Source of the DNA: a virus
Taxonomy: Duplodnaviria > Heunggongvirae > Uroviricota > Caudoviricetes
Reading direction: 5' to 3' (one strand)
DNA length: 4,929 nt
Virus record (IMG/VR): IMGVR_UViG_2690316115_000007
Span: 1-4,929 of that record
Shown: positions 1 through 4,929 of the stretch, one piece after another
How positions within the stretch are numbered: the first letter of the stretch is position 1
Layout: each line of letters starts with the position of its first letter
Program-made: the position numbers and the translations under genes
Notes under the pieces: generated by a model
Seen by the model: the letters and a program-made list of their open reading frames with translations, nothing else
Database searches by the model: none
Told to the model about the DNA's origin: nothing

Positions 1-219
1 CTCCTCCGGCAGAAGCAGAAAAAGCTTATTATGCTTCCATCGGAAACGATGATCTGGCAGCCTGAGTTCACAGATAAAACACTCTCCAGGAAACCCGGGG
101 CGGTTCAATTTCCCTGTCACCTGGTACATTCACTGCATAGCAATACTCCACCTTCGCTTTTCCACCCGGTACAGGAAGCGCAATCAGTTGCGAGCGACGG
201 TAGTGTGTTGTTAAACTGT

Positions 220-804
220 TCATGCGTTAGTTTCTCCACAACCAGAAGCAATCGACGCCACGACGCCCGGAGCTGCACACTCGCGGGCGTTACTCTTTTC
301 CGGCGCACAAAAAACACGAAATAACAGTGTTAAATGCTCCTGCCACTTCGCCATTACTTGGTAGCTGTTCTCTTCGATTTGCTCACGCTCAGCCTGGTCA
401 ATAACTCCATCAGCAGTTGCCTTGCGTAAGTACTGGGAATGCTTGCCAATCCATTCTATTGACTCCATCAGCCGCTGATTAATGTCACCATTGTCAATGT
501 CATCAATGACCACCAGCGGCACAAACACCCCATTACTACGACGGGCTATTGCATCTGTTACATGCCTGGTACCACTGGCATCCTGTAAAACCATGGCCCA
601 CTCAAGTGGAAAAATTTGATCCCCACCGCTACGCAGTCTGTTATGCAATTGATCTTTTGCTGGGGTGATATCATCAGATTTATACAAACCAAGAATTTCT
701 GCTGCTTCCTCATAGCCATGAGGTAAATCAGCAATCGTTCTTCGTATTGCTGCCACCAGCCATGCTGGTTGTTTATCAACTTTCCATTCAGGTTCTTTAC
801 CCAC
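220..804 (-). CDS. CII-position regulatory protein (CII/CP76-like or YdaT-like, tentative), 194 aa, GTG start
   Basis: Longest minus-strand ORF directly downstream of cro (27-nt gap). GTG start at 802-804 is preceded by GAGGAA (revcomp of 812-817) at 6-nt spacing. By eye, the N-terminal segment (AAEILGL...PLEWAMV) resembles the helix-turn-helix region of lambda CII (AEAVGV...LEWGVV). At 194 aa it is about twice the size of lambda CII, so the family assignment is tentative. The 3' end and the region 1-220 are not confidently resolved. Confidence 0.45.
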
Positions 805-831
805 GGTTAATTCCTCATTTCTGTGGTGTTT

Positions 832-1029
832 TTATGCCGCAGCACTGTTAGTCTTTTGATATAAAGACACGTCAACTTTCAGTTTCCCGTTAGTAATTTT
901 TTCTAACTGGTACGCTCGGCCTTCAGGAATAATCTCAGGCCACTCTGAAACAGACGGATGCTTAATACCTAGGGCTTCGGCGGTTTTACAAACTCCGCCG
1001 AAATAATTAATCACGTCGGATTTCCGCAT
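832..1029 (-). CDS. cro: Cro-like small HTH repressor (Cro/YdaS-type), 65 aa
   Basis: ATG at 1027-1029 (minus strand) preceded by GGGAGA (revcomp of 1035-1040) at 5-nt spacing. Transcribed divergently from the repressor gene across the operator region. The protein motif FGG..KTAEALGI..PSVSEW parallels lambda Cro (FGQTKTAKDLGV.QSAINKA), and the short Ala-rich C-terminus is similar. Size and position are typical of cro. Confidence 0.75.
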   Translation of the reverse strand: MRKSDVINYFGGVCKTAEALGIKHPSVSEWPEIIPEGRAYQLEKITNGKLKVDVSLYQKTNSAAA

Positions 1030-1060
1030 TTCTGTCTCCCGTTAAATTACGTTAAGCAGA

Positions 1061-1090
1061 AATGTAGGATATCCAACATGCCAATGTCAA
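1061..1090 (-). promoter_or_regulatory. PR-like promoter driving cro: -35 TTGACA (revcomp of 1085-1090), 18-nt spacer, -10 TACATT (revcomp of 1061-1066)
   Basis: Consensus -35 hexamer and a 4/6 -10 hexamer on the minus strand, about 30 nt upstream of the cro SD. The -10 and spacer lie inside operator O1. The same -35/spacer/-10 arrangement recurs at 1865-1894 on the plus strand. Confidence 0.55.
1062..1079. promoter_or_regulatory. Operator O1: 18-bp near-palindrome ATGTAGGATATCCAACAT
   Basis: Imperfect inverted repeat (half-sites ATGTAGGAT / ATGTTGGAT, 8 of 9 symmetric). Overlaps the -10 of the PR-like promoter. Its exact reverse complement occurs at 1876-1893. Confidence 0.65.
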
Positions 1091-1126
1091 GAATCCTACA
1101 TGGGCATGTGGTAGGATTGCCTACAT
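1084..1126. promoter_or_regulatory. Operator-like sites O2 (about 1084-1101, good half-site ATCCTACAT at 1093-1101) and O3 (1109-1126, tgGTAGGAT/TGCCTACAT)
   Basis: Reiterated ATGTAGGAT/ATCCTACAT-type half-sites. Centre-to-centre spacings from O1 are about 22 and 47 bp, resembling the tripartite lambda OR layout. O3 overlaps the repressor start codon (CCTACATG). A weak rightward -10-like TAGGAT at 1112-1117 could serve as a PRM-like promoter. Confidence 0.45.
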
Positions 1127-1778
1127 GATGAACATGAGTGATCGTATTCGCCAAAGGCGAAAAGAACTGAACCTGACACAACAAGCACTGGCTGATTTGA
1201 CTGGTGTGAACCGTGTCACGGTTACTGGATGGGAAAAGGACGACTACCAACCAAATGGAGCCAACCTTCAAGCCCTAGCCAACGCACTTAAATGCGATCC
1301 TCTGTGGCTTGTTAGCGGAAAAGGCTCGCCTGAACCAAAGATAAATCTAAAACCTGAAATATTCGCAGTTAAAAAAGTCCCCCTAATCTCGTGGGTTCAG
1401 GCGGGTTCATGGACAATGACGGAGCCTGGTGTCAGGAAAGAAGATGCTGAAGAGTGGGTTTATACTACCGCCCTTGTATCAGAAATGGCATTTGCACTAC
1501 GGGTCCGTGGTGATTCAATGACCAATCCCCTCGGCTCACCATCGATACCAGAAGGTTCTATCGTTATCGTAGAGCCAGATATTATTGATACAGAGTGTAT
1601 TAACGGAAAAATCGTTGTTGCCCATATCAATGGTGGGCAAGAAGCGACACTCAAAAAATTTGTTGAGGACTGGCCGAACAGGTATCTCGTCCCACTAAAT
1701 CCTAACTATAAAACTATTGAATGCGGTGAGAACTGCAGAATAGTTGGTCTTGTCAAACAAGTAATAATGGATTTTTGA
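1125..1778 (+). CDS. cI: Lambda-CI-like prophage repressor: N-terminal XRE-type HTH plus C-terminal LexA/S24 autopeptidase domain, 217 aa
   Basis: HTH segment LTQQALADLTGVNRVTVTGWE. Ala-Gly cleavage-site motif WVQA|GSW (codons 93-94, nt 1401-1406) matching lambda VQAGMF. Catalytic Ser in RVRGDSM (nt 1515-1517) and a Lys pair in ATLKKF. C-terminus LNPNYKTIECGENCRIVGLV closely parallels lambda CI [20 protein letters not shown]. Three in-frame ATGs (1125, 1128, 1134) make the exact start uncertain. Confidence 0.9.
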   Translation: MMNMSDRIRQRRKELNLTQQALADLTGVNRVTVTGWEKDDYQPNGANLQALANALKCDPLWLVSGKGSPEPKINLKPEIFAVKKVPLISWVQAGSWTMTEPGVRKEDAEEWVYTTALVSEMAFALRVRGDSMTNPLGSPSIPEGSIVIVEPDIIDTECINGKIVVAHINGGQEATLKKFVEDWPNRYLVPLNPNYKTIECGENCRIVGLVKQVIMDF

Positions 1779-1798
1779 CACATCTTCCTCACTATCGC

Positions 1799-1824
1799 AA
1801 AACCGGGGTATCCCCGGTTTTTTT
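1799..1824. terminator. Bidirectional rho-independent terminator downstream of the repressor gene
   Basis: Perfect hairpin CCGGGG-tat-CCCCGG (1803-1817), extended by AAAA (1799-1802) pairing with TTTT (1818-1821) and followed by a run of 7 T (1818-1824). The upstream A-run gives terminator character on the minus strand as well. Confidence 0.7.
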
Positions 1825-1840
1825 ATGAGCCTATCTTTTT

Positions 1841-1894
1841 ATGTAGGATAACCAACATAAACTCTTGACACTCACATGTTGGATATCCTACATT
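1841..1894 (+). promoter_or_regulatory. PL-like early promoter with two operators: OL-a ATGTAGGATAACCAACAT (1841-1858), -35 TTGACA (1865-1870), OL-b ATGTTGGATATCCTACAT (1876-1893), -10 TACATT (1889-1894)
   Basis: Consensus -35, 18-nt spacer and a 4/6 -10, identical in architecture to the cro promoter. OL-b is the exact reverse complement of O1 and overlaps the spacer and -10. OL-a is a 17/18 match to O1. Confidence 0.6.
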
Positions 1895-2088
1895 TGTTTT
1901 TAGAGTTGTGGTGAATGCGCAGGCTGATGCGCGAAAGACATTGCAGCTATTGCGGAAAAGAGCTGTTCGGCGGGGCAATTAAACGCCCGTGAGAGTCTGA
2001 AATAACCGCAAGCCGGAGATCAGCACCGGTCACCACAACAGCCACTGCTTTGGCGGTACCAGTTTGTACACTTGCTTCCGGCTGGTAC

Positions 2089-2100
2089 CGCTCTTTTTAC
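2089..2100 (+). promoter_or_regulatory. boxA-like motif CGCTCTTTTTAC in the early leader
   Basis: Resembles the lambda nut boxA core CGCTCTTA and the rrn boxA TGCTCTTTAACAA. Sits about 190 nt downstream of the PL-like promoter and immediately 5' of a long hairpin. Confidence 0.3.
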
Positions 2101-2187
2101 AAAACAGAGAAGAGCATCACCGGACGACGGGCTCATAACCCAATCCATCCGGGCGGCTGCCACCGCAGGTGTTCTTCTCTGTTTTGT
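2099..2187 (+). other. Large leader RNA hairpin: 13-bp perfect inverted repeat AAAACAGAGAAGA (2101-2113) / TCTTCTCTGTTTT (2173-2185), extendable to about 20 bp with G-U pairs, enclosing about 50-60 nt of GC-rich sequence
   Basis: Inverted repeat read directly from the sequence. The 3' arm ends in UUUU followed by GUGG. Candidate nut/put-like antitermination element or a tL-type terminator/attenuator between the promoter and the first gene. Confidence 0.4.
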
Positions 2188-2235
2188 GGAGAAACCAACC
2201 GACCTTACAGGGTCGATATGATGAGGAGCAGCAAA

Positions 2236-2598
2236 ATGGCTAGCGAACGCAGTACTGATGTGCAGGCATTTATCGGGGAGCTGGACGGCGGCGTATTTGA
2301 AACCAAAATCGGCGCTGTTCTCAGTGAAGTCGCTTCCGGTGTGATGAACACGAAAACCAAAGGTAAGGTCTCGCTCAACCTGGAAATCGAACCGTTTGAT
2401 GAGAACCGTGTGAAAATCAAACACAAACTCTCATATGTTCGCCCGACTAACCGCGGGAAAATTTCTGAAGAAGACACCACCGAAACGCCGATGTATGTCA
2501 ATCGCGGTGGTCGCCTGACTATTCTGCAGGAAGACCAGGGACAATTACTGACTCTTGCCGGTGAACCTGACGGAAAACTCCGCGCAGCAGGTCATTAA
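2236..2598 (+). CDS. yfdP: YfdP-like prophage protein of unknown function, 120 aa
   Basis: ATG at 2236 preceded by the strong SD GAGGAG (2223-2228) at 7-nt spacing. The upstream in-frame extension to 2050 has no SD and overlaps the structured leader. The 120-aa length and its position immediately before the 274-aa and 178-aa genes match my recollection of yfdP-yfdQ-yfdR in K-12 CPS-53. In-frame ATGs at 2218 and 2221 are alternative starts. Confidence 0.7.
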   Translation: MASERSTDVQAFIGELDGGVFETKIGAVLSEVASGVMNTKTKGKVSLNLEIEPFDENRVKIKHKLSYVRPTNRGKISEEDTTETPMYVNRGGRLTILQEDQGQLLTLAGEPDGKLRAAGH

Positions 2599-2663
2599 TA
2601 TCGTTCTTAATTAACTGATTATTTATCTCATCACTGAATATCTTTATATAGTGAGGACTTATT

Positions 2664-3488
2664 ATGTCTCAGAACTTAGACGCAACCGCAATTAATCAAA
2701 TCCATGCTCTTATTTCTGCTCAGGGTGTTAATGAAATTATCAGTAATATTGGTGCCGATGCTGTGGCATTGCCTGAGAATTTCCGCATTCATGATCTGGA
2801 AAAATTTAATTTAAATCGCTTCCGTTTCCGTGGCGCGCTTTCCACTGCCAGCATCGATGATTTTACCCGTTATTCTAAAGATCTTGCAGATGAAGGCACC
2901 CGCTGCTTTATCGATGCTGATAATATGCGTGCCGTCAGTGTGCTTAACCTGGGTACTATTGATGAACCAGGTCACGCAGATAACACCGCCACTCTCAAAC
3001 TGAAAAAGACAGCACCGTTCTCTGCTCTGTTGTCTGTTAACGGCGAGCGTAACTCCCAGAAGTCACTGGCAGAATGGATTGAAGACTGGGCCGACTACCT
3101 TGTGGGCTTTGATGCTAATGGTGACGCCATTCAGGCAACCAAAGCGGCTGCGGCGATCCGTAAAATCACAATTGAAGCGAACCAGACCGCTGATTTTGAA
3201 GATAATGACTTCAGCGGCAAACGCTCCCTGATGGAGTCTGTCGAAGCGAAGACCAAAGACATTATGCCAGTGGCATTTGAATTTAAATGCGTTCCGTTTG
3301 AAGGTCTGAAAGAACGTCCATTTAAATTACGCCTCAGCATTATCACTGGCGATCGTCCTGTACTGGTTCTGCGCATTATTCAGCTGGAAGCAGTGCAGGA
3401 AGAAATGGCTAACGAATTTCGTGATCTGCTTGTTGAGAAATTCAAAGACAGCAAAGTAGAAACCTTTATTGGTACTTTCACCGCCTGA
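2664..3488 (+). CDS. yfdQ: YfdQ-like protein (DUF2303-type as recalled), 274 aa, function unknown
   Basis: ATG at 2664 with SD GAGGA (2653-2657) at 6-nt spacing. Clean 274-aa ORF. Length and synteny match my recollection of K-12 YfdQ. No catalytic motif recognised by eye. Confidence 0.75.
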
Positions 3489-3500
3489 TTTCATTACTGC

Positions 3501-3522
3501 AAATGCCCCTGCGGGGGCATTT
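3501..3522. other. Stem-loop AAATGCCCC-tgcg-GGGGCATTT immediately after yfdQ; possible weak intrinsic terminator or attenuator
   Basis: 9-bp perfect stem with a 4-nt loop, 13 nt after the yfdQ stop codon. Only a short U-tract follows (UUUAU), so complete termination is doubtful. Confidence 0.4.
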
Positions 3523-3616
3523 ATGGAAACGTAATTAACTCAATAATCGCCGGATGGTGCGGGATTCCTTTTACCCGAATTCAGCGCGGTGCAGCGCATA
3601 TAAAGTGGAGAACGAA

Positions 3617-4153
3617 ATGTCATTTATTAAAACTTTTTCCGGGAAGCATTTTTATTATGACAAGATAAATAAAGACGACATCGTGATTAACGATATCGCG
3701 GTTTCCCTTTCAAATATCTGTCGCTTTGCAGGACATCTTTCACACTTCTACAGTGTCGCCCAGCATGCGGTGCTTTGCCGCCAGCTGGTGCCGCAGGAAT
3801 TTGCTTTTGAAGCGTTAATGCATGATGCAACAGAAGCGTATTGCCAGGACATCCCCGCACCACTGAAACGACTTCTTCCTGACTATAAACGGATGGAGGA
3901 AAAAATAGACGCCGTAATCCGTGAGAAATACGGGTTACCTCCTGTTATGAGCACGCCAGTGAAATATGCCGATCTCATCATGCTGGCAACCGAACGCCGC
4001 GATCTCGGACTTGATGATGGCTCTTTCTGGCCTGTATTGGAAGGTATCCCGGCAACAGAGATGTTCAAAGTGATTCCACTGGCACCGGGCCATGCCTACG
4101 GGATGTTTATGGAACGCTTCAACGAGTTATCGGAATTACGCAAATGTGCATAA
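3617..4153 (+). CDS. yfdR: HD-domain phosphohydrolase, YfdR-like (5'-deoxynucleotidase family), 178 aa
   Basis: ATG at 3617 with SD GGAG (3607-3610) at 6-nt spacing. The HD signature is in LMHDATEAY (His-Asp at nt 3821-3826). The 178-aa length and position match my recollection of K-12 YfdR. The longer 199-aa ORF from 3554 lacks an SD. Confidence 0.8.
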   Translation: MSFIKTFSGKHFYYDKINKDDIVINDIAVSLSNICRFAGHLSHFYSVAQHAVLCRQLVPQEFAFEALMHDATEAYCQDIPAPLKRLLPDYKRMEEKIDAVIREKYGLPPVMSTPVKYADLIMLATERRDLGLDDGSFWPVLEGIPATEMFKVIPLAPGHAYGMFMERFNELSELRKCA

Positions 4154-4869
4154 CTCATGTAGTTAGTTTTTCTGGCGGGAGAACATCTGCATATCTTGTT
4201 CACCTGATGGAAGAACAAAGAAAGGCTGGCAATAACGTCTGCTACACCTTTATGGATACCGGTTGCGAACATCCGCTGACATACCGCTTTATTCGGGAGG
4301 TTGTGAAGTTCTGGGGCATACCGCTAACTGTGTTGCAGGTCGATATAAATCCAGAGCTTGGGCAGCCAAATGGTTATACGGAATGGGAACCAAAGGATAT
4401 TCAGACGCGAATGCCGGTGCTTAAACCGTTTATGGACATGGTTAAAAAGTACGGTACGCCATACATCGGCGGCGCATTCTGTACTGACAGGCTAAAACTC
4501 ACCCCTTTCACGAAATATTGCGATGACCATTTTGGGCGAGGGAATTACATCACATGGCTGGGTATTCGTGCAGACGAACCCCGCAGGCTGAAACCGAAAC
4601 CGGGCGTCCGGTATCTCGCCGAACTGTCAGATTTTGATAAGTCGGATGTTATCCGGTGGTGGCGTAAACAGCCGTTCGATTTACTTATCCCTGAGCACCT
4701 CGGGAACTATGTTTTCTGCATCAAAAAGTCAACGCAAAAGCTGGGGCTTGCATGTAAGGACGAACCTGGCCTGATGCGGGTTTTTAATGAACTGGTTACA
4801 GGCCAACACGTCAGGGACGGTCTGAGGTGTACTGACAATAGCGGACACTACCATTTGTTCTTTTTTTAA
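4144..4869 (+). CDS. PAPS-reductase-family PP-loop protein (phosphoadenosine phosphosulfate reductase-like), 241 aa
   Basis: PP-loop-like motif VVSFSGGRTS (nt 4165-4188). FMDTGCEHPLTYRFIREV closely parallels E. coli CysH ILTDTGYLFPETYRFIDEL. The start codon overlaps the yfdR stop (ATGTGCATAA, 4144-4153), indicating translational coupling. Confidence 0.8.
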   Translation: MCITHVVSFSGGRTSAYLVHLMEEQRKAGNNVCYTFMDTGCEHPLTYRFIREVVKFWGIPLTVLQVDINPELGQPNGYTEWEPKDIQTRMPVLKPFMDMVKKYGTPYIGGAFCTDRLKLTPFTKYCDDHFGRGNYITWLGIRADEPRRLKPKPGVRYLAELSDFDKSDVIRWWRKQPFDLLIPEHLGNYVFCIKKSTQKLGLACKDEPGLMRVFNELVTGQHVRDGLRCTDNSGHYHLFFF

Positions 4870-4929
4870 GCAGCTATCTGATGATATTTTTCCCTGAAGG
4901 CTGCCGGGGAGATATTCCCCAGACGAGAG

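Follow-up and report, generated by a model that had tools for sequence, protein, structure and literature searches.

Genes at the Locus

The window, which is the whole 4,929-nucleotide stretch of DNA that was analyzed, belongs to an E. coli lambdoid prophage and is ∼99.7% identical to Stx1a phage Lys8385Vzw. A gene on the plus strand (1125–1778) encodes a protein of 217 aa with Pfam domains HTH_3 (E = 1.1e-15; residues 8–62) and Peptidase_S24 (E = 3.7e-25; residues 86–210). The protein matches full-length lambda cI (E = 7e-25) and the N-terminal domain of P22 c2 (E = 4e-14) in the PDB, and a comparison of its C-terminal domain to that of lambda cI yielded an E-value of 1e-22. Residues Ala93-Gly94 (in VQAG), Ser131 (in GDSM), and Lys177/178 are invariant in an alignment of the repressor family and align with segments of lambda cI. 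By homology, the protein is a CI-type repressor with a P22-c2-like helix-turn-helix N-terminal domain and a lambda-cI-like S24 C-terminal domain, and it is predicted to be self-cleaving.

The repressor gene and cro (65 aa; 832–1029, minus strand; Pfam P22_Cro, E = 7.6e-22) are transcribed divergently, and several candidate operators are located between them. A Shine-Dalgarno sequence of cro, GGGAGA, is located at 1040–1035. The gene that follows cro in the PR operon encodes a CII-like regulator of 194 aa (220–804, minus strand) with a weak match to Pfam Phage_CP76 (28.8 bits; cut-off of 26). The CII-like gene is co-inherited with the immunity module, with the left ends of identity among IMG/VR copies located at window positions 102–210. 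Across relatives, the identity of Cro (91%, 80%, 75%, 57%, and 49%) tracks that of the repressor (92%, 84%, 76%, 60%, and 44%, respectively).

Candidate Operators Flanking the Repressor Gene

Two clusters of 18-bp palindromes flank the repressor gene. The left cluster consists of three sites, 22 and 25 bp apart, that fill the 95-bp gap between cro and the repressor gene: O1, the OR1 equivalent (1062–1079; ATGTAGGATATCCAACAT), spans the spacer and −10 of PR; O2 (1084–1101; ATGTCAAGAATCCTACAT) spans the PR −35; and the last two bases of O3 (1109–1126; TGGTAGGATTGCCTACAT) are the start of the repressor ATG. The right cluster consists of two sites, 35 bp apart. OL2 (1841–1858; ATGTAGGATAACCAACAT) is upstream of the PL −35 and OL1 (1876–1893; ATGTTGGATATCCTACAT) is between the PL −35 and −10.

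A previous sequence-only reading, in which OL2 and OL1 were named OL-a and OL-b, described OL-b as the exact reverse complement of O1 and OL-a as a 17/18 match to O1. Both descriptions were confirmed. O1 and OL1 are part of an exact separated inverted repeat of 21 nt, whereas the longest such repeats in 200 first-order Markov sequences were 10–14 nt, and OL2 is one base off O1. At 85%, the repeat is 40 nt long (1053–1092 and 1863–1902). O1 and OL1, as palindromes, pair at eight of nine positions, with the center of symmetry between bases 9 and 10. O2 and O3 had been viewed as degenerate copies and indeed match the ideal palindrome ATGTAGGATATCCTACAT at 13/18 and 14/18 positions, respectively; comparisons across relatives also support them as weaker copies. 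The mirror symmetry ascribed to the region, on the other hand, holds for the 40-bp core of promoter and operator but not globally, because one side has three sites and the other two, and their spacings differ.

A scan with ATGTWGGNNNNCCWACAT that allowed up to three mismatches yielded five matches versus 0.69 expected, a number that none of 200 shuffles reached. All five are within the two intergenic regions flanking the repressor gene. Likewise, across 50 kb of the closest phage genome, operator matches with zero to two mismatches are confined to the immunity region. Only two matches are located between the terminator of the repressor gene and PL, in the window as well as in relatives, and a third OL operator was thus not found there. 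Across 130 half-sites, positions 3, 4, 6, and 7 are nearly invariant and positions 8–9 are more variable, a pattern that is partly circular because half-sites were picked by their match to the consensus. The weakest site is O2, which departs from the consensus at three of the 14 specified positions. The scan threshold excludes it in several relatives, and its conservation is limited to the right half. O2 may depend wholly on cooperativity or may simply be a poor site. A literature search for the operator sequence returned unrelated primer matches only.

Promoters and Terminator

PR (1061–1090, minus strand) has a −35 of TTGACA (1090–1085), an 18-nt spacer, and a −10 of TACATT (1066–1061). PL (1865–1894, plus strand) has the same elements, with the −35 at 1865–1870 and the −10 at 1889–1894. 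As had been claimed, these promoters face outward and O1 and OL1 overlap their −10 elements; they also rank first in the window as sigma-70 matches, each at 10/12. Transcripts would start near 1054 (minus strand) from PR and near 1901 (plus strand) from PL. PR and PL share a composite design of TTGACA, 5 nt, ATGTTGGATATCC, and TACATT. O1 and OL1 are inverted copies because each promoter takes its −10 from the outer half-site and is directed away from the repressor gene; since the half-site TACAT plus a T is the −10, the inverted orientation is forced. An inverted OL1/OR1 pair within PL and PR is the canonical layout of lambdoid phages. Across 10 relatives, the PR −35 and O1 are invariant or nearly so, and the PL −35 and −10 are invariant.

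The putative PRM (1109–1117, plus strand) is an extended −10, TGgTAGGAT, located 7 nt before the ATG at 1125. A leaderless repressor mRNA would result, possibly as in lambda. No −35 is recognizable for this promoter. Its TG departs from the operator consensus yet is kept in all relatives, and so is the TAGGAT-7 nt-ATG geometry. If this PRM is right, a start at 1125 would center O2 near −32.5, whereas lambda OR2 is near −42 of PRM. An alternative PRM, TACATG (1122–1127), with ATG 1134 as the start and a lambda-like geometry, was ranked lower because its −10 does not end in the conserved T and because mEp390 does not retain this geometry.

An intrinsic terminator (1799–1824, plus strand) is located 3′ of the repressor gene and consists of CCGGGG-TAT-CCCCGG followed by seven Ts, with a fold energy of −15.2 kcal/mol (z = −3.8). 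Relatives keep the hairpin and the T-run with different stems (CCGGGC, CCGAGC, CCGGAT, and CCGACA). The terminator was identified in the fold calculation and not listed by the terminator scan, probably because the stem, with the A/T bases that flank it, reaches into the T-run. A search of the whole window against Rfam gave only a subthreshold match to Termite-leu (21.7 bits versus a gathering threshold of 51) over the terminator and OL2. The PL leader and the PL-nun region of HK022, which has a put RNA, have only chance 9–10-mers in common, and neither an N/gene-24 antiterminator nor a nutL was found after PL in the window, in contrast to P22 and phage 21. The PL leader has a conserved hairpin (2099–2187), with candidate transcript ends at 2097 and 2190, before a yfdP-like gene.

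Conservation and Recognition Specificity

Relatives for the comparison of operators, with repressors 75–92% identical, were obtained in a scan of IMG/VR. A scan of contigs with the family alignment uncovered distant relatives only (≤42% identity, one genome per species), and these were excluded from the comparison. Among the IMG/VR relatives and mEp390, which has a repressor of 60% identity, the spacers, leaders, and terminator stems have diverged. The same relatives (60–92%) retain O1, O3, OL1, and OL2, both TTGACA and both −10 elements, the terminator, and the 22/25-bp and 35-bp spacings. In all relatives with repressors 75–100% identical, O1 is identical and its flanks are divergent. O3 is kept at 16 of 18 positions, and the exceptions are positions 10 and 11 in one relative each. 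OL2 keeps its position in every relative, with variation in the central bases and in the A/T orientation of position 5. In each of the 13 loci examined, as well as in imm21, OL2 and OL1 are 35 bp apart from center to center. In addition, all of these relatives have the recognition helix NRVTVTGWE.

Phage mEp390 has the same recognition helix, an identical O3, and the same layout, spacings, and PL −10 (TACATT). IMG/VR prophages L147–L165 likewise match the window in recognition helix, layout, spacings, and PL TACATT. Besides the greater divergence of its repressor, mEp390 differs in having GTAAG in one half-site of O1 and OL1. Beyond this clade, changes in the half-site follow the recognition helix of the repressor: the NRVTVTGWE clade has the half-site ATGTAGG, phage 21 and P22 c2 (SNVAISQWE) have ATTTAAG, and phage 569R4 (SDVAVGYWE) has ACTAAG-type sites. 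Cro, operators, and repressor form a single module whose parts diverge together. Where copies have identical repressors, their PL leaders can differ from as little as 12 nt beyond the −10. This comparative evidence supports the earlier proposal that the 217-aa repressor has the 18-mers as its operators, and the palindromes are predicted to be the sites at which the prophage repressor shuts off two early promoters.

The nearest well-described systems are those of P22 and phage 21, whose repressors are identical at 51 of 52 residues of the N-terminus. The P22 repressor binds cooperatively to six 18-bp symmetric sites, each with four central base pairs that are not contacted (PMC4267663). Relative to phage 21 and P22 c2, the repressor studied here has the same two-domain build, an N-terminal domain of 49% identity, and ∼44–46% identity across the whole protein. 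The operators of P22 and phage 21 are also two-fold symmetric, 18 bp long, and weakly constrained at the central bases, and both phages have a Cro of the P22_Cro family. Phage 21 likewise has three sites between cro and repressor, with spacings of 22–23 and 25 bp and the third abutting the ATG, and its PL is the same position for position, with OL2, the −35, and then OL1, the outer half of which gives the −10. OL differs in having two sites here versus three reported in P22 (PMC4267663) and a likely third in imm21. Because the half-site and recognition helix differ (ATGTAGG and NRVTVTG here versus ATTTAAG and SNVAISQ), the specificity is probably distinct from that of P22 and phage 21, and the phages are predicted to be heteroimmune.

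Predicted Regulation and Alternative Explanations

By analogy with lambda and P22, dimers of the repressor are predicted to bind the 18-bp two-fold symmetric operators, each with half-sites of ATGTWGG and about four weakly constrained central bases. Binding to O1 and O2 would cover the −10, spacer, and −35 of PR and turn off the rightward-equivalent early operon, which would include cro, the CII-like gene, and replication genes. Binding to OL1, between the −35 and −10 of PL, and to OL2, just upstream of the −35, would turn off the other early operon. At high levels of repressor, occupancy of O3, which is over the promoter and start codon of the repressor itself, would lead to negative autoregulation. 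Cro is expected to act on the same sites. SOS-activated RecA would promote self-cleavage of the repressor and induction of the prophage, which in Stx-converting carriers would also lead to expression of the toxin. We infer the site-by-site occupancy by the repressor, the leaderless extended −10 PRM, cooperativity, and any looping between OL and OR. The region is, very probably, a conventional immunity region, or genetic switch, of an E. coli lambdoid prophage in which a CI-type repressor acts on 18-bp operators. It groups with the P22/21 family, with a probably new DNA specificity and a textbook design in the style of lambda and P22.

The mosaic structure of the module could be taken to mean that a cassette that moves or recombines ends in the 40-nt inverted repeats, which would be terminal inverted repeats or sites of module exchange on both sides of the repressor gene, conserved through recombination and not through repressor binding. 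Many phages share window positions 1905–2300 but not the repressor, and copies with identical repressors break away at 1906, 1919, 1988–1990, and other points. However, the left boundary of the module is ∼850 bp beyond the left arm, and the arms enclose the repressor gene only, with no transposase or recombinase. The arms moreover hold full consensus promoters in which the −35, spacing, and −10 are conserved, the palindrome recurs three times outside of the arms (as O2, O3, and OL2), and it changes along with the recognition helix across the family. A cassette is barely credible against this evidence, and the reading of the 40-nt repeat as transposon ends was rejected. It is also highly improbable that the palindromes are bound mainly by another protein, whether Cro alone, a host factor, or LexA, with the 217-aa protein acting elsewhere. 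The gene beside that of the repressor does encode a P22_Cro-family Cro, and lambdoid Cro proteins share operators with their repressors, but this sharing belongs to the main model and does not constitute an alternative. Strong operator matches in 50 kb are found only around the repressor gene, and the half-site tracks the recognition helix of the repressor in P22/21, the NRVTVTGWE clade, and 569R4. A LexA box was rejected because the TGT and ACA of the palindrome are separated by 10 nt rather than 8.

Distance between OL and OR

The ∼0.8 kb between the operator clusters had been singled out as special in comparison to the 2.4 kb of lambda. It is instead the norm of the family, because the OR1–OL1 distance in phage 21 is 816 bp. 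The distance is 814 bp in the window, 803–814 bp in nine relatives, and 803–816 bp across 14 loci including imm21. P22/21-type immunity regions lack rex genes; in lambda, rexA and rexB are located between cI and OL, which puts OL ∼2.3–2.4 kb from OR.

Whether the short distance and the identical outer operators serve a DNA loop mediated by the repressor, as a key regulatory feature, is doubtful. Polymer physics in general predicts a loop of ∼0.8 kb to cost less than one of 2.3 kb, and the C-terminal domain of the repressor is homologous to that of lambda cI. Lambda cI is reported to loop OL to OR over 2317 bp (PMC2685085). Conversely, the distance is set by gene length across the 14 loci, and it varies by 3–11 bp with no conservation of helical phasing. 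OL is also without a third site to pair with O3, as is the case in 933W (PMC3317979), and the lambda mode of OL3-OR3 autoregulation therefore cannot apply. Oligomerization of the repressor beyond the dimer is, in turn, not readable from sequence.

The remaining comparisons with lambda show both likeness and difference. Lambda has in common the homologous C-terminal domain (E = 7e-25), the Ala-Gly site, and the Ser/Lys dyad, as well as PR and PRM divergent from a three-site OR and near-identical OL1 and OR1 inverted in PL and PR. It differs in having 17-bp operators, an unrelated recognition sequence, and three OL sites. The 35 bp (∼3.3 helical turns) between OL2 and OL1 exceeds the spacings of adjacent cooperative dimers in lambda and is identical to that in phage 21. 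Phage 933W is likewise Stx-converting and lambdoid, and it has an OR of three sites and an OL without OL3 (PMC3317979). It belongs to another specificity group in repressor and operators, with repressors of Stx phages ∼34–36% identical (tblastn). The 933W repressor was reported to bind noncooperatively. It is rather unlikely that autoregulation departs from lambda through a −35-less extended −10 PRM (TGgTAGGAT) and a leaderless mRNA, with O2 at approximately −32.5, O3 over the −10 and start, two OL dimers 35 bp apart that bracket the −35, and any 0.8-kb loop tightening PR and PL but without OL3-OR3 shut-off. If true, such wiring might give a low level of repressor and high spontaneous induction in Stx1a and Stx2c carriers.

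Implications for Stx-Converting Prophages

Prophages with the immunity module are present in 140 of 5426 complete E. coli genomes, and carriers include Stx1a phage Lys8385Vzw and several Stx2c-converting phages. CI, Cro, and CII were described as absent in the publication on Lys8385Vzw (PMC7946995). That statement is corrected here: all three are present in Lys8385Vzw and are annotated as LexA-family, hypothetical, and DNA-binding proteins. Each half-site of the operator departs from that of the well-studied P22 operator at two contacted positions, and four residues of the recognition helix are substituted. The module thus represents a natural specificity variant for studies of DNA recognition by helix-turn-helix proteins. 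Aside from this variant, the corrected annotation, and the relevance to toxin phages, the locus makes no conceptual addition to the lambdoid paradigm. The module is predicted to govern the induction of the Stx1a and Stx2c prophages that carry it and would therefore govern the timing of toxin-gene expression in these carriers.

Results

The window is from an Escherichia coli lambdoid prophage. Positions 800-2300 share 99.7% identity with Stx1a-converting phage Lys8385Vzw and with several Stx2c-converting phages. The immunity core (871 bp) is 100% identical to that of E. coli O103 RM8385 and is present, at ≥99% identity, in 140 of 5,426 complete E. coli genomes. The repressor gene (1125-1778; 217 aa) encodes HTH_3 and Peptidase_S24 domains; the C-terminal domain matches structures of lambda cI (E = 7e-25) and the N-terminal domain those of P22 c2 (1ADR and 2R1J; E about 5e-14). 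A family alignment of the repressor shows no variation at the Ala-Gly cleavage site, Ser131, or Lys177/178. The divergent cro gene (832-1029) belongs to the P22_Cro family (E = 7.6e-22) and is followed by a weakly matching CII(CP76)-like gene (220-804). A strong intrinsic terminator (1799-1824), not detected by a consensus terminator scan, stands between the repressor gene and the right-hand operator sites. The paper describing Lys8385Vzw declared CI, Cro, and CII absent from the phage (PMC7946995). Our analysis contradicts this statement: record MT225100 of that phage has a complete CI/Cro switch at 32687-34245 (window 832-1778), and its products labeled "LexA family transcriptional repressor," "hypothetical protein," and "DNA-binding protein" are CI, Cro, and CII.

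Only four sigma-70-like sites were found in the window by a consensus promoter scan. The two best, each TTGACA-18-TACATT with a score of 10/12, are the outward-facing early promoters PR (1090-1061, - strand) and PL (1865-1894, + strand), exactly the pair proposed in the sequence-only reading. The -10 of both is supplied by the half-site CCTACAT. Operators O1 and OL1 are inverted copies because PR and PL have one composite design and face apart. OR1 and OL1 of lambda are likewise inverted copies of composite design with promoters facing apart, and those of phage 21 have the same inverted layout.

The positions of all operator sites suggested from the sequence were borne out by a reading of the window and a direct check. 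O1 (1062-1079; ATGTAGGATATCCAACAT), the OR1 equivalent, is the exact reverse complement of OL1 (1876-1893), and OL2 (1841-1858) differs from O1 by one base. Against the ideal palindrome ATGTAGGATATCCTACAT, O2 (1084-1101) scores 13/18 and O3 (1109-1126) scores 14/18. According to a repeat finder, the inverted match between O1 and OL1 spans 40 nt at 85% identity (1053-1092 and 1863-1902); its exact portion is 21 nt, versus at most 14 nt in 200 Markov-simulated sequences. The degenerate pattern ATGTWGGNNNNCCWACAT, allowing up to three mismatches, has five matches in the window versus 0.69 expected (five were reached in 0 of 200 shuffles), and all five are within the two intergenic regions on either side of the repressor gene. 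Across the 50-kb genome of Lys8385Vzw, matches with zero to two mismatches occur only in the immunity region, and four additional matches have three mismatches, a number compatible with chance. A literature search for the operator sequence found no paper containing it. Both O1 (1068-1073) and OL1 (1882-1887) are centered on the EcoRV-type palindrome GATATC; among the products of the parent phage is an N6-adenine methyltransferase.

The nearest phage repressors are those of mEp390 (60.5% identity) and the group of P22 c2 and phage 21 cI (about 44-46%), and a scan of IMG/VR yielded relatives with repressor identities of 92, 84, 83, 80, 76, and 75%. Among IMG/VR relatives, the cro leader, spacers between operators, region after the repressor stop codon, and terminator stems have diverged. 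O1 is invariant among those with 75-100% identical repressors; 16 of the 18 positions of O3 are kept, and mEp390 has an identical O3 despite only 60% repressor identity. Also retained are OL1, OL2, the TTGACA hexamer and -10 element of each promoter, and the spacings of the operators (22 bp, 25-26 bp, and exactly 35 bp). Neither the IMG/VR relatives nor mEp390 show any change in the recognition helix (NRVTVTGWE), and identity of Cro declines in step with that of the repressor; therefore, Cro, operators, and repressor are one co-inherited module. These patterns argue strongly, albeit indirectly, that the palindromes function as protein-binding sites and are linked to the 217-aa repressor. Of all operator sites, O3 is the most conserved. 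Terminator stems vary (CCGGGG, CCGGGC, CCGAGC, CCGGAT, and CCGACA), and in all cases a hairpin followed by a T-run folds; the terminator thus survives full stem replacement across relatives as a hairpin (alignment A3).

Downstream of PL, neither an N-type antiterminator gene nor a nutL site was found. In relatives with 75-92% identical repressors, PL leaders start like that of phage 21. Here, the immunity module gives way to a different leader of about 340 nt within 12 nt of the -10, and further copies of this module lead into yet other leaders. The mosaic joint is located just past the PL -10 (1895-1910, junction near 1906). Copies with an identical repressor depart from the window at 1906, 1919, 1988-1990, 2195, or 2212, and many phages, including mEp460, cdtI, Stx2a phages, and SfV, share 1905-2300 and have a different repressor. 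At the start of the leader is a small open reading frame (1915-1992, + strand) preceded by only a weak Shine-Dalgarno sequence; its 25-aa product (MRRLMRERHCSYCGKELFGGAIKRP) contains a CxxC motif. It lies in a block (1905-2040) that is 98.5% common to IME207, P1-like RCS47, and others.

The leader (1895-2235, + strand) is strongly structured (whole-leader fold z = -5.1), with no match in Rfam and no similarity to the PL-nun region of HK022. A terminator-like hairpin (2050-2097, + strand; GGCGGTACCAG...CTGGTACCGC then CTCTTTTT) lies about 150-200 nt 3' of PL and ahead of the first gene of the operon. Beyond this hairpin lie the yfdP/yfdQ/yfdR-like genes, which PL transcripts would have to reach. 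A long hairpin follows (2099-2187, + strand; conserved core CGACGGGCTCATWACCCAATCCAYCCGG). Three other loci (L169:1193-1312, L170:1193-1318, and L171:1193-1320), from Salmonella phage ST64B, Klebsiella phage Kp4866-6, and E. coli phage LLS, have the core as well. The record of Kp4866-6 has no annotation; in those of ST64B and LLS, the hairpin is flanked by the repressor gene and a yfdP-like gene. Compensatory double changes affect 5 of 34 predicted pairs, in a comparison of four sequences. The long hairpin is a candidate cis-acting leader RNA.

Discussion

Direct observations comprise the sequence elements and how well they are conserved, as well as the families to which the proteins belong; onto these, a mechanism known from lambda and P22 can be projected. 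Repressor dimers at O1 and O2 would occlude PR, those at OL1 and OL2 would occlude PL, and O3 would overlap the repressor's own promoter, PRM. Cro would use the same operator sites, and prophage induction would proceed via RecA-stimulated self-cleavage of the repressor. The first two bases of O3 are TG versus AT in the consensus, and this TG, kept in every relative including mEp390, yields an extended -10 motif (TGgTAGGAT) 7 nt 5' of the ATG at 1125. We regard it as an even call whether PRM is a -35-less promoter giving a leaderless repressor mRNA, which would resemble that of lambda cI. If so, the center of O2 would be near -32.5, in contrast to -42 in lambda.

The distance between operator clusters, about 0.8 kb, had been taken as short relative to lambda (about 2.4 kb) and favorable to looping. 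The measurement was correct, but the distance is the norm for the family: OR1 and OL1 are 814 bp apart here, 816 bp in imm21 (the phage 21 immunity region), and 803-814 bp in other relatives. It follows from the combined length of repressor gene and terminator; lambda departs from the norm because it carries rexA and rexB. Among relatives, the distance varies by 3-11 bp with no helical phasing, which over such a length would in any case have little effect. Putative looping between OL and OR is physically plausible. Having only two sites, OL precludes the lambda-type pairing of OL3 with OR3; phage 933W likewise lacks OL3 (PMC3317979).

The design of the locus is that of P22 and phage 21. The N-terminus of the imm21 repressor is identical at 51 of 52 positions to the crystallized N-terminal domain of P22 c2, to which the domain encoded here is 49% identical. 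P22 repressor is reported to bind six symmetric 18-bp sites, making no contact with the four central base pairs of each, and to occupy neighboring sites cooperatively (PMC4267663). In imm21 and here alike, the gap between cro and the repressor gene contains three sites at intervals of 22-23 and 25 bp, the last of which abuts or overlaps the repressor ATG. PL also has the same order in both: an upstream operator, the -35 (TTGACA here, TTGACC in imm21), and then, at exactly 35 bp from the upstream operator, a second one, whose five outermost bases, plus T, form the -10 (TACATT here, TAAATT in imm21). In contrast, the half-sites (ATGTAGG here versus ATTTAAG) differ at two contacted positions, and the recognition helix differs from that of imm21 by Ser-to-Asn, Asn-to-Arg, Ser-to-Thr, and Gln-to-Gly changes. 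A third relative, 569R4, pairs the helix SDVAVGY with ACTAAG-type sites. A shared design with a different half-site and helix therefore identifies a homologous immunity region with a new predicted specificity.

The immunity region recognized in the sequence-only reading is real, and its main interpretation is upheld. The locus is a conventional lambdoid switch region that adds a new predicted specificity to the P22 c2/21 cI family. It is of value for its occurrence in Stx phages and as a natural specificity variant of a structurally characterized repressor.

Follow-up and report, generated by a model that had tools for sequence, protein, structure and literature searches.

A conserved RNA module with an initiator-tRNA-like anticodon arm in the early leader of enterobacterial temperate phages

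We analyzed a DNA stretch of 4,929 nucleotides, here called the window, which represents the immunity region of an E. coli lambdoid prophage of the CPS-53 / SfV / mEp460 type (Table 1). Behind the repressor gene, the sequence contains a terminator-type hairpin with a T-run (inverted repeat 1799-1808 / 1812-1821), and beyond it lies a PL-like promoter with 18-nt operator copies on either side (1841-1858 and 1876-1893). This promoter mirrors a PR-like promoter at 1090-1061 that has the same hexamers (inverted repeat I1, 40 nt, 85%). Transcription from the PL-like promoter is predicted to start near 1901-1902. The distance from this start to the yfdP start codon is about 335 nt, in agreement with the leader of ~340 nt estimated in the earlier note on this DNA. 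Mosaic boundaries in other phages fall at window positions 1902, 2031, and 2050, consistent with transcription starting near 1902 and with a module, separable from the rest, that extends from ~2050 onward.

Table 1. Features of the immunity region and early leader (window coordinates)
Feature	Position	Strand	Remarks
CII-like gene	804-220	minus	
P22-type cro	1029-832	minus	
Repressor gene (HTH + S24 peptidase)	1125-1778	plus	
PL-like sigma-70 promoter	1865-1894	plus	TTGACA, 18 nt spacer, TACATT
Leader small RNA, probably STnc100/PasD-related	1902-2098	plus	Multi-hairpin domain, 3' end at intrinsic terminator
Intrinsic terminator of leader RNA (predicted)	2052-2098	plus	13-bp G+C-rich stem 2052-2064 / 2080-2092, C, U5 2094-2098
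Outer helix, 5' arm	2099-2118	plus	
Hairpin 1	2120-2152	plus	Basal stem 2120-2126 / 2146-2152, covarying
Hairpin 1 tip GACGGGCUCAUAACCCAAUCCA	2126-2147	plus	22 nt, invariant in alignments A1 and A2
Hairpin 2	2153-2166	plus	GCGG-CUGCCA-CCGC, abuts hairpin 1 directly
Outer helix, 3' arm	2168-2187	plus	
Conserved GGAGAAAC	2188-2195	plus	Directly 3' of helix
Small hairpin	2200-2215	plus	Just 5' of yfdP Shine-Dalgarno GAGGAG (2223-2228) and start codon (2236)
yfdP	2236-2598	plus	Next: yfdQ/DUF2303, yfdR, PAPS-reductase-like gene

The position that nutL and N occupy in lambda appears to be taken here by a small-RNA gene of ~197 nt with its own terminator, behind which lie a tRNA-like module and yfdP. 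The remark in the earlier note that no N-like gene is visible holds for a larger region: searches of the window and of locus L001 (12.5 kb) revealed no N-like ORF, and neither YfdP nor the 25-codon ORF that had been the only candidate has a Pfam match. In phage SfV, the N position is occupied by orf33, whose product is not arginine-rich; this moron separates PL from an STnc100-like leader unit. In CPS-53 of E. coli K-12, a deletion removes the entire leader up to the yfdP ribosome-binding site.

The leader small RNA is closed by a perfect 10-bp helix (GUUGUGGUGA/UCACCACAAC, 1905-1914 / 2030-2039; inverted repeat I13), and the fold of the whole leader has a z score of -5.6. Against a gathering score of 47 for the Rfam model RF02076 (STnc100), the homologous stretch of SfV matches the full 206-position model with a subthreshold 39.5 bits (E 3e-7), and the stretch from ST64B gives a partial match, also below the threshold, of 35.1 bits. 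The SfV match has its 3' end at the same U-run, and the terminator of the model coincides with the hairpin at 2052-2098. The window copy was detected by Rfam neither in a search of the whole window at E values up to 10 nor in a search of the leader alone with permissive filters. Window positions 1902-2098 can be aligned to the SfV and ST64B stretches in two places, the closing helix (GUUGUGGUGAAUGCG ... CACCACAAC) and the terminator, and the interior differs. The alignment of these two ends suggests that the window leader is related to STnc100.

In the passages that treat these sRNAs, two accounts describe STnc100 and PasD as related prophage RNAs whose function is not known, with copies in late regions, close to Q, stx, and lysis genes, and make no mention of a tRNA-like element (bioRxiv 10.64898/2026.05.13.724894; PMC12370729). 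In contrast to these late-region copies, the leader RNA of the window sits behind PL.

The 3' end of the leader RNA is probably defined by a conserved intrinsic terminator. The predicted fold of 2052-2098 has a free energy of -21.5 kcal/mol (z -3.6), and in all PL-type homologues a G+C-rich hairpin of differing sequence directly abuts a run of 5-7 U residues. The homologous stems differ in both arms (GGCGGUACCAG, GGCGGCAUCC, GGCGGCGUC, UGCCCAUC, GGCGGUUAUCC, GUCGGCGUC). A compact version of the hairpin in phage LLS is called by the terminator scan, and the element described below again lies immediately 3' of a terminator in two Pantoea loci, phage PA-1 and a MAG.

This terminator also accounts for a motif that the earlier note had read as boxA-like. 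The sequence in question, CGCTCTTTTTAC (2089-2100), is composed of the 3' arm of the terminator (to 2092) and the U-run at 2094-2098. The lambda-type core CGCTCTTW is indeed present as a single occurrence in the window, but at least one copy is found in 34 of 200 shuffles (17%), and the rrn-type boxA 13-mer has no ungapped match within three mismatches. Homologues have GUCCUU, GCACUU, GACCUU, GCCCUU, or CACCUU in place of the boxA core GCUCUU. Because this core is not conserved and only the hairpin and U-run are kept, positions 2052-2098 appear to form an intrinsic terminator and not a NusB/S10 site.

The interval 2089-2187, singled out in the earlier note, has a minimum free energy of -45.7 kcal/mol compared with -23.5 +/- 3.1 kcal/mol for 200 shuffles (z -7.26), none of which was as good. 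An inverted repeat at 2099-2123 / 2163-2187 includes a perfect 13-bp core (AAAACAGAGAAGA / UCUUCUCUGUUUU, 2102-2114 / 2172-2184), and pairing extends to 20 bp when G-U pairs are counted; the 13-bp and roughly 20-bp stem reported previously is therefore real. What had been described as a GC-rich loop is actually two further hairpins, so that the outer helix carries a three-way junction. Hairpin 1 ends in three G residues (2129-2131), a 7-nt loop CUCAUAA (2132-2138, with CAU at 2134-2136), and three C residues (2139-2141). Hairpin 2 is variable in sequence and length (14 to ~45 nt among homologues), and its position is that of a T arm. The other two junction strands are single A residues each. 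Our confidence in this structural description is high.

Every PL-type copy has GUGGAGAA (or GUAUGGAGAA or GUACGGAGAA) at the 3' side of the helix, and just beyond this module boundary the downstream genes differ. In the minimum free energy structure of the whole leader, GGAGA (2188-2192) pairs with the U-run of the terminator (2094-2098), and the helix reaches 25 bp. Both partners are invariant, without covariation, and we infer this extension from the predicted fold. Since the 25-bp helix needs both the terminator U-run and GGAGA, it could not form in the terminated small RNA and would exist in read-through transcripts only. The element as a whole lies directly 3' of the terminator, and thus it would be transcribed only by polymerases that pass this site. 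RNase III substrates have a near-perfect helix of at least 20 bp, or about two turns, and the element has a helix of 20 bp (25 bp with the U-run extension).

Instances of the element were gathered by BLAST of phages and by pattern scans of viral contigs and genome contigs. The collected loci contain 160 instances, and the classes counted include 136 PL-type copies and 18 late-operon copies. Genome contigs with matches come from Escherichia/Shigella, Citrobacter, Enterobacter, Kosakonia, Mixta, Buttiauxella, Raoultella, Leclercia, Phytobacter, Pseudescherichia, Pseudocitrobacter, Erwinia, and Pantoea, and phage matches come also from Salmonella and Klebsiella. Among the carriers are phages SfV, SfII, SfIV, and ST64B, which infect Shigella and Salmonella. 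The pattern scan of the genome collection also gave ~60 chance matches in unrelated phyla, of which all but two were discarded after inspection of the flanks. One more matching contig is labeled Chryseobacterium.

The region 1780-2240 is matched in 2611 of 5426 complete E. coli genomes, a count that includes some partial matches and hence is an upper bound for the element. The element is present in Shiga-toxin phages, Shigella serotype-converting phages, and Salmonella phages, and is missing from K-12. Its loss from the K-12 CPS-53 prophage may explain why it has escaped notice.

The earlier note had proposed covariation analysis across homologous prophages, and this analysis upholds the pairing. 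In alignment A2, which comprises 24 distinct early-operon sequences, the 20-bp helix is 94.8% paired, with six pairs that change on both sides. Alignment A1 comprises 26 distinct sequences and draws on all classes; in it, hairpin 1 together with the junction-proximal outer stem is 93.9% paired and has eight pairs that change on both sides, versus 28-48% pairing for control structures with slid partners. Four pairs of the hairpin 1 basal stem change on both sides. The four basal pairs of hairpin 2 are 94.8% paired, with two changing on both sides, within the early-operon class; MAFFT could not align hairpin 2 across classes, so it was left unpaired in the covariance model (R1) and its covariation was assessed within that class only.

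The tip of hairpin 1 is frozen across the alignments as GACGGGCUCAU(A/U)A(C/U)CCAAUCCA, and all of the surrounding helices change. For loci derived from patterns, this invariance is partly built in, because the search patterns fix most of the tip; phage matches derived from BLAST, which were found without a pattern, carry the same tip. Helices that vary around an unchanging 22-nt tip point to a folded RNA in which the tip is recognized through its specific sequence. Judged by these alignments, positions 2099-2187 are the early-operon copy of a conserved RNA module of enterobacterial phages, whose pairing is preserved by compensatory changes among prophages from a dozen or more enterobacterial genera. 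Rfam contains no family that matches 2099-2187 in searches of the whole window (E up to 10) or of the leader alone (permissive filters).

The conserved tip resembles part of a tRNA. Thirteen nucleotides, GGGCUCAUAACCC (GGG-CUCAUAA-CCC), reproduce exactly the anticodon stem-loop of metY tRNAfMet from E. coli K-12, and 17 of 19 nucleotides match when flanks are included. The shared stem-loop has three G-C pairs and a 7-nt loop with the anticodon CAU, which is invariant in all aligned copies. The remainder is different. Where tRNAfMet has the lower two pairs of its anticodon stem, the element has an internal loop and a covarying stem of 5-7 bp, so that the anticodon-like stem has only three pairs. 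The element also lacks the D arm and T-loop of the initiator tRNA, and for these reasons an L-shaped fold is conjectural. Late-operon copies have a G-U closing pair (GGG/UCC), and some copies have U rather than A 3' of the anticodon; the mimicry is thus imperfect.

A canonical tRNA was rejected as an identity for the element because of the missing D arm and T-loop and because searches were negative. ARAGORN found no tRNA in the window in bacterial, mitochondrial, or relaxed modes, and its only call on the element was a spurious armless "mtRNA-Met" in the Pantoea copy. The Rfam tRNA model finds the four tRNAs that neighbor a late-operon copy (L125) and not the copy itself. Conversely, the covariance model of the element has no match to metY.

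In Klebsiella and Raoultella phages, the core of the element closes a tRNA array located downstream of neither operon's leader but in the interval that separates Q from the lysis genes. Of the 18 late-operon copies, 17 have the end of a tRNA gene 4-6 nt before them. The outer stem of these copies is only 6 bp (GGCCUG/CAGGCC) and is followed by RCCA in 17 of 18, for a unit of ~71 nt. The early-operon copy in the window has a 20-bp stem, no CCA, and no free acceptor end. In its shortest natural form the element thus has the size of a tRNA and is predicted to fold into an acceptor-like stem, an extended arm of the anticodon type, and a short hairpin at the T-arm position, without a D arm. RCCA is confined to one closely related phage group and may have been left over from an ancestral tRNA. 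Early-operon and late-operon copies occur together in one Klebsiella phage contig.

No description of the element was found in the literature on put, yfdP, prophage tRNA-like RNAs, tRNA mimics or decoys, or VapC phage defense. Although tRNA mimicry is itself a known theme, we found no earlier description of an initiator-anticodon-arm mimic in temperate-phage leaders and tRNA arrays.

Several functions can be considered for this RNA. A lambda-type nut site, with boxA at 2089-2100, the hairpin as boxB, and an N-like factor encoded elsewhere, would suit the early position in a PL-like transcript and the match of CGCTCTTT to the lambda boxA core. We consider such a site highly improbable, because the core varies among homologues, occurs in 17% of shuffles, and is explained as terminator arm plus U-run, and because searches of the window and L001 gave no N-like ORF, although a factor elsewhere in the prophage is conceivable. 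Moreover, lambda boxB is a short (~5 bp) stem with a small purine-rich loop a few nucleotides after boxA, and a 20-bp helix with a three-way junction offers no such structure; the earlier note, which had raised a nut-like site, was right to call the stem unusually long for a boxB. It had also raised a protein-independent antiterminator RNA like that of HK022 put, which acts through the beta' zinc-binding domain of RNA polymerase and processively modifies the enzyme from which it emerges. Here the likeness is in setting and shape: both are promoter-proximal structured RNAs in a long lambdoid early operon without N, and two adjacent hairpins without a spacer loosely resemble put stems I and II (PMC9378689). 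However, HK022 putL and putR have no alignable similarity to the element, and covariance model R1 has no match in the HK022 immunity region (L130, L131). The put stem-loops are unenclosed and lie upstream of the terminators that they suppress, whereas the hairpins of the element are enclosed by a long helix and lie 3' of the only clear leader terminator. With further copies ending in RCCA as tRNA-array units of Q-bearing late operons, we judge a put-like role improbable. A terminator or attenuator that gates the cassette was a further proposal of the earlier note, and part of it stands, in that the conserved terminator overlaps the first 10 nt of 2089-2187. That the long hairpin is itself an intrinsic terminator seems highly unlikely. 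It is a strong hairpin that has UUUU on its 3' side in the window (2182-2185), as had been noted, but these residues are paired with AAAA inside the A-U-rich base of the stem and form no terminator tail. Most homologues have UUGU and then GGAGAA, reading UUGUGUGGAGAA, so that a U-tail is not conserved; the consensus terminator scan does not call this hairpin, and the real terminator is the one just upstream.

The resemblance to tRNA admits other alternatives. A decaying tRNA pseudogene, or a recombination scar without a function of its own, would agree with the anticodon-arm similarity, the RCCA tail, the position in tRNA arrays, and the rejection of the element by ARAGORN and the Rfam tRNA model. 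Yet helices kept by covariation are not expected of a pseudogene, and the element has three helices with compensatory changes, a 22-nt tip that is invariant over many genera, and matches, some of them partial, in the many E. coli genomes counted above. We therefore think decay an improbable explanation. That the element works as a structurally reduced tRNA, which would be charged with methionine and then used by the ribosome, is very improbable. The CAU anticodon is in a canonical 7-nt loop with U33, and late-operon copies have G1-C72, G2-C71, and C3-G70, often with A73-CCA, which resemble the known set of tRNAMet identity elements. Against such use are the absent D arm and T-loop, the anticodon stem of only 3 bp, the early-operon copies without a free acceptor end, and the copies with G73 or without CCA. 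An alternative that we regard as unlikely but serious is a purely cis-acting hairpin for RNase III processing or translation control, in which cleavage would govern transcript stability or translation for the first PL gene, with the tip as a recognition feature for a protein or RNase. All 136 PL-type copies lie between the leader terminator and the first ORF, their helix of 20-25 bp is conserved with covariation and is predicted to include the terminator U-run, so that it would exist only after read-through, and GGAGAAAC and the small hairpin sit 5' of the Shine-Dalgarno sequence. Late-operon tRNA arrays, however, carry the core without the long helix and without an adjacent ORF, and the downstream gene of PL-type copies is not constant. 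Furthermore, a plain RNase III site does not need 22 invariant nucleotides that copy a tRNA anticodon arm.

The reading that we prefer is that RNase III releases a tRNA-like mimic that acts in trans on a host factor. We put forward this complete chain tentatively, as a possible rather than a probable course of events. In read-through transcripts, RNase III would cut the long, nearly perfect helix, as the length of the helix suggests. This cut would separate the leader RNA from the yfdP mRNA and free a tRNA-like RNA of ~65-75 nt. The freed junction domain would match in size the late-operon form, which in Klebsiella phages would instead be released as the last unit of the tRNA array by tRNA-processing enzymes. 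The freed RNA would then act in trans, presenting a mimic or decoy of the anticodon arm of the initiator tRNA to a host factor conserved across Enterobacterales.

Action in trans is favored by the two operon contexts, the varying downstream genes, the lack of a common protein partner, and the lack of conserved complementarity to the loop. Depending on the copy, the first downstream gene is yfdP or an rdgC-like gene, or yfdR follows at once. YfdP, YfdQ, and YfdR were rejected as a common phage protein partner, because Klebsiella phage GZ7 lacks all three and carries the late copy only. The CUCAUAA loop has at least 5 nt of complementarity to the start-codon region in some lineages (UAUGAG, AUGAG) and none in others. 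A conserved pseudoknot between loop and start codon was therefore also rejected, given that the complementarity is patchy among lineages and partly explained by Asn-Asp codons. A point against the preferred reading is that the long helix is absent from late-operon copies; this helix may serve a separate purpose in cis.

Which host factor would be bound is a guess among several candidates. The initiator G-C pairs are the signature recognized in the ribosomal P site, and CAU is the main identity element for methionyl-tRNA synthetase. Our order of preference would be VapC-type anticodon nucleases that act on tRNAfMet, then the 30S P site with IF3, and then methionyl-tRNA synthetase. In Shigella and Salmonella, VapC makes a single cut in the anticodon stem-loop of tRNAfMet and thereby inactivates it (PMC4705866). 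The mini tRNA-shaped RNA might draw off toxins that cleave tRNAfMet, as a decoy, or act as a P-site/IF3 ligand and so bias initiation in lytic growth, although we regard this further specification as doubtful. To our knowledge, no VapC system acts against phages.

If this proposal is correct, the element would be an RNA-only device for counter-defense or host takeover of a kind not described before. Phage-encoded tRNAs are now understood as countermeasures to tRNA-targeting immunity, and a conserved mimic of the initiator anticodon arm alone would extend this idea to decoys. Such a mimic would also allow direct tests of what detects or attacks tRNAfMet in an infected cell. Even if it is no more than an RNase III site, the annotation of a common prophage leader is corrected to a small RNA, a terminator, a structured module, and a first gene, with no nut or put.

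Features of the element recall other known RNAs. In YrlA and other Y RNA-like RNAs, a long end-to-end helix carries a tRNA-mimicking domain, and the T4 tRNA cluster includes unexplained stable RNAs. The element shares with these RNAs a helix formed by 5' and 3' ends, a tRNA-like domain, and a mobile or phage context, with tRNA genes adjoining in one class. YrlA mimics the acceptor, T, and D part of tRNA and binds Ro, whereas the element mimics the anticodon arm of tRNAfMet.

The N-leader and sib hairpins of lambda are sensitive to RNase III, and sib forms only on transcripts that extend past a terminator. The element is similar in its long, near-perfect helix, its location in the early-left leader 5' of the first gene, and its predicted formation on read-through transcripts only. 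The lambda hairpins are cleaved by RNase III and have no conserved tRNA-like junction; for the element, which has such a junction, we infer cleavage. The core of the element also occurs without the long helix. Between the module and the yfdP ribosome-binding site, the small hairpin at 2200-2215 is replaced in other genera by a different hairpin (GGCGGUGGCAGCCGCC) in the same position.

The PL-proximal leader is a structured RNA with a terminator at its end, kin of the prophage small RNAs STnc100 (RF02076) and PasD. Its homologue in phage SfV scores 39.5 bits against RF02076 across the full model; the copy in the window is missed by Rfam, and its interior has diverged. The leader RNA occupies the place that nutL-N holds in lambda. 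SfV carries orf33 between PL and the STnc100-like unit, encoding an acidic protein of 98 aa that is not N-like, and a second small ORF in the opposite orientation apparently also lies there. The annotated SfV "rho-independent terminator" may belong to that minus-strand gene.

Over 40 nt, the PR-like promoter/operator region is repeated in inverted orientation (85%) at the PL-like one. Both share the same -35 and -10 hexamers, and a palindromic operator of 17-18 nt occurs in four copies. The repressor ORF starts within or just past one operator, and no obvious Shine-Dalgarno sequence for it was found at 1111-1135. The repressor maintenance transcript may be leaderless, as is that of lambda cI. 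This property would gain interest should the tRNAfMet-like RNA influence initiation.

Coordinates of features in the window and in compared loci
Feature	Locus	Position
PR-like promoter/operator region	window	1053-1092
Palindromic operator, four copies	window	1062-1079, 1111-1127, 1841-1858, 1876-1893
Repressor ORF start, ATGATGAACATG	window	1125
PL-like promoter/operator region	window	1863-1902
PL-proximal leader RNA	window	1902-2098
Position of the mid-helix mismatch of homologues (G-C pair in the window)	window	2109/2177
G+C hairpin, AUGCCCCUGCGGGGGCAU, 3' of yfdQ	window	3507-3524
SfV region with orf33 and the annotated terminator	L218	1789-2270
SfV annotated terminator	L218	2236-2268
K-12 CPS-53 region compared with the window	L220	5247-5604
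Hairpin with module tip, Acidobacteriaceae MAG	L177	2559-2622 (- strand)
tRNAfMet-like gene, MAG DTU037	L201	3678-3745

Window positions 2195-2200 and 3505-3530 were compared with five viral contigs (L097, L089, L075, L017, and L098). In several prophages, the G+C hairpin that lies 3' of yfdQ in the window is joined to the tRNA-like module directly after GGAGAAACUAAC, and yfdP-yfdQ are thus missing there; in other prophage variants, the module is joined to an rdgC-like gene. These junctions place the module boundary just after 2195. In CPS-53 of E. coli K-12, the repressor, PL, leader RNA, and module are all lost. Only the last ~30 nt 5' of yfdP are shared with the window, and short tandem repeats (GACGGGTCAGATTTTGA...) lie within the gap.

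Among the 24 distinct early-operon sequences of alignment A2, 16 keep a mismatch halfway along the long helix (columns 16/109), where the window has a G-C pair instead. The mismatch may be a conserved internal feature by which RNase III cleavage is directed or restricted. One Klebsiella phage contig (L099) carries both an early-operon copy, with the loop CUCAUUA, and a late-operon copy, with the loop CUCAUAA and a G-U closing pair. The latter lacks an intact tRNA upstream and retains the GCGCCAGAUAAU spacer.

An intergenic hairpin in an Acidobacteriaceae MAG has the same tip, CGACGGGCUCAUAACCCAAUCCG, with perfect 10-bp and 9-bp stems, and scores 43 bits (E 7.5e-9) against model R1, the covariance model of the module with hairpin 2 left unpaired. 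Hairpin 2 is absent from it, and its 8-kb locus yielded no tRNA gene. This hairpin could represent a member, independent or distant, or could reflect chance. In the gammaproteobacterial MAG DTU037, a terminator follows a tRNAfMet-like gene (...UCGGGCUCAUAACCCAAUCCUGCUCCCGCAACCA) in which the acceptor stem, D arm, and anticodon arm are retained and the variable loop and T arm are missing. This gene is another reduced initiator-tRNA derivative.

Follow-up and report, generated by a model that had tools for sequence, protein, structure and literature searches.

The yfdP-yfdQ-yfdR early genes of a lambdoid prophage, their structured leader, and a truncated neighboring gene

Introduction

If four genes are the first to follow a repressor-controlled phage promoter, do they constitute one functional unit, and what might such a unit do? 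The question is raised by a 4,929-bp stretch of viral DNA (the window), in which four open reading frames (ORFs) lie on the plus strand at 2236–2598, 2664–3488, 3617–4153 and 4144–4869, each with either a Shine-Dalgarno sequence or a start codon that overlaps the preceding gene. A first-pass annotation of the sequence had placed the ORFs correctly, as the ORF list and translations confirm, and had viewed them as an undescribed cassette in which an HD enzyme and a PP-loop enzyme join two further proteins.

The first three genes also occur, with gene order and spacing unchanged, in the yfdP-yfdQ-yfdR-yfdS-yfdT cluster of the cryptic prophage CPS-53 (KpLE1) of E. coli K-12. One experimental paper covers the K-12 copy of the trio (Noguchi and Katayama 2016, PMC4776307) and bears out what the annotation said of YfdR and DnaA. 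In that study, multicopy yfdQ and yfdR together with either yfdS or yfdT inhibited initiation at oriC, and the inhibition by multicopy yfdQRT or yfdQRS was seen in the wild type and in hda, dnaAcos and seqA strains. In purified form, YfdR bound domain I of DnaA in a Phe46-dependent manner and competed with DiaA and DnaB; YfdQ, YfdS and YfdT did not bind strongly to either YfdR or DnaA. YfdR was described as related to the 5'-deoxynucleotidase YfbR, with a much lower affinity for substrate, and a lambda-P-like takeover of host replication was proposed for the ancestral phage. A yfdQRST deletion was without effect, and the authors concede that the overexpression phenotype may be an artefact. With the takeover idea in print since 2016, and the yfdR/yfdQ/yfdP cluster called common in lambdoid early-left operons in 2025 (PMC12315714), the module can no longer be termed undescribed.

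Results

The immunity region and the ends of the contig

The locus represents the left arm of the immunity region of a lambdoid prophage: genes for a cI-type S24 repressor and for Cro diverge, and common operators lie on both promoters. The minus strand carries a ymfL/CII-like regulator gene of 194 aa (220–804; NCBIfam NF041471 YmfL, E 8e-54; phrog_101, CII-like activator) and a cro-like gene of 65 aa (832–1029; PF14549 P22_Cro, E 8e-22), the latter served by a divergent PR-like promoter (1053–1092, minus strand; TTGACA at 1090–1085, TACATT at 1066–1061) that an 18-bp operator palindrome overlaps at 1062–1079. On the plus strand, the CI-type repressor of 217 aa (1125–1778; phrog_4) combines a helix-turn-helix domain (PF01381) with an S24 autopeptidase domain (PF00717), and its translation contains the Ala-Gly site VQAGSW, the serine of GDSM and a lysine further downstream. 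An intrinsic terminator is visible in the sequence 3' of the repressor gene (1799–1824, plus strand; CCGGGG-TAT-CCCCGG followed by T7). The PL-like, sigma-70-like promoter (1841–1894, plus strand; –35 TTGACA at 1865–1870, –10 TACATT at 1889–1894) lies 3' of this LexA/S24-type repressor gene and its terminator, and two copies of the PR-type 18-bp palindrome overlap it as operators (1841–1858 and 1876–1893).

That this context is intact, as the annotation had supposed in setting it against the K-12 element, cannot be claimed from a contig bounded by insertion sequences: the window is the whole of the short contig CYAY01000102.1 of GCA_001286405.1, with an IS copy at either end. Positions 1 to about 108 (minus strand) are the end of an IS629/IS1203-like element of the IS3 family, with a 94% match to transposase loci of the IS1203 family; its terminal inverted repeat (...GGGGCGGTTCA) is visible in the sequence. 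This element breaks the rightward early operon 112 bp past the ymfL stop, and homology to related prophages starts at position 102. At the other side, an IS600 end (about 4823 to 4929; 97% match to copies of IS600 from 2885 genomes) cuts the fourth ORF.

The trio and its relatives

The three products are 99.2% (YfdP), 99.3% (YfdQ) and 98.3% (YfdR) identical to those of CPS-53, which upholds the suggested link to K-12, and the family assignments made from the sequence were likewise correct. YfdP (120 aa) belongs to phrog_204, and PF27127 is recorded both for this exact protein and for all its homologues. YfdQ (274 aa; PF10065/DUF2303, E 1e-92) is a full-length family member, scoring 310.7 bits against a cutoff of 26.6 over residues 7–272. 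Its motifs include an invariant Arg-rich RFRFRG and PGHADN; clustering at 50% identity divides the family into about 1771 groups, and the best 150 of the 1771 representatives are all stand-alone proteins of 250–300 aa, with no domain fusions among them.

YfdR (178 aa) matches phrog_318 (E 3e-109), annotated as a deoxyribonucleoside 5' monophosphate phosphatase, and is of the HD-domain 5'-deoxynucleotidase/DnaA-binding type. The HD metal ligands H50, H69-D70 and D119 are present, and their conservation across 55 homologues of 48–98% identity is at least 95%. Although the HD motif is common to YfdR and the YfbR/Atu1052-type 5'-deoxynucleotidases, and PDB entry 2gz4 matches YfdR (E 1e-13), YfdR falls below the family cutoffs (PF12917, 24.4 bits vs 25.9; NF003009, 19.7 vs 122) and is not a member of the YfbR family, for which DnaA binding is not known. 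Phosphatase activity on dNMPs and DnaA binding through Phe46, both published for the 98.3%-identical K-12 YfdR only, may be expected of the protein encoded here by virtue of its sequence.

The locus is thus a further copy of the well-known lambdoid yfdP-yfdQ-yfdR early trio, and mostly an ordinary one. The same genes occupy the same early-left operon position in SfV (orf29-31), SfIV, mEp460, ST64B, LLS and many Stx phages, and the lambdoid yfdPQR clusters of many phages have 96–99% DNA identity to this copy, which differs from them only in the IS damage at both contig ends and in nothing else of substance. In CPS-53 the repressor and promoter are gone and so is the leader, of which only the last 19 nt match, and yfdS (DUF551) and yfdT follow yfdR, whereas here the immunity region is kept and a truncated gene stands in their place.

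A broken fourth gene in a variable slot

The fourth ORF, which had been taken for a complete gene, is not one. Its 241 codons as read include the 5' 226 codons or so (4144–4822, by homology) of a PAPS-reductase-family gene (PP-loop, SspD/DndC-like), with PAPS_reduct (PF01507; 35.4 bits, cutoff 22.5) at the N-terminus; homology to 292-aa relatives ends at 4822, and IS600 supplies the final 15 codons and the stop. The PP-loop motif SGGxxS is present as SFSGGRTS (residues 8–15) and is invariant in the alignment. Of the conserved cysteines (C113, C126, C189, C192, C272 and C276), C272 and C276 are missing here, and C189 of the CxxC is replaced by tyrosine (C189Y). Because of the IS600 truncation and the loss of a conserved cysteine, the gene is dead in this copy.

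Across its N-terminal half only, the ORF matches PADLOC SspD (E 3e-15) and, more weakly, DndC and BrxP. The family resembles these phosphorothioation proteins in its N-terminal PP-loop domain and conserved cysteines; unlike them, it is borne by phages as a solo gene, in some cases fused to a Dam methylase. The Ssp and Dnd partners (SspABC, DndABDE) are absent, and full-length relatives adjoin yfdR, small hypothetical genes and ead/Ea22. The fourth ORF is a separate variable-slot gene that probably encodes a PP-loop enzyme of the DNA-modification type.

Two samples, 80 YfdQ loci from different species and separately 80 E. coli-type viral contigs, bear on whether the four genes travel together, as the annotation had envisaged. 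In the cross-species sample, YfdP lies directly 5' of YfdQ in all 79 testable loci; YfdR is downstream of the pair in 56 of 77 and directly adjacent in 51, leaving 21 of 77 with YfdP-YfdQ and no YfdR. The PAPS-reductase-like gene accompanies YfdQ in none of the 80 cross-species loci, and follows yfdR in only 7 of the 80 E. coli-type contigs, where the slot is mostly filled by YfdS (about 54) or Eae (11). A nucleotide-processing cassette of four genes, with an HD phosphohydrolase and a PP-loop enzyme working on the nucleotide pool or on DNA, could draw on the nucleotide-handling nature of both enzymes, on the overlap of the fourth start codon with the yfdR stop, and on the occasional fusion of homologues to Dam-type methyltransferases, which points to a DNA substrate. 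The overlapping junction at the yfdR 3' end, however, usually leads into yfdS or eae in the E. coli-type contigs, most phage matches stop exactly at 4151, and the copy here is truncated and altered in an otherwise conserved CxxC. The co-occurrence counts largely refute this four-gene model, which we regard as extremely improbable.

The real mobile unit is the block 1902–4151, comprising the leader and yfdPQR, as judged by mosaic homology breakpoints at 1900–1902 and 4151: in prophages of other immunity types, homology starts at 1900–1902, directly past the PL-like –10. The YfdP-YfdQ pair itself reaches Xanthomonas, Vibrio and Pseudomonas phages, among them Xanthomonas phage MET23-P3 (hhalign probability 99.2), and the Xanthomonas phages are without YfdR.

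A conserved, structured leader

The four ORFs are the first to follow the PL-like promoter, as the annotation stated. Between promoter and yfdP lies a conserved, unannotated and structured leader of about 335 nt that contains a terminator-like hairpin, so that being transcribed first is not the same as being expressed unconditionally.

At its 5' end the leftward transcript carries a structured element that we call Module A (1905–2039, plus strand). Folds and comparison predict an invariant helix of 9 bp (GUUGUGGUG / CACCACAAC) that closes it around a 5' hairpin and a 3' hairpin, with a variable stretch between the two hairpins. Module A is present in 105 of about 170 loci, as 18 divergent sequence types with one common architecture; MAFFT and RNAalifold recovered the closing helix alone, the interiors being too divergent, and per-sequence folds were used instead. 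Neither Module A nor the leader had a relevant match in Rfam (E up to 1), and ARAGORN found no tRNA in them. An integron attC reading of the ends of Module A was rejected since the core words are in reversed order.

A cloverleaf-like element of the Module A type (105–140 nt) also adjoins tRNA genes in a P1-like phage.

Next in the leader is the terminator-like hairpin (GGCGGUACCAG...CUGGUACCGCU) with a U5 run on its 3' side (2052–2098, plus strand, from sequence and fold). A strict detector finds such a hairpin in 36 of 77 loci, and in other genera an equivalent hairpin and T-run have stems of different sequence. A long hairpin with 25-nt arms follows (2099–2187, plus strand); double changes occur in 14 of its 26 pairs, 95% of cells are paired, and none of 500 shuffles reached the observed covariation score. 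Readings of CGCUCUUUUUACAA as boxA and of GGCGGTACCAG as an RfaH ops site were both discarded on the same ground: the GCUC part lies in a covarying stem and is unconserved, and only the U-run is conserved. At 2184–2199 (plus strand) there is a 16-nt word, TTGTGGAGAAACCAAC, with a twin on the minus strand at 241–226, at the end of ymfL (2 matches vs 0.01 expected). One copy per strand occurs in 74 loci, and within a phage the left and right variants co-occur.

In its placement the leader recalls known antitermination systems. Like HK022 putL, Module A, as a candidate element, lies just 3' of a PL-like promoter and 5' of a terminator, and the 16-nt word, like lambda nutL/nutR and HK022 putL/putR, occurs once in each early operon. 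Unlike lambda, this locus has no N-like gene. No resemblance to an HK022 put-type antiterminator RNA was found: Module A and the leader have only 10-nt chance matches to putL/putR, and the architecture differs, Module A being a closed multi-hairpin of 105–140 nt and putL two stem-loops of about 70 nt.

Because yfdPQR lies downstream of an operator-covered promoter and a leader terminator, it should be silent in a lysogen. This argues against a defence or superinfection exclusion expressed by the lysogen in the manner of lambda rex or sieB, for which one could cite the frequent presence of such genes near immunity regions and an altered sensitivity of a K-12 yfdQ deletion to H2O2 and MMS, as cited in PMC4776307. 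PADLOC, moreover, gives no defence match for YfdP, YfdQ or YfdR, and we consider such a role very unlikely.

Discussion

The sequence identities, gene order, conservation and regulatory anatomy that we observe here, taken with the DnaA binding and the block to initiation published for the almost identical proteins of K-12, lead us to infer, with somewhat less than even confidence, that yfdPQR is an early host-takeover module aimed at chromosome replication via DnaA. During induction, inactivation of the S24-type repressor would allow the PL-like promoter to fire, and the leader, with Module A, the terminator-like hairpin and the long covarying hairpin, would be transcribed ahead of yfdP, yfdQ and yfdR. 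YfdR, presumably a weak dNMP 5'-nucleotidase, would then bind DnaA domain I at Phe46 in competition with DiaA and DnaB, and with YfdQ would block initiation at oriC, freeing replication resources for the phage; YfdP, the obligate gene-neighbor of YfdQ, probably acts with YfdQ. Overproduction of YfdQ in BW25113 caused plaque release of another phage (preprint 10.1101/413146), which fits a disturbed host DNA metabolism.

YfdR would in this respect resemble lambda P and SirA of B. subtilis, small DnaA-binding proteins that also block initiation, and SirA uses the residue equivalent to Phe46 (PMC4776307). There is, however, no relationship of sequence or fold: lambda P binds domain III of DnaA and is also a helicase loader, whereas YfdR is an HD enzyme that in vivo needs YfdQ plus YfdS or YfdT.

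Several observations fit poorly with takeover. The replication phenotype came from multicopy overexpression; it required yfdS or yfdT, both of which are missing at this locus, and did not require yfdP (PMC4776307), the most tightly linked partner of yfdQ. Since YfdR is missing beside YfdP-YfdQ in 21 of 77 loci, and likewise in Xanthomonas phages, the conserved core function cannot depend on the binding of YfdR to DnaA.

The solved structure of one YfdQ homologue and the presence of another in virions hint at a different, assembly-forming role. YfdQ is homologous to chain C of PDB entry 9o7m (E 9e-45), a chain label that implies at least two others; the entry holds 36 YfdQ-homologue chains, about 99% identical to the protein of MET23-P3, a CP2-like phage. 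In the PDB profile search 9o7m alone was YfdQ-like, and no other related fold emerged for the pair. In Burkholderia phage JC1, the DUF2303 protein gp10 was detected in virions by mass spectrometry. YfdQ might assemble into a large homo-oligomer or a nucleoprotein coat that is produced early, and that some phages carry in the virion; it would shield phage DNA or sequester a host immune factor, with YfdR an optional accessory. Conservation of the pair well beyond YfdR-carrying phages, an early-operon position typical of anti-defence genes, and the two conserved YfdQ motifs all agree with this putative anti-defence or DNA-protection role. Against it, 9o7m is not a virion map of its phage, for whose major capsid protein the PDB contains nothing nearly identical, and our literature search found no paper on 9o7m. 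The MET23-P3 YfdP homologue, 401-aa neighbor and capsid protein are all absent from the entry. We judge this role unlikely, if far from negligible.

The DnaA contact could instead serve the phage's own replication, in phages whose unusual replication modules would have no loader of the lambda-P or DnaC type: YfdR with YfdQ and YfdP would redirect DnaA or DnaB to the origin of the phage and not simply shut off the host. The surface of DnaA that YfdR occupies is the one that binds DnaB (PMC4776307); phage LLS, which has yfdR/Q/P homologues, carries an O-like replication gene only and no helicase loader (PMC12315714); and the right operon of relatives shows no obvious P/DnaC gene. But a Xanthomonas phage with the pair encodes primosomal and replication proteins of its own, and we hold this putative role to be quite improbable.

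The left operon of relatives is without an annotated Erf, RecT or Red-beta gene, as would suit an unrecognised homologous-recombination module in the slot of lambda exo-bet-gam. Phage ArgO145, however, combines the yfdPQR cluster with a complete Rec module (PMC12315714), MET23-P3 and JC1 carry YfdQ beside a separate recombinase/exonuclease or RecT/YqaJ pair, and there is no fold similarity to single-strand annealing proteins. This co-occurrence with separate recombinases led us to set aside a recombinase function, which is highly improbable.

Takeover via DnaA remains our preferred explanation. A joint reading, possible but doubtful, would make YfdP-YfdQ an obligate pair that acts independently of YfdR and DnaA and place the operon under undescribed RNA elements. 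The pair would, for example, coat or protect phage DNA or neutralise a host factor, given that the 9o7m homologue forms a large assembly, and Module A with the 16-nt word would mediate an N-independent antitermination or processing distinct from put.

The significance for which the locus was flagged is small: it is a common early-left cluster with a broken passenger as its fourth gene. YfdP-YfdQ nevertheless ranks among the most widespread early gene pairs of lambdoid phages that lack an assigned function, and with the structure of a YfdQ homologue already solved its mechanism may be within reach. The structured leader, in turn, suggests how lambdoid phages that lack N control early-left transcription, a question previously answered for HK022 only.

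Results

The window is a lambdoid immunity region. Open reading frames and profile matches show two genes on the minus strand, one ymfL/CII-like (220-804) and the other cro-like (832-1029). The plus strand has the gene for a CI-type repressor (1125-1778), whose product combines an HTH domain with an S24 autopeptidase domain; a clear intrinsic terminator, read from the sequence at 1799-1824, ends this gene. An 18-bp palindrome, ATGTAGGATATCCAACAT, is found at 1062-1079, where it overlaps the promoter on the cro side, and two further copies (1841-1858 and 1876-1893) lie around a PL-like, sigma-70-like promoter that points rightward (TTGACA at 1865-1870, an 18-nt spacer, and TACATT at 1889-1894). 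Given an S24 repressor and a palindrome common to both promoters, the description of this promoter in the first-pass annotation as repressor-controlled is well founded at the sequence level.

That annotation had also taken the context to be apparently intact, unlike the decayed element of K-12. A look-up via the truncated protein identified the window as the complete 4929-bp contig CYAY01000102.1 of GCA_001286405.1, a short-read product broken in insertion-sequence copies. An IS3-family end (IS629/IS1203-like) occupies positions 1 to about 108, with prophage homology from 102 onward, and an IS600 end fills the 107 bases at 4823-4929, directly after the stop of homology. The mixture of IS629/IS1203-like elements and IS600 is typical of Shigella or EHEC-type genomes. 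Because the contig ends in IS copies and both visible sides are damaged, the claim of intactness is unsupported.

The four open reading frames proposed as a cassette (2236-2598, 2664-3488, 3617-4153 and 4144-4869) are real. The first three products match phrog_204, DUF2303/YfdQ (PF10065, E 1e-92) and phrog_318 (annotated as a deoxyribonucleoside 5' monophosphate phosphatase), respectively, and differ so little from those of MG1655 CPS-53 (identical residues: YfdP 119/120, YfdQ 272/274, YfdR 175/178) that they are the same genes rather than merely similar ones. An alignment of 55 YfdR homologues (48-98% identity) shows conservation of at least 95% for the HD ligands H50, H69-D70 and D119, and therefore selection acts on the enzymatic activity of YfdR and not on DnaA binding alone. 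The YfdQ family is large, with 1771 clusters at 50% identity under an E limit of 1e-3 and 933 under one of 1e-30; among the best 150 of the 1771 representatives, every protein stands alone, with a length of about 270 aa, and the motifs RFRFRG and PGHADN are invariant in the family. For YfdP, a predicted model (pLDDT 68) has a long helix packed against a sheet of long strands, and it returned no informative fold match. The 120-aa form of YfdP is backed by a Shine-Dalgarno sequence, GAGGAG (2223-2228), and by cross-species alignment. Its frame stays open for 62 codons upstream of the ATG, through the structured leader (2050-2235), which accounts for database entries of "YfdP" with 148-199 aa. 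A G+C-rich hairpin, AATGCCCCTGCGGGGGCATTT, lies at 3500-3525 within the 128-nt gap between yfdQ and yfdR and could set unequal expression of yfdPQ and the downstream genes.

The fourth gene is a separate case. The N-terminal part of its product matches PAPS_reduct (PF01507), and related prophages have a 292-aa protein of the PAPS-reductase family with which the reading frame aligns no further than about residue 226. Because DNA homology to every related prophage ends at 4822 and the next 107 bases are the IS600 end, the gene is truncated. In an alignment of 16 members, C113, C126, C189, C192, C272 and C276 are conserved across the family, and the window copy is without three of these six cysteines; Cys189, within a CxxC motif, is changed to Tyr. 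The fourth reading frame is thus a broken passenger gene. Against PADLOC models, the N-terminal half of its product matches SspD (E 3e-15), with weaker matches to DndC and BrxP, and four homologues (P0471, P0475, P0506 and P0507), one of them from Vibrio phage 44E38.1, carry a C-terminal fusion to a Dam-type N6-adenine methyltransferase (PF05869). As judged from these matches, a solo PP-loop enzyme of this kind would fit a DNA-modification role separate from that of the trio.

Co-occurrence across phages shows that the four genes are not a conserved cassette. For most phage-genome matches to the window, similarity stops precisely where yfdR does, at 4151. In 80 IMG/VR loci of the E. coli type, yfdR is followed by yfdS in about 54 cases and by eae in 11, and only 7 have the PAPS-like gene there. 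In a cross-species sample of 80 loci, each from a different species and ranging from Enterobacterales to Marinobacter and Photobacterium, the PAPS-like gene was found in none. YfdP lies directly upstream of YfdQ in all 79 testable loci of this sample, YfdR is encoded downstream of YfdQ in 56 of 77 and is its immediate neighbor in 51, and a same-strand CI-like S24 repressor is encoded upstream in 44 of 80. Hence the conserved core is YfdP-YfdQ, with YfdR as a frequent third member and a variable fourth slot. That a single cassette of four genes acts on nucleotides is, with these counts, very improbable. The yfdR stop and the start codon of the next gene overlap at 4144-4153 (AAATGTGCATAA), and since homology to phages carrying yfdS or eae ends at 4151, this overlapping junction is the recombination point at which alternative fourth genes are attached. 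Together with a second mosaic breakpoint at 1900-1902, it shows that the leader and yfdPQR are exchanged as one block among phages that differ in immunity.

The leader between the promoter and yfdP, about 335 nt in length, folds at -138.7 kcal/mol (z -5.1 vs shuffles), and its nucleotides are more conserved across genera than are the proteins of the trio. At the very 5' end of this leftward early transcript is Module A (1905-2039), a structured element with a cloverleaf-like fold, in which an invariant closing helix of 9 bp (GUUGUGGUG / CACCACAAC) encloses a 5' hairpin whose loop has 6 nt, a middle part that varies, and a 3' hairpin lying directly against that helix. Of about 170 related loci, 105 have Module A; its sequences fall into 18 very different types and share one architecture. 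It also occurs at 98% identity apart from yfdP in unrelated phages, namely in Klebsiella phage IME207 (locus L171, 3501-3636) and in the P1-like phage RCS47 (locus L172, 3001-3136), where it directly follows tRNA-Asn and tRNA-Thr. In RCS47 its neighbors are units that have CACAACAGGTAAGAGC...GCTCTTACCGTTGTG as their boundaries, and one of them holds a T-arm-like GGTTCGAATCC; this suggests that Module A and its bounded neighbors are a family of portable small-RNA cassettes. Module A is no tRNA, and neither Rfam nor ARAGORN gave a match to the leader elements.

Two further hairpins follow on the plus strand. The first, terminator-like with a U-run (2052-2098), varies in its stem between genera and keeps the U-run. 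Its loop carries a conserved insert, ...CTTCAAC...ACCAGGAGG...GAAGATAATGTTCTG..., in 33 of 77 cross-species loci (e.g., L093, L101, L110, L117 and L142); the insert is absent from the window. The second, a long hairpin (2099-2187) just upstream of the yfdP ribosome-binding site, shows double changes in 14 of 26 pairs, with 95% of cells paired across 27 genera, and its covariation score was reached by 0 of 500 shuffles. A terminator-like and a long hairpin before the yfdP ribosome-binding site recall the RNase III hairpin of the lambda N leader. A 16-nt word, TTGTGGAGAAACYAAC, occurs exactly twice in the window (chance expectation 0.01): the plus-strand copy is at 2184-2199, and the minus-strand copy, at 241-226, falls where ymfL ends. 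Each divergent early operon thus has one copy, and the one-per-strand arrangement recurs in 74 loci. Variants of the word co-occur on the left and right within one phage, as do nutL/nutR or putL/putR. HK022 putL has no similarity to the leader elements. From these sequence patterns, the leader elements look like an undescribed early-operon control system of N-less lambdoid phages.

Discussion

What the first-pass annotation stated of the literature on YfdR, DnaA and replication is correct. In K-12, multicopy yfdQ and yfdR with either yfdS or yfdT suppress hda-185 and inhibit initiation at oriC, for which yfdP is dispensable; in structure, YfdR is homologous to the nucleotidase YfbR, its affinity for nucleotides being much lower; and an ancestral-phage role for the cluster was proposed in inhibiting host initiation, like lambda P, with SfV homologues cited (PMC4776307). 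The same authors cautioned that what they saw on overexpression might be an artefact and described the parts played by YfdQ, YfdS and YfdT as unclear (PMC4776307). The module can therefore not be called undescribed, since both the cluster and the replication-takeover hypothesis are already published (PMC4776307, PMC12315714).

The biochemistry is established for the near-identical K-12 proteins, and the identities and anatomy are established here. SOS-induced cleavage of the repressor would lead to transcription from the PL-like promoter of the structured leader and then of yfdP, yfdQ and yfdR, whereupon YfdR-DnaA, helped by YfdQ, would interfere early with host replication initiation. We tentatively infer such early interference, with YfdQ assisting, as the natural role; it is the best-supported function, if a possibility rather than a probability.

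The main weakness of this takeover reading is that about a quarter of loci, and distant phages too, have YfdP-YfdQ and no YfdR, and the core function of the pair is therefore something other than YfdR-DnaA. In Xanthomonas phage MET23-P3 (CP2-like; locus L004), the gene before YfdQ (6529-6903) encodes a diverged YfdP (hhalign probability 99.2, E 1e-19), mis-annotated as a (translation) elongation factor; an unrelated 401-aa protein, a recombinase, an exonuclease and an SSB follow the pair, and its neighborhood has no HD gene. A role in the phage's own replication is an unlikely candidate for that core function, and a recombination module hidden in these genes is less likely still. YfdQ and YfdP have been described as having no known function and as unlikely recombination proteins (PMC12315714).

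The sole solved YfdQ-like structure found by profile search, PDB 9o7m ("YfdQ Protein"), contains 36 chains of a homologue (e.g., chain C), about 99% identical to the MET23-P3 protein (L004 6959-7783), and at least two other chains; sequence comparison detected in it no MET23-P3 YfdP, downstream 401-aa protein or capsid protein, and a literature search found no publication on it. The DUF2303 protein of Burkholderia phage JC1, gp10, has been reported to be virion-associated, and overproduced YfdQ in K-12 to release resident-phage plaques (10.1101/413146). As another candidate core function, YfdP-YfdQ might act in a large assembly in anti-defence or DNA protection, which we regard as unlikely, though less so than a part in phage replication. 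PADLOC defence models gave no match for YfdP, YfdQ or YfdR. A defence expressed by the lysogen, for genes behind a repressor-controlled promoter, is very improbable.

The original observation is thus partly confirmed and its interpretation partly supported: the flagged object is a known and very common trio plus a broken passenger gene, and what stays of value is the YfdP-YfdQ pair, for which there is no explanation yet, together with the conserved leader elements.

Follow-up and report, generated by a model that had tools for sequence, protein, structure and literature searches.

SspD is the PP-loop enzyme responsible for sulfur transfer in the SspABCD system of DNA phosphorothioation. The modification depends on partner proteins, either SspB and SspC or DndD and DndE, an ATPase included (PMC12914056). 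Phage lambda encodes NinC (lambdap64, 290 aa) in its nin region, and the ninC gene of lambda is dispensable in the laboratory (PMC10695390). YfdR, which is encoded in the CPS-53 prophage of Escherichia coli K-12, is reported to be a weak nucleotide phosphohydrolase that has weak affinity for nucleotides and binds to domain I of DnaA, and the overproduction of K-12 YfdR and YfdQ together with either YfdS, a DUF551 protein, or YfdT inhibits the initiation of replication (PMC4776307). In podoviruses of Vibrio crassostreae, the genes p0018 and p0019 were moved into a related phage, which then escaped from the Dnd system of the host (Piel et al. preprint 10.1101/2021.05.05.442762), and this result has been cited when the evasion of Dnd was attributed to a phage PAPS reductase (PMC13551039).

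The window analysed in the present study, i.e., the whole stretch of DNA, is identical with the complete 4929-bp draft contig CYAY01000102.1 (GCA_001286405.1), which ends inside an IS600 element. Because the window is the entire contig, it follows that the assembly broke in the IS600 repeat. Our main reading of the locus, to which we assign a probability of about 0.8, is that an intact yfdR is followed by an orthologue of lambda ninC that has been cut by IS600, that the two genes are separate mosaic modules, and that NinC is an SspD-like protein, perhaps directed to DNA. The locus is an ordinary one, with an IS600-disrupted known phage gene beside a known prophage gene. The features of the window are the following.

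1125-1778, plus strand: gene of a cI-like repressor
2236-2598, plus strand: yfdP
2664-3488, plus strand: yfdQ, a DUF2303 gene
3617-4153, plus strand: yfdR (RefSeq name), intact, coding for a 178-aa HD-domain protein, with its TAA stop codon at 4151-4153
3821-3826, plus strand: codons of the HD dyad His69-Asp70 of YfdR, which aligns with the HD of the HD-fold protein PDB 2gz4 (E = 1e-13)
4144-4153, plus strand: 10-nt out-of-frame overlap ATGTGCATAA, from the ninC-like ATG (4144-4146) to the TAA of yfdR (4151-4153)
4144-4822, plus strand: native part of ninC, here a pseudogene, coding for residues 1-226 of the 292-aa PP-loop protein; 83% identity to lambda NinC, and 99.4-99.5% identity at the DNA level to the intact copy in an E. 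coli prophage
4171-4188, plus strand: PP-loop SGGRTS, residues 10-15, corresponding to the family motif S-x-SGGR(T/S)S
4255-4293, plus strand: DTGCEHPLTYRFI motif, common to PAPS/APS reductases and SspD (DTG at 4255-4263, TYRFI at 4279-4293)
4708-4710, plus strand: TAT codon changing Cys189 of the GNCxxC motif to Tyr; the residue is Cys in all 109 full-length homologues
4823-4929, minus strand: 107-bp end of IS600, an element of the IS3 family, beginning TGAGGTGTACTG, with ~97% identity to annotated IS600

The upstream gene had been read in the first-pass annotation as that of an HD hydrolase, in agreement with its identity as yfdR. The YfdR protein of the window is identical to that of K-12 at 175 of 178 residues, with S55R, N151K, and D170E as the only differences, and matches PHROG 318 with an E value of 3e-109. 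It scores 24.4 bits against the Pfam YfbR-like model, slightly below the cut-off of 25.9, and is annotated as a 5'-deoxynucleotidase; a GGAG sequence lies upstream of its ATG. The genes yfdP and yfdQ are situated upstream of yfdR in the window as they are in CPS-53, and the region was shown to belong to a CPS-53-like lambdoid prophage and to form the distal part of its early operon, with the gene order yfdP, yfdQ, yfdR, ninC. The gene 3' of yfdR is, however, yfdS (DUF551) in K-12 and ninC in the window. It had been conjectured that K-12 yfdS, and possibly yfdT, are fragments of the ninC-like gene, but this is refuted by several results: the DNA homology of 95% between the window and K-12 ends at 4151, within the stop codon of yfdR; in tblastn searches of the K-12 yfdR-dsdC interval, neither the 241-aa nor the 292-aa protein reached an E value below 0.32; none of YfdS, YfdT, and YpdJ showed similarity to the ninC-like protein; and YfdS belongs to DUF551. 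An Rfam scan of the window returned no match, and a promoter/terminator scan gave no useful signal within the yfdR-ninC pair. The evidence gathered here contained no tie between the replication-inhibiting activity of YfdR and NinC.

The 241-aa ORF at 4144-4869, which had been taken for an intact gene, proved to be a chimera of truncated ninC and IS600. In a megablast search against 5426 complete E. coli genomes, the alignment to intact copies ended at position 4822 of the window, while a 115-nt query that covers the 107-bp end (window 4815-4929) matched IS600 with ~97% identity in 2885 genomes. A three-way alignment placed the junction at 4822/4823, with intact ninC (...GACGGTC) on its left and IS600 (TGAGGTGTACTG...) on its right. 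Because the similarity to intact copies stops at 4822 and IS600 starts at 4823, residues 227-241 of the chimera and its stop codon, which are supplied by the plus strand of the IS600 region, are encoded by the insertion sequence. The minus strand of 4866-4929 encodes the tail of the IS600 transposase, ...SPAAFREKYHQIAA*, which comprises its last 20 codons, and the IS600 end in the window has a TG... terminus. The intact gene in locus L001 spans 6645-7523 and codes for 292 aa, of which the window keeps residues 1-226, followed by 15 IS-encoded residues; the insertion of IS600 after codon 226 removes the last 66 residues of NinC. The alignment with lambda NinC, which shows 83% identity over 224 aa (residues 3-226; E = 4e-150), also ends at residue 226 because of IS600. 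NinC-family proteins have a full length of ~278-292 aa, compared with which the window copy, with its 226 native residues, is short. An exact protein look-up found the identical chimera on five contigs, i.e., that of the window and four other short ones, metagenome contigs included, and the exact ninC/IS600 junction was absent from GTDB species-representative genomes. The far side of the IS600 insertion lies outside the window, and an intact second ninC may exist elsewhere in the same genome.

The native part of the chimera belongs to a large family, for which clustering at 90% identity gave 4625 clusters and a threshold of 50% identity gave 1604 representatives. P0002, an intact protein closely related to it, has PHROG matches with E values of 1e-92 (PHROG 33262) and 2.6e-91 (PHROG 424). 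It had been pointed out from the sequence that the PP-loop reads SGGRTS in place of the canonical SGGKDS and that the DTG...TYRFI motif is retained; both statements are true, the latter motif being present at 4255-4293. Since 119 of the 120 close homologues have S-x-SGGR(T/S)S, SGGRTS is a signature of the family and not a quirk of the window copy. The motifs SGGRTS, DTGCEHP.TYRF, FCTDRLK, GIRADEP, and GNC..C (the last with Cys189 replaced in the window) are common to lambda NinC and the window protein. However, lambda NinC is intact and encoded after ninB, whereas the window copy follows yfdR in the yfdPQR operon, is cut at residue 226, and carries C189Y. In alignment A3, which extends to homologues with ~30% identity, S10, G12, S15, T39, G40, E42, C113, G140, R142, D144, E145, C189, C272, and C276 are invariant and C192 is nearly so; the conserved cysteine set of the family consists of C113, C189, C192, C272, and C276. 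Of the top 120 homologues, 109 are full-length, and every one of these has the GNCxxC motif.

Three of these five cysteines are missing from the window copy, in which C189 is now Tyr and C272 and C276 are gone, and the lost residues 227-292 include a strand and two helices that are modelled with pLDDT > 90. Given the replacement of C189, the absence of C272 and C276, and the loss of the modelled C-terminal elements, the truncated ninC copy in the window is very probably non-functional and its product very probably inactive. One might suppose instead that the 241-aa chimera is still a working enzyme for which the N-terminal nucleotide-binding domain is sufficient, because it keeps an intact PP-loop as well as the DTG and GIRADE motifs and its occurrence in identical form on five contigs means that it persists. 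Such a view has to contend with the substitution at an invariant cysteine and with the removal of two more together with well-modelled secondary structure, and the fact that frameshifted and truncated ninC alleles are common among prophage copies points to frequent decay; we regard a working chimera as highly improbable.

The relationship between yfdR and ninC also requires consideration. The overlap of the yfdR stop codon with the downstream start codon at 4144-4153, from which stoichiometric co-expression of the two proteins had been deduced in the first-pass annotation, is exact in the sequence, and RefSeq annotates the overlapping pair identically in intact E. coli prophages. The 10-mer ATGTGCATAA is found at the junction in 46 of the 47 IMG/VR loci that carry the yfdR-ninC pair. 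In K-12, yfdR is joined to the unrelated yfdS via an analogous sequence, ATGCGCATGA, and the junction is therefore a property of the 3' end of yfdR that serves any downstream module. Lambda ninC is likewise start/stop-overlapped with its own upstream gene, by the ATGA it shares with ninB, and thus the overlap represents general compaction of phage operons with probable translational coupling. The 10-nt overlap is real and conserved, yet genes packed this closely are usual in phage operons, and the overlap is no evidence for a dedicated complex of the HD and PP-loop proteins.

A survey of genomic neighborhoods leads in the same direction. Of the 80 closest loci in IMG/VR, 47, which all represent a single prophage type, have yfdR upstream of ninC, 13 have ninB in this place, and 20 have another gene. 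Alleles of ninC that are 92-93% identical to the P0002 query follow an unrelated protein of 192 or 147 aa, and these alternative upstream ORFs gave no Pfam, NCBIfam, or PDB match. Elsewhere, ninC is flanked by the genes of a family-A DNA polymerase and of an SNF2 helicase, or it has the gene of a DUF4942 protein in its neighborhood. A 265-aa ORF located downstream in locus L052 was considered as a DpdA-like candidate and dropped, with no Pfam, NCBIfam, or PDB match. If YfdR and the PP-loop protein formed a dedicated stoichiometric pair acting on nucleotides, DNA, or tRNA, the retention of the overlap in nearly all the pair-bearing loci, the presence of the pair in 280 complete E. coli genomes, and the plausibility of nucleotide handling for both proteins would be accounted for. 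Nevertheless, yfdR exists in 2948 complete E. coli genomes, compared with 486-539 for this ninC allele, and the two are adjacent in only those 280; the same junction runs into the DUF551 gene yfdS in K-12; near-identical ninC alleles are found after the 192-aa or 147-aa protein or after NinB; no YfdR-like upstream gene was detected (phmmer, E <= 10) in the one-genome-per-species loci with a scorable upstream ORF; no HD fusion was detected among the long NinC-family members; and the supposed partner is truncated in this very window. A dedicated pair is, therefore, very unlikely, and the idea of stoichiometric co-expression finds no comparative support, as the ninC allele and yfdR each have other neighbors. 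These data show that yfdR and ninC each form a mosaic module independent of the other and that their pairing is one arrangement among several.

As for the nature of the NinC family, the earlier description of the downstream protein as PAPS-reductase-like holds for its N-terminus. The Pfam model PF01507 matches with 35.4 bits (cut-off 22.5), but only over residues 5-73, which correspond to profile positions 2-67 of 175. Sequence matches in the PDB agree with this, because similarity to CysH and APS reductase (PDB 6vpu, 2goy, and 1sur) is confined to the first ~75-80 residues and ends at about residue 80, and the genomic context also differs from that of those enzymes. CysH has the degenerate PP-loop SSSFG, whereas NinC has SGGRTS and is devoid of the ECG[LI]H tail; this catalytic C-terminal motif is absent from all 120 homologues, and the C-terminus of the NinC family reads G-S-C-S-E-S-C-E. 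A register in which the GNCxxC motif of NinC would match the CxxC of APS reductase was not adopted, because the alignment ends near residue 80. To regard the gene as a true PAPS/APS reductase, i.e., an auxiliary metabolic gene for sulfur assimilation, would be in line with a PF01507 score above the gathering threshold, the PDB matches to CysH and APS reductase, the names given in databases, and the PHROG category "auxiliary metabolic gene." That assignment nonetheless appears extremely improbable in view of the limited extent of the similarity, the missing ECG[LI]H in 120 of 120 homologues, the much better score of the SspD profile (E = 2e-15), the fusion of NinC-family proteins to DNA methyltransferases, and the location of ninC in phage modules for DNA replication and recombination.

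The closest sequence relationship seems to be that with SspD. The PADLOC SspD profile was the best defence-family match for all 23 of 23 NinC-family members. NinC matches it with an E value of 2.2e-15 over positions 2-123 of 277, corresponding to the N-terminal half of NinC; a genuine SspD matches the same profile at 4e-90 over positions 1-228. Conversely, a NinC profile search of genomes retrieved genuine SspD genes, one of which lies directly 3' of SspC (E = 8e-161), and the identity between NinC and the genuine SspD next to SspC is 34% over 148 aa in the N-terminal half. The cysteines C113, C189-x-x-C192, and C276 are aligned between NinC and SspD, and their conservation suggests that they serve, probably, as ligands of a metal or an iron-sulfur cluster. 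There are, however, differences. SspD (that of locus L153) has SGGKDS where the NinC family has SGGR(T/S)S, and NinC is further distinguished by an insertion of ~16 residues and by C272, an additional C-terminal cysteine. Moreover, NinC is solitary and phage-borne, while SspD is encoded beside SspC, and neither sspB nor sspC was found near ninC in the window, in lambda, or in the other contexts examined. The DndC profile gave an E value of only 9e-4 in 12 of the 23 NinC-family members, and no dnd genes were found near ninC. We infer that the NinC family consists of enzymes of the PP-loop ATP-pyrophosphatase fold whose homology to SspD extends over their entire length, and sequence comparison indicates that NinC is a relative of SspD, not its orthologue.

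The suspicion, raised by the first-pass annotation, that such proteins are involved in DNA modification fits with fusions found in the family. DNA N6-adenine methyltransferase domains are fused to NinC in six of the ten longest NinC-family representatives tested; the methyltransferase domain may precede or follow NinC and comes from either of two unrelated families, Dam (PF05869) and D12 (PF02086). A fusion of this kind is p0018 of Vibrio phage 75E35.1, a NinC-Dam protein in which the Dam domain is C-terminal. The p0018 protein of the V. crassostreae podoviruses has a complete NinC module, which is 55% identical over residues 3-282 and contains SGGRTS, GNCVFC, and GSCSESCE; it is fused and complete, in contrast to the unfused and truncated copy in the window. 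The NinC domain was not isolated by the anti-Dnd experiment because two genes were swapped together. Because of the methyltransferase fusions and the Dnd-escape swap, which included one such fusion, counter-defence directed at DNA would be the likeliest role of the NinC family, a proposal that we make tentatively and at somewhat less than even odds. In this scheme, a NinC-family enzyme would act on DNA as a phage counter-defence against phosphorothioate-based restriction. The idea is not new, having been published with regard to "phage PAPS reductases" (PMC13551039; preprint 10.1101/2021.05.05.442762). The solitary state of NinC, which has no phosphorothioation partner nearby, is a point against counter-defence, and the dispensability of lambda ninC is another.

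A more specific and rather doubtful version is that the NinC family represents an "orphan SspD," a PP-loop enzyme rich in cysteines and carried by phages, that might act on DNA or on the phosphorothioation machinery of the host to defeat restriction of the Dnd/Ssp type. Such a protein might modify phage DNA with partners borrowed from the host, or it might serve as a decoy, and the change from SGGKDS to SGGR(T/S)S could be part of this specialisation; the window would hold only a dead copy. Another possibility is that NinC-family proteins act on tRNA or other RNA, not DNA, with thiolation- or lysidine-type chemistry. This is unlikely, because the family nearest in sequence is that of SspD, which is a DNA enzyme, the recurrent fusions are with DNA adenine methyltransferases, and the domain searches revealed none for RNA binding (THUMP, PUA, or the like).

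The locus itself is of little weight, being a common prophage arrangement, although it offers the lesson that a tidy 241-aa ORF at the end of a contig can be a chimera of a gene and an insertion sequence. The wider NinC family is more interesting. Full-length homology to SspD with four aligned cysteines, the methyltransferase fusions, and the published anti-Dnd phenotype of the two-gene swap are three supports for the proposal that NinC may act as a counter-defence against phosphorothioate-dependent restriction, which is a concrete hypothesis that would be testable by lambda genetics.

Of the 580 places in E. coli genomes that match this ninC allele, 73 lie on plasmids of ~93-102 kb, which are probably phage-plasmids, and the carriers of NinC therefore also include probable phage-plasmids. 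A group of genome-contig loci (L085-L095, L099, L111, L137, L143 and L144) has a ninC whose identity to the query, 78%, equals that of lambda NinC. An ORF matching NinB lies upstream of ninC in these loci (phmmer E = 2e-101), the host assemblies belong to the unrelated taxa Pseudomonas, Oceanobacillus, Shewanella, Bradyrhizobium, Kitasatospora and Segatella, and several of the contigs are ~48.4-48.5 kb long with a coverage of ~1x. These loci are almost certainly public genomes contaminated with lambda control DNA.

The loci L150-L164 were retrieved solely because the NinC profile extends to SspD, the PP-loop enzyme of SspABCD DNA phosphorothioation. One of them, L153 from a Gemmatimonadota MAG, holds an sspC-sspD pair:

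L153 631-3963 and 3995-4771: sspC-sspD pair (SspC E = 8e-161, SspD E = 4e-90)

A matching layout, with an ORF of ~1100 aa immediately upstream, is seen in L150, L152, L156, L158-L160, L163 and L164, the sources being MAGs of Gemmatimonadota, Latescibacterota, Phycisphaerae and others.

The closest intact E. coli prophage has a ParA-family gene between the cI-like repressor gene and yfdP (L001 2495-4736), which the window lacks (1779-2235), and its presence or absence is a further mosaic difference in the same operon as yfdP. Another related prophage, L052, carries an ORF ~0.9 kb downstream of ninC:

L052 7750-8547: 265-aa ORF (MIPAPLAF...HYHGGPITP...)

Sequence searches of Pfam, NCBIfam and PDB all returned no match for this ORF, and a suspected DpdA/TGT-like identity is unsupported.

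Within the operon of the window, yfdQ and yfdR are separated by 128 nt, and this spacer contains a structured element:

Window 3501-3526: perfect, GC-rich 9-bp hairpin, AAATGCCCC-TGCG-GGGGCATTT

The 55-nt segment that includes it (3486-3540) folds with -17.3 kcal/mol (z = -3.5 versus shuffles), and no T-run follows the hairpin on its 3' side. It may act within the operon as a site for processing or attenuation, or as one related to Rho.

P0004, a homolog of 294 aa found on 20 contigs, is a natural NinC-DUF551 hybrid in which NinC residues 1 to ~232 are followed by a DUF551-type C-terminus (PF04448). Because its breakpoint lies a few codons at most from the position of IS600 in the ninC of the window, the near coincidence suggests that the gene holds a recombination-prone spot there. 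Frameshifted alleles, out of frame from ~residue 170, also recur in the databases (P0028, P0051 and P0072), and decay of ninC is frequent in prophages.
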